This document shows positions 1 through 64,000 of a DNA stretch of 64,000 nucleotides, in pieces. The stretch covers positions 32,001 to 96,000 of the IMG/VR virus record IMGVR_UViG_3300042465_009257. One strand, written 5' to 3'. The notes under the pieces were generated by a model. It saw only the letters and a program-made list of their open reading frames with translations. It did no database searches and was not told where the DNA came from. The position numbers and the translations under genes are program-made. This DNA comes from a virus. How positions within the stretch are numbered: position 1 is the stretch's first letter; each line of letters starts with the position of its first letter.

Positions 1-125
1 AGTACTCTTCCCAACCGATTGCGAAGCGATTTAAAGCTTCGTGATCTGGGGCGAAACAAGCGCCGTCAAACCAACCGTCTTCAACCGCAAATATCGGGGC
101 AAGTTTCTCTCTAATTGTTGCCATT
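1..125 (-). CDS. hypothetical protein, runs off the left edge (MATIREKLAPIFAVEDGW...)
   Basis: ATG at 125 right after the stop of 126..335; frame open to the window edge. Confidence 0.55.
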
Positions 126-335
126 TCAACCTTTTTTTAGAACTAAAACGACTCGGACCATATTAATTTCCGGCCCAGCTTCAATTTTTCGCACTTCTTC
201 AATCGCCGCTTCGGGGAATCCAAAGCCGTTGTCAAAGCCGAAATTAGTACCGTCAGTGCGTAAAATGCCAGTTATGGTCTGATCGTTTGGAAGCATGACC
301 GTGCAAAGTTGGTTGATAAAATCTGATACTGACAT
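126..335 (-). CDS. hypothetical protein
   Basis: ORF track; tight operon packing. Confidence 0.6.
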   Translation of the reverse strand: MSVSDFINQLCTVMLPNDQTITGILRTDGTNFGFDNGFGFPEAAIEEVRKIEAGPEINMVRVVLVLKKG

Positions 336-338
336 TTT

Positions 339-1253
339 TTAATCTGCTTCTGGGTAATGATAAAATCCATCTACGATATTTCCATCAATAGTCAAATACA
401 TTCTGCGATTTCCGCAAAAACAACGATGCTCACCAACTGACCAACTATTACAATAATCGCAGCACTCAATATCAATCACCTCACCATCCATAGCCTTACG
501 ATAATCCTCTATCTCCTTTTCCGTCACCATGGCAATTAGCTCAGCATTAGTTTCTGCCTTGATATCCCATTTTGTCGCTAGTTCCATTGCTTTTGCCACT
601 AGTCGGATTTGCTTATCAGCTTTTGCCGTTTCGGCTTTGGTAATTTTTATTTTTTCTAGGTATTTAGCTTGGGCGGATTCAATATCCCGTTTAAAGTCTG
701 CGAGTTTTACTTTCATCGCCCCGTAACCATCATTCAACTGACAATTCCGTTTAATATCTTCCAAAAATCCAGCGTCATGATCAGTTCTTTTCTTTTCACG
801 GGACCTGGAGGTCGGATAATCGTAAGTAGGGTAACTTGCCGGGATTCCCACGCCTTCCATAAAATTCCTAATATTTTGCTGGACGGCAGTATTATGTTCA
901 ATCACTGGAAGATTTTCCAAGTGCCATGCTTCAACTTCCTTCAAGGCGCTATCATGCCATTCCATTGCCGCCTTATAACACTTTTCAATATGTTCAACTT
1001 TTGATTCGTCAAAGGAAGAATAACTACCCCCACCGAAATAATCTTTAAAAAACTTTGACATTAAGATTCGTGGATTAGGATATCCACCGAAACCGATCAT
1101 ATTAAGAGGTTTAATCGCCAATGTTTCAAAACGCATTTTTTGAACTTTAGCTAAGGCTTTATCGATTTCCTCTTTTGCTGCTTCAAGAATGTATTCGGCA
1201 GTGCCGTATTTATAATCTTTTTTCGTCATATTAAATTCCACAATTAGAGTCAT
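339..1253 (-). CDS. hypothetical coiled-coil protein with C-terminal Cys cluster (CCDYC...RCFCG)
   Basis: 304-aa ORF; true start may be the second Met (MTKKDY). Confidence 0.7.
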   Translation of the reverse strand: MTLIVEFNMTKKDYKYGTAEYILEAAKEEIDKALAKVQKMRFETLAIKPLNMIGFGGYPNPRILMSKFFKDYFGGGSYSSFDESKVEHIEKCYKAAMEWHDSALKEVEAWHLENLPVIEHNTAVQQNIRNFMEGVGIPASYPTYDYPTSRSREKKRTDHDAGFLEDIKRNCQLNDGYGAMKVKLADFKRDIESAQAKYLEKIKITKAETAKADKQIRLVAKAMELATKWDIKAETNAELIAMVTEKEIEDYRKAMDGEVIDIECCDYCNSWSVGEHRCFCGNRRMYLTIDGNIVDGFYHYPEAD

Positions 1254-1926
1254 GATGATCTGGAGAGTCCATATCCCTGTCTTTCAAATGCTCCTTAACT
1301 TCTGCTAAAGAAACTGGTTTCGCCCAGCCGTCCCATCCTACATCAAGTCTTTTTCCACGGCCTAAATCTTTATTTGTCAACTTACATCCATTATGACTAT
1401 GTCCTGAAAGGTGTAAACTGTTCTTGCCCAGCCTATTGTGACTAATAATAGGATAATGACCAGCGGCAATAAAAGTCCCGTTAATCTGAATATCTGCGTA
1501 TTGAGGTAAAAAGATAATCTTCTTTCCTTCGATCAATTCCATTTGCAAGGGGTAAACTTCCAAACCTGCCGCCGCAACATCAGGATACAGATTCTCCAAA
1601 CGGCGTTTATAGATAACAGACTGACCACTTGTGTGATTTCCCCAGTAGCAATACAGTTCTTTAAAGTTTAAAGAATAAACTAAATCTATGAACTTTTCTC
1701 CATAAGGGTCTTCAAAGACCATATCTCCTAAATGGAAACAGATAGATTGCGCAGAGCAATGTTCGTTCCAAGATTCAACAACTCCCTCTTTATGAGATTC
1801 GATGGAATCATAGCCACGCATTTTCCACAAAGGGTTTTCCCAAGAAGAACAGGACTGGCCGATATGCAAATCAGAAGAAAAGAAGAAATCTTTATCACTT
1901 CCTTTGAATTTGAGTGTTTTAAGCAT
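1231..1926 (-). CDS. calcineurin-like metallophosphoesterase
   Basis: SDLH, HLGD, GNH, HYP, GHSH motifs. Confidence 0.85.
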   Translation of the reverse strand: MLKTLKFKGSDKDFFFSSDLHIGQSCSSWENPLWKMRGYDSIESHKEGVVESWNEHCSAQSICFHLGDMVFEDPYGEKFIDLVYSLNFKELYCYWGNHTSGQSVIYKRRLENLYPDVAAAGLEVYPLQMELIEGKKIIFLPQYADIQINGTFIAAGHYPIISHNRLGKNSLHLSGHSHNGCKLTNKDLGRGKRLDVGWDGWAKPVSLAEVKEHLKDRDMDSPDHHDSNCGI

Positions 1927-1932
1927 ATTTAT

Positions 1933-2334
1933 TTAAAATTTAAAACTATGCTCCAAATTTTGCTTCTGGCGGGCGATAATTTCTGGCGGGACATTATGAA
2001 CATCCTTATGGCCCATGTCCTCTAGGGCTATCGAGAACGCCATAAAACCACATTCCTTAGCTCGATTCAAATATTTTTTCCGCTCGGCGGCAGTAGTCGA
2101 AGTATTAGCTACCAAACAATCAGATCCATCTGCCAAAGCTTTCTCAAATTTGTCCCAGCAAAATTTATGAGCTTGGCTCAGTTTGGCGGCATCAAACTTA
2201 TATTCTCCATCGATCATAAAGAAATCGTCAGCACAACAAATTCTTACTTTCGGGTCGAGACCTTGAATGAAAGCCGCCAAACTGGATTTCCCCGTGCCAC
2301 TTTTTCCAGAAATAATGATTACTGTCTTTTGCAT
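1933..2334 (-). CDS. P-loop polynucleotide-kinase-like protein (AAA_33 / N4BP2-like)
   Basis: GKSGTGKS Walker A, ADDFF..GEYKFD, AH, NT, HNVP motifs. Confidence 0.8.
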   Translation of the reverse strand: MQKTVIIISGKSGTGKSSLAAFIQGLDPKVRICCADDFFMIDGEYKFDAAKLSQAHKFCWDKFEKALADGSDCLVANTSTTAAERKKYLNRAKECGFMAFSIALEDMGHKDVHNVPPEIIARQKQNLEHSFKF

Positions 2335-2363
2335 GGGGTAAACTACTCTATTTTAAGAGAAAG

Positions 2364-2837
2364 TCAAGAGAAATCTTCCTCTTTCGCAATTTTAGTCGAA
2401 ATAAATGTCTTATCCTGTTCTGGAGTAATTGCAATAATTCGGCAAAACTCTTTAGTAAGACCCTTATACCCGCGTTCTTTTTGGTGTTTTGCTTTTACGG
2501 TCAAAGCGTCAGAGAAAGTTTGAATATTTGCCTTTTTCTTGTTTTTCTTCTGAATATTTTGATCTACTGTCGCTGCCCGAATTGCATCCAAGAGAAGGGC
2601 TGGATCAGAACCTTCTGGCATAGTGAAAACAGCGCCTTGAAGAAGATCTGGATTAACATTCTCTCCTTTAATCACAATGAAATGTTCATTTTTGCGCTTT
2701 GGAACCTTAGATGCTAAACGATCTTCCTCTTTTTCCTTTGCCAGCATATTAATCTTCTCCATGAAGAGTGTTCGCTGTTCTCCTGCAAGGCCAGCTAGAT
2801 TTGCTGCTGAGACGATGTCATCAATATCAATTTTCAA
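2364..2837 (-). CDS. hypothetical protein
   Basis: ORF track. Confidence 0.65.
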   Translation of the reverse strand: MKIDIDDIVSAANLAGLAGEQRTLFMEKINMLAKEKEEDRLASKVPKRKNEHFIVIKGENVNPDLLQGAVFTMPEGSDPALLLDAIRAATVDQNIQKKNKKKANIQTFSDALTVKAKHQKERGYKGLTKEFCRIIAITPEQDKTFISTKIAKEEDFS

Positions 2838-2913
2838 TTTATTTATTTCTACTTTGTTTTTAAGTCGTCCGAATTTGAACGAAAATTTCTTTATTTATTT
2901 TTGAGATTAAATC

Positions 2914-3333
2914 TCAAAGCACTTGCTTTTTCATTTCCTCTTCAGCACAGGCAATCATAGCCTGGCCTACCTTCAAAGCTTCTTGAGGATCAAGAGTGAT
3001 AATCTGATCCGGACTATCCGAACCAAAAACCGTTGCTGCAACCTCAACACATCCTAAATCATCAATTTGAATTGTCCAATAATATTCTAGCTCTGCCGAA
3101 CCGACAACACGAATATTTAAGACTTCTAGAAATTTAGTGCGGAATTTTACTGTATTATTAATCATATTTTTTAAAAAGTATTCTTTAGACAATCCAATCA
3201 GGTTTATTTCTCTTCCATGCATGAATGTGTTTCTTATCCAATAAAATATATTTTCGATATTTATCGGTTGTCGATAATGATTCAAATTCCGGCAGTGTTC
3301 GGCATATCTTGTCATTGGCAATAGCAATTGCAA
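2914..3333 (-). CDS. hypothetical protein (true start probably the downstream MINNTVKF)
   Basis: the annotated 5' part overlaps the glycosylase gene. Confidence 0.5.
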   Translation of the reverse strand: MQLLLPMTRYAEHCRNLNHYRQPINIENIFYWIRNTFMHGREINLIGLSKEYFLKNMINNTVKFRTKFLEVLNIRVVGSAELEYYWTIQIDDLGCVEVAATVFGSDSPDQIITLDPQEALKVGQAMIACAEEEMKKQVL

Positions 3334-3673
3334 ATGGAGTTAAGCTGTCAAAATCAAATTTTAATAAATTGATATTATTTTTACACCATTCCAATACTGC
3401 TTGTGATTTGTGAATCTTATTATACCTTGCAGTATACTCATCAAAGATGGCATAAGTATGCTGAATTAGCCATTGAAAATTATCACGGCTTGCCCGCGTC
3501 CATTTCGTACTTGGATGGTTTAAATGGCATGATCGATATGGCGATTGAATTCCTTGAATATTATATGCTGTGCAAAGCATCTGAGTAGATTCAAGACCCT
3601 GTTTTACTACATGTCGATCCACTAAACATCTGGCAGATTGATCTGGACACGCTGTTGTTGTAAAGATATTCAT
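3185..3673 (-). CDS. pyrimidine-dimer DNA glycosylase / endonuclease V-like protein
   Basis: MNIF...D.HVVK...E..QML, H.NHP..W..S..NF.WL, EYT.RY.K.H pattern. Confidence 0.75.
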   Translation of the reverse strand: MNIFTTTACPDQSARCLVDRHVVKQGLESTQMLCTAYNIQGIQSPYRSCHLNHPSTKWTRASRDNFQWLIQHTYAIFDEYTARYNKIHKSQAVLEWCKNNINLLKFDFDSLTPFAIAIANDKICRTLPEFESLSTTDKYRKYILLDKKHIHAWKRNKPDWIV

Positions 3674-3722
3674 AGTATAGTATTAGCACTATACTTGGCA
3701 TTGTCAAGCTTTTTTTTGATTT

Positions 3723-5042
3723 TTAGGCGCATTCTTCCAATTCTGCCGTATCGTCCGATTCAATGTCAACCTCACCTTTATCCAAAAGCTCTGTCTCTTT
3801 AACAAGAAAGCGAAATGCCTTGAGCTTGAACGCCTTAAGCGCCTTCGTCTCATTCCTCAAGCAAATACCTTCAGCAGGAACTCCAGTATTGCATTCCTTG
3901 CAAATTTGCTCCAAATTGAAAGAAGTCTTTAAATTTTTAAGAAACTCCTCATGCCAATGAGCCTCAAGATGGAGATTAGGAAATAAATCCTTGGCCAAAC
4001 CTTGGTAAAAAATAGGAACATGCTGCAACTTATTATCCCGACAAAACTGAATAACCTCCCGCATTGAATATTCTGTCACCTCATTTGTTGGAGACGTATG
4101 AGTTACCCGATAAACTACCACCTTGAATTCTCCTAGCTTACATCCATAAGTCCATTTGCCTTGGATTTTGCTTCCAGACGGCGTATAGCCTACGATTTCT
4201 GCGTAGATTTGAATGCCATCTGTCAGAGCATGTTCAATCGTTTTAAATCCATCGCGCCATACGTCCTCCTTGTAATAATGATCGCTTTGCGGGAGGAGAG
4301 ATTTAATCACCGTGCGGCTGGCATATACGTTTTCGTATTGGGCTAATGGAACATTTAATCCGCAGAAATTCTTAATTTTTTCCCACAAAGATAAATTCCG
4401 CTTCAATAAAACACGGCCACAATTCAGGCTCGTTCCATGAAATTTATCAGAGATTACAATATAATCATCAGGATCAATCAAATGAATATTATCGGCCAGC
4501 TTAGAGGTATCATAATGCAAATGATATTGCCCTTCAATGAGGCGGCTGGGAAGTTTCCTCACTTTTTTACCTGCAACTCCATTGACCTGCTTTTCGCGAA
4601 TAAGATATTTCCGGCATAATTCCTCGCCATCAATGGTATCAAAAGCCTGATTATCAGCTATATTATCCCATTCGGCAATTTTAATTCCGCGCCAAACTTC
4701 GAAATACTCTAAGGGGCAAAACAAGCCCTCGCTTGGGACTTTCATGAATTTAATACATCGAACCCGGCGCTTGTCTCCAAAATATCCCTTTTTAGTCTGA
4801 TCCGCATTCAACATTTGATCAGAATAGAGATTGTTTTTGGCCGCGAAACTACCAGACAGTTGACTTTCCACTGGGAAAAATACACCCCTATCGCCAACTT
4901 TAGACTCTTTTGAAACAATAACAAGATTTCCATTGATAACCGCGTGCTGAATACTATTCGCACCTGGAATTTCATGCAACGTTTTTAAAGTAACGTAATG
5001 AGCCGCGTAATTTTCGCTATTTTCAATAGTGAGTTTATTCAT
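3723..5042 (-). CDS. RNA ligase (Rnl2/DRB0094-like) with N-terminal OB domain
   Basis: motif I KFHGTS, EIVG, EGICLR, KLK nucleotidyltransferase motifs. Confidence 0.85.
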   Translation of the reverse strand: MNKLTIENSENYAAHYVTLKTLHEIPGANSIQHAVINGNLVIVSKESKVGDRGVFFPVESQLSGSFAAKNNLYSDQMLNADQTKKGYFGDKRRVRCIKFMKVPSEGLFCPLEYFEVWRGIKIAEWDNIADNQAFDTIDGEELCRKYLIREKQVNGVAGKKVRKLPSRLIEGQYHLHYDTSKLADNIHLIDPDDYIVISDKFHGTSLNCGRVLLKRNLSLWEKIKNFCGLNVPLAQYENVYASRTVIKSLLPQSDHYYKEDVWRDGFKTIEHALTDGIQIYAEIVGYTPSGSKIQGKWTYGCKLGEFKVVVYRVTHTSPTNEVTEYSMREVIQFCRDNKLQHVPIFYQGLAKDLFPNLHLEAHWHEEFLKNLKTSFNLEQICKECNTGVPAEGICLRNETKALKAFKLKAFRFLVKETELLDKGEVDIESDDTAELEECA

Positions 5043-5044
5043 TT

Positions 5045-5536
5045 TTAAATTAAAGTTTTAAATTTTCTTGCTCTAAATTCTGAAATCTTTGTTCCACCAC
5101 CTTCTGAAATTTTGTAAACCTCTAAAATATGTCCATCTGCCGTAACTCGCCTAATTTCAATATACTTCTTCACAATTTCCTTCTCTTCACGTTCTATACG
5201 GAAAAACGGTGGACCATTAAATCTTTTAAAATCAGAAAAAGTTTGCCCAACACGCAGTAAGTCATTTGCGCTTACAAGCATTCCTCTTTTCTTTGCCGCA
5301 TTACCAATTCTAGATAAAATACGTCCAGGAATGTCTGTTCGTTGGAGGAATTCTCGTAAAAAGTAATCAGTTGGGAATTGTTCTGTCCAAATACCGCGAT
5401 CTTCAAACCACTTTTTAATATCTTCTTTGTCAATTTGTCCTCGCTGTAAATTTTTGCGAAGATTCTTAAGACTGCGTCGGAAATTAGGATGATTTCTTCT
5501 CATAAGGAAATGTATATCAGATCTTTCGAATGTCAA
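5045..5536 (-). CDS. hypothetical basic protein
   Basis: ORF track. Confidence 0.6.
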   Translation of the reverse strand: MTFERSDIHFLMRRNHPNFRRSLKNLRKNLQRGQIDKEDIKKWFEDRGIWTEQFPTDYFLREFLQRTDIPGRILSRIGNAAKKRGMLVSANDLLRVGQTFSDFKRFNGPPFFRIEREEKEIVKKYIEIRRVTADGHILEVYKISEGGGTKISEFRARKFKTLI

Positions 5537-5545
5537 GAGATTATT

Positions 5546-5899
5546 CTAAATTCTCGCAGGGATAAAAACTCTTTCAAATTTCACATTATCCTCTTCGATA
5601 AATTCAAAAGGTTCATTCTTACCGGACAAAGCCCGAAGAATTCTTTCTTTATTAAAAAGTCGTAATTTATCCTCGCAGCAACAGTATTTAATCATTGCCG
5701 TTCCGATAATCTCTTGCCCAAGAGTTACTGGTGATGCGAACATAATACATCTTTCGTAATTGTCAATTTTATATTTTAAAAAATATCTTACAAAAGCTTG
5801 GAATACAATCGATTCATCAGCGGGGCCGATTATCTCTTCGTGACTCCAAAGAGCGCCGTCATATCCCAGTTTAAAGATTGTGTAAATTCTTGATTCCAT
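5546..5899 (-). CDS. hypothetical protein
   Basis: ORF track. Confidence 0.6.
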   Translation of the reverse strand: MESRIYTIFKLGYDGALWSHEEIIGPADESIVFQAFVRYFLKYKIDNYERCIMFASPVTLGQEIIGTAMIKYCCCEDKLRLFNKERILRALSGKNEPFEFIEEDNVKFERVFIPARI

Positions 5900-6288
5900 T
5901 ATTTTCCCCTTATGTCATCTTCAAACTGTTCAATTTGGCTTTGCAATTCTGCAATTTCCGTATCGCGCTCATCTAATTGAATTTGCAATTCTTCAATTTG
6001 ATCTTTCTGATCGTTTAGTTGAATTTCCAACTCTTCAATTCTATCATCCCGATCTAATAAGCCTTCAAGGCAGTCCTCAAGATTTTCGCATTTTTCATCA
6101 TACTTTTCATTCCAATATAAGTTTTTAGCTCCTACGCAGATTTGGATAAATCTCTCATCATTACTTAGTCTATAAGAGATCGATTCAATTGGTTCATCGC
6201 CATTCGCAAAATTAACATAAACTTGAGGGTCTAGGGTAAATTTATCACGCGCTAAATCAAGTTGCTCTTTAAATATTGAGTAGTTCAT
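5899..6288 (-). CDS. hypothetical protein with acidic coiled-coil C-terminus (14-aa IEELxIQL repeats)
   Basis: IEELEIQL / IEELQIQL / IAELQSQI periodicity. Confidence 0.65.
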   Translation of the reverse strand: MNYSIFKEQLDLARDKFTLDPQVYVNFANGDEPIESISYRLSNDERFIQICVGAKNLYWNEKYDEKCENLEDCLEGLLDRDDRIEELEIQLNDQKDQIEELQIQLDERDTEIAELQSQIEQFEDDIRGK

Positions 6289-6306
6289 TTTTTTATTTAT
6301 CTTATA

Positions 6307-7038
6307 TTATTCAATAACTTTTGATCCATCTTTAACTACATAATCTTTTCCAACATTTTTTAAAGTATTCCCTTTTACGTAAACTTTCGTTTTACCATCT
6401 ACATTAAGAAATGTTGGGACTCCCTCAATCATGCAATTCTCAACCCGCGCCTCCCCATGCCTCTTAGACGTACTCTCTCCAATTCTGATTGCTGTAATTC
6501 CACCTGTAATATAACAATCCCGAACAAGTAAACCAACTGCGCCATTGGCTTGCGCACTTTTATCCCCCTTTGAGTTATTGTAAAACTTACATTTAATAAT
6601 ACTTAAATTATCACTGACATCTTTTGCGTTCGAAACAAAGTCTTCAGAAGTTCCAGTAAAAATAAGATTTTCAAATGTGACATTAGACTCATAGGCTACC
6701 AGTCCTCCTGGCAAATCTTTCCCGAATCCGTTTTTAATTGTTAAATTTTTAACGCGAAGTTTAACGGGAGTATTATTTTCATCCTGTGAATTAGATGATT
6801 TTTTAAGCTTTGATCCATTTAGCTCCCCTCCTTGCAAATCAACTGTAGTGCCAGTAATTTTTACTTTATTACCAAATGCTTTAGAAATCTCATCCATGCT
6901 TCGAAAATCTGGATTTCCTGTTAATTTAATAATATGAGATGGATTTGTTTTGGGCGGCTTTGTCCCGGCTCCAGGTCCTGAACTCGCACAAGACGACAAA
7001 ACTGACGCCACAACAAATAATAGTAGTTTTTTAATCAT
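6307..7038 (-). CDS. lipoprotein with parallel beta-helix, pectate lyase PL3-like
   Basis: lipobox LSSC; SEDFVS and GDKSAQAN resemble PL3 EDA/DKxxQxN motifs; beta-helix repeats. Confidence 0.6.
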   Translation of the reverse strand: MIKKLLLFVVASVLSSCASSGPGAGTKPPKTNPSHIIKLTGNPDFRSMDEISKAFGNKVKITGTTVDLQGGELNGSKLKKSSNSQDENNTPVKLRVKNLTIKNGFGKDLPGGLVAYESNVTFENLIFTGTSEDFVSNAKDVSDNLSIIKCKFYNNSKGDKSAQANGAVGLLVRDCYITGGITAIRIGESTSKRHGEARVENCMIEGVPTFLNVDGKTKVYVKGNTLKNVGKDYVVKDGSKVIE

Positions 7039-7423
7039 ATTCTTTAAATCCTTCTTCTGTCGAAAAGCTCAAGTCCCTAATTCCAAGGAAGTTGAAACAT
7101 AGGTGCTGACAAAATTTACATGGCCGCGAGTTCAAAAGTTCTCCATTTTTTCCTAAACGGATATTCACCATAGTCAACTTTTTCCAATTCAGGTCAGAAA
7201 TTTTATTTTTAACCTTAATAAAGCAATTAAGTTCACTACACGCTCCAGCTTCTAAAAACTTTCCGTTATAGCGATTTCTAGCATGAGTTTTAACTGAATT
7301 TTGAGCAAAACAAATCAGCTTAGAACCTTTATATAGAAAAGAGAAATGGCGACATCTTGCCCCAAAATTAGCAGGAAACGCCGCTCTGGCTATCTCTATG
7401 GCTCGTTTTTGATTTTTGGTCAC
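7031..7423 (-). CDS. cytidine/deoxycytidylate deaminase-like zinc protein
   Basis: CSE (CxE) and SRPCKFC (PCxxC) motifs. Confidence 0.7.
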   Translation of the reverse strand: MTKNQKRAIEIARAAFPANFGARCRHFSFLYKGSKLICFAQNSVKTHARNRYNGKFLEAGACSELNCFIKVKNKISDLNWKKLTMVNIRLGKNGELLNSRPCKFCQHLCFNFLGIRDLSFSTEEGFKEYD

Positions 7424-7428
7424 GCTTA

Positions 7429-7456
7429 ATTATAACGCGATTTTTCCAAAAGTCAA
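7429..7456 (-). promoter_or_regulatory. sigma70-type promoter TTGACT-N16-TATAAT, 5 nt before GTG (leaderless)
   Basis: direct sequence match. Confidence 0.7.
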
Positions 7457-7669
7457 GAGTTATTCTGAATTTTCCGTCAAATATTGGTCTTTTCGATAAC
7501 AACTGGAGTATATAACTTCTCGCCGTCTTTCAAATATTTTTCTCAATAGCTTCTTGATCACACTCTCTTATACAGCTTTGAACCTCTTTTAGGAAGCTCT
7601 GTTGAGTGAATATTTCGTCAGTTTGACTGTAGATTGATTTCTTAATTTGTCAAGGAAAAATATTGAAAA

Positions 7670-7701
7670 TAAAATTTCATAATTTAAGCAATTTACTGTA
7701 A
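7670..7701 (+). promoter_or_regulatory. class II promoter-like motif TAAAATTTC-N18-TGTAA (cassette 1)
   Basis: same motif and spacing found at 8 sites. Confidence 0.7.
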
Positions 7702-7711
7702 TAATACTTAT

Positions 7712-7858
7712 ATGAAATTAAAAACCGAACGCTATAACTTTGCTTTTTCAAAAGAAACAAGCGACAAAATTAAAGAAATTGCAGCGAATAAAACTTGGAA
7801 GTTTGCTACCGTGATTGAAAAGGCTATTGAACTATTTTACAGTAAAGAGTTTAAATAA
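7712..7858 (+). CDS. ribbon-helix-helix DNA-binding protein, 48 aa (MKLKTERYNFAFSKETSDKIKEIAANKTWKFATVIEKAIELFYSKEFK)
   Basis: manually translated; alternating YxFxF strand plus two helices; paralog of three other cassette proteins. Confidence 0.75.
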   Translation: MKLKTERYNFAFSKETSDKIKEIAANKTWKFATVIEKAIELFYSKEFK

Positions 7859-7914
7859 AAACTTTTGCTCTGACTTTATAGAATGATTTAAAATTTTGAA
7901 TATATTGATAATAA

Positions 7915-8844
7915 ATGAACAACTGGCCAAATTTAACGGATTCGGATAAGAAGGAAATGATTAGACTTAAAATTGAAACCTCAATTTCTATAGATACTTT
8001 AGCCAAAACTTATAAAGTTGACGAGATGGTTCTTTCTAAATTTTTGAAAAACAACGGAGTTAAAATAAAAAGCGGAAGATTTAGCCTAGAGGAATTTGTA
8101 AATAAAGCGAGGTCTGTCCACGAGAATTTTTACGATTATTCTCGGGTAGAATATACAAAATCGAATGAAAAAATTGAAATTATTTGCCCTGAACATGGAA
8201 TTTTTAATCAACAAGCTAATAGTCATTTGCAGGGGCATGGCTGTCCTCAATGTTATCACGAGAGAGCGGGTGTTCAATTTAAACTAAATCAACAAGATTT
8301 CTTAGATAAATCAACGAAAGCTCACGGGGATAGATACGATTATTCTTTGTCGTATTATAAAACAACCTTAGAAAAGGTAACTATTATTTGCCCGTTACAC
8401 GGAACGTTTTTACAGACCCCTAAAGATCATTTCCAAGGAAAGGGGTGTGCTATTTGTGCCAACCGATATAAATCCAACGGAGAACGTAAAATTTGTACAT
8501 TATTGGAGGAAAATCAAGTAATTTTCGAATTTAATAGCAGCTTGGGTTGTCGAAATAAGGATACGGGCCGCTTACTAAGATTCGACTTTTATCTGCCCGA
8601 ATTAAATATTGCGATAGAGTACGATGGGATACAACACTTTTTGCCTGTTAAAAGATGGGGAGGAAAAGAGGGCTTAGAATCCGGCCAAAAAAGGGATAGA
8701 ATGAAAGAGGATCACTGTGAATTACTTAATATATATCTTTTAAGGATTTCGTATCAAGAGGATATTGAAAAGAGTCTAATTAATTCAGGAATTATTTCTG
8801 CTGTCCGTATTCCAAACATTCTATCCGATCTTCTAAAGTCTTAA
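7915..8844 (+). CDS. free-standing endonuclease: HTH + two DUF723-like Zn repeats + PD-(D/E)XK/Vsr-like domain
   Basis: CPxHG...QGxGCxxC twice; RFDFYLPELNIAIEYDGIQH. Confidence 0.8.
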   Translation: MNNWPNLTDSDKKEMIRLKIETSISIDTLAKTYKVDEMVLSKFLKNNGVKIKSGRFSLEEFVNKARSVHENFYDYSRVEYTKSNEKIEIICPEHGIFNQQANSHLQGHGCPQCYHERAGVQFKLNQQDFLDKSTKAHGDRYDYSLSYYKTTLEKVTIICPLHGTFLQTPKDHFQGKGCAICANRYKSNGERKICTLLEENQVIFEFNSSLGCRNKDTGRLLRFDFYLPELNIAIEYDGIQHFLPVKRWGGKEGLESGQKRDRMKEDHCELLNIYLLRISYQEDIEKSLINSGIISAVRIPNILSDLLKS

Positions 8845-8956
8845 TTTTAGCATTTAAATCATGAACTTCTATGCCTTTAACGCAAATAAAAATTGCTACA
8901 GTAGAAACAATCGAAATAATAGTAATGACATCCCAAAAATTATTTACACTTCTCAT
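8792..8956 (-). CDS. small membrane protein (MRSVNNFWDVITIISIVSTVAIFICVKG...)
   Basis: manually translated 54-aa ORF with a TM helix; overlaps the nuclease tail-to-tail. Confidence 0.55.
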   Translation of the reverse strand: MRSVNNFWDVITIISIVSTVAIFICVKGIEVHDLNAKIKTLEDRIECLEYGQQK

Positions 8957-8959
8957 ATT

Positions 8960-9184
8960 TTAATTAGTTAATTTTTCAATTTTGAAAGATCCTTGCACAG
9001 ATTTTACTGCGTTGTCAAACTTAAATTCTACCGAATCCCCTAAAACCTCATAGTCTTTGACGAAATAAGTTTTTTCTACCTGCCCGCGACTGTCATAATC
9101 AGTAATAAGATAGCCCGTTCTGCCCAAATCTGTTGTTGAGCAAGAAAAAAGAAAAAGAAATGGAATTAATTTTAAATACTGCAT
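8960..9184 (-). CDS. small lipoprotein
   Basis: lipobox LFSC. Confidence 0.6.
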   Translation of the reverse strand: MQYLKLIPFLFLFSCSTTDLGRTGYLITDYDSRGQVEKTYFVKDYEVLGDSVEFKFDNAVKSVQGSFKIEKLTN

Positions 9185-9235
9185 AATTATTTTAAATGTA
9201 TAAAGTTGAGTTGAGTTGTTTGAAATTACAAATTT

Positions 9236-9535
9236 TTATTTATTCCTTAGTTCGTCCCGTTTATCAATTATGCTGTTCCATTCTTCGACAGTGACAATTT
9301 TACCTCCTGTTATATCGCCTGATACCATATCATCAGCACATTCACATTTGCAAAAATCATCTTCTTGCTCAATTATGCCTTCTAGCGCCTTCTTGCTTTG
9401 AATCGTTCGATTACCCTCGCAGTAAGTACAACTGCCGTGATTGCGACAACTATGATCCCAGCGCTTACTTTTTCGATAAGGTTCCCGTTTCTCTTTGCCA
9501 TGTTTGATTGCTTTGTCTAAGCTCATTTTATTCAT
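9236..9535 (-). CDS. conserved-type phage hypothetical protein (SCRNHGSCTYC)
   Basis: ORF track; Cys/His cluster. Confidence 0.65.
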   Translation of the reverse strand: MNKMSLDKAIKHGKEKREPYRKSKRWDHSCRNHGSCTYCEGNRTIQSKKALEGIIEQEDDFCKCECADDMVSGDITGGKIVTVEEWNSIIDKRDELRNK

Positions 9536-9717
9536 CTTTTCCAGTTAAGCGTTTAATTGCTTCTTTTTTCCGTTGTTCTTTATCCTTCAGCCATGCTTTT
9601 TCTCGCTTTTGATATCGTATGGCAGCGTTGATCATAAATATAAAATTCCAGGTTAAGAGGCATAGAAAGAAAATCCAGAAGATATAATCGAATGACATTA
9701 GATTTTTGGTTTAGTTT

Positions 9718-9972
9718 TTATTTGATTCGATCAGGATTGCCTAGATATTCAATTCCATTTGCAATAATTCTAGCTAGATATCTCATGCATGGTTGACATA
9801 CATCCTTTGCTTCATAAGTATTATCTTGAAATTTAGCATCCTTCGTAATGTCTGCCATTGGATTCTGGCTTGAGCAGTGAGTCTTTACTGCAAAGGATCG
9901 TGGAGCATCTTCCCATCCGCGTTGAGGCATTTCTTTGTCGCAGATATCGCAAATAATAGTTACTGTTCTCAT
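9718..9972 (-). CDS. small CxxC protein
   Basis: CDIC...CQPC. Confidence 0.6.
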   Translation of the reverse strand: MRTVTIICDICDKEMPQRGWEDAPRSFAVKTHCSSQNPMADITKDAKFQDNTYEAKDVCQPCMRYLARIIANGIEYLGNPDRIK

Positions 9973-10013
9973 ATTTTTATGATAAACGGTTTAGGATTTT
10001 AGGAGTAATAAAG

Positions 10014-10361
10014 TTAATTAGTTGTAATAACTTTTTTCCCACAGATTAAAACAGCAGGGGCTTTATGTACTGGCTCTCCAGACTCTTTCTCGAAAAAATA
10101 ATCAAAAAGATAGGGATTGTAACTGACTTGCGTGAGTTTTTTACAGTAATCGAAGCTTTCTGATTCAGTCCCGCAGATATAAGCATGAACGTTTTTCCTC
10201 TTTTGTTGTAATACACGTTCTCGTCCAGCTTTGGACACTCGAAAAGTAGCATTTTCCAAAGAGATAGAGTCAGCATGGCGAACCACTTTCCAAACCCCAT
10301 TGATCTTTTTCTGGACAGAGATTTTTTTCTTATGCAGGTTGAAGTAACAGCGAGTATCCAT
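10014..10361 (-). CDS. conserved-type phage hypothetical protein (YFNLHK...RERV...KNVHAY)
   Basis: ORF with upstream TTGCTT-N16-TATAGT promoter. Confidence 0.7.
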   Translation of the reverse strand: MDTRCYFNLHKKKISVQKKINGVWKVVRHADSISLENATFRVSKAGRERVLQQKRKNVHAYICGTESESFDYCKKLTQVSYNPYLFDYFFEKESGEPVHKAPAVLICGKKVITTN

Positions 10362-10455
10362 GGGAATACTATACAGCGGAAACTGAGAAAAGCAAGAAAT
10401 TTTTTGAATTAATTATTAATGACTCTGCAAAACCTCATTCTGAAGAGTGACTGAG

Positions 10456-10647
10456 TTATTCAGACTCTACTTTGGCAATCCATTCGTCAAGAAGTTTAAG
10501 ATCTTCTTTCTCTCGATTACAGAACTCCATTTCTCTTGATTCATACCCAAGAGTTTCAATCGCGTCTTGCCAAATTTTATTTTGTTCCCAAGCGTTGTAA
10601 ACTAAACTGTCAATGAGCGCAATGATTTTGTTTGATGGTTTGTCCAT
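10456..10647 (-). CDS. hypothetical protein
   Basis: ORF track. Confidence 0.55.
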   Translation of the reverse strand: MDKPSNKIIALIDSLVYNAWEQNKIWQDAIETLGYESREMEFCNREKEDLKLLDEWIAKVESE

Positions 10648-10846
10648 TTAATTTTTAATTAAAGATCATTGTTGCGATTATGCAATAAAATATGGCTATT
10701 GTTCCCAAAATGCTAAAAAATGCAATATTAGATGATCCAGTTAGCGCAATCATTACTAATGGTATTATTAGGAGAATGGCGAATATGCCTAGAGTGAGAA
10801 TCAAAGTTCTTTTGCTTAATTGTGGCATTTTCATATTTATTCTTTT

Positions 10847-11211
10847 CTATTATTATATTAGAGTTCGTATCAATCAAGCAATTTGACTCCGGCTGGAGGA
10901 GGAGACATTTGGTAGATCTCTTTCCAGTGAGTAGCAGCAGGACCCGCGAAGCTAATAGATCCAGCCTCACAGACTTTGGCTTCAGCTTTGTAGTGTTGCA
11001 GTGAGTAATATTCTACTTTTGAGAGTGCGAAGCCAACGTCGCTGCGGGCAGTGAAACCACTACCGCTTACGAACGACTCGACAACGAGATATGGATCATC
11101 CGGGAAATCCTCGCTGTGTAGAATCTCCACCACACGGTACACTTCATTTGAATCGGTAAAGATATCGCCAACAGATACATTGTGCATACTATTATTATAT
11201 TAGAGTTCGTA
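10847..11211 (-). repeat. 23-bp direct repeat CTATTATTATATTAGAGTTCGTA at 10847-10869 and 11189-11211 (contains TATAAT on the minus strand)
   Basis: exact match seen; flanks ORF 10870..11187. Confidence 0.85.
10870..11187 (-). CDS. hypothetical protein
   Basis: ATG 6 nt after TATAAT. Confidence 0.6.
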   Translation of the reverse strand: MHNVSVGDIFTDSNEVYRVVEILHSEDFPDDPYLVVESFVSGSGFTARSDVGFALSKVEYYSLQHYKAEAKVCEAGSISFAGPAATHWKEIYQMSPPPAGVKLLD

Positions 11212-11219
11212 ATCGGTCC

Positions 11220-11465
11220 TCAGGCGAGGAAGTTGTCTTGACAAAGATCTTTTACCACAAGAGTTCTTATATACCTTTTAGGCAAGAGTTGAACCGCGCA
11301 GACTCCAAGTCCAAGCTCCTTGATTTGAAAGTGGTGAACATTTCCTCTAAAGATAATCGATTCATTCATTAACAACCACTCTTGAGCAACTTTTTTTGTT
11401 ACTCTTAGATCTTGTACATTTGAATACAGAGCTTGGATTGGGATCTCGTAATTGCTTTCTTTCAT
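11220..11465 (-). CDS. hypothetical protein
   Basis: ATG 6 nt after TATAAT. Confidence 0.6.
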   Translation of the reverse strand: MKESNYEIPIQALYSNVQDLRVTKKVAQEWLLMNESIIFRGNVHHFQIKELGLGVCAVQLLPKRYIRTLVVKDLCQDNFLA

Positions 11466-11477
11466 ACTATGATTATA

Positions 11478-11795
11478 TTAAAATTCTAAATCAATATTTT
11501 TAATCGCATAAGACATCTCCTCTTTTAACTCTTCAATAAGATCTTTTCTCATTTGTTTTCTATCCGCTTTGCTGATAAGTTGACCAGCAAGAAAGGCATC
11601 GTGCATAGCACTTTCTGAGTAGTATGTTTCTGGCCCCAGAATAATATGTTTGTGTCCTTGTTCTTTCATCAATCTGCCCACATAGTAGGTCATGTGGACA
11701 TCATCTTGAGTCTTCTTATATTTAGCAAGAGGATTGCCATAAGTTTTTAGCAAACGGGTTTCGAGATTTTTGATTATTTCAAGTACATCGCTCAT
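11478..11795 (-). CDS. hypothetical protein
   Basis: ORF track; upstream promoter-like sequence. Confidence 0.6.
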   Translation of the reverse strand: MSDVLEIIKNLETRLLKTYGNPLAKYKKTQDDVHMTYYVGRLMKEQGHKHIILGPETYYSESAMHDAFLAGQLISKADRKQMRKDLIEELKEEMSYAIKNIDLEF

Positions 11796-11854
11796 ACTAT
11801 GAATATACCACGCTCTCAGAAAAACGCAAATTATTTTTTGCGAAAATTGATTGT

Positions 11855-11936
11855 CGTAACGGACGGGAATTGAACCCGCTACCTCTCGCGTGCGATCCTC
11901 GCTACGCCAGCGCTCTCACCGCCGAGCTACCGTTAC
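11855..11936 (-). ncRNA. tRNA-like RNA with elongated, non-canonical anticodon arm
   Basis: 7-bp acceptor GTAACGG/CCGTTAC, D-stem GCTC/GAGC, T-arm GCGGG-TTCAATT-CCCGT, 26-nt anticodon arm; no encoded CCA. Confidence 0.75.
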
Positions 11937-11982
11937 TACAAGCCTTTTAATGACTTACTCAGGTCACTTGCTAGAACAGCAA

Positions 11983-12606
11983 TTATTCAACTAGAGCGCA
12001 AGCTAATCCGCCCTTATTCATTAATTTTGCTAAATCTTTCATTGTCACATAACCGTTTCCGTTGATTCCAAAATCTTTACCCCAACTATTTCTTAGCCAA
12101 ATTCTATCTTTCAGTCCATCGTATCTAAATCCTAAAATCGCGTGAAATCCAATTGGATTACCATTGCATAAAATTCTCCCATCCTTCTCTGTTTTATTCA
12201 TTCTTTCGTACCAAGGTATCGTCATTACAATTGGACTAATTGTATTTAGGTAAAGAGCTACTTGATCTGCATCATTTGTCCAATAATCTTTTTTTACAAT
12301 ATTTTTACTAATTAAGTAATCTACTGCATAGTTTAATTGAGACCCTTCAACATCGTCTGGTGTTTTACCTAATTTCCTCGCCGCTTTATAAATTTCTAGA
12401 GGTTTGCATGGGTTTTGGGAAATTGGTTCTGCTGCTAAAAGGCCCCTTAAGCAATAATCAACACAAGTGCCATTAGGCCCCTGATCTGTGACTTCCCCAA
12501 GTTGATAATTCCGAAAAATTGTTTCTTTCTTTGCCCCCATTGTTAATGGGAATCCCAATTTAGAATCGGGGAGGGAAAATGGAATTGAGCCTAGTTGTTT
12601 TGACAT
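11983..12606 (-). CDS. papain-like (C1) cysteine peptidase
   Basis: DQGPNGTC, HAI, RNSWG..FG.NG motifs; start moved to MSKQL. Confidence 0.85.
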   Translation of the reverse strand: MSKQLGSIPFSLPDSKLGFPLTMGAKKETIFRNYQLGEVTDQGPNGTCVDYCLRGLLAAEPISQNPCKPLEIYKAARKLGKTPDDVEGSQLNYAVDYLISKNIVKKDYWTNDADQVALYLNTISPIVMTIPWYERMNKTEKDGRILCNGNPIGFHAILGFRYDGLKDRIWLRNSWGKDFGINGNGYVTMKDLAKLMNKGGLACALVE

Positions 12607-12607
12607 A

Positions 12608-13153
12608 TTATGGCGTAGAAATAAACTCAATCAACTCTTCTTTTGTCTCGAAAACCTGATTTGCATAAAAACGAATATTTCTTTCATCCGTTACAAAATA
12701 ATAAAAGGTTGTTTCAATTTCACCTTCTTGAGCATAAAAATTATTAATAAATTCGCATAGTTCAACTTCGGCCTGCTTTGCTTTGCCTTCCATGAGAACC
12801 CATACTTTATCACCTTTTTTAAATTTCGGTTCAAGGGTCAACCCTTCTTCCCATTTTAATGCCCGACTCAAGGCCAAATTTCGCCCAGCTTTTTTATTGT
12901 AAGCATCAACTTTTGAACAAACAGATTCTCCGCGTAATTCGTTTCCATCTGGATCGCGTAATTCAATAACTACTTTGCCTCCTCTCGGACTTGGATCTAG
13001 GAAATATGAACCATTTCCACCTTTAAGTTTTTTATCAAGATGCAGAATTAATTCTTGATTATCATTTGGGAAAAAGCGATAATGAGAGCATCGGACTTTC
13101 CACCCTTGATCGCGAAGCTCTTTAACGGTTGGCATTTTAACAATTGTTTTCAT
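12608..13153 (-). CDS. hypothetical two-domain phage protein
   Basis: ORF with TTGACA-N16-TATAAT promoter 7 nt upstream. Confidence 0.65.
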   Translation of the reverse strand: MKTIVKMPTVKELRDQGWKVRCSHYRFFPNDNQELILHLDKKLKGGNGSYFLDPSPRGGKVVIELRDPDGNELRGESVCSKVDAYNKKAGRNLALSRALKWEEGLTLEPKFKKGDKVWVLMEGKAKQAEVELCEFINNFYAQEGEIETTFYYFVTDERNIRFYANQVFETKEELIEFISTP

Positions 13154-13160
13154 ATATTGT

Positions 13161-13188
13161 ATTATACTTTAAATCTTTAGTCTGTCAA
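13161..13188 (-). promoter_or_regulatory. sigma70-type promoter TTGACA-N16-TATAAT (leaderless)
   Basis: perfect consensus hexamers. Confidence 0.75.
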
Positions 13189-13475
13189 ATCATTTCTTTA
13201 ATGGGATATTCGAAAAAATTAAGAGCAAGCCAATCTGCGCCGTAGACTTCTGTTTCTGGAATCTCGTCAATTTTAATTAGGCACCAAGAACTGGCGGGTT
13301 CACAATATCTGACCGTACAAATTTGCCCTGATTTTAGGATAGCCGCATTTTTAAGACAATCCTTATGGAATGCGAATGCTGCTTGTTTAAATTTAATTTT
13401 ATCTCCTGGCGAGGGCCATTTTGGAGTCTCATTAAGATCAGAATTAGTAAGAATAGTTTTAATATTGTGATTCAT
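13185..13475 (-). CDS. hypothetical protein
   Basis: ORF track. Confidence 0.55.
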   Translation of the reverse strand: MNHNIKTILTNSDLNETPKWPSPGDKIKFKQAAFAFHKDCLKNAAILKSGQICTVRYCEPASSWCLIKIDEIPETEVYGADWLALNFFEYPIKEMI

Positions 13476-13732
13476 GCTTTAAATGTGTAGCCAATTGCCT
13501 GTTCATGCCGAAGTTCGCACGCTTTTCTAAAATTATCAAGTAGAAAATTCTCTAATACCGTTTGTTCGCTTTCGGGCACAGAGTTGACAAAGAAGTCCAT
13601 CATTGCGACTAAAAGAACGACTTGCATTCCTGGTGTAATTATTGTTCCAGTTGGCGCATCAGGAATAATTGCGATTCCAAATTTTCCAGCCGTCTTGATA
13701 CTAAGCAGATTAGAAAGTTCTGGACGCTGCAT
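13472..13732 (-). CDS. hypothetical protein
   Basis: ORF track. Confidence 0.55.
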   Translation of the reverse strand: MQRPELSNLLSIKTAGKFGIAIIPDAPTGTIITPGMQVVLLVAMMDFFVNSVPESEQTVLENFLLDNFRKACELRHEQAIGYTFKA

Positions 13733-13737
13733 TTAAT

Positions 13738-13995
13738 TTATTTTTTTTTAGATTTTAGCTGAAAATCAATTTGTAAATCACCGACCTCAGATACATATCT
13801 TGAATAATCTTTTTCAGAAATCCATTCTCCATTCTTCATCTTAGAAAAGAGCCAAAGAGGCAGAACTAAAAATATTGGATCTTCGCTTGAGCTATCATTT
13901 ACGACGATCCAGTCTTCTGGCAATTCAGAAGAATCAAATGGGAGTTTGCGAATTTCTTGCTCTTTCATTTTTCGGCGAATTGTGCGTAATTCCAC
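13738..13995 (-). CDS. hypothetical protein
   Basis: ORF track. Confidence 0.55.
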   Translation of the reverse strand: MELRTIRRKMKEQEIRKLPFDSSELPEDWIVVNDSSSEDPIFLVLPLWLFSKMKNGEWISEKDYSRYVSEVGDLQIDFQLKSKKK

Positions 13996-14549
13996 TCAAT
14001 TTCTTTAGTGTAGTCCCTCACGCATCCCTGCAAATCAGAATAAGACGGTAGTTGGGTGGCAATCATTGGAGAGCATACAAAAACATTATTATCGGCCATC
14101 AAATTATGGTAATGAACGTCCATTTCTCTATCAAATGGTAATTCTAGAATAGTATTATAAAATTTACAATTAACAATATAGGCATGGGCTGCATAAGCTC
14201 CAGACATTTTATGAAGGTGTAATGAATGCTTGTATGCGGGTTTCTGCAAATTAGCACCCAAGAAACACATATCCCATTCTATTTTATTTAATTCTTCCCA
14301 AGCCGCGTTTAAAATTTCTTGAGCATTATCGAAAAATACAACATCATCTTCTAGAATTAGGACATACTCCCATCCTTGCTCTTTTGCAATTTCAATACAT
14401 TTTTTCTGAGATTGGAAACAAGTTCCTGTTCCATCAATAATCCCTTCAACTAAATGACATTCAAGGTTATTTAATTTTCTGACTTCGCCATCGACATGGA
14501 CTCTCCTATCCATACGATGTGGTAAATTTATGATAAGTGTATTGAACAT
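13965..14549 (-). CDS. glycosyltransferase family 25-like
   Basis: INL..R.DRR, C..S, LILEDDV, AHAYIV, D motifs; start moved to MFNTL. Confidence 0.8.
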   Translation of the reverse strand: MFNTLIINLPHRMDRRVHVDGEVRKLNNLECHLVEGIIDGTGTCFQSQKKCIEIAKEQGWEYVLILEDDVVFFDNAQEILNAAWEELNKIEWDMCFLGANLQKPAYKHSLHLHKMSGAYAAHAYIVNCKFYNTILELPFDREMDVHYHNLMADNNVFVCSPMIATQLPSYSDLQGCVRDYTKEIEWNYAQFAEK

Positions 14550-15427
14550 AATAGTAATTTTATTCTTTCTTTCCAAGTATGCGACCGAGCGGCAATCTGT
14601 TGAGATAATTCTGCTAAAACTTCTCTCTCTTCTTGATTATTTATGTAGTATTCAACACAATCGCACCAGTCTTTATCATCTGGTACGACAATACTACCTT
14701 TAAATAATATTTTTGCTAAAGGGTGATCACATATCTGGAAACCTCCTGCTAAAGCAATATTAAAAACACTTTGATTTAAATCCACCCGATCAGAAGGACT
14801 TCCAAGATTAGGTTTTTGATAATCAGTATGAAAATTTAAATTAATTTTAGAACGATTTCTAATTAAATTAGTTTCATTATATTGCAAGTGGAAACCCCCA
14901 TGGTTTTTATAAGACATTCCAGCAAGGTAACATTTATATTCAGGATTGTCAAGAATTGGATACAAATACTTAGCTTCCCCCCTATCCCCGTGAGCCAGCG
15001 TCCCGATGAAGGATACGTCAATGTCTTTTTCTATAAAAAGTGGGTAAAAGACTTTCTCGTTTGCCGCTAGGGGGCATCTGACCACTTTGAAACCACGGGA
15101 GACGAACTCAGCCTCCATGACTGGGGACTCAGATTGTGTCGTAAGAATATAATCTATGTAAGGTTGGTAGCTCTCTAACTCATCTCTCCATGTGTCTGCT
15201 GCATAGATCAAAATAGTATCAGGAAATCGCTCTTTGAACTTGGCAATCTCCACAGCGGGAGCAGGACCCACATAAAAAACAATATCAAATTGCGTGCTGA
15301 TGGAGCTTAAAGAGAACGCCTCAATTGGATAAAAGCTCCAGGAATGTCCAAGAGCTTCTAGCCCTACTCCGAACTCGCGAAAAATAGGAGTTGGATGGTG
15401 ATTAGTATCAAAAGTGGCGATTCTCAA
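14528..15427 (-). CDS. CgeB-like glycosyltransferase (GT-B)
   Basis: PLAAN..F.P, DVSFIG, SKINLNFH, FNIALAGGFQI, HTW..R. Confidence 0.8.
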   Translation of the reverse strand: MRIATFDTNHHPTPIFREFGVGLEALGHSWSFYPIEAFSLSSISTQFDIVFYVGPAPAVEIAKFKERFPDTILIYAADTWRDELESYQPYIDYILTTQSESPVMEAEFVSRGFKVVRCPLAANEKVFYPLFIEKDIDVSFIGTLAHGDRGEAKYLYPILDNPEYKCYLAGMSYKNHGGFHLQYNETNLIRNRSKINLNFHTDYQKPNLGSPSDRVDLNQSVFNIALAGGFQICDHPLAKILFKGSIVVPDDKDWCDCVEYYINNQEEREVLAELSQQIAARSHTWKERIKLLLCSIHLS

Positions 15428-15984
15428 GCGATAAAAGATTGAAGTTCACTGTAAGGCGTAATATTCAAAAGTTCCACTCGATTGTCAGCTAAGAAAGAGT
15501 ATTCGTTCACCACATCTCTATCATGATATACGCCGATCCCCCGTGTCACAAGCCCGAATCGTGTCCCTTCGATAGCCATCGTTTTTAGCCCAGCCTGTTT
15601 CGCCAAATTCGCGAAAGTAAACCAAGCGTCTCCGCACCACTCTTGGCCAATCAGCCATTCTTCCTCTGGATTGATGTCATCCATAACAATCACCCCATTA
15701 CTGGATAAACACTTCAAAGAATTTTCAAAGTCTTTCGTTACCTGAGAGGTTTCGTGACAAGCGTCGATAAAAACAACGTCCCACTCTTCTTTATTCTGAA
15801 GAAAAAAATCATCCGTTGACATGCAAAACGTGGGTGAACTTCCTGGATTGATATCCACTCCCGCTTTCCGGCCAGCTTGGACATTATTGAATGTAGCTCT
15901 TGGATCTCGGACCCCCAACTCCAAGTATGAGTCCAGATTCCGTGTTTTTAAGATTTCGTTGATAACTTCGTGATAATTTAACAT
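15424..15984 (-). CDS. class I SAM-dependent methyltransferase
   Basis: YLELGV, DVVFIDACH, GVIVMDD. Confidence 0.8.
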   Translation of the reverse strand: MLNYHEVINEILKTRNLDSYLELGVRDPRATFNNVQAGRKAGVDINPGSSPTFCMSTDDFFLQNKEEWDVVFIDACHETSQVTKDFENSLKCLSSNGVIVMDDINPEEEWLIGQEWCGDAWFTFANLAKQAGLKTMAIEGTRFGLVTRGIGVYHDRDVVNEYSFLADNRVELLNITPYSELQSFIA

Positions 15985-16610
15985 AATTTTTCTTTATTTA
16001 GGAATTCCTGCCACCCTTCTGAGAACACACCTCCTCGTCGGCAAAAATTAAAATAGATCTTTTTCTGTCTAGCTTTCAACAGAATACGTGGATTCAGTGA
16101 TTGAGCGTAAGAATTTCCTTCTATCTCGAATTCCCAAGGTGACATCTCTTTTTTTAAAACCTTTTTTAAATAATCCGTCCGCCAAATTGAGGGTTGAACA
16201 GAGTTTAGATATTGACTATAAGCATTAAATAAATATAGGTCATTTTCTAAGTTTGTCAAGGAATAAACTCCATCTGGATATAATGTATCGAACATTATTT
16301 TGTCAGCCCCATATTCCTCTAAAATTGCAATATGATCGCTCAAAAATTCATTTGTAATAGGTTCCGCTAAATAGTAGTCCTCCAAAATGAAGACCGTATA
16401 GTCAGTAGTCACTTCATCTAAGCCTACCAACATCCTTTGACCCCATGGTCCTTGGACTAACACGTTCTTATAGGTCGGCAGGGGGATAGTCTCCCCGATG
16501 AAAATGTCAGTGGTATTGGCCTGCCAGTAACGACGAAACAAAATGTCGAAATTCCGGCATAGCGGAAAATATGCGTCACAAGACCCAATGATTACAGATA
16601 TATTACTCAT
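15978..16610 (-). CDS. GT-A fold glycosyltransferase-like protein
   Basis: SCDAY, ILEDY, QPSIW, SPWEFE. Confidence 0.65.
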   Translation of the reverse strand: MSNISVIIGSCDAYFPLCRNFDILFRRYWQANTTDIFIGETIPLPTYKNVLVQGPWGQRMLVGLDEVTTDYTVFILEDYYLAEPITNEFLSDHIAILEEYGADKIMFDTLYPDGVYSLTNLENDLYLFNAYSQYLNSVQPSIWRTDYLKKVLKKEMSPWEFEIEGNSYAQSLNPRILLKARQKKIYFNFCRRGGVFSEGWQEFLNKEKLC

Positions 16611-17292
16611 AAAATGCTTTCAGTTCTGCTAGTTGGGTTTCAATTGAAGAGGTAAACTCGCCTATAATACATTTGTCCGATCCTATTCCGCTAATAGGTT
16701 TAATCTCAATATCTAAATTGAAACATTTTTTGATTTTGCTTAATAGGTCAAATTTGGAAATGCATTCAGACCTATAACAGTTTAAAGTTTCGCCTCCATT
16801 TTTCATCAACTTTTGACAGATTTCCGCCCATTTTAGAGTTGTGATACCATTCCATTTCGCGCTAGTATAGCCATTAATTTCCCCTTTCTGAGATAATACC
16901 CAAGACAATAGACTGTCATTACTATTTTTTTCTATTCCAATAATTGAAGATTTAATGATAGTTGTTCTCTGCCCATAAGCTAAAATCCAATCAGACGCTA
17001 TTTTTTTAGAAATTCCATAAGAAGAATCGTCCGATTCACAATCTGTTGCTGGATGAAAAATTTGAGCTTTAGTATATTTTTCTAAAAAGTAAGGGAGAGA
17101 TGTATTTAGACTAAAATCTTTATGCTTTTGGGGGATAGCTCCGATACAATTGATAATGAAATCATAATTTTCTAAGCTATCGCGAAATTCTAGAGATGGA
17201 AATCTATAAGGCGAAACTTCTGCTTCGGGGAAAAACTTTTTGACAGCATTCCCCAGCATTCCATTCGATCCTAAGATTAAAACTTTATCCAT
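16603..17292 (-). CDS. RmlD-like NAD(P)-dependent nucleotide-sugar reductase
   Basis: ILGSNGMLG, INCIG, TDC, YGISK. Confidence 0.8.
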   Translation of the reverse strand: MDKVLILGSNGMLGNAVKKFFPEAEVSPYRFPSLEFRDSLENYDFIINCIGAIPQKHKDFSLNTSLPYFLEKYTKAQIFHPATDCESDDSSYGISKKIASDWILAYGQRTTIIKSSIIGIEKNSNDSLLSWVLSQKGEINGYTSAKWNGITTLKWAEICQKLMKNGGETLNCYRSECISKFDLLSKIKKCFNLDIEIKPISGIGSDKCIIGEFTSSIETQLAELKAFYE

Positions 17293-17293
17293 G

Positions 17294-18046
17294 TTATTTT
17301 TTCAGAATTAATGTCCAATTATTATTTGCATGTGTTTTTGGATATTCTGGAATTACATTTACATACTTAAAGTGTTTCGCCGCTAAGTCAAGTAAAAAAT
17401 CTTTTCTCTGGTCCCATATATTCATCATGAAAAATCCATTTTCACAGTTTTTAATAATGGAGTCAAAATAAAACTGAATTCCATCTTCATCAAATTCTGA
17501 TAAACACCAATTAGAAATAACTAAGTCAAAATCTCTAGTTGGAACAGATGGAAAGTTAAAATAGTCGCAGTCATGATCAAAAAGTTCCATATATTTTCGA
17601 CAAAGCCCTAGAGTTTGGGGAACATCAACAAAAGAATACGACTTTACACCTGAATCAATAATAATTTTTCCCTGTCCACCATAACCACTCCCAATCTCGA
17701 CAATTTCAAAATCTCTCAAGTTTCCAAAGTTTGCTCTAAGATTCTGTAAAATATTCAAAAAATATAATGTTCCTGGGGATATCGTTGCAGCAGGGTAATC
17801 GTAAAGAATTGGAGATCCAAATTTATCATTCTCCTTATATTTATCAAGCTCCTCCATAATAGACGAGTCTTTCTCAATATTCGAATATAGAATATCGGCA
17901 ATTGATTTAGGCAGAACATCGTTCCCAATCACTCTCCTAAATATCCAATTTTGCTTAAATGTTTTAAAGCTTTCTTCATTTTGACAGATAGCTAAGCATT
18001 CTGCTAGAAATTGGTTTCCTACTTCTTCTTGTGGTAACCAGATCAT
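17294..18046 (-). CDS. putative sugar O-methyltransferase
   Basis: VEIGSGYGG, DLVISNWCLSE. Confidence 0.75.
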   Translation of the reverse strand: MIWLPQEEVGNQFLAECLAICQNEESFKTFKQNWIFRRVIGNDVLPKSIADILYSNIEKDSSIMEELDKYKENDKFGSPILYDYPAATISPGTLYFLNILQNLRANFGNLRDFEIVEIGSGYGGQGKIIIDSGVKSYSFVDVPQTLGLCRKYMELFDHDCDYFNFPSVPTRDFDLVISNWCLSEFDEDGIQFYFDSIIKNCENGFFMMNIWDQRKDFLLDLAAKHFKYVNVIPEYPKTHANNNWTLILKK

Positions 18047-18047
18047 A

Positions 18048-18902
18048 TTAAATTAAAGGAATAATTTCTTCCACAGTAAACTGTTGGCACTCATTCGAAA
18101 AAGGCCCATTTTCTAAAACTTTCTCATGAAGATTCTCACCGGCTTGAAGACCAATTGTTTTAATTTTAATATCTGCGCCATTTCCATATTTTAAGATCAT
18201 AGCGTGTAATAAATTGTTGATCGACATTGATTTCATTTCTGGGCAATATGGGGCAGAGTCTACAGCCTTATCCATACAGTCAAAAATCAAATTAACTGCA
18301 TCTGATACTGTCCAGAAGAATCGCGTAGCATCTAGGCTTGTTACTACTACTTCGCCGCCGCTTTGAATTAAATCCTTCCATTTGCATAATACGGAGCCAG
18401 TTGAATATAGAACATTCCCATATCTTACAATTCGATACTCGGTAGAAGAATTAAGTTTCTCAAATTGATGGAACATGCGCTCCATCATTAATTTCGTTGC
18501 CCCGTACACTCCATTAACTTGGGCCGCTTTATCTGTAGAAACACCCAAAACAAAATCCATTTGATTTTTTAGAGATTCTTCTAAAATATTCAAAGAGCCT
18601 AAGATATTAGTTTTAGTATTTTCTCTAACAAATTTTTCTGCCAATCCAACGTGTTTACTTGCAGCTAAATGAAACACTCCGTTAACACCTACCATTGCCT
18701 GCTTAACTTCAAATGGATCAGCAATATCGCCTGGATAAATTTCGACATTAGGAAGAGCCTGCTTAAGTTCAATCAATTTACCTTCATCACGGGCCATGGC
18801 TCGAACTTGTCCTCCCGCATCAATAATACGAGAGCAAAGGCTTTTGCCTAAAAACCCAGATCCACCCGTTACCAAATATTTTTTATTTTCAATTTTTAAC
18901 AT
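18048..18902 (-). CDS. UDP-GlcNAc 4,6-dehydratase-like (PseB/CapD, Polysacc_synt_2)
   Basis: TGGSGFLG, STDKA, YGATK, RYGNV, GENLHE. Confidence 0.85.
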   Translation of the reverse strand: MLKIENKKYLVTGGSGFLGKSLCSRIIDAGGQVRAMARDEGKLIELKQALPNVEIYPGDIADPFEVKQAMVGVNGVFHLAASKHVGLAEKFVRENTKTNILGSLNILEESLKNQMDFVLGVSTDKAAQVNGVYGATKLMMERMFHQFEKLNSSTEYRIVRYGNVLYSTGSVLCKWKDLIQSGGEVVVTSLDATRFFWTVSDAVNLIFDCMDKAVDSAPYCPEMKSMSINNLLHAMILKYGNGADIKIKTIGLQAGENLHEKVLENGPFSNECQQFTVEEIIPLI

Positions 18903-19220
18903 TTATTTATTTTTAATTAAATCTACCAAAGCGTCAAGATTCTTAATCTCAACCCGTTCTTTTCCAGCGCTTTGTATTGCTGTCAATTTATTCTCCCCCA
19001 TCTTATTATCAAAAATCCACCAAGCTACCCATTGATTATCATCTCCAATTTCTCGTTGAATAGCATCAGTATATTTATCAAAAAGTCTCCAACTTAAATC
19101 TCCTAAACCCATACTGACATCAGCCCCGAGAACTTTCTCCAACGCGCTCCACTTATCGTTTAGCTCTTCATGAAATTGAAGCACTGTTTTAATTTTCTCT
19201 TTAATTTCTTTACGTTTCAA
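18903..19220 (-). CDS. hypothetical protein
   Basis: TTG start overlaps the stop of the upstream gene remnant. Confidence 0.6.
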   Translation of the reverse strand: MKRKEIKEKIKTVLQFHEELNDKWSALEKVLGADVSMGLGDLSWRLFDKYTDAIQREIGDDNQWVAWWIFDNKMGENKLTAIQSAGKERVEIKNLDALVDLIKNK

Positions 19221-19342
19221 GCTTTTAATTTGTTTAAGATTTCCTCCCGCTTTTTATTCATATATTCCGCCAACTCAGTTCCCTCCAACTTATAACACTC
19301 CTCATGAACCGCGCCGCAGTATTGAGTTGTTAAAGGGATTAT
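19217..19342 (-). pseudogene. start-less 3' remnant homologous to the C-terminus of the GT at 20528..21331
   Basis: IIPLTTQYCGAVHEECYKLEGTELAEYMNKKREEILNKLKA* aligns ungapped, 14/41 identical. Confidence 0.75.
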
Positions 19343-19365
19343 ACTCCATTTCGCCCCGATGTCAA
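19338..19365 (-). promoter_or_regulatory. outward sigma70-type promoter TTGACA-N16-TATAAT at the left edge of cassette 2
   Basis: perfect hexamers. Confidence 0.7.
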
Positions 19366-19387
19366 CTTTTTTCTATTTTTTTGTAAA

Positions 19388-19419
19388 TAAAATTTCCAAC
19401 TCCTAATTTTAAATTGTAA
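19388..19419 (+). promoter_or_regulatory. class II motif TAAAATTTC-N18-TGTAA (cassette 2)
   Basis: conserved motif and spacing. Confidence 0.7.
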
Positions 19420-19444
19420 TACAATATATAACCCAACAAATTAT

Positions 19445-19618
19445 ATGCAAAAAAGATTAAAAGACCAAGAAAGAATAGACCTCGTGTCTAAATATGAAAA
19501 CGGAATGAGTTCGTGCCAACTTTCGATTGAGTATGGAATCACGGATACAGCGATTCTGGGATTGTTAAAGCGTCGTGGGATCAAGATCCGGAAAAATTCA
19601 GATTATAAGACCAAATGA
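19445..19618 (+). CDS. small HTH protein, 57 aa (MQKRLKDQERIDLVSKYENGMSSCQLSIEYGITDTAILGLLKRRGIKIRKNSDYKTK)
   Basis: manually translated; ATGA overlap with the downstream nuclease. Confidence 0.7.
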   Translation: MQKRLKDQERIDLVSKYENGMSSCQLSIEYGITDTAILGLLKRRGIKIRKNSDYKTK

Positions 19619-20553
19619 AGAAAAGTCGCGTTGAATTAAATGATGATCAAAAAACAGAGATAATCACAGCATATGGAAATGGAGAGAAGATTCCGATGCT
19701 TAGAAATAAGTTTAATATTTCGGCAGAAAGAATTTCTAATCTTCTTAAGGATGCTGGAGTGAATTTACGAAAGCGCGGTGAATTACGTACGTATTCCATA
19801 AATCAATCTTATTTTGAAGAAATAGATACCGAGGATAAATCTTATTTCTTGGGCCTTCTCTATGCCGATGGCAATCAGGGGTCCGGCCCCTCCTCCAGAG
19901 TCAGAATTGAGCTAGCAGAGACTGATAAGGATATACTAGATCGATTTAATGATTGCCTCGATACAAATAAACCGTTATATTTCAGAAATCTTCGGGAGAA
20001 AAATCCTAATTGGCAAAATACCTATACACTGGAAATAAACAGTAAGAAAATTAGCGCAGATTTGCTTAATTGGGGATTGGTTCCAGCTAAAACTTTTAAA
20101 ATTAAATTTCCAGATTTTTTAAGAGAAGACTTAATCATTCCTTTCATTCGTGGTTATGTCGATGGAGACGGTTGTTTGTTTCGATCTTCTGTAACCATCT
20201 GCGGAAATGTGGAATTTTGCGAACAGCTTCGACAAATTATATTCGATTTAACAGGTATTAAATCAGCGTTAAGACTTCCCCAAAACCATCATCCAGACTT
20301 TAGAGTATTGATTATAGAGGGCGGCTTAAACGTCAAGAAGTTTTTAACTTGGCTTTATGGTGATTCAAAAATTCATATGGAAAGGCGTTATCAAAAATAT
20401 TTATCATTCCTTGAATGGTCTCCCAAGCCAAAGAAAAATCTTCTTCGAGGAAATGATGGGGATCTTATGGGGGCGGAAGAAAAAAGAATCAGAACAAATT
20501 CTCGCGCACGGGACCGATGGCAGAGAATTAAGAGCGAGAAAGTAACGAAATGA
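19615..20553 (+). CDS. free-standing LAGLIDADG homing endonuclease with N-terminal HTH
   Basis: YFLGLLYADG and FIRGYVDGDG motifs. Confidence 0.9.
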   Translation: MKKSRVELNDDQKTEIITAYGNGEKIPMLRNKFNISAERISNLLKDAGVNLRKRGELRTYSINQSYFEEIDTEDKSYFLGLLYADGNQGSGPSSRVRIELAETDKDILDRFNDCLDTNKPLYFRNLREKNPNWQNTYTLEINSKKISADLLNWGLVPAKTFKIKFPDFLREDLIIPFIRGYVDGDGCLFRSSVTICGNVEFCEQLRQIIFDLTGIKSALRLPQNHHPDFRVLIIEGGLNVKKFLTWLYGDSKIHMERRYQKYLSFLEWSPKPKKNLLRGNDGDLMGAEEKRIRTNSRARDRWQRIKSEKVTK

Positions 20554-21331
20554 TTTGTTTTCGCTTCTCTTTTAGCTTCACCCCTAACTCCCTCCCGTTA
20601 AATTTATATAAATCTTCCCCAATCGCGCCGCACCACCCAGGAACAATCGGTAAAACCCGCATCATAGACGCCTCTGTTAAAACGCGACAATAAGATTCGA
20701 TGGTGTAAGAGGGGGCAAAAACATAACAACTGTAGTCTTTCAAGGTGTTAAGGAATTCCAGATATTCCATGTTCCCAATAATGTCAAACGGAATATTCAA
20801 CTTTTTACATAAATCCGCCGAAGACCGTTCCCCCTTATAATCCCCGCTGATTATCGCCGCTCGGCCATTTTTTGGGCTGGATTCCTTTGAGACGCAAAAT
20901 TCAATGATTTCATCAGTCCAAAGATTGCCTCCCCAACTTTCCGTGTTTTCAAATCCATTTAATTTAAAAATAGATTCTTGGAAGGAGCTTTGACAAAAAA
21001 TCTTGGCCGATTTAAGGAATTCTACGTTAATCAGATGGTCTGGTTCAACTTTGAAGTCGGCATATTGGGCAGGATTTCTGGAACCAACGAAGAGGAAATC
21101 GTGGCTAATGTGGACGACATTCCCACGAGAAATAAGAATATCCTGAGAATCGTGACTTAAACTAGCAAAATTAGATACAATATATTTATCGGCGAGGTGC
21201 GGATTCTGATTAAATTCTTGGCAAGTTTGGAAATCAGGTTTTAGTTCAGCGTAAATAATGGCATCGCAAGATTCTGCTCCGCGATAACTGCTGCCAATCG
21301 GATTATCCGCGATAAAAAGTATTTTACTCAT
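20528..21331 (-). CDS. GT-B glycosyltransferase-like protein
   Basis: ILFIAD..GAE, VFAP..ESYCRVLTEA. Confidence 0.7.
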   Translation of the reverse strand: MSKILFIADNPIGSSYRGAESCDAIIYAELKPDFQTCQEFNQNPHLADKYIVSNFASLSHDSQDILISRGNVVHISHDFLFVGSRNPAQYADFKVEPDHLINVEFLKSAKIFCQSSFQESIFKLNGFENTESWGGNLWTDEIIEFCVSKESSPKNGRAAIISGDYKGERSSADLCKKLNIPFDIIGNMEYLEFLNTLKDYSCYVFAPSYTIESYCRVLTEASMMRVLPIVPGWCGAIGEDLYKFNGRELGVKLKEKRKQIISLLSRS

Positions 21332-21338
21332 GGTTTAT

Positions 21339-21797
21339 TTAATAAGCTTTTCTCGCAGCTTGCCATAATTCCCAACTCTCTTGAACTCCACGGTTTAGAA
21401 AAACAGATCCCTCTTCATTAAATTCTGTATTCCAGCCTTTATTATTGGCATAATTTACGAATTTTGAATGAATTGAATCGAAAACAGGAGTTTCTGTATA
21501 ATAACTATTCCCATCCATTTCTGCTGGATAAGATTTAATATTTTCCAATCCGACATCTATTAGTAAAGGTTTCCAAGTTTGCACCAGCGGTGCCGAATCC
21601 CGGTCAAAATTGAACAAAGCTGAATTCCATTCTCCTTCAACCCCCTCCAAGACCAATTTAGTATAAGATCGCCCTTCTTCGCCACTAAGAATTTTATACT
21701 TTTGGCCAATAACGAAATTTCGATTTGCCATTACCTGTTCATAGTCATATCCGCCAGCACAGGTAAAAGTTGCCCAACATTCAGTGTTTTTGCTCAT
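21339..21797 (-). CDS. hypothetical protein
   Basis: TTGACA-N16-TATAAT-N6-ATG upstream. Confidence 0.65.
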   Translation of the reverse strand: MSKNTECWATFTCAGGYDYEQVMANRNFVIGQKYKILSGEEGRSYTKLVLEGVEGEWNSALFNFDRDSAPLVQTWKPLLIDVGLENIKSYPAEMDGNSYYTETPVFDSIHSKFVNYANNKGWNTEFNEEGSVFLNRGVQESWELWQAARKAY

Positions 21798-21832
21798 TTA
21801 TTGATTATACATTATTTTTTGTGATTGTCAAG

Positions 21833-21864
21833 TAAAATTTCCATTTTTCAACCTTTTGCTGTAA
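21833..21864 (+). promoter_or_regulatory. class II motif TAAAATTTC-N18-TGTAA
   Basis: perfect motif, back-to-back with a minus-strand TTGACA. Confidence 0.7.
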
Positions 21865-21872
21865 AGAGACCT

Positions 21873-22319
21873 ATGGATAACCAACCTGAAATTGACTGGG
21901 AGAAGATGACCCCAAGCCAGCGAAGCCGAAGCCAGGCTGGACTTGTTAAGGTCAATGGGTTTAAAGCTCTACTGTTTGCGATTGCCCTTGTGGCTCAACC
22001 AATTTGGCAAGCTTATTTTAAAGATCAGGATATGGCCCGCGCTTCAGAAATTATCAAAAATGAGAAACAGGCTGAATCTGCCCTCTCTCTTTCTAAAGCC
22101 GCCATTTCCCAAGTTACAATTCTTTCTTCCCAACTAGGCGAATTAAAATCTGAAAATGAGACCCTTCGCCGCGAGTTAGTCATTTTAACTGATAAATATA
22201 CAGATTTGACTCAGAAGTATAAAGATATGGAAACTTCATATGTCCAAACTCTTGAAGAAAAAAAGATACTTGAATTGCGGATTGATGAGCTTTTTAAAAA
22301 GCATAATGCTACACAATGA
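21873..22319 (+). CDS. membrane-anchored coiled-coil protein (start moved to MDNQPE)
   Basis: one TM helix followed by a long coiled coil; ATG 8 nt after TGTAA. Confidence 0.65.
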   Translation: MDNQPEIDWEKMTPSQRSRSQAGLVKVNGFKALLFAIALVAQPIWQAYFKDQDMARASEIIKNEKQAESALSLSKAAISQVTILSSQLGELKSENETLRRELVILTDKYTDLTQKYKDMETSYVQTLEEKKILELRIDELFKKHNATQ

Positions 22320-22747
22320 ATACTAATACGAAAGACTACCTAAGGGATCACCCCTGTTATCTTGTCGCGGCAATAATCCTCGCTTCAGAGGGAATTCCTG
22401 ATATCCTTAAACAGATTTACGGAAATGAGAAAAACGCATTTGATGCTCTGCAAATTGCGCAAGTTTATGCTGGGAATATGAGAGTCCATCAGCCATCTGA
22501 TTTTCCTATTTACGTTTCCCCCAAAGGGGATATTACTAAAATTCCAGAACGTTTAGCTGGCCTGATTCTCTCTGAGACTGAATTTTTTACCGCTCTCGTT
22601 TGTGACCGTTCCCCTTCTGTAATTTATGATGAATCTTGGCTTGCAACTCTACCTAAAGCATCACGATTAAAACTAAAGGAAAAGTATAAAGAGTTAACTA
22701 TTAGCCATAAGCTTCCTAATCTTGCGCCTTCCCATCCCAGCCATTGA
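22316..22747 (+). CDS. hypothetical protein
   Basis: ATGA overlap with the upstream gene. Confidence 0.6.
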   Translation: MNTNTKDYLRDHPCYLVAAIILASEGIPDILKQIYGNEKNAFDALQIAQVYAGNMRVHQPSDFPIYVSPKGDITKIPERLAGLILSETEFFTALVCDRSPSVIYDESWLATLPKASRLKLKEKYKELTISHKLPNLAPSHPSH

Positions 22748-23194
22748 GTGGTCGCCCCTAGTAAGCTTCTCCTTTGAAAAATAAACCTTCATAATAGATT
22801 TTCTTTGATAAGGTAAGATTAGCCCTAAGAAGTGATCTAAATCTGCTCCAATTCCAGGATCGCGGTCATAAAAACTTGGTTCCGAAACAGAATCTAATGG
22901 AAATTCATTAAATTTGGGTTTGTTTTTCTTATAAAATCCAGTCATCTGATTCAGAATCACCCAAGTAGCGAAAGTTATAAACTTTGATTTTTTATCTGGG
23001 TCAAACCTCATCGCGGCTCTCTCAAAAGCAATCCATCCTTCTTGGATATAATCGTCTAAATCATTACGCCCTTGAGAGAAAGAAATAGCCATTTTCATGA
23101 TAATTCCTTTATTGGCCGCGACGAGTTTCTCAAAAATCCGATTTGATTTCGTTTCTTGATATTTCGCTACTAAGGATTCGTTCGTTTCTGACAT
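22694..23194 (-). CDS. RNA polymerase sigma70-family factor (region 2)
   Basis: DDYIQEGWIAFERAAMRFDPDKKSKFITFATWVI matches the region 2 consensus. Confidence 0.85.
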   Translation of the reverse strand: MSETNESLVAKYQETKSNRIFEKLVAANKGIIMKMAISFSQGRNDLDDYIQEGWIAFERAAMRFDPDKKSKFITFATWVILNQMTGFYKKNKPKFNEFPLDSVSEPSFYDRDPGIGADLDHFLGLILPYQRKSIMKVYFSKEKLTRGDHSMAGMGRRKIRKLMANS

Positions 23195-23196
23195 AA

Positions 23197-23934
23197 TTAT
23201 TTATTTTTATTTCTTTCGATAATCCCTACTACTGTGAAGATTTCTGGATTTTCCATGCTTTCAACAGTTCCATTCCATTTTCCGCTGAGAGTATAGCCGC
23301 CAGACTCCATCAATTTTGGAATATCTGCTGCCGTGTAGCCTGTTTCTACCATAGATTTAATTAGCAGATTTGCAGCATTGGGAACAGTTTTAATTTCTGG
23401 TTTATCGTTCGGGTCCAATTCTTCAAAAGAAACGCTAGCAATATTCAATGCTTGACGTAAAGCTCGACATTCGGCACGGTTTGACGCTAGAGCCTCAGCA
23501 TATTTGAAAAAGTTTGGACTGCAATTATCTACTGAGCAATTTGCTAAGCTGGAAATTACCGTTTCGTAAGGCTCGTCTACTGTCGGAACTAGTGTCATCT
23601 CAACAGAAACAACGGCCCGATGATCCTGACGTTCGCAAAGTTTAAAAATAGTCTTACTGACACCTCGTTTACGAGCAATTTCGCGGAATCCAGCCAAAAG
23701 GATAATTAGTCCCTCATCTGGCGCTTCAGCTTTAAGCCGTTCTTTTTCAGACTCCTCCAGACTTTCAGAATCAATTCCAATCCGAGCATAAAAATGAGGA
23801 TTGAGGATAATGTTTTGAGAACTGACGATTTTGCGCCAATCAGTTGAACCATCTTCTTTTTGCGGCAAAGCAGGGCGAAGCGATGGACTTGCCTTGGCGG
23901 TTCGAGTTTTTTTAGTTTTTGTTTCTTCTGACAT
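23197..23934 (-). CDS. possible Rad52/Sak-like single-strand annealing protein
   Basis: ASNRAECRALRQALNI...FEEL resembles the AETRAxxRALR motif. Confidence 0.45.
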   Translation of the reverse strand: MSEETKTKKTRTAKASPSLRPALPQKEDGSTDWRKIVSSQNIILNPHFYARIGIDSESLEESEKERLKAEAPDEGLIILLAGFREIARKRGVSKTIFKLCERQDHRAVVSVEMTLVPTVDEPYETVISSLANCSVDNCSPNFFKYAEALASNRAECRALRQALNIASVSFEELDPNDKPEIKTVPNAANLLIKSMVETGYTAADIPKLMESGGYTLSGKWNGTVESMENPEIFTVVGIIERNKNK

Positions 23935-23941
23935 AAATTGT

Positions 23942-24193
23942 TTAATTCTTAGACTTTAATGAAAGATAAATTCTTATTACGATCTGTGCAAATAGCATTA
24001 TAACGATACACGGAAAATTGCACAAAACACACCATAGAGGTTTTTCAAAAATATAGTCAATCATTCCTTCTTGATCGCTTGGTTTTAGACCTGGCCGCGC
24101 TGAAAACCAAATTTGTGCGCCGCAAAACCACCAAACAGTCGCAATAAAAAGGAAAAGGATCATGAAAAGCGTAGAAAAATTAATTGTACCCAA
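23942..24193 (-). CDS. small membrane protein
   Basis: two hydrophobic segments. Confidence 0.55.
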   Translation of the reverse strand: MGTINFSTLFMILFLFIATVWWFCGAQIWFSARPGLKPSDQEGMIDYIFEKPLWCVLCNFPCIVIMLFAQIVIRIYLSLKSKN

Positions 24194-24357
24194 GATACTG
24201 GGCCTAAAATTAAGAAAATCTTTAAATGGTGCATCTTGAATTCCTCAAAGCCTTTGTCACTATCAGCAAATACATCTGGATACTTTATCCGAACGACTTC
24301 TGATCCAATGGAATGCCAAATCCAAAGTGCGGCGAGGACTAATAGAAACGTTGTCAT
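24160..24357 (-). CDS. small membrane protein
   Basis: two hydrophobic segments. Confidence 0.5.
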   Translation of the reverse strand: MTTFLLVLAALWIWHSIGSEVVRIKYPDVFADSDKGFEEFKMHHLKIFLILGPVSWVQLIFLRFS

Positions 24358-24406
24358 GGTATTAATTCTTTCGTGAATTTTTAACTATAATTTAGAAGAG
24401 TATGCT

Positions 24407-25567
24407 TTAAATCCTTTTAAAGAAATAAAGTGAGTCGCCGCTCTCCCAAAATTCATCATCTTGTAGAGCTTGACCCACTTCCCCCATTAAGCCTTCAATT
24501 CCTCGTCGGTAGTGCCAAATTGATGCGTAAGGCTTTCCTCTGCCCAAGATAACTTGGCGTGAGACAAATGAAGTTTTTGCAGTAACGCCTTCGACCTTTT
24601 CCAACTTTTTTGTATGGACTGGATTGAAATCAAGCAATTTTAGTCGGACATCACCTAATTTATCTTTATCGCCGATCCAGACAAGAGAATAAGGAATTCC
24701 AGATTTTTTAAGATTTTCTACTTGTTCAAAATTGCTTTCATTTTTAAGAAAATCATTATCCAAGAGTTGGAGTAGCTGGCCAATTCCTCCCTTTGCGGCT
24801 TTAAGGAAATCAAGAGATAAATATTTTTTCGTGACCATCGTAATTGGTCGTTTACGATGACGTAGAATTTCTCCAACCAAATTCTCATCATGCTTTAAAT
24901 CCATCCGAACTACTAAGTTATTATTTGCAATCTTTTCAAACTCTGGGACAAAGTCGGGAATGATCATCATTTGAGGCAGATAATACGCTTTACCAAAGCC
25001 AATCGTCTCCATTGGAATTCGGTCGGGCAAGCCCAGCATTTCTAAAGCTTTATTGGCGACATCTTCCGGCTTAATATTATTAACTTCCTTATTCGCTTCG
25101 TCCGGAAGATAGCTGGGTAGACCTTTTCTCGCAGATAGAGCCTCGTAGCGGCCTTTAAAGTATGGTCCGGTAGCTTCAGGAAGCGTAGAGCCGTAGAGCG
25201 CTAGAATCGGCGTATTTACAGCCCCGCCGAAATGAACAAAACAAGAATCTCCTGAAAGATGAAGCTTTGAATTTTGAACGATGAATGATGATTCGCGAAA
25301 AGATAGACCTGTTTTAGTTACACATCCTTTAATTGGAGTTTCTGAACTTTCACCGATTTGGACGATCCACATCCCCTTTTTCTGCAAAATTCCACTAATC
25401 ATTCTGACGACTTCTGGCCAATGATCATAATCTTTTGATTTTTGCCCTGTCTTTGGAGATAAAGAAATATAATCTCCTAAAATTGGATGGAAATTAACTG
25501 GGAATTCATGTGGAGTTTCTGGAATTTTAACTCCCGCCGCCAATGCGTAATGTTCTAGAATTTTCAA
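24407..25567 (-). CDS. GT9 (heptosyltransferase-like) C-terminal domain fused to an unknown domain
   Basis: K.Y.HW, VQIG, LHLSGDSCFVH, ILALYGST. Confidence 0.75.
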   Translation of the reverse strand: MKILEHYALAAGVKIPETPHEFPVNFHPILGDYISLSPKTGQKSKDYDHWPEVVRMISGILQKKGMWIVQIGESSETPIKGCVTKTGLSFRESSFIVQNSKLHLSGDSCFVHFGGAVNTPILALYGSTLPEATGPYFKGRYEALSARKGLPSYLPDEANKEVNNIKPEDVANKALEMLGLPDRIPMETIGFGKAYYLPQMMIIPDFVPEFEKIANNNLVVRMDLKHDENLVGEILRHRKRPITMVTKKYLSLDFLKAAKGGIGQLLQLLDNDFLKNESNFEQVENLKKSGIPYSLVWIGDKDKLGDVRLKLLDFNPVHTKKLEKVEGVTAKTSFVSRQVILGRGKPYASIWHYRRGIEGLMGEVGQALQDDEFWESGDSLYFFKRI

Positions 25568-25585
25568 AATAAGAATTATGTATAA

Positions 25586-27574
25586 TTATGCCGCGTTTTC
25601 CCCGCTTGTCAATTTAAAATTTGTAGAATTTGGATTAAACTCTTGGAGGTCGCACCCGTTGTGAATAGCTCCGCGCCAAGTTTGCGGGGAAATCCAAACA
25701 TCTACCCATTTTTGATGATTGCGTGTCCCTTCCCAAAGTTCAAAATGTTTCACGCCAGTATATGGAACAAATCCAGTAATATAGTCTAGATGTTGGTAGA
25801 TTTCTACATATTGAGGCAAACAACATACATAAATATCCCATTCTGAAACTGGGTAAAGTTCTCGGAGACGATCTAGAACTGTTAATCCAATATAGGAATC
25901 TCCGTAGTCGCCAGACATGTCCCACATCAGTCGTTTTTTACCATTATCTTTGAAAAATTCAGAAGGATCAAAGGGTTTGCCCATTTTCTGATCAACCATC
26001 TTTTTGGACTCCTCATAAATTTGTTGGCGAGTCGTTCCGCTTGCAAACCGCTGCGTTATTGTCTTAAAATCTTGATGATCCTCATTAATTTTATTTCCAA
26101 AAAAGTTCCAAACTAATTCTTTAATGAATTCTGGTTCATCTGTAGCAGTTGGGAAGGGCGCGTTTGGATTTAACCTCTCTGTTCTGAAATCAAAAGAATA
26201 ATTTGAAATTGGCAATTGATCTAAATATTCCTCAATAGTTTTTAATGTTACATCTGGATGAATCGTTTTCATCGCCCATTCACGGAACTTTAATCCTTTT
26301 TGTTTAGACTCTTCTGGATTATTATAGACCTCCTCCATAAAATCGCAGATGGATTCAGTAGAAGGGACTGCTTTTTTATAAAGGCTTCCCATCTCTTTAT
26401 CAAAAGCATAGGTGATAGGGAAAACAGCATTTGATTCCATAAACATCTCCCCAAAAGAGTAGTCAACGGTAGCTGTATAAACTCCAGCGAAAGCGGCCTC
26501 GGCCACTGTCAGTTCAAATCCTCCTGAATTAATTGGAGCGACATATCCGTTAAAAAGATTATAAAGTTCAACTAAATCATTTTCTAGTATTCCTTTTTCA
26601 ATCGAAATATTCTTAAGGGCTTTAGCTGTGCCGCACTTTGGACAATCATTCTCCGGTCCTTCAATTTCTTTCAAAACTGTCTCGCCGCAACTATGACAAG
26701 TGTGGGCGCACAAAACGTCTTTTGGGTCTAATCCAGCATGTTCGACTCCTAGCTTTAAATTCCAGCCTTCTAGAAAATTAGTACAAAAAACGAATTTAGA
26801 TTTTACGCTTGGATTACGGGTTTGGAATTCTTTAAGCCCATCAATAGCTGCAATCATTCTTTTGCGCGTTTGGTTACGACTGACGAATCCAAAGACAAGA
26901 CAGTCTTCATCAATTCCGTATTTTTTCCTGACGTTTTTTTTCTCTTCGTCATCGAATACACGATAAGGACCAACTTCCATTAAACATGGCCAAAGCCCCA
27001 CATGAGAATGACCCAAGCGGTGAAGATCTTTTTGAGCAAAAGAAGACTTAACGAAAAAGCGTTTTGACTTTTTTACTCCATCTAATAGCATTTCCATGGC
27101 AGGAAGTGAATCAACTGGCGTCTGGATGATGGTATTAAATTTATCCCACCACTCTGTTTCCCAGTAAGGAACGAAAGCTTTATCAGAGAATTTGCGCAAA
27201 ACAGACATCGCCCAAATATCCTCTACAGCTAAGAAAATATCTGGTTTAACTTCCTTAAGAACGCTTTCAATCCGCGCCGCTCCATAAGCAACCATCCTTT
27301 GCAGGTTGGGATCATGATTGCCATTACTATCCTTTGCTAAACCAACGAAAACTGATGATTCATCAGCAGGAATTCCTCCGTAACATTTCCATGGACGCGC
27401 TCTTAGTTTTGGGCTTTCTTCTACTGCCCCTTGGGCAAACTCATGAACTTCCCATTTTTTTGATCCATCTGGATTTTTACGGGAATAGAGGTAGCGAAGA
27501 AGAACTTTGAGATTTTTTGAAAAACCTGTTTGAAGATCAGCAGATGTACTGGAAATAAGAATTTTACGTGGCAT
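25586..27574 (-). CDS. large GT-B (GT4-like) glycosyltransferase with Zn ribbon and C-terminal GT9 N-domain-like region
   Basis: VSRNQTRK, GGFELTVAEA, CHSC...CPKC, GDYGD...LRELYP; start MPRKIL after a TTGACA-N17-TACAAT promoter. Confidence 0.8.
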   Translation of the reverse strand: MPRKILISSTSADLQTGFSKNLKVLLRYLYSRKNPDGSKKWEVHEFAQGAVEESPKLRARPWKCYGGIPADESSVFVGLAKDSNGNHDPNLQRMVAYGAARIESVLKEVKPDIFLAVEDIWAMSVLRKFSDKAFVPYWETEWWDKFNTIIQTPVDSLPAMEMLLDGVKKSKRFFVKSSFAQKDLHRLGHSHVGLWPCLMEVGPYRVFDDEEKKNVRKKYGIDEDCLVFGFVSRNQTRKRMIAAIDGLKEFQTRNPSVKSKFVFCTNFLEGWNLKLGVEHAGLDPKDVLCAHTCHSCGETVLKEIEGPENDCPKCGTAKALKNISIEKGILENDLVELYNLFNGYVAPINSGGFELTVAEAAFAGVYTATVDYSFGEMFMESNAVFPITYAFDKEMGSLYKKAVPSTESICDFMEEVYNNPEESKQKGLKFREWAMKTIHPDVTLKTIEEYLDQLPISNYSFDFRTERLNPNAPFPTATDEPEFIKELVWNFFGNKINEDHQDFKTITQRFASGTTRQQIYEESKKMVDQKMGKPFDPSEFFKDNGKKRLMWDMSGDYGDSYIGLTVLDRLRELYPVSEWDIYVCCLPQYVEIYQHLDYITGFVPYTGVKHFELWEGTRNHQKWVDVWISPQTWRGAIHNGCDLQEFNPNSTNFKLTSGENAA

Positions 27575-27625
27575 TGTGTATAGAATTGTAAGATATTTTT
27601 TAGACTTTGTCAAATTATTTTCACA

Positions 27626-27657
27626 TAAAATTTCCTTCTACCAGTTTCCGCTTGTAA
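27626..27657 (+). promoter_or_regulatory. class II motif TAAAATTTC-N18-TGTAA (cassette 3)
   Basis: conserved motif and spacing. Confidence 0.7.
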
Positions 27658-27668
27658 TTAAAAGTATT

Positions 27669-27824
27669 ATGAGAACTAAAACTAAAACTGAAAAATATAC
27701 ATTCACCTTTGATAAGCCTACCGTAGAACTTTTGGCTAGAATTGTGGATTTTACTGAAATGAGTCAAATTAAAATTGTTACTCGCGCTATTGAAGATTAC
27801 GCGAAAAAGAAAGGGGTCGAATAA
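27669..27824 (+). CDS. ribbon-helix-helix protein, 51 aa (MRTKTKTEKYTFTFDKPTVELLARIVDFTEMSQIKIVTRAIEDYAKKKGVE)
   Basis: paralog of the other cassette RHH proteins. Confidence 0.8.
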   Translation: MRTKTKTEKYTFTFDKPTVELLARIVDFTEMSQIKIVTRAIEDYAKKKGVE

Positions 27825-27825
27825 G

Positions 27826-28917
27826 ATGGATATTGAAGACGAAGAGGAGGAAGATAACCGCCAAAGGTGTATCTACAAAATAACTTGTCTCTTAAACGGG
27901 AAAATCTATATCGGTCAGACTGTTCATTTTGACAAAAGGATGACTCAGCATAAAAATAATAATGGAAAGGCTACTACGATGTATATTGATCGGGCTATTG
28001 AATTTCACGGAGTCGATAATTTTGTTAACGAAATTATTTGTAATTGTCGAAATCTGACTCACGCTAACGAAATGGAGAAATTTTTTATCGCCTTCTATGA
28101 TACGTTTGAAGGGGATGGATACAACTTAACCGAGGGAGGGAGTAACGCAAAAAAATCCCTTTCGGTGAAAAAGAAGATGTCAAAAGCAAAACAAGGCTGG
28201 AAACCTGCATCCTCGAAAAGACTCTTTCTTGGCGTTTCCACACGGAAGGGAAGTAAATCTTTCACCACCACGGTATCTGTCGGATTAAGTAACTCAAAAA
28301 GTAAAAACTTTCCTACTCAAATTGAAGCGGCAGAAGCGTATGATAAGGTTGTTTTGTTTATTTTTGGAAACGATGCGGTTTTAAACTTTCCTGAGAAGCT
28401 AGATGATTATTTATCATTGGATCTTGAATTATTCTACAATTTATTTATTTTTAACAATTCGCCGAGATATAGTAATTTTGTTGGAGTTACAAAAAAGAAA
28501 GATAAATTTGGAAATTTAAAATGGACAGTTCTTTTCCAAGGGAGGCTCCGTAAAATTTTGTACGCTCAAATAAGAGAAACTGGAGGGGATTTCATTCCAT
28601 TAGAATTTTTCGACACTGAAATAGATGCTGCAATCTTTTCTGATAAATTTATTTTTTACTTTGATCTACCATGTCGCTTTAATTTTCCCGAAATTATTGT
28701 AAATCTATCGAAAACAGAACTAGCTTCAATTTTTGCAGAAAGGATAAAAACAAGATATTGTGCATATACTGGAGTCAGCTTTAGCCGTGGGAAATGGATA
28801 AAATTTTATACCGATAGCAAGGGTCAGCATAGAACTATCCGGGGTGGCCACGCTACCGCTGATGAGGCTCATATCGCTCGTCAAGAGTTCCTTCTGCAAA
28901 ACGAAAAATCCCAGTAA
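27826..28917 (+). CDS. GIY-YIG homing endonuclease with AP2-like repeats
   Basis: CIYKITCLLNGKIYIGQT, GYNLT.GG, EAAEAYD...LNFP. Confidence 0.9.
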   Translation: MDIEDEEEEDNRQRCIYKITCLLNGKIYIGQTVHFDKRMTQHKNNNGKATTMYIDRAIEFHGVDNFVNEIICNCRNLTHANEMEKFFIAFYDTFEGDGYNLTEGGSNAKKSLSVKKKMSKAKQGWKPASSKRLFLGVSTRKGSKSFTTTVSVGLSNSKSKNFPTQIEAAEAYDKVVLFIFGNDAVLNFPEKLDDYLSLDLELFYNLFIFNNSPRYSNFVGVTKKKDKFGNLKWTVLFQGRLRKILYAQIRETGGDFIPLEFFDTEIDAAIFSDKFIFYFDLPCRFNFPEIIVNLSKTELASIFAERIKTRYCAYTGVSFSRGKWIKFYTDSKGQHRTIRGGHATADEAHIARQEFLLQNEKSQ

Positions 28918-28965
28918 CTTTCCTGGGTGTCAAGTGAGGGAGAAACAATATTAAAAACCCTCACT
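28910..28965 (-). terminator. double hairpin (AGTGAGGG/CCCTCACT; CCCAG/CTGGG plus T-run) after the SSB gene
   Basis: inverted repeats between convergent genes. Confidence 0.55.
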
Positions 28966-28985
28966 GCAATTTTTATTTTTTCAGA

Positions 28986-29633
28986 TTAAAAGGGGATTTC
29001 CGAACTCTCTAGATCATCACTCACATCCTTATAATCTCCACCCGATTCTTTCTTAACGGTTTTCGTAGTAGGCGTTGGATTAGCCTTCAGTTTTTCCCCG
29101 AGGGCAGTCATCTGGTCTTGATAAAACTGGTTGACTTCAAAATAATCCTTATCGATTTCGCCGCTTTTTTTCTTGGTGACTTCGACTTCTGGGACTGCGC
29201 TGTCACCTTTTTCGTATTTTGCTTTAACAGTTTCGCCCTTTTGACGGACAGCAAAGCTTTCGTAATTTTCACGATTCCTAAAAAACGAGATTTCTACATC
29301 ATCTGTTCCATTCAAGTTTAGAATTCGATTGAACAGACTGCGAGTTGGAACCTTGAAGGTAAACTCTGCAATGTACTTTTCACCAGCTTCCTCATCTTCC
29401 AGAGTAATGGCAATCAGACTTAGGGGTTTCGCCGGGGCGGGCAGTGGAACGAGCTTATGCGCTACTGCTACTAGTTTACCAGAGAAGCGGTCTGTGGACC
29501 CATCTTCTTTCCATTCTCCATTGATCTTGCGACGAATGAAGAACGCTGGTTCAATTTCTTTTCCATCTTTCTTTGCGCGAGGGCTTAGGAATACCAACGA
29601 GCTATTTGATTCTTGTTCTTTACGACCGAGCAT
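28986..29633 (-). CDS. putative single-stranded DNA-binding protein
   Basis: acidic tail ending DDLESSEIPF; next to DnaE. Confidence 0.65.
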   Translation of the reverse strand: MLGRKEQESNSSLVFLSPRAKKDGKEIEPAFFIRRKINGEWKEDGSTDRFSGKLVAVAHKLVPLPAPAKPLSLIAITLEDEEAGEKYIAEFTFKVPTRSLFNRILNLNGTDDVEISFFRNRENYESFAVRQKGETVKAKYEKGDSAVPEVEVTKKKSGEIDKDYFEVNQFYQDQMTALGEKLKANPTPTTKTVKKESGGDYKDVSDDLESSEIPF

Positions 29634-29773
29634 TGTGTGCTTTTCTTATTTATTGTTGCTTTTGATTGGGGAAGAAAACGCTCTTCCTTGATGTATTATA
29701 CATCTAAACCCAGAAAAAGAGAAAGTCTATTTTAACTATTTCTCTAAATAATTGGTGAAGATGATAAATTCTT

Positions 29774-32700
29774 TTAATTAAGGGCCGCGCCCTCAATATT
29801 TTGGGATTTGCCAAGAGCTTTTTGTTCTTTCTCTTGATGTTTATTCAAATCGGAAACGCGGCTGTAGATTTTAAGAGCTTGAATTTCAGCCAGATCAATA
29901 AAAATTAAAGGATCTTCGCCGCCGCCCTTCTGACCACGGATATAAATCAACTGTCCTTCTTCCGGTTCGCCAAATTTCGCCAAATAACTCAGCCATTTAT
30001 CTCCTGTAAATAATGACTCAATATTACCTGTCTCATCTGCCAAAGTGATTTTTGCATATTTATTCCCAGATTTTTTAGCTGTGCCGGTTTTTATCTCTTT
30101 AACCTCCGCAACGACTTGGAGTCGCTCTTTTTCATAAAGTTCAGTTTTAATCTGTCCGATTTTAGAAAGGTCAGGATATTCGTCAAAGAGTTCTGAAAGG
30201 GTGATACTAGGGCAGTATCCGAGGAGCTTCTTTTCGAAGAGCCATTGGGAGACCATGGGATTTTTGGAGTTCTCTTTGTAGATTTCGAAGTAGCTGGCGC
30301 AATTTTTACGGAGAGTAGCCAAGCGTGATTCTTTGCCGATGGGTTTACCGTTCAGGCCAATCCATTCCAAATAACTTTTCATCATAGAAATTAGATCAAA
30401 ATTATGAGACTTCCCATTTTCAAGACAATAGTTCTGTTCTTTTGTTGTAAGCTCTTTCCAGATTTTAGAACAGAGAACGGTTTTTTGTCTATCGAATGGA
30501 GCAAGATCCTCCAAAACCCCACATTCAATTAAAGCTGAAATAACAGTGGAGTTAACCTTTGATTGCTGTGCCGCTTGGAATACTTCAAATAAATTTGCAG
30601 TATCTTTTTGAATAAAGCTTTGAATATTGGCAATAGATTTTTCTGAAATCCCTTTAATAGCTTCTAATCCAAAACGGATATTCGGTCCCTCTAGTTTGAA
30701 ATCTCTTTCAGATTTAGTCAGTGATGGGGGTAGAAGTTTCAAATTAAAAGATGGCATCTCTTGGACCAAGATGGACACTTCTTCCGCTTGGTCTTGCTTA
30801 TCTTTTGATAAACGTAAAGCTTCCAAAAAGAAATGACTGGGATGATTAAACTTTAAGTATACACTTAAAGCACATAACTTGCTATAACAAAAACTGTGAG
30901 AAAAATTGAAAAGATAATCCGCTGACATCAACGCTAGACTCCATAATTTCTTTCCAGCCTCAATATCAATATTATTCTCTGCACATTTGTCATAAATTTT
31001 TTGCTCCCACTGTGCAATCTCATCAACCTTCTTTTTCCCTACGATGCGCCGAATATCATCAGCTTCGCTTAAACTAAAACCAATTTTTACAAAAAGAGCC
31101 ATGAGAGATTCTTGATAAATCATAACTCCTCCAGTCTTATTCAAAATTTCATCAAACAAAGGATGAACACTTGGCTTATCTCCAACTCCATTAACATAAT
31201 CTGCATACTGATCCAAAAAGACAAAACTTCCAGGGCGGCAAATAGCCAATACCGCCGATAGATCGTTCATCGATTTTGGTTTAATTTTATTTAATCCTCT
31301 CTTTGCGCTATCGCCAGAAATCTGGAATAGATTAGATGCACTTTCTAAATTTTGGAGATGACAATAGATATCGTCCCAACTTTCATAATTAATCTTAGAA
31401 ATATCAATCCCTAATGTCTTTACGATATTATCAAAAAGAGTAACTGATTGTAATCCTAAAAGATCAAGTTTGATTGTTGAAATTTCTGCGACATGAGCAT
31501 CTGCCGAAGTTACAATTTCTCCATCATTTCCATACTGCAAAGGCATGAAATCATTAAGAGGGTAATAAGAAATAATATAAGCTGAGGCGTGACTCCCGAA
31601 ATTTTTAATACAATTCTGTAGCTTCTTCACGCACCCGAATATCTCTGGATTATTATCTGCAAATTGTTTTATCTTCTCAGATTCTTCATACGCGGCTTCA
31701 GGTCTAGCGACTTTACCGAATTTAACAGGAATTTCATCTGAATAAACTTTAACCTGCTCTTCTGATAATCCACCGATAACTTTCCCAGCGTCTTTTAATA
31801 AAGCCTTTGTAGTTTGTGTGTTATAGGTCGAAAGTTTTGCGAATTTACCTGGATATTTCCCAGTCAAATATTCAATTACTTTATCTCTAGCTTCGGCCCC
31901 GTAATCGCAATCAATATCGCATAAAGACCCTGCTAAAAAAGTAACTCCATCAATAATTGAAGTTTTTGCGCGGGAAAGAGAAATAAATCTCTCGAAATAT
32001 AATCCTTTATCAACTGGGTCTACATCTACGATTCCCACAAGATAATTGATTAAACTCCCTGCACTAGAGCCTCGTCCGAAGCCATGAGCCAATTTATTTT
32101 TACGAGCAAATCTCATCGTCATCCATACGAGTAGAATATAAGAATCAAAACTTGTTTTATCAAGCATATCTAGCTCATACTCAAATCGTTGGCGATATTC
32201 CTCTTGTCTATCTTTACTTATGTCGCCATTATTTACTTTTTCTTTATATCCATGTCTGGATAAAATACGAAGAGTTTCAATATTCGTGGCACCCTCTGGA
32301 ATATTAAATTCCAATCGATCTTCCTCATCTAACTTAAACTCAGGCAATCTTACTCCTGGTAGAAACAAATCCAAAGGAGTCTCAAACTGCTTTTCAAAAT
32401 CAGACTCTCCATCGCCCAAGATATCCTTATTTTCATTCCAACTCTCTAAGCAAAACTCTGCTGAAGAGAAAAACTCCATATTTGGCTCTTCGATTGTATT
32501 TCCACTACCAAAAGATTTTCTGTCCATTAGTTTCCGCGCTTGGAAATAAGTAAGATCTGCACGGTTCTTGTAATAACAGGTTTTAACCTCGACAGTCTTC
32601 AATCCAAACGCCTTTGCATAATCCAAAGTCTTCTCCCTGATAATCCTATCAAAGAACATATCGCAATCTTCAAGAAACATGAAGGGTTGAATCTTACCAA

Positions 32701-33187
32701 AATCAGGAATTGTGCTTGTTTTCCGAGTCAAGTTATTCATAACAAATCCGTCGTAATGAGGAATAGCTAATACCAATTCATCACTCCAAAGTTCCTGTAA
32801 TTTCTTCCAATCAATTCGAGCCTCTTCAAAATATCCATCTACTTGGCCATAGGTTGCCAATTTCACTAAAGATTTCCATCCGGCCTCGCTGCGAACGAAT
32901 ATAATGATTTTGGAAGAACTCTGCTTTTCCTTTTTCGTAGCGTCGTCACAAATTGAAACACGCCAGCCAAATACAAGGTTACAATTCAACGCTTTGGCTG
33001 CTTTATAAGCCGGGATAAACCCACCAACATTATCTTCACATAAAAACAGCGTTTTAAATCCATAATCTGCGATAATATCTTCTATGTTATCTGGCTGATC
33101 AGGTTTATTTTTTTCTCCTGATTTAATTGGAGAGATTTGAATAATACTTTTGCCGATACTCATATCGGTCTTGATAAGGGGTAGCAT
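29774..33187 (-). CDS. dnaE: DNA polymerase III alpha subunit
   Basis: PHP-like N-terminus, GRGSSAGSL, FERF, DIDCD, KLDLLGL, FNFSHS, OB fold. Confidence 0.95.
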   Translation of the reverse strand: MLPLIKTDMSIGKSIIQISPIKSGEKNKPDQPDNIEDIIADYGFKTLFLCEDNVGGFIPAYKAAKALNCNLVFGWRVSICDDATKKEKQSSSKIIIFVRSEAGWKSLVKLATYGQVDGYFEEARIDWKKLQELWSDELVLAIPHYDGFVMNNLTRKTSTIPDFGKIQPFMFLEDCDMFFDRIIREKTLDYAKAFGLKTVEVKTCYYKNRADLTYFQARKLMDRKSFGSGNTIEEPNMEFFSSAEFCLESWNENKDILGDGESDFEKQFETPLDLFLPGVRLPEFKLDEEDRLEFNIPEGATNIETLRILSRHGYKEKVNNGDISKDRQEEYRQRFEYELDMLDKTSFDSYILLVWMTMRFARKNKLAHGFGRGSSAGSLINYLVGIVDVDPVDKGLYFERFISLSRAKTSIIDGVTFLAGSLCDIDCDYGAEARDKVIEYLTGKYPGKFAKLSTYNTQTTKALLKDAGKVIGGLSEEQVKVYSDEIPVKFGKVARPEAAYEESEKIKQFADNNPEIFGCVKKLQNCIKNFGSHASAYIISYYPLNDFMPLQYGNDGEIVTSADAHVAEISTIKLDLLGLQSVTLFDNIVKTLGIDISKINYESWDDIYCHLQNLESASNLFQISGDSAKRGLNKIKPKSMNDLSAVLAICRPGSFVFLDQYADYVNGVGDKPSVHPLFDEILNKTGGVMIYQESLMALFVKIGFSLSEADDIRRIVGKKKVDEIAQWEQKIYDKCAENNIDIEAGKKLWSLALMSADYLFNFSHSFCYSKLCALSVYLKFNHPSHFFLEALRLSKDKQDQAEEVSILVQEMPSFNLKLLPPSLTKSERDFKLEGPNIRFGLEAIKGISEKSIANIQSFIQKDTANLFEVFQAAQQSKVNSTVISALIECGVLEDLAPFDRQKTVLCSKIWKELTTKEQNYCLENGKSHNFDLISMMKSYLEWIGLNGKPIGKESRLATLRKNCASYFEIYKENSKNPMVSQWLFEKKLLGYCPSITLSELFDEYPDLSKIGQIKTELYEKERLQVVAEVKEIKTGTAKKSGNKYAKITLADETGNIESLFTGDKWLSYLAKFGEPEEGQLIYIRGQKGGGEDPLIFIDLAEIQALKIYSRVSDLNKHQEKEQKALGKSQNIEGAALN

Positions 33188-33192
33188 GTATT

Positions 33193-33840
33193 TTAAATAT
33201 CTAGAGCGTAAATTAGTTTATTAAGTACAGAATTTGTCAACTGGCAATCATATTCTCCTCTGTGAGTTTTATTCGGATCGACTTCAATCTGAAATTCTTT
33301 GCACATTGCTGATAGGTTACTCTTCTTCGAACCACGTGCCGGTCGGCCTATTTCCTGCATCTGTGACCCAAGAAAATTCTCAATATCTGGACGAGTTCCA
33401 TTATGATACATTCTAGACAAACATAAAGTATCAATCACTCTCTCAATATATCCATTCCAACCTCGCCAATCACCGCAATCAATAGCAAGTTTTCTAATTA
33501 AGAAAATGTCGTATCCAATAAAATTATGACCCACAACTAAATAATCAGAATTATATAAAAAAGATGAAATTTCTTCCCATACTTCTTCTTTTGGAGTCGC
33601 TAAATCGCGATACCTTTCCATACTAAACCCTGTAATTTGCGCCGCTCTCTTTCCAACTTTTAAATCTGGGTAGAGTGGATAGAGAGACTTTGCCGCCAAT
33701 ACTTTATTCCCCTGATGGATAGAGTATGCAATTTCCCAAGGACGATGTAAGTGTAAAGAAAGACCCTCTGTCTCACTATCAGCTACGAAATATTTTTGCT
33801 GAAAGTTGTGACTCAATCTGGGAATTTTAAATTTACTCAT
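33193..33840 (-). CDS. DnaQ-like 3'-5' exonuclease
   Basis: DSETEG, GHNFIGYD, DTL, H...YD (DEDDh). Confidence 0.85.
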   Translation of the reverse strand: MSKFKIPRLSHNFQQKYFVADSETEGLSLHLHRPWEIAYSIHQGNKVLAAKSLYPLYPDLKVGKRAAQITGFSMERYRDLATPKEEVWEEISSFLYNSDYLVVGHNFIGYDIFLIRKLAIDCGDWRGWNGYIERVIDTLCLSRMYHNGTRPDIENFLGSQMQEIGRPARGSKKSNLSAMCKEFQIEVDPNKTHRGEYDCQLTNSVLNKLIYALDI

Positions 33841-33843
33841 ATT

Positions 33844-34161
33844 TTATATTTTAAAGAAACTATATCCCTCCAATATTTCTACAGCATCCCGCATTTTCTC
33901 TTTTATATCTCCAGTATCAATATTCCCAATCTCATTTGCCGTCATCAAACGGAAACAATCTTCAGAACCATCAATCCCAGCAAACCTTAATCCATTTTTC
34001 CCGAAAGTCAAGACTAAAGTTATACTTTCTTCCGGCGCAGAAGCGATTTCTGAGGCCAAGTCTTGATACCGATCTATATTTTTCCAATCTGAGAGATAAG
34101 CAGCCGTTCGTTTGGCAATTAGTGACGGGGTATAAAGTTGAAATAATGAGGATATACGCAT
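33844..34161 (-). CDS. hypothetical protein
   Basis: ORF track. Confidence 0.55.
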   Translation of the reverse strand: MRISSLFQLYTPSLIAKRTAAYLSDWKNIDRYQDLASEIASAPEESITLVLTFGKNGLRFAGIDGSEDCFRLMTANEIGNIDTGDIKEKMRDAVEILEGYSFFKI

Positions 34162-34222
34162 AATTTTAAAATAAATTATTCAAATTTAACGGACAGGAGA
34201 TCATAGGAGGAGATATCTCCTC

Positions 34223-34459
34223 TTATAAAAAGAAAAATTGATCCTCCGCAAAAATTACCTCAATTACCTCATACCCTTTAGCCTCATAACTTTTCTTGAC
34301 TTCCCACTCTTCGCCCTTGATGCCTTCTAAGAAGAATGGTCCTACACCGCCACGGCAATCGATACGATAGCAGCCTGTCGGAATTTTTTTAGACTCTATA
34401 GCTGGTTTAACTATATAGCCCAGATTTTTTAAAAATTGGATGGCTGATTCCTCTGTCAT
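34223..34459 (-). CDS. hypothetical protein
   Basis: ORF track. Confidence 0.55.
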   Translation of the reverse strand: MTEESAIQFLKNLGYIVKPAIESKKIPTGCYRIDCRGGVGPFFLEGIKGEEWEVKKSYEAKGYEVIEVIFAEDQFFFL

Positions 34460-34491
34460 AATTTTGCTTCTTACTATGAATTTTTAAGATA

Positions 34492-35484
34492 TCAAGAATT
34501 ATTTTTTAGCTCTTCTCTCCAAGCCCAACAGCCTGGATGAGAACATTGCAAAATTAAATCCCCTTCTTTCTTTATTTTATCTAATTCAATTCGATTTCTA
34601 TCCGTTTTAATAGTTTTACCATCACGGGATAAAGCAAAATAAAGGAATGGTTTCCGATAATCACAGGCCCAGTGTTCACTGCCGTCAGGCTTTTTCGCGG
34701 TAAGATCTTTTTTCCCGCAGGCCCAACTTTTTCCTGGGCCTTTATCTTTCGGAGTGTTTCCCTTAGCATCCTCAAAGGTAAGAGAGTCAATATGTTGAGA
34801 AACCTCCTTGAGCCATACAGAAAATCCTTCCATTTCCCTTTCTCCAATGGTCGGTGCTGTTTGGGTAACTTTCGGGGGAAATTTCAAAAACTGGAAATCA
34901 AATGTCACTGTTTTCCCCGGCCATAGTTGTTGGGCGGCGTAAGTGTAGAAATAATTCTGTAGATTGAAATTGAGTTCTTCTTTGCTGAACTTCTTTTTGC
35001 TTGTTTTGTAGTCAATAATCCGAACGCTGTCTTTCCCAACCGCTGCTTTGTCGATAAATCCATTTAGAGTAAACCCATCCCCCTCAAGAAGAAAATGTCG
35101 CTCAATCTCTACCGAATCTGCGCCATCACAATAAAAATCGCTTTGAATTGCCGCGAGAATAAATTGTCGGATCATCTCAAAATTGTCATGGTCGTGAACC
35201 CCTTCTTTTACGGCTAAAATGTAAGCGAGTCGTCTTGTTGCTTCATCATGCCACGGGTCCTTTAATTCTGTCATTTTCTCCACTTTCTTCCGGCGCTTGG
35301 GGTTCGAAAGGCACTCTAAAACGGCGTGCGTAACTCCACCCCTTCTTGCTCCGTCATTAGAAGTTCCTGGGATTCCGCATTCTCCATTTTTGTGTCCTTT
35401 GTAACCGTACCAGTATTTTAACGAACAATCGAAAAAAGTTTTGGTCCTACTCGGGCTTAGTTTTAATTTGGACTTTTCTGACAT
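34492..35484 (-). CDS. PD-(D/E)XK (RecB/Cas4-like) exonuclease
   Basis: LSPS...C, G...H..LE, GFIDK, IIDYKTS, Q..Y, C-terminal Cys. Confidence 0.85.
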   Translation of the reverse strand: MSEKSKLKLSPSRTKTFFDCSLKYWYGYKGHKNGECGIPGTSNDGARRGGVTHAVLECLSNPKRRKKVEKMTELKDPWHDEATRRLAYILAVKEGVHDHDNFEMIRQFILAAIQSDFYCDGADSVEIERHFLLEGDGFTLNGFIDKAAVGKDSVRIIDYKTSKKKFSKEELNFNLQNYFYTYAAQQLWPGKTVTFDFQFLKFPPKVTQTAPTIGEREMEGFSVWLKEVSQHIDSLTFEDAKGNTPKDKGPGKSWACGKKDLTAKKPDGSEHWACDYRKPFLYFALSRDGKTIKTDRNRIELDKIKKEGDLILQCSHPGCWAWREELKNNS

Positions 35485-35492
35485 TTATTTTA

Positions 35493-35618
35493 AAATTTAT
35501 TAACTTTGGTAATTATAAAAATGCCAAAGAGGCGGCGGAAGTCTACGATAGAAAAGCTATTGAATTAAAGGGCAAGAATGCCAGAACAAACTTCCCAATA
35601 AAAACTATATTAATTTAA
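35493..35618 (+). pseudogene. relic AP2 domain of a deleted endonuclease (KFINFGNYKNAKEAAEVYDRKAIELKGKNARTNFP)
   Basis: clear AP2 helix motif EAA..YD..A..L.G..A..NFP with no start codon. Confidence 0.75.
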
Positions 35619-36873
35619 TTTCAGAACCTTTAGAATAAATAATCTGTTGTAATCCCCAATCTGCGAAAAGTAGTCCTTGTCCCGCCTGGACATTTCCCAC
35701 GTAACCGGCATCTACGTGGTATTTATCAGGAGGGCATAGCGCTGGACAGATCATAACCCGAATTCCCTTAATGTCAAGAAGTTTTTCCGTATGAGTATGA
35801 CCCCCGAGAACAAAAAATTGTTCATAATTTGAAACCTCTTTTTGGTTTTCTCTCATCATAATCAATGGGAGGTCCGCCAATTTAATGCCGTCTGTGTGAG
35901 TAAAACAAATTAAAGTTTTCTCAAATCCAAAGTATTTTCTATTTAGAGGGCGATTGTCTACACTTACATTTTCGTGATTGCGGAAAAAGGCTTTAACGTA
36001 ACTACCTAGTGCATATTCTGTCAACCTAGCATGGTTCCCACAAACAATCATTACCTCAACCTTGAATTGTGACGCGAGTTTCTGAACTACGTCAGTGATC
36101 ATTTCGCAAACCTCATTGTAAAGAGTGTGCCAACTACAGGCCCCTTCTAATCTCGTCCCCTTTGTAGTGGTCACTTGTTCATTTTCAAAATGAATTAGAT
36201 CAGAACCGCATACTAGCATAACTGTCCCGATTTCTCCAACAGGCGCACTTTTAATCAGTTCGTCAACAGCGTCTTTGTAAACCTGTTTCGCGATTTCCAA
36301 GTTATAATCGCCCCATCCAGTTTCGCTCGACTTCGCGATTTTTCCTCCATGCCAGTCCTGAAGATTGAGGATGTATAGTTTCCCACCATCTTTCGGTTTG
36401 GTGTATTTGAATGATTTGGGGGCAATCTTTTCGGCATTTTTCTCAAAACCTTCCAGTAAAGACTCAAGAGCTTTCTCTTCCACCTTCTTACGGAACTCGG
36501 CCTTTACCGACCAATCACCTTTCCAAACTCCAACGCTACTCTTCACCATCTCCCAAACTTCTAAGTCTACCCGTGCAGCTTCAATTAATCCGTCTAGAGT
36601 ACTGACTCCCTTAATTTCTGCTACCGCAGTATCACCATGATCTTGGAAACCTTCAACATTCACGAATACAGTTTCAACCTCTATTCGAGGAATAGCTGCC
36701 CGCTCCTTCTTAGTCAGACTTTTATCAATCTTATTATAATAATCGTTACCTTGCGTTTTGCCAAGGCCGCGTTCGTGCCGGATATATTTACGAATATCTG
36801 TTGGATTTTCCCCAGCCAGGATCTTTCCTTTGATTTTGGCGGCGAAACTGTCAGGGTCGAATGTGTCGTGCAT
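35605..36873 (-). CDS. metallophosphoesterase (SbcD/Mre11-like fold) with N-terminal extension
   Basis: DWHGGK, GSDLIH, GNH, HTD, GHTH; start MHDTF 7 nt after TTGACT-N17-TATAAT. Confidence 0.8.
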   Translation of the reverse strand: MHDTFDPDSFAAKIKGKILAGENPTDIRKYIRHERGLGKTQGNDYYNKIDKSLTKKERAAIPRIEVETVFVNVEGFQDHGDTAVAEIKGVSTLDGLIEAARVDLEVWEMVKSSVGVWKGDWSVKAEFRKKVEEKALESLLEGFEKNAEKIAPKSFKYTKPKDGGKLYILNLQDWHGGKIAKSSETGWGDYNLEIAKQVYKDAVDELIKSAPVGEIGTVMLVCGSDLIHFENEQVTTTKGTRLEGACSWHTLYNEVCEMITDVVQKLASQFKVEVMIVCGNHARLTEYALGSYVKAFFRNHENVSVDNRPLNRKYFGFEKTLICFTHTDGIKLADLPLIMMRENQKEVSNYEQFFVLGGHTHTEKLLDIKGIRVMICPALCPPDKYHVDAGYVGNVQAGQGLLFADWGLQQIIYSKGSEIKLI

Positions 36874-36901
36874 CGTGAATATTATACGGTTTATAAGAGA
36901 A

Positions 36902-37498
36902 TTAGTCAATGCTCCATTGTTGGGCAATTGCTTCCGCCATTCCTTCAAAACTTTTAGAGCGAATTTTCCAACGATCTGGTCCTGGAGGAGCGCGGTGAAT
37001 AGCAGACCATAGTTTATGTTCTTCGGTTCCTTTAACAGGAGGAGTCAATTTATGAGTCGGAACTAGCGGGGGTAAATTCTTTAGCCAAAAACAAGTTGCC
37101 TTAAAGGCCAGATCGCCAAACCACCAAGGCTGAACAATACAATCTGGCTTTCGATAACGGCTCGACATAATACCAATTGGATTTTCTACCGCAATTTTGG
37201 GGATTGGAGCATTAATGAGTTTCATAAAAAACTCAATTGCTGCTTGTTGTGATCCATCTGCAATCTTTTGAGGAAACCATCTCGCGCCACTCACGCAAAG
37301 ATGAGTGCATTCGGGGTGAAAAATAGCAAGATCCCATCCATCTTCTAAATGATTCATCACATCATCTTGAATATGAAAAGGAGAACCGTCATCAGCGGGA
37401 AGAATGTCAAGGCTCCAAGCATCATGGCCAAGTTTTCTAAAAGCTTCCCGAATTGTTCCGCTTGATTCACAGCCAACGAGGATTTTAAGTTTTTTCAT
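36902..37498 (-). CDS. short DNA cytosine-5 methyltransferase
   Basis: LVGCESSG, HPECTHL, ENPIG, AQQW. Confidence 0.8.
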   Translation of the reverse strand: MKKLKILVGCESSGTIREAFRKLGHDAWSLDILPADDGSPFHIQDDVMNHLEDGWDLAIFHPECTHLCVSGARWFPQKIADGSQQAAIEFFMKLINAPIPKIAVENPIGIMSSRYRKPDCIVQPWWFGDLAFKATCFWLKNLPPLVPTHKLTPPVKGTEEHKLWSAIHRAPPGPDRWKIRSKSFEGMAEAIAQQWSID

Positions 37499-38151
37499 TT
37501 TTGTTTTGAATTTCTAATTTGCATTACCGCATCCTCAATATTCATTCCTTTTGTAGTGATTCTATATCTCAATTTTTCATAATCTACTTCTAAAGTCTCC
37601 GATAGCTCCACCATTGTAATTTCACGCCCTTGGTAATTAATAATATTATTATTCCTTTTATTTCTGCCCTGCTCTTTTAAAGATGACCATTTACAATTTT
37701 CAATACTGTATCCTTTATTATTATCTTTTCTATCTAAAGTTTTTCCTTCGGGCCTTTCCCCCATATCCAATAAAAATAAACTAAAATCTTTCCATCTTTC
37801 TTCTATGGTAATTCCTCTTCCTCCATAGTCTTTATACCTTTTCTTGTTTTTTTGATTGACTCTAGCCCACATTGATTCCCAAGATGAATAGGTTGGGCTT
37901 TTTATACTATTTTTAATATGCCCATGTTTAATACTTCTCTCTCCAATGTTATCCATGAATTCTTGAGCTAAACATCCGCAACTTTTTATTTTTCCGCTAG
38001 TTACACTCCACCGTAAATATTCCTTTTCTTTCCCGCAGTCACATTTAAAAAGATAAAGACGGTTTCCAACGTATTTTACTACTGTCAGTCGTTCAAATTT
38101 TAGCCCAGTTTGAAGATATTCTCTTGCCATATTTTTAATATTTAACGTCAA
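37495..38151 (-). CDS. HNH homing endonuclease (sense orientation)
   Basis: CDCG, SCGC, YGGRGI, LDRKDNNKGYSIENCKW. Confidence 0.85.
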   Translation of the reverse strand: MTLNIKNMAREYLQTGLKFERLTVVKYVGNRLYLFKCDCGKEKEYLRWSVTSGKIKSCGCLAQEFMDNIGERSIKHGHIKNSIKSPTYSSWESMWARVNQKNKKRYKDYGGRGITIEERWKDFSLFLLDMGERPEGKTLDRKDNNKGYSIENCKWSSLKEQGRNKRNNNIINYQGREITMVELSETLEVDYEKLRYRITTKGMNIEDAVMQIRNSKQK

Positions 38152-39058
38152 ATTTATTTACCCAGTTTGAAATCTCTTCTTTATTCATCTCGCCAAAATC
38201 ACCTTTGCTTGGTGGGGCGTTGATAATTTTATCTGAAGAAAAAAAAGTAGAAAGCTTTATCTTTATTTTAGCAGCGGCGATTTGGCCCCTATTCTCCAAG
38301 CTGTCTGCATCATCATTCAGAGCTACGAAGATAGAGGTTGGGTTGATTTTTAATAAGAAGCTAAGTCTCGCCGCAGATAGAGACAACCCAAAATTACATA
38401 ATACATTCCAGTAGCCCGAATCACAAAGTTGCAATACATCTCCTATGCTTTCTACAATAATGATTTGACCAGTCTGCCGAATTGCTTCGATGTTCCTCTC
38501 AAATGCCGGGTAAATCCAATCACTCTTTGAGCCTTTAAGCTTCCATTTAACGACGCCCCTTTCTCCACGATTCAATGCGTCCCGTCCTGCCGCCCCAATC
38601 AATTTCCCCTTATCATTTCGGATCTTAAATACAATTCTTCCATAAAGGGGGCCATTTTGTGCTAAACCTGCCCCCATGTAATCTAATGTCTCTTTCGAAA
38701 TTCCGCGCCGCAAGAAGAAATCGTAGCTTTTTACCAAATCGGCGTAATCAGATTCTACTAGAAATTTTTGTACTTTTATCTTTTCCTTGTCTTGCTCTTC
38801 ATATTCGCCGTCATCAACATCAGTGCCCGTAAGCCACTTTTTTGCGTCGGCCTCGCTAATCTTTTTGCAAATAGAAACAAACTTTTCCCAAGTCAAGAAA
38901 CGAGATTCAATAGCATCCCAGACATTACTTTCGTAACACCAAGCACCATTAGGATTATTTCCGCCGCGATACTCGGTTGAGATTGCACAATAGTTGCCCC
39001 CAACATAGTTTACGGCAATACCTAGTCTATCTAGACGATTTCGGATTTTATCTAACAT
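38135..39058 (-). CDS. DNA primase (Toprim, DnaG-like)
   Basis: RIVF, GRD, IVESIGD, LNDD. Confidence 0.85.
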   Translation of the reverse strand: MLDKIRNRLDRLGIAVNYVGGNYCAISTEYRGGNNPNGAWCYESNVWDAIESRFLTWEKFVSICKKISEADAKKWLTGTDVDDGEYEEQDKEKIKVQKFLVESDYADLVKSYDFFLRRGISKETLDYMGAGLAQNGPLYGRIVFKIRNDKGKLIGAAGRDALNRGERGVVKWKLKGSKSDWIYPAFERNIEAIRQTGQIIIVESIGDVLQLCDSGYWNVLCNFGLSLSAARLSFLLKINPTSIFVALNDDADSLENRGQIAAAKIKIKLSTFFSSDKIINAPPSKGDFGEMNKEEISNWVNKFDVKY

Positions 39059-39409
39059 TTATAAAGAAAATGGACTCCACTCTACACGATATCCCGCTTT
39101 TTGCAAATCTTCTACCATATTTTTTGCGGCAAATTCATTGTAACTATGTACCACAAATTCCTTAACATCGGGCTTATTAGCTGTAATAAATCTCACAACC
39201 TCTGAGCCAGTATTCTTCTCTGCGGGATTTTGATAAGCCTCTCCATTTAAATCATGATCTAAAGAAACGAGATCATACCGACCCTCTTTCAAAGCCTCAA
39301 TGCAATCTGCCGCGTTCCAAACCTGACGCAATTCATCACCCTGCTCTTTAGTTTGGAAGAACTTCGAGTGCCTGGACGAATCATCATCACAAAAAAGTAT
39401 TTTTTTCAT
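39059..39409 (-). CDS. cyclic-phosphate-processing receiver-like domain protein
   Basis: ILFCDDD..R, SLDHDL, TG, VHSYN. Confidence 0.7.
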   Translation of the reverse strand: MKKILFCDDDSSRHSKFFQTKEQGDELRQVWNAADCIEALKEGRYDLVSLDHDLNGEAYQNPAEKNTGSEVVRFITANKPDVKEFVVHSYNEFAAKNMVEDLQKAGYRVEWSPFSL

Positions 39410-39420
39410 ATTTGTTAAAA

Positions 39421-39452
39421 TAAAATTTCAAATTGTTTTACGCTCCCTGTAA
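39421..39452 (+). promoter_or_regulatory. class II motif TAAAATTTC-N18-TGTAA (cassette 4)
   Basis: conserved motif and spacing. Confidence 0.7.
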
Positions 39453-39464
39453 CTAAAGGTATCT

Positions 39465-39620
39465 ATGAGATTAAAAATTGTTACCGAAAAATATCACTTC
39501 ACCTTTAGTAAGTCATTATCAGAATTGTTTAAGAGAATTGTTAAAGAGACTGACCTTTCTCAAATTCGCGTTATTGAGCGTGCCATCGAAGATTTCGCGG
39601 TTAAGAAGGGGGTAAAATAA
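39465..39620 (+). CDS. ribbon-helix-helix protein, 51 aa (MRLKIVTEKYHFTFSKSLSELFKRIVKETDLSQIRVIERAIEDFAVKKGVK)
   Basis: manually translated; close paralog of 27669..27824. Confidence 0.8.
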   Translation: MRLKIVTEKYHFTFSKSLSELFKRIVKETDLSQIRVIERAIEDFAVKKGVK

Positions 39621-39621
39621 T

Positions 39622-40620
39622 ATGAAGAAGGGTCGTGGAAATTACAGGCTAGACAATTATGTTTATCTATACTTAGATAATCGGAAGCTTGGTAAATGGG
39701 AATTTAGAGACTGGACTTTTCTTTATCAGCCATTTTATGTCGGACGCGGTCTTGATGATAGAATTAACGCACATACAAAGCCGTCTGAACTTTCTAAACC
39801 TTTTCGGAAATCTAGGATAATAAATAAAATAAGACGAGTTCTAGGGGAGGAGGTTATCCGATTTAAACTTTATGAAGATTTATCTTACCAAGAATCGGCG
39901 TTCCTCGAAAAGGATATAATTGCATTTTTTGGGAGAGAGAAAAATGGAGGTATTTTGGTTAATCTCTCTAAGGACGAATGGGACCGCCCGGCGAAAGAAC
40001 GAACTTCAAAAACCTCAAATTCAAGAGCGTTACCCACGAGTAAAAGAGTTAATCAATATTCTTTAGATGGAGTTTTTATAAAAACTTGGGAGTATTTAAC
40101 AGAAATAAGAAACTCTCTGAGAGGGAAAAGTCGAGGGATTGAGTATAGAATCAGAGAATGTTGCAGGGGCGAAAGAGATAACTGTGATGGTTTTATTTGG
40201 AAATATGAGGGGACTTCCCCTTACTCTCCTCCTCGCATTCCTCAGCCACACTCTAAACCTGTTTTTCAATATTTCAATGGGAATTTTGTAAAAAGTTATG
40301 AATCTGGTGTCGAGGCGGCATTACAAACCGGATTAAATCATAAAGCTATATCACTATGTTGTCTAGGAAAAACTAAGACATCAGGAGGTTTTCGGTGGTT
40401 TTTCGAATATGTAGGAGAATCTATACCTCCTCTTGCAGCCACTGTTCGAAAACTATACGGAAGAGGTGTCAACTGTTTCGATTTGGAAATGAACTTTCTT
40501 GAAAAATATATAAATATCAAGGATTTTTCAAGATCCAACTCTATAAATGAATCTGCGGGCTATCGCGCTGTAAATACTGGTTTACCCGTTAAGGGGTTTT
40601 ATGTAAAATACTCTTCATAG
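39622..40620 (+). CDS. GIY-YIG-family endonuclease with NUMOD1 repeats
   Basis: YVYLY...FYVGRG..R..H; VNQYSLDG.FIKTW, I..CC.G..K..GGF.W. Confidence 0.85.
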   Translation: MKKGRGNYRLDNYVYLYLDNRKLGKWEFRDWTFLYQPFYVGRGLDDRINAHTKPSELSKPFRKSRIINKIRRVLGEEVIRFKLYEDLSYQESAFLEKDIIAFFGREKNGGILVNLSKDEWDRPAKERTSKTSNSRALPTSKRVNQYSLDGVFIKTWEYLTEIRNSLRGKSRGIEYRIRECCRGERDNCDGFIWKYEGTSPYSPPRIPQPHSKPVFQYFNGNFVKSYESGVEAALQTGLNHKAISLCCLGKTKTSGGFRWFFEYVGESIPPLAATVRKLYGRGVNCFDLEMNFLEKYINIKDFSRSNSINESAGYRAVNTGLPVKGFYVKYSS

Positions 40621-40623
40621 TTT

Positions 40624-40884
40624 TCATTTCGTTAATTTCTCAACCTCATTTAATTTTTTAATAATCTTCCCAACATTCTTAATTGCCGCTAGATCAACTT
40701 TAACATCATAAATCACTAAACCTTTTTTAAAAGAAATATTGATTCCAAATGCAGCATCAGCGCTAATCCAACCTCCGTCAAATTCCGCCCAAGCTAGGTC
40801 GTCGGCGTGACCGATTTTAGTAACTTTGATCCCGGCTGATATTAAGATTTCGTTAATTTGGGCAATGGTCGCTTCTGTATCCAT
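40624..40884 (-). CDS. hypothetical protein
   Basis: ORF track. Confidence 0.55.
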   Translation of the reverse strand: MDTEATIAQINEILISAGIKVTKIGHADDLAWAEFDGGWISADAAFGINISFKKGLVIYDVKVDLAAIKNVGKIIKKLNEVEKLTK

Positions 40885-40887
40885 TTC

Positions 40888-41154
40888 CTACCAGTTATAA
40901 TAGCTAATAGATGGGGCATGAATGTCTGAGGCTGATTTACCAAGATAATGTTTCTCATCTTTATCAGCACCACAATCCGCAGAAAAATAAAGAAATCCAT
41001 CTTCATCAATTTTTAAATCTCCTCTCTGCCCATAATAGAATGTATCGTCGCCTGGGCTTCTATTGGAAAAATATGCCCTTGCCGAACCTACTTCCGAGAC
41101 TTTTTCGTAAAGTTTTTTTAAAGTCATTATATTGGCTTTATTTCCAATTTTCAA
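40888..41154 (-). CDS. hypothetical protein
   Basis: ORF track. Confidence 0.55.
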   Translation of the reverse strand: MKIGNKANIMTLKKLYEKVSEVGSARAYFSNRSPGDDTFYYGQRGDLKIDEDGFLYFSADCGADKDEKHYLGKSASDIHAPSISYYNW

Positions 41155-41614
41155 TTTCTTCTTCCTGTGCTGGAGTTAAAGTCGTTTCCAATTCACCAAT
41201 TCTATCATTTACATCAATTTCTGGAAATCCAAAAATCATTTCATGAAATTCTTTCACATGAGGCAGGTTTCGATCTGTTTGGTCTAAAGTAAGACGTAGA
41301 CCTGTTCCCATCATCAGATCGTCAATATCTTTTTCAAAATCATTAATTTCAATATAGTATCGCTCCCCTTCAGCGTCCCAGCTAATTACTTCATTTTCTT
41401 CGCCATAAATTGTTGTAATATTTTCTCGAACAACTTCTGTGCCAGTTCTTAAACTATCAATCATTTCTTGGGGAACATATTGGCTTGCCTCCGCCATTTG
41501 ATCCTTAGTGAGAGAGATACGATATGTACAAGGCTCTGATAAAAGAAATTGTTTAATTGAGTTTGGAAGGTCGCAGCTTCTTCCAATTGTCGGCGATAGC
41601 ATAAGTTTTGTCAT
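41138..41614 (-). CDS. hypothetical protein
   Basis: ORF track. Confidence 0.6.
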   Translation of the reverse strand: MTKLMLSPTIGRSCDLPNSIKQFLLSEPCTYRISLTKDQMAEASQYVPQEMIDSLRTGTEVVRENITTIYGEENEVISWDAEGERYYIEINDFEKDIDDLMMGTGLRLTLDQTDRNLPHVKEFHEMIFGFPEIDVNDRIGELETTLTPAQEEEIENWK

Positions 41615-41685
41615 AGATTATATTTGATTGAGCTTGATTACCGTAGTCTGATTTTTTCTATTGTCAAATGGGCTTTCAGATTTAT

Positions 41686-42234
41686 TTAGTCGTCTGGATT
41701 GCATTCAGAGCATCCTGGGTCCCCACAATTACTTTCTCCACCTTGGTTTTCGTCCATAAGGAAGCTATCCATCAGTTGGAGGATTACAAAAGGTTCTTCC
41801 GGTAAAGGCATTCCAATCTGATTTTCACTCCAAGCCTCTTCGTCATCATCTTCCCATTCTTCCGGGTCAATGACATTAATTCCTGCTTCAAAACCTGTCT
41901 CTTTAACGAAGTTCTCTAAATCTTCCAAGGTCTCAGGCTGAATATAGAAGCGCCAGCCATTTTTATCCCAGTGCGTAAATGCGACCTCCTTCATTTCCAT
42001 ATCGCCGTCTTTCGTAAGCGAAACCATCTTCTGCATATCTTTTACTACCTCACGGGAGTTTTTCAGATCTTCTTTTGTCAAAATTTCAGAAGGTGCTGAG
42101 TGGCGATAAGTAGCTCTTTCTTTAAATGCTAATTCTTTTACATGGTCAAGCTGTTGCGAGGAATTAAAAATTTGGGATGTGATAAACCATTTTTTTGTTA
42201 CGGTTTTTTTAGGTTTCTGGATTTTTGCGGGCAT
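41686..42234 (-). CDS. hypothetical acidic protein
   Basis: ORF track. Confidence 0.6.
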   Translation of the reverse strand: MPAKIQKPKKTVTKKWFITSQIFNSSQQLDHVKELAFKERATYRHSAPSEILTKEDLKNSREVVKDMQKMVSLTKDGDMEMKEVAFTHWDKNGWRFYIQPETLEDLENFVKETGFEAGINVIDPEEWEDDDEEAWSENQIGMPLPEEPFVILQLMDSFLMDENQGGESNCGDPGCSECNPDD

Positions 42235-42290
42235 ATTAAAGTTTGACTAATTTAGTATATAGAGTTTTTAAGGATTGGTCAATTTTAAGA

Positions 42291-43814
42291 TTATTTTGAA
42301 TATTTCGAGTAAGTTGCTTTATTGCGATCTGAAGAGCTTTGACGAGGAGTGAGTTGACCTGCTGATCCCAACGCCGCAACAACGTCCTTATAAGTTCCTG
42401 CCTCTGTAACTCGAAAATTAGAAAAATTTAGATTAATATGATTCTCTACCCAAACTGTTTGGTTTCCTTCTAATACTTCAAAAGGGCCAGACTCATCAGC
42501 GAATTCTCCAAGATTTCGTACAACAATCATACTCAGTTTGTGACTCCCAAATTTATTACTTTCTGTTCCAATCTCTTCTGGACTTTTACGGGTTAAGCTA
42601 AAAATTCCAGTGCTGTACCACTTTACCCGGTCAGCCTGTGCGATTTCTGAAGATCTATTTGTCTGGATGGCTGTAATGGAAATTGTTCTTGGCAGCTTTT
42701 CCGCTAATTGTTTCATAAGATCTGTTTTCATGCCGATTAGCTCATACTCTTTTAATGCTTGGCCTCCATTTCCAGCAGTTCGATCTTCATTTCCGGCAAA
42801 CTTTAGATAATCTAAAACGCATACAAAAATATCATCTGGTCCAACAAATTTAGAATGGAATCTTTTTGCTACACTTTCGATCTTATGAATATCCGCTGTT
42901 GGTAAATAATGATGGTAGATTGTTCCAGCCTTATCTCTAAACGATTGGAGCGAGTCTTGAGTTTTTTCTAAGCGATCTTTATCTTCCGCGAATTTGCCAT
43001 TGAGATAATAAAATGCATTTACTCCACTTTTCGCTGCCATTTTTCGGCAAGCTACCTCTCTTTTTGTCATTTCGGTATCAATAAAAAGAACCCGAATTTT
43101 CCCCTTCTCCCTCTTCGCTCCAAGTTCAACAAAATGATCTGTCAAAGCTGATAAAAAAGAACTCTTGCCTACCTTGGATGAAGCGGCAAAAACATACAGA
43201 CCTCCAATCATAAACTGCCCGTACCAACGATTAAAAATTGGGAAAGGCGACGGGAGTCCAAGCTCTCCTTTATTTCCTAATCCTTCGTTTAGCAAAGCCT
43301 CCATATCCCCATTGATATCGGTAAAGCTTTGGTCTTCTCCTAATACAGATTCAATTGTAACAGCATCAGTAACGATCTTCTCTGTCCCCGATAGAATATC
43401 TCGAAAATTAATCTCAGGATTTTCTAAACTTGTCTCAATAAATTTCTGCGCCTGAATAAGTTTCTTATATGTCTGCCGAGACCAATGGAATTTAGTTAAT
43501 TCGTCTAGGTATGCAATTTTGGCGTCTAAATTAATAGACATATGCGAAATTGAAGTAACGTAGTCGGCAACATCAAGGCCCTCTACGGAACTAAGTCCCA
43601 TCAAATTCAATCTAGAAATTAATAAATGCTCATCTAGTGTTTTTGTTTCAGCATAAAGAGTTTTAATTGCCGAAAATATCTTCTGATTAGGAGGAAAAGA
43701 GAAGAAGTCTGGCTTTAGATGTTCTCCAACTTCTCCAAGCCATCCAGGATCTTTGAAAAAACATGAAATCAAACAACGCTCAACTTCTCCGGTAATAATT
43801 CGTTTTGACATCAA
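42291..43814 (-). CDS. dnaB: replicative DNA helicase
   Basis: DnaB N-domain, ASSKVGKS Walker A, DTEM, LDYL, QTNR. Confidence 0.9.
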   Translation of the reverse strand: MMSKRIITGEVERCLISCFFKDPGWLGEVGEHLKPDFFSFPPNQKIFSAIKTLYAETKTLDEHLLISRLNLMGLSSVEGLDVADYVTSISHMSINLDAKIAYLDELTKFHWSRQTYKKLIQAQKFIETSLENPEINFRDILSGTEKIVTDAVTIESVLGEDQSFTDINGDMEALLNEGLGNKGELGLPSPFPIFNRWYGQFMIGGLYVFAASSKVGKSSFLSALTDHFVELGAKREKGKIRVLFIDTEMTKREVACRKMAAKSGVNAFYYLNGKFAEDKDRLEKTQDSLQSFRDKAGTIYHHYLPTADIHKIESVAKRFHSKFVGPDDIFVCVLDYLKFAGNEDRTAGNGGQALKEYELIGMKTDLMKQLAEKLPRTISITAIQTNRSSEIAQADRVKWYSTGIFSLTRKSPEEIGTESNKFGSHKLSMIVVRNLGEFADESGPFEVLEGNQTVWVENHINLNFSNFRVTEAGTYKDVVAALGSAGQLTPRQSSSDRNKATYSKYSK

Positions 43815-43857
43815 TAATTAATTTTACAATAAAGGTTTTCTATGAAAACTAAAATTT

Positions 43858-44472
43858 TCATTTTCTCAAATTCAAAAAGTCCGCTAAGCTACTAGGAGCC
43901 TTCTTCTTGGCTACATACACTACCTCTGGAGCGTTTGCAAGCTCTAAAACCTCCTCTACCCCACCAGCTTCCTCTAAATCGATTTTAGGGGCCTCTATGA
44001 GCCTGACTGGTGCAAACTTCCTAAAGAATTCATCGCACCAAGATGCGATCATTCCACCCGTAAAAAAATATCTAAACGTCGGCGGCTGAATTCTTTCAGG
44101 AATCTTCATATTTCTTACGGTCTCCTTTCCGTACCTCTCAATCAATTGTCCACATTTTTGGTGCTCAATGGCATAATTACTTACTTGACCATCTAAAACA
44201 TGAAGCATGATCTCTTTAGTCTCTGGGTCCCATTTAGGCAATTTCTTTTCCTTCACTGGACCCTTCTTTAACTTAATTCCAGCTTCACGTAGAAATAACC
44301 GTAATTCAGTCAGCAAGACTGCACCTAAGCCATCTAGAGCCTTAATGTCTTGGAGAGTAAAATTTGAAAAATCCGCCGAAGTGTTGATTTGGGCGGATTG
44401 GAGAAGATTAATCGTGCGTTTTGATATAGGGAAATTCCCTATAGGAATAGGCTGTTTTTTGGGTCGGGGCAT
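43858..44472 (-). CDS. protein with N-terminal RNA polymerase alpha-CTD-like domain
   Basis: ISKRTINLLQSAQINTSADF...IKALDGLGAVLLTEL aligns to the alphaCTD consensus. Confidence 0.7.
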   Translation of the reverse strand: MPRPKKQPIPIGNFPISKRTINLLQSAQINTSADFSNFTLQDIKALDGLGAVLLTELRLFLREAGIKLKKGPVKEKKLPKWDPETKEIMLHVLDGQVSNYAIEHQKCGQLIERYGKETVRNMKIPERIQPPTFRYFFTGGMIASWCDEFFRKFAPVRLIEAPKIDLEEAGGVEEVLELANAPEVVYVAKKKAPSSLADFLNLRK

Positions 44473-44679
44473 ATTTATTCCATTTAGATTAGGATTTACT
44501 TTGCCATCTTACATCTCGACAAGAGGCTCAATTTGTCGCATCACTGCTAGCATTTCATCAAAATCCAACGCTACTACAATTGGCCCAACCTTGATGTTGT
44601 GCTTTTCTTTTCTGCGGCGCAATTCACGTTCTAGATCTTCAGTTTCCATTTTAAAGTATATAACCGTTTTGGGTGATTG

Positions 44680-45138
44680 TCAACTATTTTTTCGCGGAAG
44701 TATATTTGGATAAGTTTTTTCAAACCACTTAATCGTAAGTTCTGGATCATCCTCAAAAAAACGAATTATAGGAAACTTTGAATTCTTAGCGGCGAATAGT
44801 TCTTTTAAACCGTCCCTCGTTAATTGATCTTCAAATTTTTCCATAGTTCCATGGAAATGTTTCGAAAAAATAGAATGCTGATTCCCATCCACTTCGATAA
44901 AAACTTTCTGCTTCTCCTCTTTTTTATCCTCAAAAACACAAAGGAAATCCCATCTAAGCCGATTGATATCTTTTCCACAGAGCGGCACCTCCTCATACCA
45001 TTCTAAATGCGAATAGTGATCACAGAAAAATTTCTTAATCCGGGTTTGAAACTTCGATAAGCTTGCGGCTTTCCATTTGATCTTGTATGGAGCTAGACCA
45101 AGCGGAATTTCATTGCCGCCGAGGGTAGTGAAGATCAT
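44680..45138 (-). CDS. Vsr/DUF559-like PD-(D/E)XK endonuclease
   Basis: EEVP, RWDF, IEVDGNQH, RD..K. Confidence 0.75.
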   Translation of the reverse strand: MIFTTLGGNEIPLGLAPYKIKWKAASLSKFQTRIKKFFCDHYSHLEWYEEVPLCGKDINRLRWDFLCVFEDKKEEKQKVFIEVDGNQHSIFSKHFHGTMEKFEDQLTRDGLKELFAAKNSKFPIIRFFEDDPELTIKWFEKTYPNILPRKNS

Positions 45139-45551
45139 AAGTCTACTCCTAATTCTGCAAATGTTTCCTTGCTTAAGTTTTTTAAATGTAAATCAGTTAA
45201 TTCAACATAATGAAATCCATTTTGTTCTGCCCAAACTCTCTTTTGCTCATCTCTTTTAATAGTTCCAAGAAATCCAATTCGCGACCCATGCATAAAAGGA
45301 TTGAACTTTTTATGAGTTGAGTTTGGCGAGACTTCCAAAAAAACCTTGGTTGTCAAATTAATCAAGTCTACCCGCAATCTACTCCCTGGAATAATAAATT
45401 CTTCAAGAATAGTAGACGTTTCCCAATATTGCCGTAAAAATAATTTAGTAGCTAATTGGGGCTTTGAAACTTTTCGATCCCAGTCTACTAAATATTTTGA
45501 GACTGAAATATTAACAATCTTTTCTGGATTGTTTAGCTTGGAGAATTTCAC
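45135..45551 (-). CDS. Vsr/DUF559-like endonuclease paralog
   Basis: EEF, RVDL, LEVSP..H, FMHG, RD..K. Confidence 0.7.
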   Translation of the reverse strand: MKFSKLNNPEKIVNISVSKYLVDWDRKVSKPQLATKLFLRQYWETSTILEEFIIPGSRLRVDLINLTTKVFLEVSPNSTHKKFNPFMHGSRIGFLGTIKRDEQKRVWAEQNGFHYVELTDLHLKNLSKETFAELGVDL

Positions 45552-45554
45552 GGG

Positions 45555-46691
45555 TCAACCCTGTTCAACTCTTATAATAAACTCCTTGGAGAGAAAATCA
45601 ACGATTGCTGGATTATCATCCAGCCATTTGCCAACTGCTCCGATTCCCCGGAACTTTTCTTCTGGCTCAAATCCTCCACGAGCTAAATCCTTAATTAAAT
45701 TTGGATGCGGATAATACATCTGACCCTTACCTTCTGGTCGAGAAACAAGCTGCCACATTTCAAGCAAATCAAGAACCTCTTTTTCACGCCAAACAGATTT
45801 TCCATCAGTCTGTCCATAACGAATTGGATATCGAATTTCTCTCAAATAACTTTCGTTGTCAGATTTGACAATTTTGCATTTTGCGTAATGACCGATTGGC
45901 TTTGATTTTTTTTCGTCTCCTTCGCGAATGATATCCGTTTCCCAGCGAGGCTGAAAGTCTAAAACCCATCCAGCCGCGTGTTCTACAGCGTGTCCTCCAC
46001 TCGCAGATCCCTGCTTGGGATTACTTTTTTCGTAAGTATTGATCTTAATTGTATCTCGTACTTGGGAGATTAAAACCGTATAATGTCCACGCTTTGAAAG
46101 AGCAATTGATACGGTTTTAAAGAAAACTGATGTCAATAAAGCTCCTCCTGCAACTTGTCCAGCAACACCGAATGGTTTCAAAGCATCCTCTTTTTTAATC
46201 ATCATGTCAAGACTATCCATGATAAAGAAATATTTACACTTGGACTTATTGAACTGAAGCAGATCACGGATCATTTGGAAAACGAACTCAAAAATATTGC
46301 TGTCAACAATAAAACAGGTTCCGTTCTCCCACTCTTCTTCATTTTCTACGAATTTAATACCAGAGCGTTTTTGGGAATTTGGAGAAAGCTTTCCCTCGCA
46401 ACGGAAGTAAATCCCACGACGCTCAAATTTATCGCCATTGCCCTGAAGAAAATGAAACATATAATCTAGTGCCGCACTAGTTTTTCCTCCCGAAGGCGCT
46501 CCAATGAATCGATGCGCTCCTGGTTCTAATCCACCATCCATCTGTGAATTCATTAACATACTAGAAGACGGAACTTTATAGTAGATAGTATCTTCAAAGT
46601 TGTAATGATCTTCTTTATTTGCTTTCAGGATATTTGATAATACCCGAATTGATTCATTACCTTCTTCTTCTTTTTCCTTCTTAATTGCCAT
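45555..46691 (-). CDS. recA: RecA/UvsX-like recombinase
   Basis: GAPSGGKTS, MDSLD, ISQVR, SGGHAVEH. Confidence 0.85.
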   Translation of the reverse strand: MAIKKEKEEEGNESIRVLSNILKANKEDHYNFEDTIYYKVPSSSMLMNSQMDGGLEPGAHRFIGAPSGGKTSAALDYMFHFLQGNGDKFERRGIYFRCEGKLSPNSQKRSGIKFVENEEEWENGTCFIVDSNIFEFVFQMIRDLLQFNKSKCKYFFIMDSLDMMIKKEDALKPFGVAGQVAGGALLTSVFFKTVSIALSKRGHYTVLISQVRDTIKINTYEKSNPKQGSASGGHAVEHAAGWVLDFQPRWETDIIREGDEKKSKPIGHYAKCKIVKSDNESYLREIRYPIRYGQTDGKSVWREKEVLDLLEMWQLVSRPEGKGQMYYPHPNLIKDLARGGFEPEEKFRGIGAVGKWLDDNPAIVDFLSKEFIIRVEQG

Positions 46692-46702
46692 AATAATTAT
46701 TT

Positions 46703-46918
46703 TTAATTCCCAAATGGGCTAGTCGGCCTTTCTGCGGCATAACTCTTACATCCCTCACAAATTTTTGGGACGACTGGATTAATATTCTTTTTCCAACAAA
46801 AGTAGCCAGATGTCTGGCCCTTGAAACACCCGCCGCAACCGATTTGTGCAACGGAAACCACATTATGAGGCTCGTCGCTTCGGTAGCAGCAGGTGTCGAA
46901 TTTTTCTTGACCGGTCAA
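46703..46918 (-). CDS. small Cys-rich protein
   Basis: 7 Cys in 71 aa. Confidence 0.5.
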   Translation of the reverse strand: MTGQEKFDTCCYRSDEPHNVVSVAQIGCGGCFKGQTSGYFCWKKNINPVVPKICEGCKSYAAERPTSPFGN

Positions 46919-47171
46919 AACTTTTTAAGAAAAAGTGTAGTCAAAAATGGATAAATCAACAAAGCGGATTTACTGAATAAAAGAACTGATCTTTTTCAGG
47001 ATAATCTCGCCGCTATTGACATCTCGAAATTTAACGGTTTGATCAGTAACTTTGAGGATCTTCGCGCAATAGCATTCTGTCTTATTCCCGTTACGGAAAG
47101 AGAGAGATGTGAAGCGCCCATTGTGGTTATTCAGTGTGTTTTTATTCATAAAAATTCCGGAAGCCCGGTAG

Positions 47172-47360
47172 CTATTGGGGGTCCATAGGGGACCTTAGCC
47201 CATTATTAAGAAATGGTACGATTACGGATTTAAATTCTGCATGAATAATCCTTTTCAGTGCCTTAAAATCTTCCTCGTCACGCCAAGCCATTTTGGAGTA
47301 ACTTACGGCACATTGCATTGCAAAATCCGAACCAAGCTCTTCTAATTCTTTTTCGTCCAT
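47172..47360 (-). CDS. hypothetical protein
   Basis: TTGACC-N17-TATAAT-N8-ATG. Confidence 0.55.
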   Translation of the reverse strand: MDEKELEELGSDFAMQCAVSYSKMAWRDEEDFKALKRIIHAEFKSVIVPFLNNGLRSPMDPQ

Positions 47361-47401
47361 CTGTGTATATTATATAGGAAATTTAAAATTTGGTCAATCT
47401 A

Positions 47402-48268
47402 CTAAATTGAAGATTTGCATGTCATCGGCTCTAAACTTTTCTCATTTTGAATTTTTTGCCGATATTGCCCCCACCCGCAAAAGTTGCCTGACCATAAACG
47501 TCCCAGCTTGTCTTTATGGGTGAAAAAGATACTTGATTGGTCATAAAGTGGAGTTGCTTGATGTTCCATGGGTGAAAAATGAGCAGGTTCGCTATCGACC
47601 AATTTGTCGTAGATTCGGCAAGCCTTCTCTAAGCTTTCATCGGCTTTTCGGTATGATGTTTGAGCGCAAAGAGAAGCGGATAGTTTCAGTTTACTATCTA
47701 TGTCAAACTCTAGTCCATCATCTTCTACGTAAGGAAGATGCCATTCACCAGATTTTAATAGTTTAGGAGTACTTCCATCATGAGCCTTTTTCATATTAGC
47801 CGCCAATTGATGAATCGTAGGATCAGCATCTTTGTGATCTCGAAGCTTATACCAATTTTCAAAATTTGTCCCCGTCACTAAAACTTTGATAAAAGAAGAA
47901 GATTCAGTTAAACGATTAGCTATTTGCTTATGCGCTCCAATTTTTGAAAGGGCAAAAGAAAAAATACAATTGAATTTTGAGGATAAATCCCAAATCTTTT
48001 TTGCGGTAAATAGCCTCCAGCCTGTCAAATCTTCCTTTGCTGACATTCCTGCTTGGTTTTTTCCCCAGCTTACAGGTGCGGCAGGATTGTTCCATACAGC
48101 TTTAATCATCGTCAGAATTGGAATAGCTCTGGAACTCGCGGATGATTTTGATAGAATTTTATGTGTCAACAATTCTGAGTGAATGATCCGTGGATATTCT
48201 AGCTCAAATGTAATAATTTCTTGACCCCATTCAGTGATAGAATGTTTGATAATTTTGGCGGATGTCAT
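47402..48268 (-). CDS. thyX: flavin-dependent thymidylate synthase
   Basis: PRIIHSELLTHK..S.SSASSRAIP, HKQIANRL, LRDH..A.P.I, H.SP.EHQA. Confidence 0.85.
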   Translation of the reverse strand: MTSAKIIKHSITEWGQEIITFELEYPRIIHSELLTHKILSKSSASSRAIPILTMIKAVWNNPAAPVSWGKNQAGMSAKEDLTGWRLFTAKKIWDLSSKFNCIFSFALSKIGAHKQIANRLTESSSFIKVLVTGTNFENWYKLRDHKDADPTIHQLAANMKKAHDGSTPKLLKSGEWHLPYVEDDGLEFDIDSKLKLSASLCAQTSYRKADESLEKACRIYDKLVDSEPAHFSPMEHQATPLYDQSSIFFTHKDKLGRLWSGNFCGWGQYRQKIQNEKSLEPMTCKSSI

Positions 48269-48652
48269 TTAGCTTGCTGCCTCCTCATTTAAATATTTGA
48301 AATCTTCAATTTTGTCTTGGCGAATTTGTGCCGCTGAATCAGAATATCCATCTGCATACCGCAACATTAGCTTTGCCTTATTCCCGTCAAGAATAGAAGA
48401 TCTTAAAAGACCTAGAATCTGTCGAATTCCTTCTGCGCCAAATTCAAGGTCTCCCATTTCTTCATGAATATTTTCAACATCTAGTTTTTTATTATAGACA
48501 ACGTGTTTTTTAACAGCGTCTAGAATTTCTGCCGCTTCACCCACTAGTAAAGTCGCCATGTGCCATAGGTCAACTTTTTCAGGAGTCAGCGTTTCTAGAA
48601 TTTGTTCGCCAGGTTTTTTCAGTGTTTTTACTAGTTCTTCGTGAGTCATCAT
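48269..48652 (-). CDS. MazG-like nucleotide pyrophosphohydrolase
   Basis: GEAAEILDAVKK, EEMGDL, N..KL..RY. Confidence 0.85.
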   Translation of the reverse strand: MMTHEELVKTLKKPGEQILETLTPEKVDLWHMATLLVGEAAEILDAVKKHVVYNKKLDVENIHEEMGDLEFGAEGIRQILGLLRSSILDGNKAKLMLRYADGYSDSAAQIRQDKIEDFKYLNEEAAS

Positions 48653-48840
48653 AAATTTTAAAAAATTAATATATTGTGCTTATTCGCCAGTTTGTTTTTC
48701 TTTATTTGGAATCCTCTCGCATTTACATTGCCACGCCGTGAAAGAGCCATAGTAAAATCCTTGGTAAGTAACTGGTTTCATTTCAGCTTTACAATAAGGA
48801 CAGATCGGCATTTTTATACGATTTAACTTTATAGTAGATT

Positions 48841-49071
48841 TCACGAAATTCTTTTATATCCAGAAATGTTTTCAGGTATTTGATCGACCAAAGATTTACT
48901 TTGACCGCCCATTGCCCATTCATGCTTTATGAACACTCCATCTGTATTAACATAAAAATCAATTGCATTTGTAAACATCGCGCCCAACCCCTGCCGAAAC
49001 TCGGCTATTAACTTTGCCGAACAAAGTGATAATGTTGCCGTTTTTACATTTGTTTCTATAGCATGTTCCAT
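48841..49071 (-). CDS. hypothetical protein
   Basis: ORF track. Confidence 0.5.
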   Translation of the reverse strand: MEHAIETNVKTATLSLCSAKLIAEFRQGLGAMFTNAIDFYVNTDGVFIKHEWAMGGQSKSLVDQIPENISGYKRIS

Positions 49072-49075
49072 ATTA

Positions 49076-49318
49076 TTATTTACTTAAGGTGTTGGCAACA
49101 AGCCATTCTTTAAATTTCGCTTTATCCTCCGCAGAATCGTCCCAATCATCTCTAAGAGATTTAATAGGCTCAATACTAGTAACTCTAGTGGAATAGTTTT
49201 CTGTCTTAGCCTTACGGACAACAACTAATGAACGGTAGTCTTCGCGGCTTTGAATTTCAGATGGGCAAAGTTTCCGTTTTGGCTTTTCCAGTGGTTTCGT
49301 TAGTTCTTTATGAGTCAT
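49076..49318 (-). CDS. hypothetical protein
   Basis: ORF track. Confidence 0.55.
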   Translation of the reverse strand: MTHKELTKPLEKPKRKLCPSEIQSREDYRSLVVVRKAKTENYSTRVTSIEPIKSLRDDWDDSAEDKAKFKEWLVANTLSK

Positions 49319-49358
49319 ATTACACTACTACTACAGATTCAGAATAAGTCAACAAATT

Positions 49359-49817
49359 TCAGAAAAAATTTAAATTCAATGGCCAGTAGTCAACGATTTC
49401 TTGCAAGCGGTCAAGAGGAAAATCATTGGTCATAATAGTTTGCGCTGGAATATTAACAGATGGTTGAATAGTTATAATTCCATTGTCATTAACATTAATT
49501 AAATTTTCATACATGTAATCCCATACTGTTTGGAGCACCATGAAATCATCTTCATTTTCAATTTGATCCCAATCGTCTTGGCACTCCCATGTTTCAAAAT
49601 CTTGTAAATTATCAAGATTGTCAAAATATGCAACTAAACTACATTCTTGGCCAATGCTATATTTATCAAGCCATCTATATGCGGCCCATATTTTATAGCT
49701 AGAATCGGGTTCTGTTTTTTCTTCAATCCGAACTGTTACAACAGCTTCTACTTTTTTAGATTTCGGAGACTGCTTATAAAACAAATAATGAATATTATCA
49801 GATGTAGAATTTTCCAT
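49359..49817 (-). CDS. hypothetical protein
   Basis: ORF track. Confidence 0.6.
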   Translation of the reverse strand: MENSTSDNIHYLFYKQSPKSKKVEAVVTVRIEEKTEPDSSYKIWAAYRWLDKYSIGQECSLVAYFDNLDNLQDFETWECQDDWDQIENEDDFMVLQTVWDYMYENLINVNDNGIITIQPSVNIPAQTIMTNDFPLDRLQEIVDYWPLNLNFF

Positions 49818-49969
49818 ATCACGCCTTTAATTGTATTTAGAGTCTACTTTTTTCCTAACTTCTTCCAACTTTTTAATCTCCTCAATTTCTGCTTGAATCT
49901 TTATTTTTTCCTTTTCAATATCAGTAATTATAGGAAAGATATATTTTGCCAATGATTTTAATTTTTTCT

Positions 49970-50212
49970 TCATCCTTCACCAGGCACCGAGACTTCCCAT
50001 CCTAGTCGGGAAATAATTTTATCCATTGACTCTTTAGTCCGAAAAGTATTAACTTGGCAAGTTTCATTACGACCTTCAAATGTCGAGGCGCTAATCTGTT
50101 TAATTTCTGAATCAGGAATTACCAACATAGAATCATCTATGAGGCGTAGCAGCATGGCGCGGATTTTTACAGCAGGCTTTTTTTTACTTAGGGCTTTATT
50201 TTTTACAATCAT
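49970..50212 (-). CDS. hypothetical protein (start moved to MIVKNK, outside the tRNA)
   Basis: the longer ORF-track start lies inside the tRNA. Confidence 0.55.
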   Translation of the reverse strand: MIVKNKALSKKKPAVKIRAMLLRLIDDSMLVIPDSEIKQISASTFEGRNETCQVNTFRTKESMDKIISRLGWEVSVPGEG

Positions 50213-50224
50213 AATATTAAATTT

Positions 50225-50314
50225 TGGTGGGAGATGAGGGAATTGCACCCATCGCCGCCTTCCACTTTGTTATAATGGCAACGGATTTACAGTCCGCCAA
50301 GTGGGGCATCGCCC
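50225..50314 (-). tRNA. atypical tRNA-Tyr(GUA) lacking a D-arm, with a long variable region
   Basis: GCGGA-CTGTAAA-TCCGT anticodon arm, G1-C72, A73, encoded CCA, T-loop TGCAATT. Confidence 0.8.
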
Positions 50315-50321
50315 GTATTCA

Positions 50322-50350
50322 AGTATACGGCGGGAATTTTGAAAAGTCAA
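50322..50350 (-). promoter_or_regulatory. TTGACT-N17-TATACT promoter, 7 nt upstream of tRNA G1
   Basis: direct match. Confidence 0.75.
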
Positions 50351-50375
50351 GAGAAATTATTATGCCAACATCAGT

Positions 50376-50422
50376 TTAAATGGTTCCTAAACCGTCATCT
50401 GTACGGAAAAGGAACCATTTAA
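50376..50422. other. 13-bp inverted repeat hairpin downstream of nrdA
   Basis: TTAAATGGTTCCT...AGGAACCATTTAA with an inner CCGT/ACGG stem. Confidence 0.6.
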
Positions 50423-50432
50423 GCTTTGGATT

Positions 50433-52079
50433 CTACGCTTCGCAAGACGAACAATTAAGAATCGATCTGGCCAATTGCTGACTAGGATTACTAGAGCGTT
50501 GGTAATAGACTCCTTTTAGTCCTTTTCGCCACGCTTCAATCAAAAGAAGGCTCATGTCCTTTACAGGAGTCTCAGGAGGAATCATGAAATTGATACTTTG
50601 TCCTTGGTCAATATCTTTCTGCCGCGCCGAAGCCTGATTAATAATTTCCATCTGGCTAATTTCACCAAAAGTTTTGAATACATCTTTTTCATCTTGAGTC
50701 AAAAAGGTGAGATGCTGAACTGATCCCCCATGATTCAAGATAGATTTCCAAACTTCTGTAGAGTTTTCCCCTTTTTCTTTTAAGAGTTTTTTAACATACG
50801 GATTTTTAAAGGTGAACTTCCCTTTAGCTAAATCCTTAATGAAATAATTGGAGTTTAGTGGCTCAATCGACGGAGATACTTGGCCAAGAATAAACGAACT
50901 TGATGTTGTCGGGGCAACGGCACGAGTTGTACTATTCCTAATCCCATACCCCTTTAGAAGCTCAGGCTCTCCGAATAAAACCGCTAATTCTTGTGTAGCT
51001 TTATTGCACTTATTTGCAATATTTTTCCAAACTTGGGAGTTCAAAAGCTTTGCTTCCATGGACTCAAAGCTAATCATTTTTGACTGTAACAGAGAATGCC
51101 ATCCTAAAACTCCTAATCCAAGCGCTCGTTGGTTCATCGCAAAGCGCCGTGGAGCTTCCATGAATGCCATGCCTTCTGTTTTATTGATGAACTCTGTCAT
51201 CACTGCATCTAAAAAGTAAATTAGCGTCTCTACAGCGTCAGTATCTTTCCATTCATCATAATGAAGTAGATTCATTGAAGAAAGGTTGCAAACAAAAGAC
51301 TCTTTATCCGAATTAGCTAAATAAATTTCATTACACAGATTGGAATGGTTAATCTTTAGTCCTTTGTCTTTATAAACTTGCGGAGAGTTTTTATTTACTG
51401 TGTCAGAAAAGAAAAGATAAGGATATCCCGAACTCGACCGTTTCTCCAAAATCTTTTTCCAAACAGTCATATTCTCTTTTTTCTTCTCCAAGAGATCATT
51501 CATCCACTGATCGGAAATACAAACTCCTAAAGACATTTCTTGGATTGGATGCCCAGTATCGCGAATACGCAAAAACTCTAAAATATCAGGATGATCTACT
51601 GGAAGGTATGCCGCGAAAGATCCTCTGCGAACATTTCCTTGACTTACAACATTCATTAGCTTGTCGAAAATTTCCATAAAATGGACAGAACCAGTTGATT
51701 CACCACCAGACGAAATTTTGCTACCTCTGCCGCGAAGATCACCGAAAAAAGCAGAAGTTCCACCTCCAGCTTTTGTCATCATTCCTACTTCTGCCGCTTT
51801 GCCAAGAATATCTTCCATGCTATCCCCAATGTAACTTCCGAAACAGGAGATAGGCAAGCCACGAGACTTAGAGAAATTAGACCAAATTGGAGAGCTTAAG
51901 CTATACCAGCCGCGAGATAGGTAATCTTCAAATTTTTCGGCAAATCCATCAATTCCAAGATTTTTTTCTGCCTCTTTCGCGATTTCCCAAATTCGATCTT
52001 CGGCAGATTGTCCTTCTTCAAGATACCCCCTGGATAAATATTTGCGTGATTCCTCATTAAGCCAATAATATTTACTCAT
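50433..52079 (-). CDS. nrdA: class Ia ribonucleotide reductase alpha subunit (no ATP cone)
   Basis: PISCF, SNLCNEI, VCNLSS, APTTSSS, YY, C-terminal CSSCEA. Confidence 0.95.
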   Translation of the reverse strand: MSKYYWLNEESRKYLSRGYLEEGQSAEDRIWEIAKEAEKNLGIDGFAEKFEDYLSRGWYSLSSPIWSNFSKSRGLPISCFGSYIGDSMEDILGKAAEVGMMTKAGGGTSAFFGDLRGRGSKISSGGESTGSVHFMEIFDKLMNVVSQGNVRRGSFAAYLPVDHPDILEFLRIRDTGHPIQEMSLGVCISDQWMNDLLEKKKENMTVWKKILEKRSSSGYPYLFFSDTVNKNSPQVYKDKGLKINHSNLCNEIYLANSDKESFVCNLSSMNLLHYDEWKDTDAVETLIYFLDAVMTEFINKTEGMAFMEAPRRFAMNQRALGLGVLGWHSLLQSKMISFESMEAKLLNSQVWKNIANKCNKATQELAVLFGEPELLKGYGIRNSTTRAVAPTTSSSFILGQVSPSIEPLNSNYFIKDLAKGKFTFKNPYVKKLLKEKGENSTEVWKSILNHGGSVQHLTFLTQDEKDVFKTFGEISQMEIINQASARQKDIDQGQSINFMIPPETPVKDMSLLLIEAWRKGLKGVYYQRSSNPSQQLARSILNCSSCEA

Positions 52080-52082
52080 AAA

Positions 52083-53069
52083 TTAAAATAGATCGTCGGT
52101 ATCAAAGCTCTGAGACTTCTTGCTATATTCTACAGGTCGGCGGGCAAAAAAGTCAGTAGATGTATTTCCTAAAACTTCTTCGTCAAACCAAAGAGTTTGC
52201 TTAATTAAAAATTCATCGATTTCAAAAGCTTTGCGGTAGCCAATCTCAATTAAAGAATCATTAATTCTATTCTTAACGAACTCTTTCAAGACTTCTGGAT
52301 TCAATCCATCTTCGGTTACTCCTTCTAAAGCCCAATCAATAATATTTGATTCAGCTTTAAATGCTTCTTTCGCCTCATGAATAATTTTTTCTTCTAAGTC
52401 TTGATCAAAAAGTTCTGGGTATTCATCTCGGATTACATTAATAATCTTGATTCCTACCATTGAATGAATTCTCTCCTCTTTCGCGGTATAAGCAGTCTGC
52501 TGAGTGACCGACTTTAAAACATTCTTGTGCCGATTTAGCCAATTGACAATATAGAATTGACTGAAAAGAGAAACATTTTCAACGAACAAAGTGAACAAAG
52601 TCACGGCGTAGAGATATTGCTTTTTCTTATCAGAGTATTCTTTTTTCCGATATTTACGAAGATAGTCTACACGACCCTTAAAAAAGGGCAACTTTAGATT
52701 CTTCTCAAAGACATCTTCGATCCCTAGTTCTTCCAAAAGTCTCCCATAAGCTTGGGAATGGGTTACCTCAATGGCTGCGAGTTTAAAACCAAGGTCAATT
52801 AAACTAGGATGCGGAAGATTTTCTCCTAATTTGCCCCAATAAACTTTTACTTCTGTTTCCACTTGGGAGATAGCAGAAAGAGTTCTAATGACACACTCTT
52901 TGATTTGTGGTGATAGAGCTACATTAAAATCTTGGATATCGCTAGCAAAAGAAAATTCTTTGTCTGTCCAGTGCCCTGAGTCCATTGCGTCAATGAATTC
53001 ATAAGCCCATGGATATCGGTCTGGCTTGCGACTAATTTGTTCATCAAAGATTCTAATTTTATCACTCAT
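52083..53069 (-). CDS. nrdB: ribonucleotide reductase beta subunit
   Basis: EVTHSQAY, ENVSLFSQF, EERIH, DFF..RPVEY. Confidence 0.95.
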   Translation of the reverse strand: MSDKIRIFDEQISRKPDRYPWAYEFIDAMDSGHWTDKEFSFASDIQDFNVALSPQIKECVIRTLSAISQVETEVKVYWGKLGENLPHPSLIDLGFKLAAIEVTHSQAYGRLLEELGIEDVFEKNLKLPFFKGRVDYLRKYRKKEYSDKKKQYLYAVTLFTLFVENVSLFSQFYIVNWLNRHKNVLKSVTQQTAYTAKEERIHSMVGIKIINVIRDEYPELFDQDLEEKIIHEAKEAFKAESNIIDWALEGVTEDGLNPEVLKEFVKNRINDSLIEIGYRKAFEIDEFLIKQTLWFDEEVLGNTSTDFFARRPVEYSKKSQSFDTDDLF

Positions 53070-53078
53070 ATTTAAAAT

Positions 53079-53486
53079 TTATAGTCCACTGCTAATTTCC
53101 ATCGCCTCTACCTCTGCCGCAATTTTTGCCTGCTCTGTTGTTGCGTTTATTGAGGCTTGTTTTGTTGCCTCTTTCGCTGCCGTATTCGTTACATCCGCCG
53201 CAGTCTTGGAGTTCTTCACGGATTGATAAGTGGCGTTCCCAGTGCTCCAGATATCAGTTGCTGCCCACGCCCCAATACCCCATTTAACAACCCCGCCCAA
53301 ATCAGAAAAGGATTTCTCATTATTGGCTCCCGCCATAACTACTGTATCTCCTTTCTTCACAAAAATCATATCCTTGCCGCCGACTCGGCTTCCAGATTTG
53401 ATAGAAATTCCATCTACAACTACTGAATTCGATGTGCTACATGCTACAAGAAAACACGGAAATGCTAAAAGGATTAGATTTTTCAT
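53079..53486 (-). CDS. lipoprotein
   Basis: lipobox LVAC; Ala-rich tail. Confidence 0.6.
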   Translation of the reverse strand: MKNLILLAFPCFLVACSTSNSVVVDGISIKSGSRVGGKDMIFVKKGDTVVMAGANNEKSFSDLGGVVKWGIGAWAATDIWSTGNATYQSVKNSKTAADVTNTAAKEATKQASINATTEQAKIAAEVEAMEISSGL

Positions 53487-53497
53487 TTAAATTTTAT

Positions 53498-53827
53498 TTA
53501 GCTAAGTTTTCCAAGGACCTCTAAAAAATCCTTAATAACAGGATCTTTGATCATCTTCTCATAGCTACGATAATTGGCTTTCTTCTTTTTGTCAAGAGCC
53601 GCTTTGGCTTTTTTCCATGCTGCATATAACTTTGCAGGATCAGTTTCTAAATCGCCAATAGGAAATTCCAGCAACAACCGCTCTGTTTCTAAGCCGCCGA
53701 CATTCTCTACATAAAATGAAAAAGTTGACTCCGTTACTGACGCCCCGCTATAAAAATTGCCTTCTAGCTTAGCAATAAATTCGCCAGCAATCTCATCAAT
53801 TTTTTCAAAAACTTCTTCTAATTCCAT
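53498..53827 (-). CDS. hypothetical protein
   Basis: ORF track. Confidence 0.6.
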   Translation of the reverse strand: MELEEVFEKIDEIAGEFIAKLEGNFYSGASVTESTFSFYVENVGGLETERLLLEFPIGDLETDPAKLYAAWKKAKAALDKKKKANYRSYEKMIKDPVIKDFLEVLGKLS

Positions 53828-53842
53828 ATTAATTTTTAAAAT

Positions 53843-54223
53843 TTATTCAATTATAATGTCTCGACTTGGCTTTGCTTGTTTACCACGCTTTGCTTTTCCA
53901 CCTCTAGCATCACTATATTTTTTATCAGCTTCTGCTTTAAGAAGATCAACTCCACCCATTTTCTCGGCCCTAGCTTCGCTAAGATCAGAAGCGCGATCCC
54001 AGATATCACCCAAGGTTCCACCTTTTGAGGTTTTGTCAAGGAATTGTTTTGGGTTAAACGGGTCAGATTTAACGTCCATGCTAATCTGAGGTACGGTCCA
54101 GACCCGATCCCATTTTACTCCCGCAAGAATATATTCGTGAACATCGTTTACGGATAGAAAAAGAGAAATAATATCTCTGGGATCTTGTGGATTAGAAAAT
54201 TGATATTCTGGCATGGCTGGCAA
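53843..54223 (-). CDS. FmdB-like small protein (Cys ligands absent)
   Basis: MPEYQF..., W.RVWTVP, GTLGDIWD.ASDLS..R. Confidence 0.55.
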   Translation of the reverse strand: MPAMPEYQFSNPQDPRDIISLFLSVNDVHEYILAGVKWDRVWTVPQISMDVKSDPFNPKQFLDKTSKGGTLGDIWDRASDLSEARAEKMGGVDLLKAEADKKYSDARGGKAKRGKQAKPSRDIIIE

Positions 54224-54229
54224 ATGATA

Positions 54230-54261
54230 TTACAGTAGTTCCTAAAAGGCTGGAAATATTT
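54230..54261 (-). promoter_or_regulatory. class II motif AAATATTTC-N18-TGTAA on the minus strand
   Basis: same 18-nt spacing; 6 nt upstream of the TTG start. Confidence 0.6.
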
Positions 54262-54264
54262 TCT

Positions 54265-54858
54265 TTAAGAAATTGAAAATTCAGAGCGGATTGTTAAATT
54301 AAATTCTGGAATTGAGATAGATGTGGCGATGCCTAGCTCTAAAGCTTTTTCGCTGGTAATCAACCAGTCATCCAATAAATTATTCTTTAATTGCTTTTTA
54401 ATCCAATCCTTGGGTTTCTTAAGATGCTTACTAAGAACTTCATTCATTAAATCATTTTCCTTACCGTGCCACTCAACGACTTGTCGAGCCTCTTGTAGAT
54501 TTCCCTCAAAGCCTAGTTGAGTACTGTGAAATAAGAGTGAAGAGAATTTCCCCATGTACCGGTGATCACAATACATGAAAACACAGCATCCTGCTGAAGC
54601 TGCTGTTCCAGATACTACGGCAGCAAATTGCATTCCCTTCTCACGATAACAATCCATGATTGACATAAAGCCAAACAAAATTGCTGCACTGCCTCCATCG
54701 CTTTGAATAAAGATGGGCATCAAAGGCTGAGAATTCTCATGAGCGCGATGCAGCGTCTTTGAGAATGCCTGCAAAGACCTTTCTGAAAAATCGGTAAGAT
54801 GAAAAACACCCGGCACTGCGACATCTCTGACTTGAGGCGATTGACTAATATTCCACAT
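54265..54858 (-). CDS. ClpP-like serine protease
   Basis: IQSDGG, AASAG (Ser), LLFH (His), D.W.T...ALELG. Confidence 0.8.
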   Translation of the reverse strand: MWNISQSPQVRDVAVPGVFHLTDFSERSLQAFSKTLHRAHENSQPLMPIFIQSDGGSAAILFGFMSIMDCYREKGMQFAAVVSGTAASAGCCVFMYCDHRYMGKFSSLLFHSTQLGFEGNLQEARQVVEWHGKENDLMNEVLSKHLKKPKDWIKKQLKNNLLDDWLITSEKALELGIATSISIPEFNLTIRSEFSIS

Positions 54859-54895
54859 AATTATTTTTTATTATTCTCTATTTTAGATATAAATT

Positions 54896-55987
54896 TTAAA
54901 AATCCAAAAGACAATCAACTGTATTTTTCACAGAAAACTTATCTGCCAAAGCTTTTCCAACCTCTGGATCTGGAACATCCATATTTAAGGCTTGTTCCAT
55001 TCCTGCAATTCCAGCGTCCTCATCCCAAGTAAAAATATTACCTTGGTTGTATGGCTGGCCTTTTTGGAAAAACATTCCATCTGTTGCGTCTTCTTTTCCA
55101 GAAGGCTCAACAAAAATAGAGTTCGTATCAGAACAATAGTCAGTATGAGCATGAGCACGTAGAACTACGCCTCTTTTGCCTAAACAGCGAGTTTGTAACA
55201 ATGGTAGTCCAAACCCTTCTCCACCGCTTAGTCCTAGATCGATATCAATTACATTTAGAGCTTGGTTGAACTCTTCCTTTGTAAGAAAACCAAATAGATT
55301 TACATTCCAAGGAAGCTCTCTTCCAATTTCCCGCTCAATAATTTGCTTGTGTGCTGCAATATGATTTTTAGGGTCTATTCCGCCCATGATGAATGGATTA
55401 AAGACATGGCAATGTAGCCGATATTTCTTATCCCCTCCAAAGCGTTTTACCCAAGCTCCGATTGTCTTGGTCGTCCACTTGCGCTTTTCAAGTTTGCCTA
55501 AAACTGAGAAGATTGTGACATCTTCAAGGCCCTTTCGTGGGGCATCTACGTGAGAAAACAGACTGGCGTCAAAGAAGTTAGGAGTTACGCCAGCCTGGAG
55601 ACCTTTAGCCTCAAAAGTTTGTTTAGAAAAATTCGATGGAACTAGAATCCTCGAATACTGAGCCATGATATTCTTTTCAGTATCCGTAATGGAGTCGATT
55701 TCATGAACTGTATAAAGAGTATTTATATCAGACAGTCTCGATTGGCTACCATTAATGTGCCAAACCTTAATTGCTGGTTCAGACTTTTTATAATTAGTTA
55801 ATGCTTTTCCACTGCAATACTGGAACCACTGTGGAAACCCTTCTGGTAAATTGGCATATCCAAAATCAGGATTTCCAATAATGAAGATATTCGGGGTCAA
55901 ACCTCTTTTAAAAAGTTCAACGGCAATACCCATTCCGACACTGCCAAGGCCGGTTTGATTTAGAGGGAGTTCAATACTAAACGTCAT
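54896..55987 (-). CDS. GT4-like glycosyltransferase
   Basis: VPSNFS, GKLEKRK, GEGFGLP. Confidence 0.8.
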   Translation of the reverse strand: MTFSIELPLNQTGLGSVGMGIAVELFKRGLTPNIFIIGNPDFGYANLPEGFPQWFQYCSGKALTNYKKSEPAIKVWHINGSQSRLSDINTLYTVHEIDSITDTEKNIMAQYSRILVPSNFSKQTFEAKGLQAGVTPNFFDASLFSHVDAPRKGLEDVTIFSVLGKLEKRKWTTKTIGAWVKRFGGDKKYRLHCHVFNPFIMGGIDPKNHIAAHKQIIEREIGRELPWNVNLFGFLTKEEFNQALNVIDIDLGLSGGEGFGLPLLQTRCLGKRGVVLRAHAHTDYCSDTNSIFVEPSGKEDATDGMFFQKGQPYNQGNIFTWDEDAGIAGMEQALNMDVPDPEVGKALADKFSVKNTVDCLLDF

Positions 55988-56007
55988 GGTTGATTCTACT
56001 TAAAGTT

Positions 56008-56514
56008 TTAGGATTGGTCAATCTCTGTTTCTTCGATTTGAATGGTTTTGTCAAACTTTTTGATAAGAGCAAAAGATGAATCTAATCCAAATAAAGTTTC
56101 TGCCCAAGTTGAAATCCAGCCTTCAGTATTTTCAAGGGTTTCCCAAGAAGGGAGGTATAAAACTTCAGGAGGTCCATGCGGCTCAAAAACTTCAAAGCAT
56201 TGAATAATCCAATCCATTCCTGGTTTTAGAGAAGTGAAAATCCGCGCATCTTCTTCCATCGCTAAACTTTCTAAGTTGAATACTGAAACAGTCACAGTAA
56301 ATTTCTCATGCTGATCCTCAATCAATTGCGTCATCACCTGATATCGTATTCCACCATCAATAGATACCAAAAATGGTTCCCGATGGGAGAAACAGGCTGC
56401 ACGGACTAGGTTGGATTGAGACATTTGTTTTTTACGATAAACGCGATTATTGGACTTGTCAATGGAATATATAATGGAAAACCTGCGATAAGGCAAATCC
56501 CGAGAGATAGCCAA
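56008..56514 (-). CDS. hypothetical protein (probable start MSQSNL)
   Basis: ORF track. Confidence 0.55.
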   Translation of the reverse strand: MAISRDLPYRRFSIIYSIDKSNNRVYRKKQMSQSNLVRAACFSHREPFLVSIDGGIRYQVMTQLIEDQHEKFTVTVSVFNLESLAMEEDARIFTSLKPGMDWIIQCFEVFEPHGPPEVLYLPSWETLENTEGWISTWAETLFGLDSSFALIKKFDKTIQIEETEIDQS

Positions 56515-56702
56515 AGATTATGGCACAATTGGCATTTCCACAAGTTGAAAATTAAATCTGCACAAATTTTTTCAGCGGCGCGACGACTTTGCATCCAAAT
56601 CAGAAGCCTAGTTCTGAAATCTTCAAAAAGTGTAGACTCATGGGTTACAAAATTTAAATAAGACAGTAAAATGCCTACGCAAATAATTAGTTCTAAATTC
56701 AT
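56406..56702 (-). CDS. DUF1360-like membrane protein
   Basis: LFEDFR, LWKCQLCHNLW, TM helices. Confidence 0.55.
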   Translation of the reverse strand: MNLELIICVGILLSYLNFVTHESTLFEDFRTRLLIWMQSRRAAEKICADLIFNLWKCQLCHNLWLSLGICLIAGFPLYIPLTSPIIAFIVKNKCLNPT

Positions 56703-57388
56703 ACATCTTGTAAACCTTCTTTTAGCTCCGAGTCAACCCATTTTTCCATTTTTCTCACCATCTCGCCGCCTTCTTTCCACAAACCAGAATTTTCCTTCAT
56801 TACACGTTCCACCTCTAAACGTGGAATCGACTCTCCATTCTCAAATTTGCTAAAATCATGCCAGCGGAATTGAACATCAGCAGCTTTGCGGATTAGTGGG
56901 TCATTTTTCTCTTCCTCGCTGTTCGCTGGCTCTAGAACATGGAATTGCCCATACCAGTCCTTGCTGTCATATCTTTCAACGTGGACGATTTTCCCACCAT
57001 TAGATTTTACAAATCCAAGCTCGTCGCCGCCGCCAAATTCCGCAAAACGCAAATCCGTAATAAATCTTACTTGCGGTCCTTCTGGGGAAAGGAGAGTATC
57101 TCGGATTTTATTCAACCAATACTGCCCCTTACTATCATTTCTGCGGAGCTTGCCATATTGAACAAGCAATGGCCGAACCCTTGTCTTCTCTTCAGTAACC
57201 TCGGTAAACGCCGAAAATCCAAACTTATCAGTTATAAAATGGTCCAGGTCTCTCTTCAATTCGTCGGCGAAAGCCCATCGCCCGCAGGTGATTCCTTCTT
57301 CTTTGAGAAAATCAGAGGCGAATCTGTAAAAAGAGTCCTTGCCCGATCGCCCGACCCCCGAAAGGGCTATAATTTTAAATGATTTCAT
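56699..57388 (-). CDS. deoxynucleoside monophosphate kinase
   Basis: SGVGRSGKD, FADELK, RPLLVQYG, ITDLRF; start MKSFK 6 nt after TATAAT. Confidence 0.85.
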   Translation of the reverse strand: MKSFKIIALSGVGRSGKDSFYRFASDFLKEEGITCGRWAFADELKRDLDHFITDKFGFSAFTEVTEEKTRVRPLLVQYGKLRRNDSKGQYWLNKIRDTLLSPEGPQVRFITDLRFAEFGGGDELGFVKSNGGKIVHVERYDSKDWYGQFHVLEPANSEEEKNDPLIRKAADVQFRWHDFSKFENGESIPRLEVERVMKENSGLWKEGGEMVRKMEKWVDSELKEGLQDV

Positions 57389-57524
57389 TCCTTTATTATA
57401 GGTGGAAACGAAAGAAAAAGTCAACCGACTGTCTCAAAATGATTATTTTCGCGAAAAAAAATGGTTGAGGCTTTCGGATTTGACCAAAAAACGGGCAGGA
57501 AAAGAATCATTAATAATTTAAAAT

Positions 57525-57556
57525 AAATTGTTCCCTTTTCTTTACCATTCCTGTAA
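57525..57556 (+). promoter_or_regulatory. class II motif variant AAATTGTTC-N18-TGTAA (cassette 5)
   Basis: TTC-N18-TGTAA conserved. Confidence 0.6.
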
Positions 57557-57570
57557 TTAAACATATAATT

Positions 57571-57729
57571 ATGAATCACCGAATTAAAACTAAACGCTAT
57601 AATTTTTGCTTTGACCCGAAAATTGACGAACTCTTGAAAAAAATTAAAGCAGAAACTTCAATAGGATTAACGAAAATTGTGGAGTTAGCTGTTGTTGATT
57701 TTGCCGAAAAGAAAGGAGTTTCTTTATGA
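57571..57729 (+). CDS. ribbon-helix-helix protein, 52 aa (MNHRIKTKRYNFCFDPKIDELLKKIKAETSIGLTKIVELAVVDFAEKKGVSL)
   Basis: manually translated; paralog; ATGA overlap with the nuclease. Confidence 0.8.
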   Translation: MNHRIKTKRYNFCFDPKIDELLKKIKAETSIGLTKIVELAVVDFAEKKGVSL

Positions 57730-58523
57730 TCGGTGTCGTTTTTAACATGAATATCGAATCTCTTGCGATTTGCCCAAGAACCAACGGAATTTACAAAATC
57801 ACAAATACGAAAACAGGAAGATTCTATATTGGCCGAGCAGAATACAAGAAAGGTTTTTTTCGCCGGTGGTATCACCATAGGTGGCAACTTAGAAAAAATA
57901 TCCATGAAAATCCTCATTTGCAAAACTCTTATAACAAATATGGAGAGTCTTGTTTCACCTTCGAGATTCTTGAAATTAAAGACTATGGAGATCCGTTAAT
58001 AGATCTAGAGTCAGAATATATCATAAATTTAAAAGCCATGTACTTTGAAGACGGGTATAATCTTACGAATGAAAGGTTTGCCGCAAAATATCCTAAAATA
58101 TACAGAGAAAATCATCATAACTCAAAAGAATTTGAACTGCTTGACCCAGAAGGAAATTTAATTAAAGGCAGGAATTTAAGTCAATTCTGTGAAGAACTAG
58201 ATGTGGGCGTAGGAGCCATGTGGGATGTCATCCACGGAGATAGAAAATCCTACAAAGGATTCAAATCTCCCAATCCCGAATTTCACGTAGTTAAAAAAGA
58301 GTATCGCTTGCTCTCGCCCGAAAAAGAATTGTTCGTATTTGACAACGCCGCAGAATTCGCGAGAAAGATAGGGGTAAACAAACGTTCTATACACAAAGTA
58401 TTAAAAGGGGAAAGGTCTAATGCCGAGGGCTACCATCTTGAAAATCCATTACCAGAACATCAAAGAAATCTTGATAATTATTTCAATAGGAAGCATCTCT
58501 CTGATCGAATCAACTTTCAATGA
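57726..58523 (+). CDS. GIY-YIG homing endonuclease with two C-terminal DNA-binding repeats
   Basis: GIYKITNTKTGRFYIGRA, R..H..L..N.H.N..LQ, E, GYNL. Confidence 0.9.
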   Translation: MIGVVFNMNIESLAICPRTNGIYKITNTKTGRFYIGRAEYKKGFFRRWYHHRWQLRKNIHENPHLQNSYNKYGESCFTFEILEIKDYGDPLIDLESEYIINLKAMYFEDGYNLTNERFAAKYPKIYRENHHNSKEFELLDPEGNLIKGRNLSQFCEELDVGVGAMWDVIHGDRKSYKGFKSPNPEFHVVKKEYRLLSPEKELFVFDNAAEFARKIGVNKRSIHKVLKGERSNAEGYHLENPLPEHQRNLDNYFNRKHLSDRINFQ

Positions 58524-58674
58524 ATCCGTCCAAATCCTTTTTTAGCTCATCAGCAAAAGCCCAGCGGCCACATGAAATTCCCTCCGTTTCTAGAAATTCC
58601 GAAGCGAAGCGGTAAAAAGAGTCCTTCCCCGCCCGACCGACGCCAGAGATTCCGATAATTTTAAATGGTTGCAT
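58510..58674 (-). pseudogene. truncated 5' copy of the dNMP kinase gene (54 aa) with its own promoter
   Basis: 41/54 aa identical to the N-terminus of 56699..57388. Confidence 0.85.
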
Positions 58675-58726
58675 TGATGAATTGTATCGGGCTTTTGTGC
58701 GGAAAGTCAATCTTAGAATTTTTAAA

Positions 58727-58758
58727 ATTAAATTCCTTTTCTGCATATTCGCCTGTAA
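58727..58758 (+). promoter_or_regulatory. class II motif ATTAAATTC-N18-TGTAA
   Basis: conserved spacing; 6 nt before the TTG of the PolA-like ORF. Confidence 0.6.
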
Positions 58759-58764
58759 AAGAAC

Positions 58765-60345
58765 TTGACTTATTTGATTTCCGACTTTTTAATTACTGTG
58801 ATGCCTAAAATGAATTACTCTCTGGTAAACCCCGATAAAACGATTCTCAAAAATGAAAACATGATTCGAACAATAGGGTATGGGGGAGAGGGGACCATTG
58901 CTGGAGGGAGGGAGAGGGTGTCTCTTTATAAGGGGAGGTTTAGAGAAGTACAAGAAGTAATAGAGGGGAGGTCTATACTTAGTAATGATGTAGATTGGGA
59001 ATTTAAAGAGAAATCTTTCTTAATCCCTTCAGACTTTTCTAATAATGAGCTTCTTAGCCTTGGCTTGAAAGAGAAACATATTGCGAATGCTATGGTTTTT
59101 CTTTCCTTATTAAGGATTTCAACAAAGTACAAAGAGGTTGTTCTGAGGGATGTTAATCCATTCAGTAGAATTAACAGTATAGTTCTTTCGGAATTTATGT
59201 TAACTCTTGGCTCCGGTACGAAAGACATGTTGAAAAAATTAAGCATTGCACAATGGATTGAGATTGACCATTCTTACCAAGCAGGAATCAAATCAAAAGG
59301 ATATCGTCTTGGGAAAAGATTTGAAAACTCAAAATGGATTTCCGCAAATTGGAAAGAAAGTCTTGAAAAATTTGTCCCAGGTGTCCTGCAAGGAGGTTAT
59401 ATTTCTAGGAGCAGAGATGTTTTGTATGGACTCTGGGATAGAGCTTGTATATATTTTACCAACTGGCAGGCTATGGCTGACGGCCCTTTAAAGGAAATCT
59501 GCAAAAGAACGTCAGAAATAGGCCGTAAATTGATCGTAAGATACTGTGAGGCTCTGACTAAGGAAATTAATACAAACGCTGTAGAGCATATCAAATGCCC
59601 AGCAAATCAAGCATCTGTAGAAAATGGATGGACACTAGAGAAACAAATTCAAAATTATTGGGATTCTTTGTCGTATTTTGACGGTAAAAGTTTTTCTGTT
59701 ACCTGTCACGACGAAAGGTTTAAGTTTTTTACTTACCGTTTGTATTCAAATGTTGTAAATTTAAAATCTGAGTTTCGCCAATTTCTAGAACTAGATGGAC
59801 AGCAAATGGTGAACGTGGATATCCAATCCTGCCAAGTGGCTTTACTGGCGACATTCTATAACACTGAAGATTTAGTGGAAAAAGAGAAATTCATCAAAAT
59901 TATTTGCGAAAAAGATATTTATCTATTTATCGCGGGAGATAAAATTGAGCGGAAACAAGCGAAATCTGACTTTTTCTATATCATGTTCGACAAGAATTGT
60001 AACCAAAAAGGAGAAACTTGCCGCCGATTTAAAGAGGAATTTCCAATCTTAACTCAAAGGATTTACGACGAAAAGAAAAGAAATGGTTATAAAAGTGTAG
60101 CTCGTCTAATGCAGACAAAAGAAGCTTCTATTATGATATTAGGAGCATTGAATAAACTCCTTTTCGTAAATGAAATTGAAGCTTTTTCAATCCACGACTC
60201 TATCTTTTGTCTTCTTAAAGACGTAAAATTAGTAGAAGAAACTATCCGCTCCTTCTTTACAAATCAAATGGGCTTCTGCCCAGCAATTAAAGTGGAAGCG
60301 CCCAGAGTGGATGAATCTGCCAACCGTATTGGGCAGCAATCATAA
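58765..60345 (+). CDS. family A polymerase-like protein (wHTH-like N-part plus PolA palm motifs, no exonuclease)
   Basis: RLYS, motif A VDIQSCQ, motif B RKQAK, Q..EA, motif C IHDS. Confidence 0.7.
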   Translation: MTYLISDFLITVMPKMNYSLVNPDKTILKNENMIRTIGYGGEGTIAGGRERVSLYKGRFREVQEVIEGRSILSNDVDWEFKEKSFLIPSDFSNNELLSLGLKEKHIANAMVFLSLLRISTKYKEVVLRDVNPFSRINSIVLSEFMLTLGSGTKDMLKKLSIAQWIEIDHSYQAGIKSKGYRLGKRFENSKWISANWKESLEKFVPGVLQGGYISRSRDVLYGLWDRACIYFTNWQAMADGPLKEICKRTSEIGRKLIVRYCEALTKEINTNAVEHIKCPANQASVENGWTLEKQIQNYWDSLSYFDGKSFSVTCHDERFKFFTYRLYSNVVNLKSEFRQFLELDGQQMVNVDIQSCQVALLATFYNTEDLVEKEKFIKIICEKDIYLFIAGDKIERKQAKSDFFYIMFDKNCNQKGETCRRFKEEFPILTQRIYDEKKRNGYKSVARLMQTKEASIMILGALNKLLFVNEIEAFSIHDSIFCLLKDVKLVEETIRSFFTNQMGFCPAIKVEAPRVDESANRIGQQS

Positions 60346-60571
60346 GGGCATCTTTTAGAGGGATAGGAACTTGTGTCGGCCCGAAAGCTCCATCTTCGTC
60401 CTCAAAACCCGCTGACCAGCAAATATCATTTCCATTAAATTTTCCGAACTGTGGGCGAAGGCTCATCAAGTAAACGGTCATGTTTGGATCTGGGAAATCT
60501 TCTTTGTCAACGTCTCTCCAGTAATCTGGTGCCGCGACATTATCCCACAAATTTACTTTTTGATCTTCCAT
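60287..60571 (-). CDS. hypothetical protein
   Basis: ORF track. Confidence 0.55.
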   Translation of the reverse strand: MEDQKVNLWDNVAAPDYWRDVDKEDFPDPNMTVYLMSLRPQFGKFNGNDICWSAGFEDEDGAFGPTQVPIPLKDALMIAAQYGWQIHPLWALPL

Positions 60572-60604
60572 ACCGCTTGATTCTAAATTATTTTTTAAAT
60601 AAAG

Positions 60605-60928
60605 TCAAGTCATAAACGGTACAGCATGTCCATCAGCAACAATTAATTCATTTAAATTAACTTCATCTAAATATACAGTCGCCAGCCACCTTCCGTATTT
60701 ATCTGTAGGATTTTTGAAAGTTTCAATGGTAACTTCTTTTCCAACTGGTAACTTCGTTTTGACGTAAGCTGTTGCTTCTGAACCTCCTAAAGCATTTCTC
60801 TCTGGGGTATTAATTCCAATGAGTCTCACGCGAACCTCATGATTGATGCGAAATCCAAGAGACACGAAAAAGTCAATAGTGTCACCATCGACGACTCGCT
60901 GAACAGTAGCTTTATATTTGTAGTACAT
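60605..60928 (-). CDS. thermonuclease (SNase-like)
   Basis: VVDGDT, RLIGINTPE, DKYGRWLA. Confidence 0.9.
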   Translation of the reverse strand: MYYKYKATVQRVVDGDTIDFFVSLGFRINHEVRVRLIGINTPERNALGGSEATAYVKTKLPVGKEVTIETFKNPTDKYGRWLATVYLDEVNLNELIVADGHAVPFMT

Positions 60929-60943
60929 AATAGTTTTAAAAAG

Positions 60944-61630
60944 TTAATTTCGATAATACCCCGAGACTTTATCATAGGTGAATGGCAAGTCTTTCTTCTT
61001 GCCGCCCTGCTCTACTTTATAAATATCAGAAAAGTAACGAATTGATCCGCAATCAAAGTATTCAATATTTAAACGTCCATTTATAGGCTCAATTGAGAAA
61101 ATAGGTATATAAAGGGTGTAGGTCAAATTCCCTAATTCATCATATTTTAAACCAGAATTTTTTGGAATAGCCGTCCCTTGTTCAATCCGCGCCCATTGTG
61201 TGCTTAATTTTTCATAGTCGCCTCTTGTATACCCATATGGAATTTTCATCCAAAATAAGGTTTTCCCAACCTTATCTACAAAAAACCTCCCACCTGAGGC
61301 ATCATCTGGAGTTAAATATAAATTTTCGCTAGTCTCAGTATCAACATCAAACGCTGTAAGAGGGAAGTACTGAGAAATTTCATCTTTTCTTTTCTCCTTT
61401 ACTAAAAATGAATATAAGAAAATTGCAAACTCAGTTGCCGCAGGTGAATAAAAGTCCAAAAAAGAATTTCCTAAAACGCTTGAAGAAGATGATGCAACAT
61501 TAAAATCACGTAGAAGTTGCGGTCTAAATCGCGGCCCAACATTAATTTCATATTTTGAATCTGTTACGTCACGAACTGAAACTCGAAAGTCTCTTATTGG
61601 TTGAATATAAGTTGGTCTACTTTCAAACAC
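60944..61630 (-). CDS. hypothetical, probable virion-associated protein
   Basis: in an operon with the Gly/Thr/Tyr-rich protein. Confidence 0.5.
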   Translation of the reverse strand: MFESRPTYIQPIRDFRVSVRDVTDSKYEINVGPRFRPQLLRDFNVASSSSSVLGNSFLDFYSPAATEFAIFLYSFLVKEKRKDEISQYFPLTAFDVDTETSENLYLTPDDASGGRFFVDKVGKTLFWMKIPYGYTRGDYEKLSTQWARIEQGTAIPKNSGLKYDELGNLTYTLYIPIFSIEPINGRLNIEYFDCGSIRYFSDIYKVEQGGKKKDLPFTYDKVSGYYRN

Positions 61631-62573
61631 GGCAGAAAAAATGGTCGTTAAAGTCTTTTAGATCAGATGAAGAAGAGGTGCCCTTAAATTGAAAAACCTG
61701 TCGATATCTATTTTTACCAGAAATATCATCACGATATTCCTGAAGTAAATCTGGCGATATATTATTAATATCAATAGTAGTCCCTTTACTAAAAATTAAT
61801 TCAGTTGCAGATCCTAATCCAGAATAGCTAGAGTTTTCCCAAGAGTCCAATAAAGTAATAGAGACTTTATCTTTCATGTATGGCGCTCCTTCTTTTATTA
61901 TCCAAGACCCTCCAAGCTTCTCAAATACATTTTTAGCCATTAACTGGTCAAAGCTTATAATTTCTGCCCCTAGAACTCTTGAATAATTCTCTGGATTAAT
62001 GGGGGTTCCATCTGGATTGGCCTGTTTTTTAATTAAAAAATAAATTTGGCCCCTATTATAATTTATATTTTCAGGTTCTTTTGGCAATGCGTATCCATCT
62101 TGATCAAATTTAATTGTTGTCGTAAGAGTCGCCGCATCAATACTCTTTTGATCTTTAAAATCAATCTGTTTCATTTCAGTCCCATTAATCATTATCGGGA
62201 TACGGTACTTTTCTAATTCATCTTCAGTTAATATTAAATTCTGATTAAATGTGATAATATTATATGTCCCATCAGATAATTTTACTACTAAAAGCGGTTT
62301 AGTTCGAGACCTCTCAATACTAGAAATATCATAAAGTTTACCTCTTTGGATTGCCACTTTAATAGTTACCTCTAGATTTTTCGGCCCAGGAACTAAAAAA
62401 TTAGGAGTATCTTCATAAATTGGAGCATTTGATTCTAAATAATATTTTTTAAAAGGATAATCATCAGGATACGGCGCACCTATGATTGGCGCAATTAGCT
62501 CATTACGCTCGGTGCCAACCCACCTTCTATTTTGGAATCCTACCCAACGCGGGATATAACTCGATTCAAACAT
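61623..62573 (-). CDS. hypothetical, probable virion-associated protein
   Basis: overlapping operon packing. Confidence 0.5.
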   Translation of the reverse strand: MFESSYIPRWVGFQNRRWVGTERNELIAPIIGAPYPDDYPFKKYYLESNAPIYEDTPNFLVPGPKNLEVTIKVAIQRGKLYDISSIERSRTKPLLVVKLSDGTYNIITFNQNLILTEDELEKYRIPIMINGTEMKQIDFKDQKSIDAATLTTTIKFDQDGYALPKEPENINYNRGQIYFLIKKQANPDGTPINPENYSRVLGAEIISFDQLMAKNVFEKLGGSWIIKEGAPYMKDKVSITLLDSWENSSYSGLGSATELIFSKGTTIDINNISPDLLQEYRDDISGKNRYRQVFQFKGTSSSSDLKDFNDHFFCRV

Positions 62574-64000
62574 TAAGTTGTAAATTGGTTGGTCAGAATA
62601 TTTACTTCACCAGTTTTTCCTCCTGCCTTCACACGTAGTGTGACCTCATCTGAAGAGTCAGTATCGGTTGAAGTATAATCAACTTTAACATACCCTTTTA
62701 TGAATCCAGCATCGTAATTATAAGGAGTTGGATTCATAAATTTAGTTGGAGAAAACCAGCCGTAATCTTTATAGCTTGTGCCGTAATTTCCATCTGTCTC
62801 AGAATAATAAAGATTAAATTTACTATTTATATTACCAGATGGAACATATCCATATCCATAAAATAATCCTGAGGCTGTCAGATTAATTGCAGGATCAGGA
62901 AACTCTAATGAAATAGTATTATAAATAATAGTTTCTTCCTCTCCAATAACTTCACGAGTTGCTGGATAAATAACAGGAAGTGGGATAAAAGCACGATCAC
63001 ATGTTCCGGCATAAGTACCAAAATATCCACCACTTTGAATAGAATACTCAACTTCAAAAGGGGTATCTGTTCCTTTTATAACGTATAGTCCAAATGTTTC
63101 TGATCCATCATCACTACTTCCAGAAGAGAAAATGCAACCCCGTCCGTAATAAGAATTCCCATTTGTCGCAATTATTCCATTTCCAACATAAGGATAAACC
63201 CCAGTATCATTTGGGCTTGAAAAGACTGGGCCTTGCATTGTAATACCAGGAAAATTAATATATCCTACTGTACGGCCTGTAAATCCAAATACGGCTGGAT
63301 TAACTACTCCTCCACTGGTTGGAGAATAACCCCCAGTTATATTTGGCACTGCAAGATTTTCATAAAATTCAAGCATCATTGGAGCTATAACAATATTAGA
63401 AGGTCCTGTAGGAAATCCCCAAGTTTGATATTGTTCAAGTGGAGCGCCAGTTCCATAAAAGCCTGTTATTCCATTAGAAATCCATCCTCTAGCGGTCGTA
63501 CTTGTTAAATTACATTCTGCCCCATAGCCCCATTCATCAGTGACAGGGCCGTAAGGAACTCCAATTCCATTTGGCTCCCAATCATAAGCGTTTCCAACAA
63601 AAGATACATCACCAGTACCACTTCCGTAAAGCTCAATTCGACTAGTGTAAGTGCGCCCTGTCCCCTCGCCAAAGAAAGAAGCAACAGGAGACTCTCTAGT
63701 TACAATACCTTCCCCTGTTTTTAAAACATTAACATTTCCTCCTCCAAGCCCAGTCGCAAATAAAGCTGGATTGTATGCATCAACTTTAACTCCACCATTA
63801 ACAAAAGGAGTTGTACTAGAGTCAACATAAAAATAAGGACTGTATCCAGAATTTAGATAACCATAACATCTTTCATTAAAAATATGAATTCCTTGCTCGG
63901 ATTCTATATAATCATGAGTCGCTACAACATCGCCCAAACCGCTAAATGAATACCCCATATAACCAGGATAAGGACCATTATAAAGACCATCAATTAAAAC
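62573..64000 (-). CDS. Gly/Thr/Ser/Tyr-rich beta-structured protein, probable tail/virion component; 5' end outside the window
   Basis: frame stays open from 63958 to 64000 (VLIDGLYNGPYPGY). Confidence 0.6.
   Translation of the reverse strand, partial: VLIDGLYNGPYPGYMGYSFSGLGDVVATHDYIESEQGIHIFNERCYGYLNSGYSPYFYVDSSTTPFVNGGVKVDAYNPALFATGLGGGNVNVLKTGEGIVTRESPVASFFGEGTGRTYTSRIELYGSGTGDVSFVGNAYDWEPNGIGVPYGPVTDEWGYGAECNLTSTTARGWISNGITGFYGTGAPLEQYQTWGFPTGPSNIVIAPMMLEFYENLAVPNITGGYSPTSGGVVNPAVFGFTGRTVGYINFPGITMQGPVFSSPNDTGVYPYVGNGIIATNGNSYYGRGCIFSSGSSDDGSETFGLYVIKGTDTPFEVEYSIQSGGYFGTYAGTCDRAFIPLPVIYPATREVIGEEETIIYNTISLEFPDPAINLTASGLFYGYGYVPSGNINSKFNLYYSETDGNYGTSYKDYGWFSPTKFMNPTPYNYDAGFIKGYVKVDYTSTDTDSSDEVTLRVKAGGKTGEVNILTNQFTT

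Follow-up and report, generated by a model that had tools for sequence, protein, structure and literature searches.

A tRNA-Tyr-derived gene without a D arm in a freshwater phage

tRNAs that lack the D arm are considered an oddity of animal mitochondria, accompanied there by co-evolved synthetases and elongation factors. Bacterial translation factors are not known to accept such tRNAs, and we know of no D-armless decoder that works with them. In the metazoan mitochondrial tRNA-Ser(GCU/AGY), a linker of 4 nt stands in for the D arm, the variable loop is vestigial, there is no stable L-shape, and the synthetase and factors have co-evolved; its D-replacement loop pairs with the variable loop and stacks on the anticodon stem (PMC9427863). 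Nematode mitochondria have a specialised EF-Tu (PMC1636415).

Phage tRNAs are already known to defeat the retron, PARIS and PrrC systems, and T4 encodes, among its tRNA genes, small stable RNAs (species 1 and 2) that are tRNA-like and processed and have no known decoding role. Phage T5 overexpresses tRNA-Tyr, a canonical cloverleaf whose role has been shown experimentally, from a strong promoter against retron-Eco7 PtuAB (PMC11555353).

The locus described here lies in a 64,000-nt stretch of DNA (hereafter the window) from a freshwater phage with a 173-kb genome. On the minus strand, at window positions 50314-50225, we identify from the sequence a tRNA-Tyr-derived gene without a D arm and with an enlarged variable region. 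Like mitochondrial tRNA-Ser(GCU), this element has a short D-replacing linker able to pair with the variable region (PMC9427863), but the linker is 10 nt and the variable region 27 nt long, the bearer is a bacterial virus, and any function is putative. With T5 it has in common a phage tRNA-Tyr behind an unusually strong promoter (PMC11555353), and also a rationale, that of a phage carrying a Tyr-type gene and no general tRNA set; unlike the T5 molecule, it is non-canonical in structure, and a counter-defence role would be putative. The tRNA-like element of tymoviruses (RF00233) has a T arm (GGGUGCAAYUCCC) and an ACCA end that resemble those of our element, which scores below membership of that family; the tymovirus acceptor arm, unlike the one described here, is a pseudoknot at the 3' end of the RNA genome. 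This resemblance suggests that a T-loop of the UGCAAYU type can work in a tRNA mimic. The T4 species 1 and 2 RNAs are likewise phage-encoded and tRNA-like, but have no recognisable Tyr anticodon arm.

Anatomy and ancestry of the element

A preliminary description of this DNA reported a D-arm-less tRNA-Tyr, and when the sequence was re-read every feature listed there was found in place on the minus strand:

50225..50314, minus: tRNA-Tyr-derived RNA gene, 90 nt (sequence; relaxed ARAGORN, same ends; family model R1)
50314-50308 with 50235-50229, minus: acceptor stem, seven pairs, six of them Watson-Crick plus a C4.U69 mismatch
50298..50307, minus: 10-nt linker replacing the D arm (element positions 8-17), containing CCACUU at 50304-50299
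50281..50297, minus: anticodon arm, GCGGA / CUGUAAA / UCCGU, with anticodon GUA at 50290-50288
50254..50280, minus: variable region, 27 nt (27-28), with AAGUGG at 50267-50262 and GGCGGC, a possible partner of positions 8-12, at 50259-50254
50278-50274 with 50266-50262, minus: candidate variable-arm stem, 5 bp around a 7-nt loop
50236..50253, minus: T arm, loop UGCAAUU at 50247-50241 (sequence and R1 alignment)
50228 and 50227-50225, minus: 3' end, A73 and CCA (sequence)

In element numbering, positions 1-7 pair with 80-86 and are followed by A87 and CCA. The anticodon arm is that of a canonical tRNA, with a 5-bp stem (G.U, C-G, G-C, G-C, A-U), a 7-nt loop (CUGUAAA), U33 and a purine at position 37. 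The canonical D arm has no counterpart: the linker contains no hairpin, position 8 is G, and equivalents of U8, A14 and G18G19 are missing from the sequence. Five Watson-Crick pairs form in the T stem only when U64 is bulged (it appears as an inserted u in the 5' strand of the R1 alignment), and the T-loop UGCAAUU has G at position 55 instead of U55, with U54, C56 and A58 retained. The GUA anticodon, A73, G1-C72 and an encoded CCA, all said to be retained, were confirmed in the sequence; the bacterial tRNA-Tyr identity set is present in the form of G34-U35-A36, A73, G1-C72 and a possible long variable arm. The likeness to canonical bacterial class II tRNA-Tyr (RF00005) thus covers the CUGUAAA loop with GUA, A73, G1-C72, the long variable arm and CCA, whereas the D arm and the elbow nucleotides are absent, G55 stands for U55, and the T stem is bulged.

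ARAGORN in default mode made no call in either the 64-kb window or the whole 173-kb genome, and its metazoan-mitochondrial modes found nothing; at a relaxed threshold, it selected exactly the span 50225-50314. RF00005 (gathering threshold 29 bits) gave no match at the site at E values up to 10, and the sole Rfam signal there was a sub-threshold one to Tymo_tRNA-like (18.8 bits against a gathering threshold of 40; E 1.3). A covariance model built from 50 distinct phage tRNA-Tyr genes with the T-loop UGCAAYU (family model R1) produced one strong match in the 64-kb window, at the element (34.9 bits, E 9.6e-8), with a 13-nt insertion in the variable region of the alignment. These 50 genes were retrieved by a pattern derived from the element itself, so that the invariance of the anticodon loop and T-loop within the set is by construction.

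The UGCAAYU T-loop tRNA-Tyr(GUA) lineage, represented in IMG/VR by these 50 distinct genes (e.g., L127, L088 and L084), has the T-loop, A73 and CCA of the element and a D-loop without GG, and is also present in Peribacteria, Saccharibacteria and gut Firmicutes MAGs. Its members mostly sit in tRNA clusters, whereas the element is solitary and has its own promoter. The stems of the lineage, the 3-bp D stem among them, covary across the 50 genes, and the D segment measures 19-22 nt in 50/50 members, against which the unusually short distance between acceptor and anticodon stems claimed for the element (10 nt) was borne out; the variable segment is 13-19 nt in the lineage as opposed to 27 nt (27-28). 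In the shared arms, the element is as close to the family (mean identity 36.7/52) as family members are to one another (mean 37.1). Its anticodon arm is identical at 17/17 positions to those of L127, L108 and L157 and matches annotated phage tRNA-Tyr genes in BLAST searches. The first 6-7 nt of the variable region read UGCCAUU in both the element and L088 and UGCCAC in L127, with UGG(C) also common to them, and the closest relative, the apparently intact L127, has the same GGGCG start and the same C4.U69 mismatch. By tblastx, the phage bears no relation to the contigs that hold the closest tRNA-Tyr relatives. On these sequence comparisons we judge the tRNA-Tyr ancestry of the element to be beyond chance.

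Transcription unit and genome context

The preliminary description placed a strong promoter 7 nt upstream, and this too held up in the surroundings of the element:

50322..50350, minus: sigma-70-type promoter TTGACT-17-TATACT, 10/12 consensus matches, the end of the -10 hexamer 7 nt before G1
50378..50420, minus: long inverted repeat with 11-bp outer arms enclosing a hairpin, just past the large-subunit stop codon of RNR (ribonucleotide reductase)
50433-52079, minus: RNR large-subunit ORF, complete, with the Pfam barrel domain aligned to position 522/523
49970..50212, minus: first downstream ORF, 80 aa, ATG 13 nt after CCA, without a Shine-Dalgarno sequence

In strain L164, both promoter hexamers are unchanged and three spacer bases differ. 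Leaderless-type sites are frequent in this phage, with 20 of 55 promoter-like sites lying 5-10 nt before an ATG ORF, and because the promoter of the element has the same spacing as these leaderless ATG starts, +1 is expected at G1; since the promoter would set +1 there, no 5' trimming would be needed. The inverted repeat is probably the terminator of the upstream RNR operon; it has no U-tract and was missed by a terminator scan that requires a T-run. The idea of an intron or intervening sequence that interrupts the RNR gene was rejected, given that this gene is complete. Between CCA and the next ATG there is no terminator, and the downstream 80-aa ORF, which strain L164 retains at roughly 25-30% nucleotide divergence, is probably co-transcribed with the element. 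The adjacent small ORFs, the 80-aa ORF included, belong to no Pfam or PHROG family; a neighbouring 152-aa ORF has no IMG/VR relatives, and in a set of 5.8 billion proteins its relatives are found only at 97-99% identity. At the same locus, the related L163 has a similar promoter followed by another odd tRNA and then ORFs.

No canonical tRNA genes were found in this phage. It carries a second, structurally odd tRNA-like gene, which is conserved between strains and scores 43.3 bits with RF00005; a pattern scan of IMG/VR for the hairpin of this second gene returned 0 matches. The phage encodes a gene of the RNA-ligase family, and PNK3P was not found in it. Neither a phage-encoded TyrRS nor a CCA-adding enzyme was found, and dependence of the element on either one was therefore rejected. 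Searches of the phage for the WhiB marker of an actinobacterial host found none, and no tyrosine integrase was found in the 173-kb genome.

Linker pairing, fold and conservation

It had been proposed that CCACTT in the linker and AAGTGG in the variable region could pair and so rebuild the core in a new topology. The complementarity itself stood: CCACUU (50304-50299; 11-16) is the exact complement of AAGUGG (50267-50262; 48-53), and the two lineage-specific segments, that is, the linker and the additional bases ahead of the T stem, can pair with one another. Among composition-preserving shuffles, 3.1% contained a helix of at least six Watson-Crick pairs and 1.5% reached the same duplex energy, which places the complementarity modestly beyond chance. 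The part of the proposal that assigns the core to this particular helix fared less well. By homology with L088 and L127, AAGUGG is the 3' strand of a long variable arm, for which CCAUU (37-41) is an equally good partner in a 5-bp stem (37-41 with 49-53); a third helix (8-12 with 56-61) is comparable in energy, and the three competing pairings lie within 2 kcal/mol. Nor is the topology new, as linker/variable pairing was already described for human mitochondrial tRNA-Ser(GCU) (PMC9427863).

When the acceptor, anticodon and T arms were enforced, the constrained minimum free energy (MFE) structure (-25.0 kcal/mol) used the CCACUU/AAGUGG helix together with the added pairs 8-10 with 56-58 and G17.U35. 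The tRNA-like folds reach -25.0 and -23.9 kcal/mol and the free MFE is -25.8; in the latter, positions 29-38 pair with 59-68 in a rival 10-bp helix, and the anticodon and T arms are lost. The stability of the whole fold is unexceptional (z = 0.18).

Across all collections searched, only two alleles of the element occur, and they differ by one base that changes G2-C71 to G2.U71 and keeps the pairing; neither allele varies within the CCACUU or AAGUGG segments. Among five haplotypes, there is 1 change in the 90-nt element compared to 8 variable sites among the remaining 130 nt of intergenic sequence, an excess of conservation that is not significant (P 0.06-0.09) and is only suggestive of the element being conserved above its surroundings. 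Conservation was not accepted as proof of selection, because divergence is also low, at about 4%, in the RNR block upstream, and the element sits at the edge of a hypervariable block. The element is missing from 80/80 RNR-anchored related loci, relatives with 80-83% identical RNR lack it, and the contigs of the closest RNR relatives contain identical copies, one variant strain (L164), another tRNA, or nothing. Two exact or degenerate patterns yielded 0 matches in IMG/VR, a pattern scan of JGI metagenomes returned one identical copy and otherwise chance matches only, and a scan of 185,579 genomes detected no D-armless relative. As judged from these searches, the element has a narrow distribution, confined to one phage species.

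Alternative explanations and their implications

We tentatively favour the explanation that the element gives rise to an expressed and retained tRNA-Tyr-like RNA, serving as a decoder or a decoy. Most likely, this RNA would be made in quantity and still be under selection as a tRNA-Tyr-like molecule, its expression, fold and charging being features that we infer. The gene stems from the phage tRNA-Tyr(GUA) lineage, the D arm having given way in this species to the 10-nt linker and the variable region having grown to 27 nt, and it would open its own transcription unit, with the terminator-like hairpin closing the RNR operon and small ORFs following downstream. An intact Tyr anticodon arm and an acceptor/T minihelix would be its working parts, and linker/variable pairing would stand in for the lost core, through 11-16 with 48-53 or else through 8-12 with 56-61 next to a variable arm of 5 bp, in a manner resembling the pairing of the D-replacement loop with the variable loop in mitochondrial tRNA-Ser(GCU), stacked on the anticodon stem. 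The likeliest use would be to supply or mimic tRNA-Tyr in infection, replenishing the host pool or acting as a decoy under attack, as in T5, and it can reasonably be hypothesised, with T5 tRNA-Tyr as the analogue, that the element evades defences aimed at tRNAs (PMC11555353). The stems appear preserved and not decayed: the anticodon arm (17/17), T-loop, A73 and CCA show no damage, a bulge lets the T stem hold five pairs, and the C4.U69 mismatch also occurs in L127. Further points in favour are the R1 match, the unchanged promoter hexamers beside a diverging spacer, the position of G1 where leaderless genes of this phage have their ATG, the single pair-keeping change among five haplotypes, and the linker/variable complementarity (1.5-3% of shuffles) with tRNA-like folds at -25.0 and -23.9 kcal/mol. 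The second odd tRNA-like gene, the odd tRNA of L163 and the RNA-ligase-family gene add to these as genomic context. Counted against the favoured explanation are the absence of the D arm, U8, A14 and G18G19, the silence of RF00005 and default ARAGORN, the z of 0.18, the MFE helix 29-38/59-68, the P of 0.06-0.09, the occurrence of only two alleles and the narrow distribution; bacterial translation factors are not known to take D-armless tRNAs, and the promoter could serve the downstream ORFs instead.

Somewhat less probable, yet a serious competitor, is a decaying tRNA-Tyr pseudogene, in which the D arm was deleted or replaced and the variable region became swollen, and which lingers as a relic because it occupies the 5' leader of an operon whose downstream ORFs depend on the promoter, its remaining features not yet eroded. 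Such decay would fit the missing D arm (19-22 nt in 50/50 relatives), the T-stem bulge and acceptor mismatch, the failure with RF00005 and lack of a thermodynamic signal, and the restriction to one phage species with conservation not significantly above the flanking RNR block; prokaryotic genomes, moreover, commonly hold fragments and non-canonical copies of tRNA genes (PMC9897764). However, none of the changes touches the anticodon arm (17/17), the T-loop, A73 or CCA, the mismatch recurs in the apparently intact L127, and five Watson-Crick pairs persist in the T stem. The two lineage-specific segments can pair with one another, the sole substitution between strains preserves pairing, pair-breaking drift is not seen, and the promoter spacing puts +1 exactly at G1. 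Phage genomes, moreover, usually purge useless DNA, which also speaks against a relic. The strongest form of a functional tRNA strikes us as rather unlikely: a working D-armless tRNA-Tyr in a bacterial virus, its core rebuilt by linker/variable pairing and its 5' end made by initiation that bypasses RNase P, which would either be aminoacylated and put to use or else withstand, or titrate away, a host nuclease directed at the core of normal tRNA-Tyr.

We consider it improbable that the element decodes as a fully functional tRNA-Tyr in which it is specifically the pairing of CCACUU (11-16) with AAGUGG (48-53) that restores the core. The rarity of 6-bp complementarity among shuffles (3.1%), the presence of the helix in the constrained MFE (-25.0 kcal/mol) and the analogy with mitochondrial tRNA-Ser(GCU) (PMC9427863) favour this model, but, stacked on the anticodon stem, the helix would make about 15 continuous pairs against roughly 10 normal anticodon-D layers, AAGUGG is the counterpart of the 3' variable-arm strand in L088 and L127 and pairs with CCAUU, and both segments are unchanged in the two alleles, which leaves no covariation in its favour. 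That no D-armless decoder is known to us to work with bacterial factors weighs in the same direction. Equally doubtful is a cis-acting tRNA-like leader ("tRNA punctuation"), at which host tRNA 3'-end nucleases would cut after CCA to free a message with a very short leader, as would suit a host able to translate leaderless mRNAs, leaving the released RNA without a job. The stretch between CCA and the ATG 13 nt downstream, free of a terminator and a Shine-Dalgarno sequence, the wide use of leaderless starts by the phage, the succession of promoter, tRNA and ORFs in L163, and the well-known co-transcription of tRNA and mRNA (e.g., in the E. coli tufB operon) are all consistent with such a leader, but other operons of this phage manage without one, and because a processing signal needs only the acceptor/T minihelix, the perfect Tyr anticodon arm would be left unexplained. 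That the locus is not an RNA gene at all we hold to be most improbable. In two JGI contigs, gene callers annotated an opposite-strand ORF of 50 aa, and phage att sites often carry 3' portions of tRNAs; the plus-strand ORF at 50224-50379 (51 aa) was nevertheless rejected, as L164 has a frameshifting 1-nt deletion at 50367 along with three adjacent substitutions, and a tRNA-derived core of an attachment site was rejected given the lack of a tyrosine integrase in the 173-kb genome and the presence of both acceptor strands.

If a D-armless tRNA-Tyr does work with ordinary bacterial machinery, it would reveal to what extent tRNAs can do without their core, and it would be the first D-armless tRNA outside organelles, in a phage whose only tRNA-like genes are structurally aberrant; if functional, it would offer a natural scaffold for engineering minimal or orthogonal tRNAs. 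A mimic or decoy would extend the contest of phages and hosts over tRNA by an RNA-based tactic, and a pseudogene would document the decay of a phage tRNA gene whose promoter is kept for downstream genes. Three side observations are of wider interest for tRNA biology: a tRNA-Tyr lineage that is widespread and has G55 in its T-loop, two more aberrant tRNA-like genes within this phage group, and the pervasive leaderless promoters.

The tRNA-Tyr ancestry of the element

The element, a 90-nt tRNA-Tyr-derived RNA gene whose bases we number 1-90 from the 5′ end, lies downstream of the gene for the ribonucleotide reductase large subunit (RNR). Read on the minus strand, its parts are arranged as follows, and every feature that the preliminary description had listed is correct.

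Features of the locus (window positions) and of the element (own numbering)
50433-52079, minus strand: complete RNR large-subunit ORF, its stop codon upstream of the element
50420-50378, minus strand: long inverted repeat between the RNR stop and the promoter
50350-50322, minus strand: promoter TTGACT-17-TATACT, 10/12 consensus matches
50314-50225, minus strand: element, 90 nt, 3′ end ACCA
ATG 13 bases past the element's end, minus strand: 80-aa ORF of no known family
Element 1-7 with 80-86: acceptor stem, six Watson-Crick pairs plus C4.U69
Element 8-17: linker, 10 nt
Element 18-34: anticodon arm, 5-bp stem, loop CUGUAAA, anticodon GUA
Element 35-61: variable region, 27 nt
Element 62-79: T arm, loop UGCAAUU, five Watson-Crick stem pairs given bulged U64
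Element 87 and 88-90: A, then CCA

In default mode ARAGORN called no tRNA anywhere in the 173,358-base virus record, the window included, and switching to its mitochondrial modes gave none either; at a relaxed threshold it chose exactly the 90 bases of the element, with an implausible interior. The Rfam tRNA model (RF00005) gave no match at the element even at E 10, the sole Rfam signal there being a match, below threshold, with the tRNA-like element of tymoviruses (18.8 bits vs a gathering score of 40), which derives from the T arm together with the terminal ACCA.

Relatives were retrieved from IMG/VR by a pattern combining a Tyr anticodon loop with the element's unusual T-loop, and because this pattern was copied from the element, anticodon-loop and T-loop identity within the family arises by construction. 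The search returned 81 loci, 76 of them tRNA-Tyr-like (55 distinct sequences), and in the 50 that were aligned the D, anticodon and T stems covary strongly, with double compensatory changes in 10 of the 13 predicted pairs. About half of the lineage genes are called by ARAGORN, and their Rfam scores range from below threshold up to 51 bits. This type of tRNA-Tyr is also encoded by Peribacteria, Saccharibacteria and gut Firmicutes MAGs, and the phages carrying lineage genes are unrelated to that of the element.

Members of the lineage (retrieved loci)
IMG/VR: L082-L161
Genomes: L198, L203, L204, L215, L220-L222, L225 and others

The T-loop of this widespread tRNA-Tyr(GUA) lineage, UGCAAYU, has G at position 55, and its D-loops carry AGUAG or similar in place of the usual GG, which suggests a co-varied contact between the two loops at the elbow.

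Descent of the element from tRNA-Tyr is established. When the 64-kb window was searched with a covariance model built from the 50 genes, the one strong match coincided exactly with the element (34.9 bits, E 9.6e-8), and over the shared arms the element agrees with family members at a mean of 36.7 of 52 positions, as against 37.1 within the family. Its nearest relatives are L127, L108, L138 and L088: its anticodon arm matches those of L127, L108 and L157 at 17/17 positions, L127 also begins with GGGCG and has the same C4.U69 mismatch, and the element shares the start of the variable arm with L088 (UGCCAUU) and L127 (UGCCAC), along with its UGG(C) partner.

Loss of the D arm and candidate folds

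The segment between acceptor and anticodon stems measures 10 nt in the element vs 19-22 nt in 50/50 relatives, and that between anticodon and T stems 27-28 nt vs 13-19 nt, while overall length is unaltered (90 nt; relatives, 84-92 nt). Aligned to the family model, the element carries 13 inserted nt in its variable region and a single extra base on the 5′ side of the T stem. From these lengths and this alignment, absence of the D arm is established, and the equivalents of U8, A14 and G18G19 are lost along with it. In the literature that was searched, we found no phage or bacterial tRNA described as lacking the D arm.

Two candidate interiors keep the acceptor, anticodon and T hairpins. In fold (a), the lowest in energy under this constraint (-25.0 kcal/mol), CCACUU (11-16) pairs with AAGUGG (48-53), and 8-10/56-58 and G17.U35 lengthen the helix. 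Fold (b), at -23.9 kcal/mol, has a class II-like variable arm (37-41/49-53, 7-nt loop) and a helix 8-12/56-61, with C58 bulged, that joins the two lineage-specific segments. The unconstrained fold (c) destroys the anticodon and T arms through a 10-bp helix (29-38/59-68); its MFE of -25.8 kcal/mol is unremarkable for a single sequence (z = 0.18).

The preliminary description had proposed that the CCACUU/AAGUGG pairing could rebuild the core in a new topology, a pairing that is possible and yet not the favoured one. The complementarity is real and modestly above chance (a 6-bp Watson-Crick helix arises in 3.1% of shuffles, an equal duplex energy in 1.5%), but homology favours fold (b) for AAGUGG, because this strand corresponds to the 3′ strand of the variable arm in L088 and L127. 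Geometry would favour (b) as well, since five pairs stacked on the 5-bp anticodon stem match the roughly ten layers found in a normal anticodon-D domain, and fold (a) would reach some fifteen. Nor would the topology be new in either fold: human mitochondrial tRNA-Ser(GCU), as resolved by cryo-EM, has a linker in place of the D arm that pairs with the variable region and stacks on the anticodon stem (PMC9427863), a precedent for pairing of this kind.

Promoter, transcription and strain variation

That the element has a dedicated promoter is established, and 7 bases separate the -10 hexamer from G1. When the genome was scanned for TTGAC[AT]-N16-18-TAnnnT with an ORF cut-off of at least 40 aa, 20 of 55 promoter-like sites lay 5-10 nt upstream of an ORF-opening ATG, several of these ORFs being 300-660 aa long.

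Examples of leaderless-type promoter sites (positions in the whole virus record, G000)
68909, minus strand
59613, minus strand
25096, minus strand
5690, minus strand

Judged by this spacing, many of the phage's mRNAs appear to be leaderless, transcription starting some 6-9 nt past the -10 hexamer. G1 sits at the same distance as the leaderless ATGs, so the mature 5′ end of the element RNA would probably be made by initiation itself, leaving RNase P, which normally recognises the D-loop/T-loop elbow, unneeded. A terminator scan found none after the CCA, and the small downstream ORFs are therefore probably co-transcribed. The phage's terminator-like hairpins lack U-tracts, which together with the leaderless promoters is a hint that the host can translate mRNAs lacking a leader; WhiB was not found in the phage.

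An identical element is present in contigs of several independent samples (L166-L169, L183, L190-L194). A variant strain of the same phage (L164/L165), some 9-10% diverged overall, carries one substitution in it (window 50230, element position 85) that turns G2-C71 into G2.U71; in L164 both promoter hexamers are unchanged and three spacer bases differ. No alleles beyond these two were found in any collection searched. Five haplotypes show 9 variable sites in the 220-nt intergenic region, 1 of them inside the 90-nt element (Fisher P 0.086, binomial 0.064), a distribution compatible with constraint on the element and no demonstration of it.

Divergence of L164 is about 4% in the RNR gene upstream and about 25-30% in the ORF just downstream of the element. 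The boundary is sharp and mosaic (window 49840-50220): from about 1-4% across RNR, promoter and element, divergence jumps to about 25-30% a few bases past the CCA, spans the 80-aa ORF and returns to about 3% in a 152-aa ORF. The L164 RNR (L164:1644-4274; 876 aa) contains an intein with a LAGLIDADG endonuclease domain, and without it the protein is identical to the inteinless 548-aa window allele (50433-52079); presence of the RNR intein is thus polymorphic within one phage species.

Readings of the element and other RNA-related genes

That the element is an expressed, selected tRNA-Tyr-like RNA is plausible, if somewhat short of an even prospect; that it is, overall, a true decoder is unlikely. 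Damage is limited to its core, as anticodon arm, T-loop and acceptor end are undisturbed and so is the promoter spacing; the two new segments (linker and variable insert) are mutually complementary, and odd tRNA-like genes have been kept repeatedly in this phage group. Phage T5 offers a precedent, as it evades retron-Eco7 by overexpressing tRNA-Tyr under a strong promoter (PMC11555353). However, the element fails every general tRNA model, shows no thermodynamic signal and no covariation signal among two alleles, is narrowly distributed and is not significantly more conserved than its surroundings, and the promoter may serve the ORFs. On the same evidence, a pseudogene in an operon leader is possible though doubtful, a cis-acting leader or processing signal decidedly improbable, and other readings negligible. 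A functional element would be a structurally new form of phage tRNA or tRNA mimic, a non-functional one an ordinary relic.

The phage has no canonical tRNA, and no TyrRS, CCA-adding enzyme or integrase was found in it. Three further features, one from a related phage, concern tRNA or RNA.

11855-11936, minus strand (window): second aberrant tRNA-like gene, RF00005 43.3 bits
3723-5042, minus strand (window): RNA-ligase-family protein, 439 aa, with RNA-ligase domain PF09414 and PHA02142 OB-fold domain
L163:5886-5961: 76-nt tRNA of the related phage L163, with normal T-loop and D arm and an 8-nt anticodon loop

The ligase-family protein may repair RNA or tRNA; a PNK3P-type kinase-phosphatase partner was not found in the phage. 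The second tRNA-like gene has normal acceptor, D and T arms, lacks CCA and has its anticodon arm replaced by a 26-nt hairpin; ARAGORN misses it by default and in intron mode calls it tRNA-Ala(cgc) interrupted by a 9-nt insert. Scanning IMG/VR with a pattern gave no further copy, and the gene's homologue in the variant strain (L164:5433-5514) occupies a different locus, with a 26/26 identical hairpin and pair-preserving T-stem changes. In L163 (Logan SRR32380188 contig; RNR 83% identical), the locus syntenic with the element holds a TTGACT-N16-TATAGT promoter, a short leader hairpin and the tRNA, which scores under the Rfam gathering threshold. With its anticodon loop CGCCCAAU, in which ARAGORN reads a four-base anticodon CCCA, this tRNA may be of a frameshift type or non-standard in another way.

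Follow-up and report, generated by a model that had tools for sequence, protein, structure and literature searches.

Organization of the kinase locus

The window analysed here (the whole stretch of 64,000 nucleotides) is part of a 173-kb environmental phage genome. At the locus, a small ribbon-helix-helix (RHH) gene and a nuclease gene lie between a deoxynucleoside monophosphate (dNMP) kinase gene and a second copy of the kinase 5' end. The features are:

56699..57388, minus strand: dNMP kinase gene A, a 229-aa ORF; a chimera of imported sequence (nt 1 to ~267) and resident sequence (nt ~277-690)
57122..57388, minus strand: imported kinase 5' segment (A nt 1-267), made of the duplicated nt 1-156 and the co-converted nt 157 to ~267
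57395..57424, minus strand (57424-57386 up to the ATG): putative promoter P_A, TTGACT-N18-TATAAT-N6-ATG, carried by the cassette; sigma-70-like score 11/12
57571..57729, plus strand: RHH ORF, 52 aa; its stop overlaps the nuclease start (ATGA)
57726..58523, plus strand: ORF of a putative GIY-YIG and NUMOD-like homing endonuclease, 265 aa; overlaps the end of B at 58510-58523
58510..58674, minus strand: displaced resident kinase 5' end B; kinase-derived nt 1-156 at 58519-58674, then a short junction remnant and TGA
58681..58710, minus strand (58710-58672 up to the ATG): putative promoter P_B, TTGACT-N18-TACAAT-N6-ATG, the native kinase promoter; score 10/12
57123..58524, no strand: transferred block, comprising the junction remnant, nuclease, RHH gene, both promoter regions and kinase nt 1-266

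The original prediction for this locus had given the coordinates, the 58510-58523 overlap, 41/54 identical residues between the two kinase copies and both promoters, and all of these sequence statements hold. The stub next to the nuclease gene is annotated here as a 78-aa hypothetical ORF call. Elsewhere in the same genome, a mirror-image case is found at the 3' end of a glycosyltransferase (GT) gene, adjoining an unrelated LAGLIDADG nuclease.

The product of gene A matches PHROG 139 (deoxynucleoside monophosphate kinase) with an E-value of 4.7e-14. Against Pfam DNMK it scores 17.8 bits, under the 27.1-bit cutoff, and PF21448 is precomputed on more distant kinase homologues. A profile search of PDB sequences with the kinase returned no match. 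In a test of the P-loop near the N-terminus, a G-x-G-x-x-G-K-D motif was found to be invariant in the kinase alignment. From sequence alone, gene A is inferred to be the functional copy and a putative T4 gp1-like dNMP kinase.

Close relatives of the locus were obtained through a metagenome scan and exact-protein look-ups. Only three cassette-bearing lineages are known, each from independent assemblies: the window, L152 (NCBI GCA_050655915.1) and L156 (ENA ERZ4226905), the last counted together with L157 (ENA ERZ4227755). A further assembly with the same architecture, L153, comes from Logan. At least five cassette-free loci were available (L011, L095, L159, L014 and a 30-kb Logan contig). A blastn search of GenBank phages with the 4.5-kb region gave zero matches. 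IMG/VR scans with the kinase recovered only relatives of at most 48% identity, none of them with a nuclease adjoining the kinase.

A chimeric kinase gene with a foreign 5' end

Gene A consists of two parts with different histories. Compared with the intact L159 allele, it differs at 83 positions of nt 1-276 and at 3 of nt 277-690 (Fisher p 5e-33), which corresponds to 66-71% identity over nt 1-252 and 99% over nt 277-690. The original prediction had proposed a breakpoint analysis against relatives, and the L159 comparison places the chimera boundary between nt ~267 and ~277. The A copy of L156 shows the same pattern against L095, with 68-71% identity followed by 99% further 3' (Fisher p 6e-30). 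One imported 5' end is joined to two 3' backgrounds, an L159-type and an L095-type.

The imported segment is shared among the cassette-bearing genomes. Over nt 1-266 there is no difference between window A and L156 A (100% identity), and over nt 1-156 window A and L152 A are 97% identical. The identity of window A to the intact alleles L159, L095 and L011 is only 66-72%, and to L014 it is 78% (nt 1-156) and 68% (nt 157-252). Overall, A nt 1 to ~266 diverges by ~30% from each of the intact alleles, and the synonymous differences have reached saturation. The 90% cluster has 23 members, of which 13 full-length ones could be aligned, and among these the A-type 5' end is confined to the three cassette-bearing genomes. 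None of the sampled intact kinases has an A-type 5' end.

This 5' end had been described as "recoded". The segment is better understood as an import from a kinase lineage that is more distant and unsampled. A deliberately recoded 5' end was dropped as an explanation: the segment has 76-80% protein identity to the resident cluster, about as distant as the N-termini of kinases of other phage groups, which fits import from an unsampled lineage. The imported tract also extends beyond the duplicated part, reaching kinase nt ~210-275.

The displaced 5' end and the two putative promoters

Remnant B starts with an ATG at 58674, runs for 54 codons and ends with a TGA at 58510-58512. It differs from the intact L159 5' end at 7 of 156 positions (149/156 identical, 96%), whereas A is 71% identical to L159. 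The B copy of L156 is identical to intact L095 at 156/156 positions. Between A and B, 41 of 54 residues (76%) are identical at the amino-acid level and 70.5% of nucleotides over nt 1-156. A comparison of substitutions between the copies had also been proposed, and it gave a pS of 0.91 (~31.5/34.5 synonymous sites differ) and a pN of 0.12. The prediction that these are two once-functional alleles and not a fresh target-site duplication is supported by the match of each B copy to an intact allele and by the divergence of A from all of them. In L152, remnant B has changes at invariant kinase positions (R14W, D18E, W38C, D47H) and is therefore a decaying pseudogene.

A and B are homologous from the ATG onwards, and the sequences that precede it have nothing in common except the promoter hexamers and the distance between them. 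P_A and P_B are the two best sigma-70-like sites in 56300-59000. The composite promoter pattern has three matches in the 64 kb, these two included, where 0.01 would be expected by chance. The spacer and upstream sequence of P_A could not be aligned with the native kinase upstream region, while the P_B region aligns as one contiguous stretch with the intergenic sequence of the cassette-free L011, L095 and L159. P_B now heads remnant B and points antisense into the nuclease gene. The function and use of both promoters are inferred from these motifs.

The nuclease and the RHH gene

The nuclease ORF has its own start and stop and lies on the strand opposite to the kinase. The best of its matches to PHROG homing-endonuclease families has an E-value of 1.4e-19 (range 1e-19 to 1e-18). 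The Pfam GIY-YIG match is weak (E 0.0021, 18.8 bits, under the curated 22.6-bit cutoff); relatives at 66-68% identity pass it (P0039 with 39 bits, P0037 with 23.8 bits). Downstream of the catalytic domain there is a separate DNA-binding module, detected at residues 205-237 by Pfam I-HmuI_NUMOD-like above its cutoff of 27 (E 7.6e-8, 32.3 bits). Alignment with 321-aa relatives showed that the last ~60 residues of this family are missing and that the protein is cut exactly at the junction with B. The missing residues are possibly a third DNA-binding module. The L152 form of the nuclease has 260 aa.

The RHH ORF matches Pfam RHH_3 just under the cutoff (E 3e-4). Homologous ORFs of 50-52 aa occur upstream of full-length nuclease relatives in L154, L161, L165 and L166, and elsewhere the 321-aa relatives with their small upstream ORF form ordinary intergenic free-standing cassettes. 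The closest full-length relatives adjoin a glycosyltransferase or lie between an ERCC4-like gene and the terminase; none is beside a kinase. The search for a donor, in which a full-length nuclease would precede an A-type kinase, was unsuccessful.

Between the window and L152, both genes have evolved under purifying selection, as judged from their substitutions. The nuclease dN/dS is 0.10 (258 codons, 43 synonymous and 22 non-synonymous changes, dS 0.36), and the RHH ORF is 96% identical with a dN/dS of 0.06. In L156 the invariant Tyr236 of the nuclease is replaced by a nonsense codon (TAC to TAG, window position 58433), so at least one copy is decaying.

A group I intron-encoded homing endonuclease was considered and rejected. 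An Rfam search of 56600-58900 detected no group I or group II intron model at E <= 1 (the only hit was a chance-level IS009, E 0.18), and gene A is complete as an ORF without splicing. Nine other ORFs of the genome match this nuclease, among them GIY-YIG paralogues and ORFs of related nucleases, and their 2-kb flanks contained no protein-level flank duplication at E <= 1e-3. The kinase case is therefore not typical of every cassette in this genome.

Insertion and transfer of the cassette

In the cassette-free loci, a gene of 526 aa and the dNMP kinase gene are adjacent, ~90 nt apart. The cassette and the duplication are both present in the window, L152 and L156/L157. In the window, L152 and L156, the RHH and GIY-YIG genes are located at kinase nt ~156 and each genome has the 54-codon remnant. 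Cassette presence is therefore polymorphic at a fixed site (three lineages with it, at least five loci without), with a co-converted flank. The original prediction would have been refuted by a duplication without the cassette, and no cassette-free genome carries one (at least five loci).

Over 1,402 bp the window and L156 have a single difference (at 58433), and the flanks on both sides are 80-87% identical. The left edge of this block is the nuclease/B junction. The right-hand end points vary among the three genomes (~nt 210, 253-266 and 259-275), so that the imported tract reaches ~55-120 nt past the duplicated part; variable end points of this kind would be expected for co-conversion tracts. 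With this block the insertion point can be placed to a precision of a few nucleotides, and the co-conversion tract has defined limits. Between the window and L152, identity shifts sharply at the nuclease gene, from 97-100% on one side to 55-77% on the other. By sequence comparison alone, then, it is demonstrated that a 1.4-kb unit moved between different kinase alleles. The alignments establish the polarity as well: it is insertion and not loss.

The claim that the cassette supplies a promoter and a 5' end is supported: among the aligned cluster members the A-type end occurs only with the cassette, and it travels with the nuclease in the nearly identical block. The proposed intron-less invasion with rescue by a gene end is supported as well, the duplication being present in all three lineages with the cassette, absent from the at least five loci without it, and accompanied by no detected ribozyme. 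As an interpretation of sequence, the original prediction is largely supported.

Proposed mechanism and alternative explanations

The locus is probably a composite element, built around a free-standing homing endonuclease, that has settled in a phage dNMP kinase gene at nt ~156. Its cargo would be the small RHH gene and the C-terminally truncated GIY-YIG/NUMOD nuclease on one strand and, on the other, a sigma-70-like promoter followed by nt 1 to ~156 of a kinase whose lineage is more distant. The nuclease is inferred to cut cassette-free kinase alleles near the insertion point, and a co-infecting cassette-bearing genome is inferred to act as the repair template for the break. The 5' part of the recipient gene would pair with the donor remnant B and its 3' part with donor A past nt 156. 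The nuclease, RHH gene, promoter and foreign 5' end would then be copied in, together with 55-120 nt of co-converted kinase sequence. The kinase gene would never be lost in this process: it would receive a new promoter and 5' end (~90 codons) in frame with its resident 3' two-thirds, and the old promoter and 5' end would be left as a dead stub. The imported 5' end, which is ~30% different from the intact alleles around the site, presumably shields the carrier from self-cleavage. The cut near codon ~50 and the resistant resident allele of the original prediction are inferences that rest on recombination end points alone.

The origin of the element is likewise inferred. A full-length RHH and nuclease cassette would have been located upstream of the kinase promoter in the donor lineage. 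Repair would have been homologous at one end and illegitimate at the other, creating both the 3' truncation of the nuclease and the remnant. The loss of the last DNA-binding module at this founding junction may have retargeted the nuclease to the kinase gene. Several points count against the homing model: cleavage data are lacking, the nuclease is ~60 residues shorter than its family and is decaying in L156, its GIY-YIG match is under the cutoff, neither the donor nor an intact A-type kinase turned up, the cassette-bearing lineages number only three, and transfer of the block by ordinary homologous recombination is possible in principle.

The main alternative is that the locus is the scar of a single old illegitimate event, in which the nuclease is inert or domesticated and the block spreads or persists by ordinary homologous recombination. 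The truncation relative to the 321-aa family and the nonsense codon in L156 would fit this, as would the general mosaicism of the region, where the side of the 526-aa gene is only 55-78% identical between all genomes. It is nevertheless considered unlikely. An inert nuclease is hard to reconcile with a dN/dS of 0.10 between lineages separated by a dS of 0.36. In addition, the left block edge is the insertion junction itself, and in three genomes the right edge is no more than ~110 nt away from it; edges at or near the insertion site are predicted by break repair, not by random crossovers. An assembly artefact, in which a chimeric contig joined the kinase alleles of two strains, had been named as another possible refutation and is a natural concern for a metagenome-derived viral contig. 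It can be set aside almost completely, since the same architecture and junctions recur in L152, L153, L156 and L157, which are independent assemblies from different projects and samples.

Two other histories of the duplication are very improbable. The kinase 5' end could have been duplicated in tandem in situ and have diverged later, with the cassette inserted between the copies and no foreign end involved. That both copies have the TTGACT-N18-TAxAAT-N6-ATG architecture is in line with such a history, which is already contradicted on several counts. B matches the intact allele of its own background at 96-100% of positions. A is either identical or 97% identical across genomes whose kinase 3' parts differ by 12-13% and whose flanks differ by 15-45%. 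The divergent tract continues for another ~55-120 nt where the duplication has ended, and no cassette-free genome has the duplication. It is just as improbable that the cassette-bearing state is ancestral and that recombination between the A and B repeats deleted the cassette to give the cassette-free alleles. A and B are indeed direct repeats of 156 nt with 71-81% identity, and in L152 they are identical over a 59-nt tract (nt 55-113), which suggests that the copies exchange sequence. The product of such a deletion would be A-type at nt 157-276, however, and L159, L095, L011 and L014 differ from A there by ~27-34%. The cassette-free alleles are therefore not deletion products, and insertion of a homing element remains the preferred reading.

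Implications

To our knowledge, free-standing homing endonucleases have been thought to be intergenic only, unless an intron or intein conceals them or the gene tolerates being split. The kinase locus would be a fourth solution in phage, in which the start of the gene is replaced, promoter included. It also offers a concrete mechanism for sharp recombination boundaries at nuclease genes, for chimeric core genes in phage phylogenies, and for orphan promoters and short gene stubs beside nuclease genes that are annotated as hypothetical ORFs. Alleles from before and after the insertion are both available from nature and the block is bounded, so synthetic DNA would allow direct tests of the target site, of the homing bias and of the immunity inferred for the imported allele.

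Gene-end replacement could be a general, self-sufficient homing strategy of phages with both homology arms in one conserved gene. This extension is tentative and is not quite favoured at present. If true, a stub on one side and a foreign, cleavage-resistant end on the other (with a promoter if it is a 5' end) would place both arms in a single gene, and the element could invade any phage that has the target gene, whatever its neighbours.

Comparison with known systems

No phage precedent and no precedent for a 5' end with a promoter was found. Nuclease genes have been linked to genetic-exchange boundaries and "HEG islands" (PMC10448857), and at the kinase locus identity likewise changes abruptly exactly at the nuclease gene. 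A search of that article for the relevant terms found no description of gene-end duplication or replacement.

The proposed origin resembles the illegitimate one-sided double-strand-break repair known from T4 intron homing (Parker, Belisle and Belfort 1999, as summarised in PMC2988022). In both, repair would be homologous on one side and rely on microhomology or an illegitimate join on the other, resulting in ectopic invasion. According to that summary the T4 case is an engineered laboratory system, whereas the kinase element, if its inferred origin is correct, would be a natural, self-sufficient mobile unit.

Some phage genes are split by the insertion of a homing endonuclease, such as Aeh1 nrdA/mobE and T4 gene 39/60/mobA (PMC2988022). 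The kinase locus is similar in that an endonuclease gene is located within an essential or conserved phage coding region without an intron or intein. In nrdA and 39/60, however, both halves are expressed and reassemble as subunits, while in the kinase the upstream piece is discarded and replaced and there is one polypeptide.

T4-like free-standing GIY-YIG (Seg) and HNH (Mob) endonucleases carry out intron-less homing with co-conversion of flanking markers (PMC2988022; SegB, PMC2330249; MobE, PMC2790892). Shared features are the free-standing nuclease, a GIY-YIG domain (putative at the kinase locus) with a C-terminal DNA-binding part, presence/absence polymorphism, co-converted sequence of a conserved nucleotide-metabolism gene, and a carrier allele that is divergent around the presumed target. 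Seg and Mob genes are normally intergenic, with homology in two different flanking genes, whereas the kinase element is inside a gene. Both of its homology arms are in that one gene because the gene end is duplicated.

The closest precedent, by analogy, is the mobile ORFs (mORFs) of fungal mitochondria, which carry foreign gene 3' ends. Those with a foreign C-terminus have been described in Allomyces macrogynus atp6 and in Glomus atp6, atp9, cox2 and nad3 (PMC3630166; the Allomyces mORF is 1994 work as cited there). As in the mORFs, where the enzyme is of the GIY-YIG or LAGLIDADG type, an endonuclease ORF lies inside a conserved protein gene, the divergent gene end borne by the element is the functional one, and the native end is kept adjacent and resembles close relatives. 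The kinase locus has the same layout, with the endonuclease ORF flanked by two versions of the gene end, a functional foreign one and a displaced relative-like one. It differs in its host, a bacteriophage (a 173-kb virus record) instead of an organelle genome, and in the replacement of the 5' end, so that the element must also bring a promoter and a start codon. The mORFs are co-oriented and often in phase with the host gene; the nuclease of the kinase locus is antisense, has its own RHH gene and is not fused in frame. For the kinase element, a block with a single mismatch documents transfer between backgrounds. Since the nuclease is antisense, with its own RHH gene and promoter region, in a virus genome, the element may be said to work like an mORF without being a member of that group.

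Organization of the kinase locus

The viral record is 173,358 bp long (its bases 32001-96000 form the window) and is rated complete by CheckV. In the window, a deoxynucleoside monophosphate (dNMP) kinase gene is separated from a displaced kinase 5' remnant by a two-gene cassette:

56699-57388, minus strand: gene A, kinase of 229 aa (PHROG 139 deoxynucleoside monophosphate kinase, E 4.7e-14)
57571-57729, plus strand: ribbon-helix-helix (RHH) ORF of 52 aa, between A and B
57726-58523, plus strand: GIY-YIG/NUMOD-like endonuclease of 265 aa, between A and B, with an ATGA overlap with the RHH stop
58674-58510, minus strand: fragment B, 54 codons + TGA, ~1.3 kb upstream of A on the same strand

The Pfam DNMK match of gene A scores under the Pfam cutoff. 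The N-terminal 52-54 residues of A align with fragment B without a gap (76% identity), and the final nuclease codons are the antisense reading of the end of B. Synonymous divergence between the two copies has reached saturation (pS 0.91), against a pN of 0.12. Both kinase copies are preceded by TTGACT-N18-TA(T/C)AAT-N6-ATG, and these are the top two promoter-like sites in the region; the composite pattern has 3 matches in 64 kb (0.01 expected), two of them being these sites. The original prediction held that a cassette splits the kinase locus and supplies a promoter and 5' end. Every feature it described, namely A, B, the nuclease, both promoters and the many synonymous changes, was found.

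Gene callers annotate B as a 78-aa hypothetical protein (P0111, 58510-58746, minus strand) starting from an upstream in-frame ATG. This ATG lies upstream of the native promoter -35 box, which makes the annotated N-terminus probably spurious.

Relatives without the cassette

Close metagenome relatives were obtained by protein searches and exact look-ups. In the loci L011/L012/L013, L095 and L159, in a 30-kb Logan contig and, partly, in L014, a divergently transcribed 526-aa gene (window 58765-60345) lies ~90 nt from the kinase, and neither nuclease nor duplication was found in any of these loci. A first blastn alignment to them runs unbroken from window 61500 to 58519, spanning the native intergenic sequence and nt 1-156 of the kinase. 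A second begins 1 base ahead of the kinase ATG and covers window 57389 and below, so the duplicated unit comprises nt 1-156 of the kinase gene. The 180 nt upstream of A have no counterpart in the native locus of these cassette-free relatives.

The 526-aa protein has no Pfam or PHROG match. Its gene is hypervariable, with 55-78% nucleotide identity between related phages (homologues in L011, L095, L152, L156 and L159) and 80-100% for the genes beyond the cassette, and it adjoins the recombination boundary. In related phages OrfB_IS605/Cas12f-like TnpB genes lie downstream of the kinase, a few genes away (L011:4297-5292, L155:6945-8174); the window has no TnpB gene at the matching place.

The imported end of the kinase

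Compared with the intact L159 allele, gene A of the window has 83 differences in nt 1-276 and 3 in nt 277-690 (Fisher p 5e-33). For A of the cassette-bearing locus L156 and the intact L095 allele, the counts are 76 in nt 1-252 and 6 in nt 253-690 (p 6e-30). Fragment B of the window differs from L159 at 7/156 positions and that of L156 from L095 at 0/156. In identity matrices the three A 5' ends are mutually 97-100% identical and only 70-72% identical to L159, L095 and L011 (78% to L014), while every B clusters with the intact allele of its own background, as does every A 3' part. By these groupings, the resident gene consists of B and the 3' two-thirds of A, and the first ~210-275 nt of A are imported. 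Among the 13 full-length members aligned from the 23-member 90% kinase cluster, the A-type N-terminus occurs only in the three cassette-bearing genomes and all others have the B-type. The imported N-terminus is 76-80% identical (protein) to the resident cluster, about as distant as the N-termini of other phage groups' kinases, and no source for it was found among the sampled kinases.

Two further lineages share the RHH + nuclease + remnant organization and have an identical junction: L152 (NCBI assembly GCA_050655915.1; a Logan run contains it too) and L156/L157 (from two ENA assemblies). Recurrence of the junction in separate assemblies rules out an assembly artefact. Intact alleles could also have been products of cassette loss through recombination between A and B. 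This is excluded, as they are non-A-type at nt 157-276, which fixes the polarity as insertion with co-conversion.

Mobility of the unit

The window and L156 differ at 1 position across 57123-58524 (1,402 bp), and the immediate flanks are 80-87% identical on both sides. This block starts on the left at the nuclease/B junction and, besides the nuclease and RHH genes, includes the junction remnant, the two promoter regions and nt 1-266 of the kinase. One imported 5' end was thus fused to two different 3' backgrounds, themselves 88% identical. The right-hand end points vary among the three cassette genomes (~nt 210, 253-266, 259-275), exactly as predicted if breaks at the insertion site are repaired after resection to varying extents.

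The window is 97-100% identical to L152 over the kinase and the genes beyond and 87-96% over the nuclease, with an abrupt drop to 55-77% from the B remnant onward. The drop is a recombination boundary at the nuclease gene, of the same kind as those known from ICP1-like and other phages (PMC10448857). Within L152, remnant B (6765-6932) and A (5478-5642) are identical over kinase nt 55-113 and different on either side, which suggests ectopic gene conversion between them.

State of the nuclease and the remnant

Relatives of the nuclease, ~321 aa long, lie in ordinary intergenic positions, downstream of a homologous 50-52-aa ORF. The kinase-locus copies end at residue ~259, precisely at the start of the kinase remnant, so the founding junction removed the last ~60 residues. 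By eye, the missing residues look like a third copy of a NUMOD-like module seen twice upstream, but this has no Pfam match. Between the window and L152 the nuclease has 43 synonymous and 22 non-synonymous changes (dN/dS 0.10), and dN/dS for the RHH is 0.06. On these ratios, both genes have been maintained by selection since the truncation. The sole difference between the window and L156 in the shared block turns the invariant nuclease Tyr236 into a stop in L156, a start of decay as expected for an element once fixed. Remnant B of L152 has replacements at four positions invariant in kinases and, to judge from these, is decaying.

A 50-60-aa ORF translationally coupled to a homing-endonuclease start is a recurrent module (window 27534-28914, 39453-40617 and 57571-58523; L154:4852-5966, L161:1785-2905 and L165:918-2032, loci with full-length nuclease relatives). 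The small ORF is RHH-like in the kinase-locus cassette. Its three window copies share 41-56% identity and have different partner nucleases; a possible role is autoregulation of nuclease expression.

Proposed mechanism and origin

The nuclease is inferred to cut cassette-free kinase alleles near nt 156, a cut site that is itself inferred. The 5' side of the break would pair with the donor remnant B and the 3' side with donor gene A past nt 156, and repair would copy in all sequence between the paired arms. The carrier allele would be protected, since the site's right half is missing at the B junction and A is divergent around the site (~14/41 positions); this immunity is also an inference. The kinase would stay functional because the element brings a promoter, start codon and in-frame 5' end, promoter use being inferred. 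The promoter of A shares hexamers and ATG spacing with the native one but has an unrelated spacer, which suggests that it was the donor lineage's own kinase promoter.

The likeliest origin, likewise inferred, starts from a donor with a full-length cassette immediately 5' of its kinase promoter. This cassette would have cut a phage in which the adjoining upstream gene, the hypervariable 526-aa one, gave no homology; repair would then have used homology on the kinase side and an illegitimate join on the opposite side. Such one-sided illegitimate repair is documented in T4 intron homing (Parker et al. 1999, summarised in PMC2988022).

A second case and other duplications

In the second case, an intact glycosyltransferase (GT) gene and an orphan frame flank an HTH + LAGLIDADG cassette (window 19217-21334):

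20528-21331, minus strand: intact GT gene, on one side of the cassette
19217-19372, minus strand: orphan 51-codon frame, on the other side

The orphan frame matches the intact GT C-terminus (36% over 39 residues, E 2e-9) and resembles the C-termini of relatives' GTs (P0113, P0114) much more closely than does the divergent C-terminus of the intact gene itself. From these similarities the locus looks like a 3'-end replacement, a mirror image of the kinase case with an unrelated nuclease family. No flank duplication was found at the nine other genome matches to the kinase-locus nuclease (GIY-YIG paralogues and related nuclease ORFs). Self-comparison uncovered further partial N-terminal duplications of neighbouring genes (59-72% over 72-113 aa) at genome 132786-137230 (window 100786-105230, outside the window) and 116672-117358 (window 84672-85358), not adjacent to the nuclease genes examined.

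Comparison with known systems

Phage Seg and Mob endonucleases carry out intron-less homing with co-conversion of adjacent genes, and some divide genes into two working subunits (PMC2988022, PMC2790892, PMC2330249). In searches of open-access text no case was found of gene-end duplication or replacement in phages, nor, in any system, of a 5' end and promoter as the carried part; an existing description is not excluded. The closest match in logic to the kinase cassette is provided by the mobile endonuclease ORFs of fungal mitochondria, which on insertion carry a foreign C-terminus into atp6, atp9, cox2 or nad3, the native C-terminus remaining as a downstream duplicate (PMC3630166, where the Allomyces atp6 case is cited).
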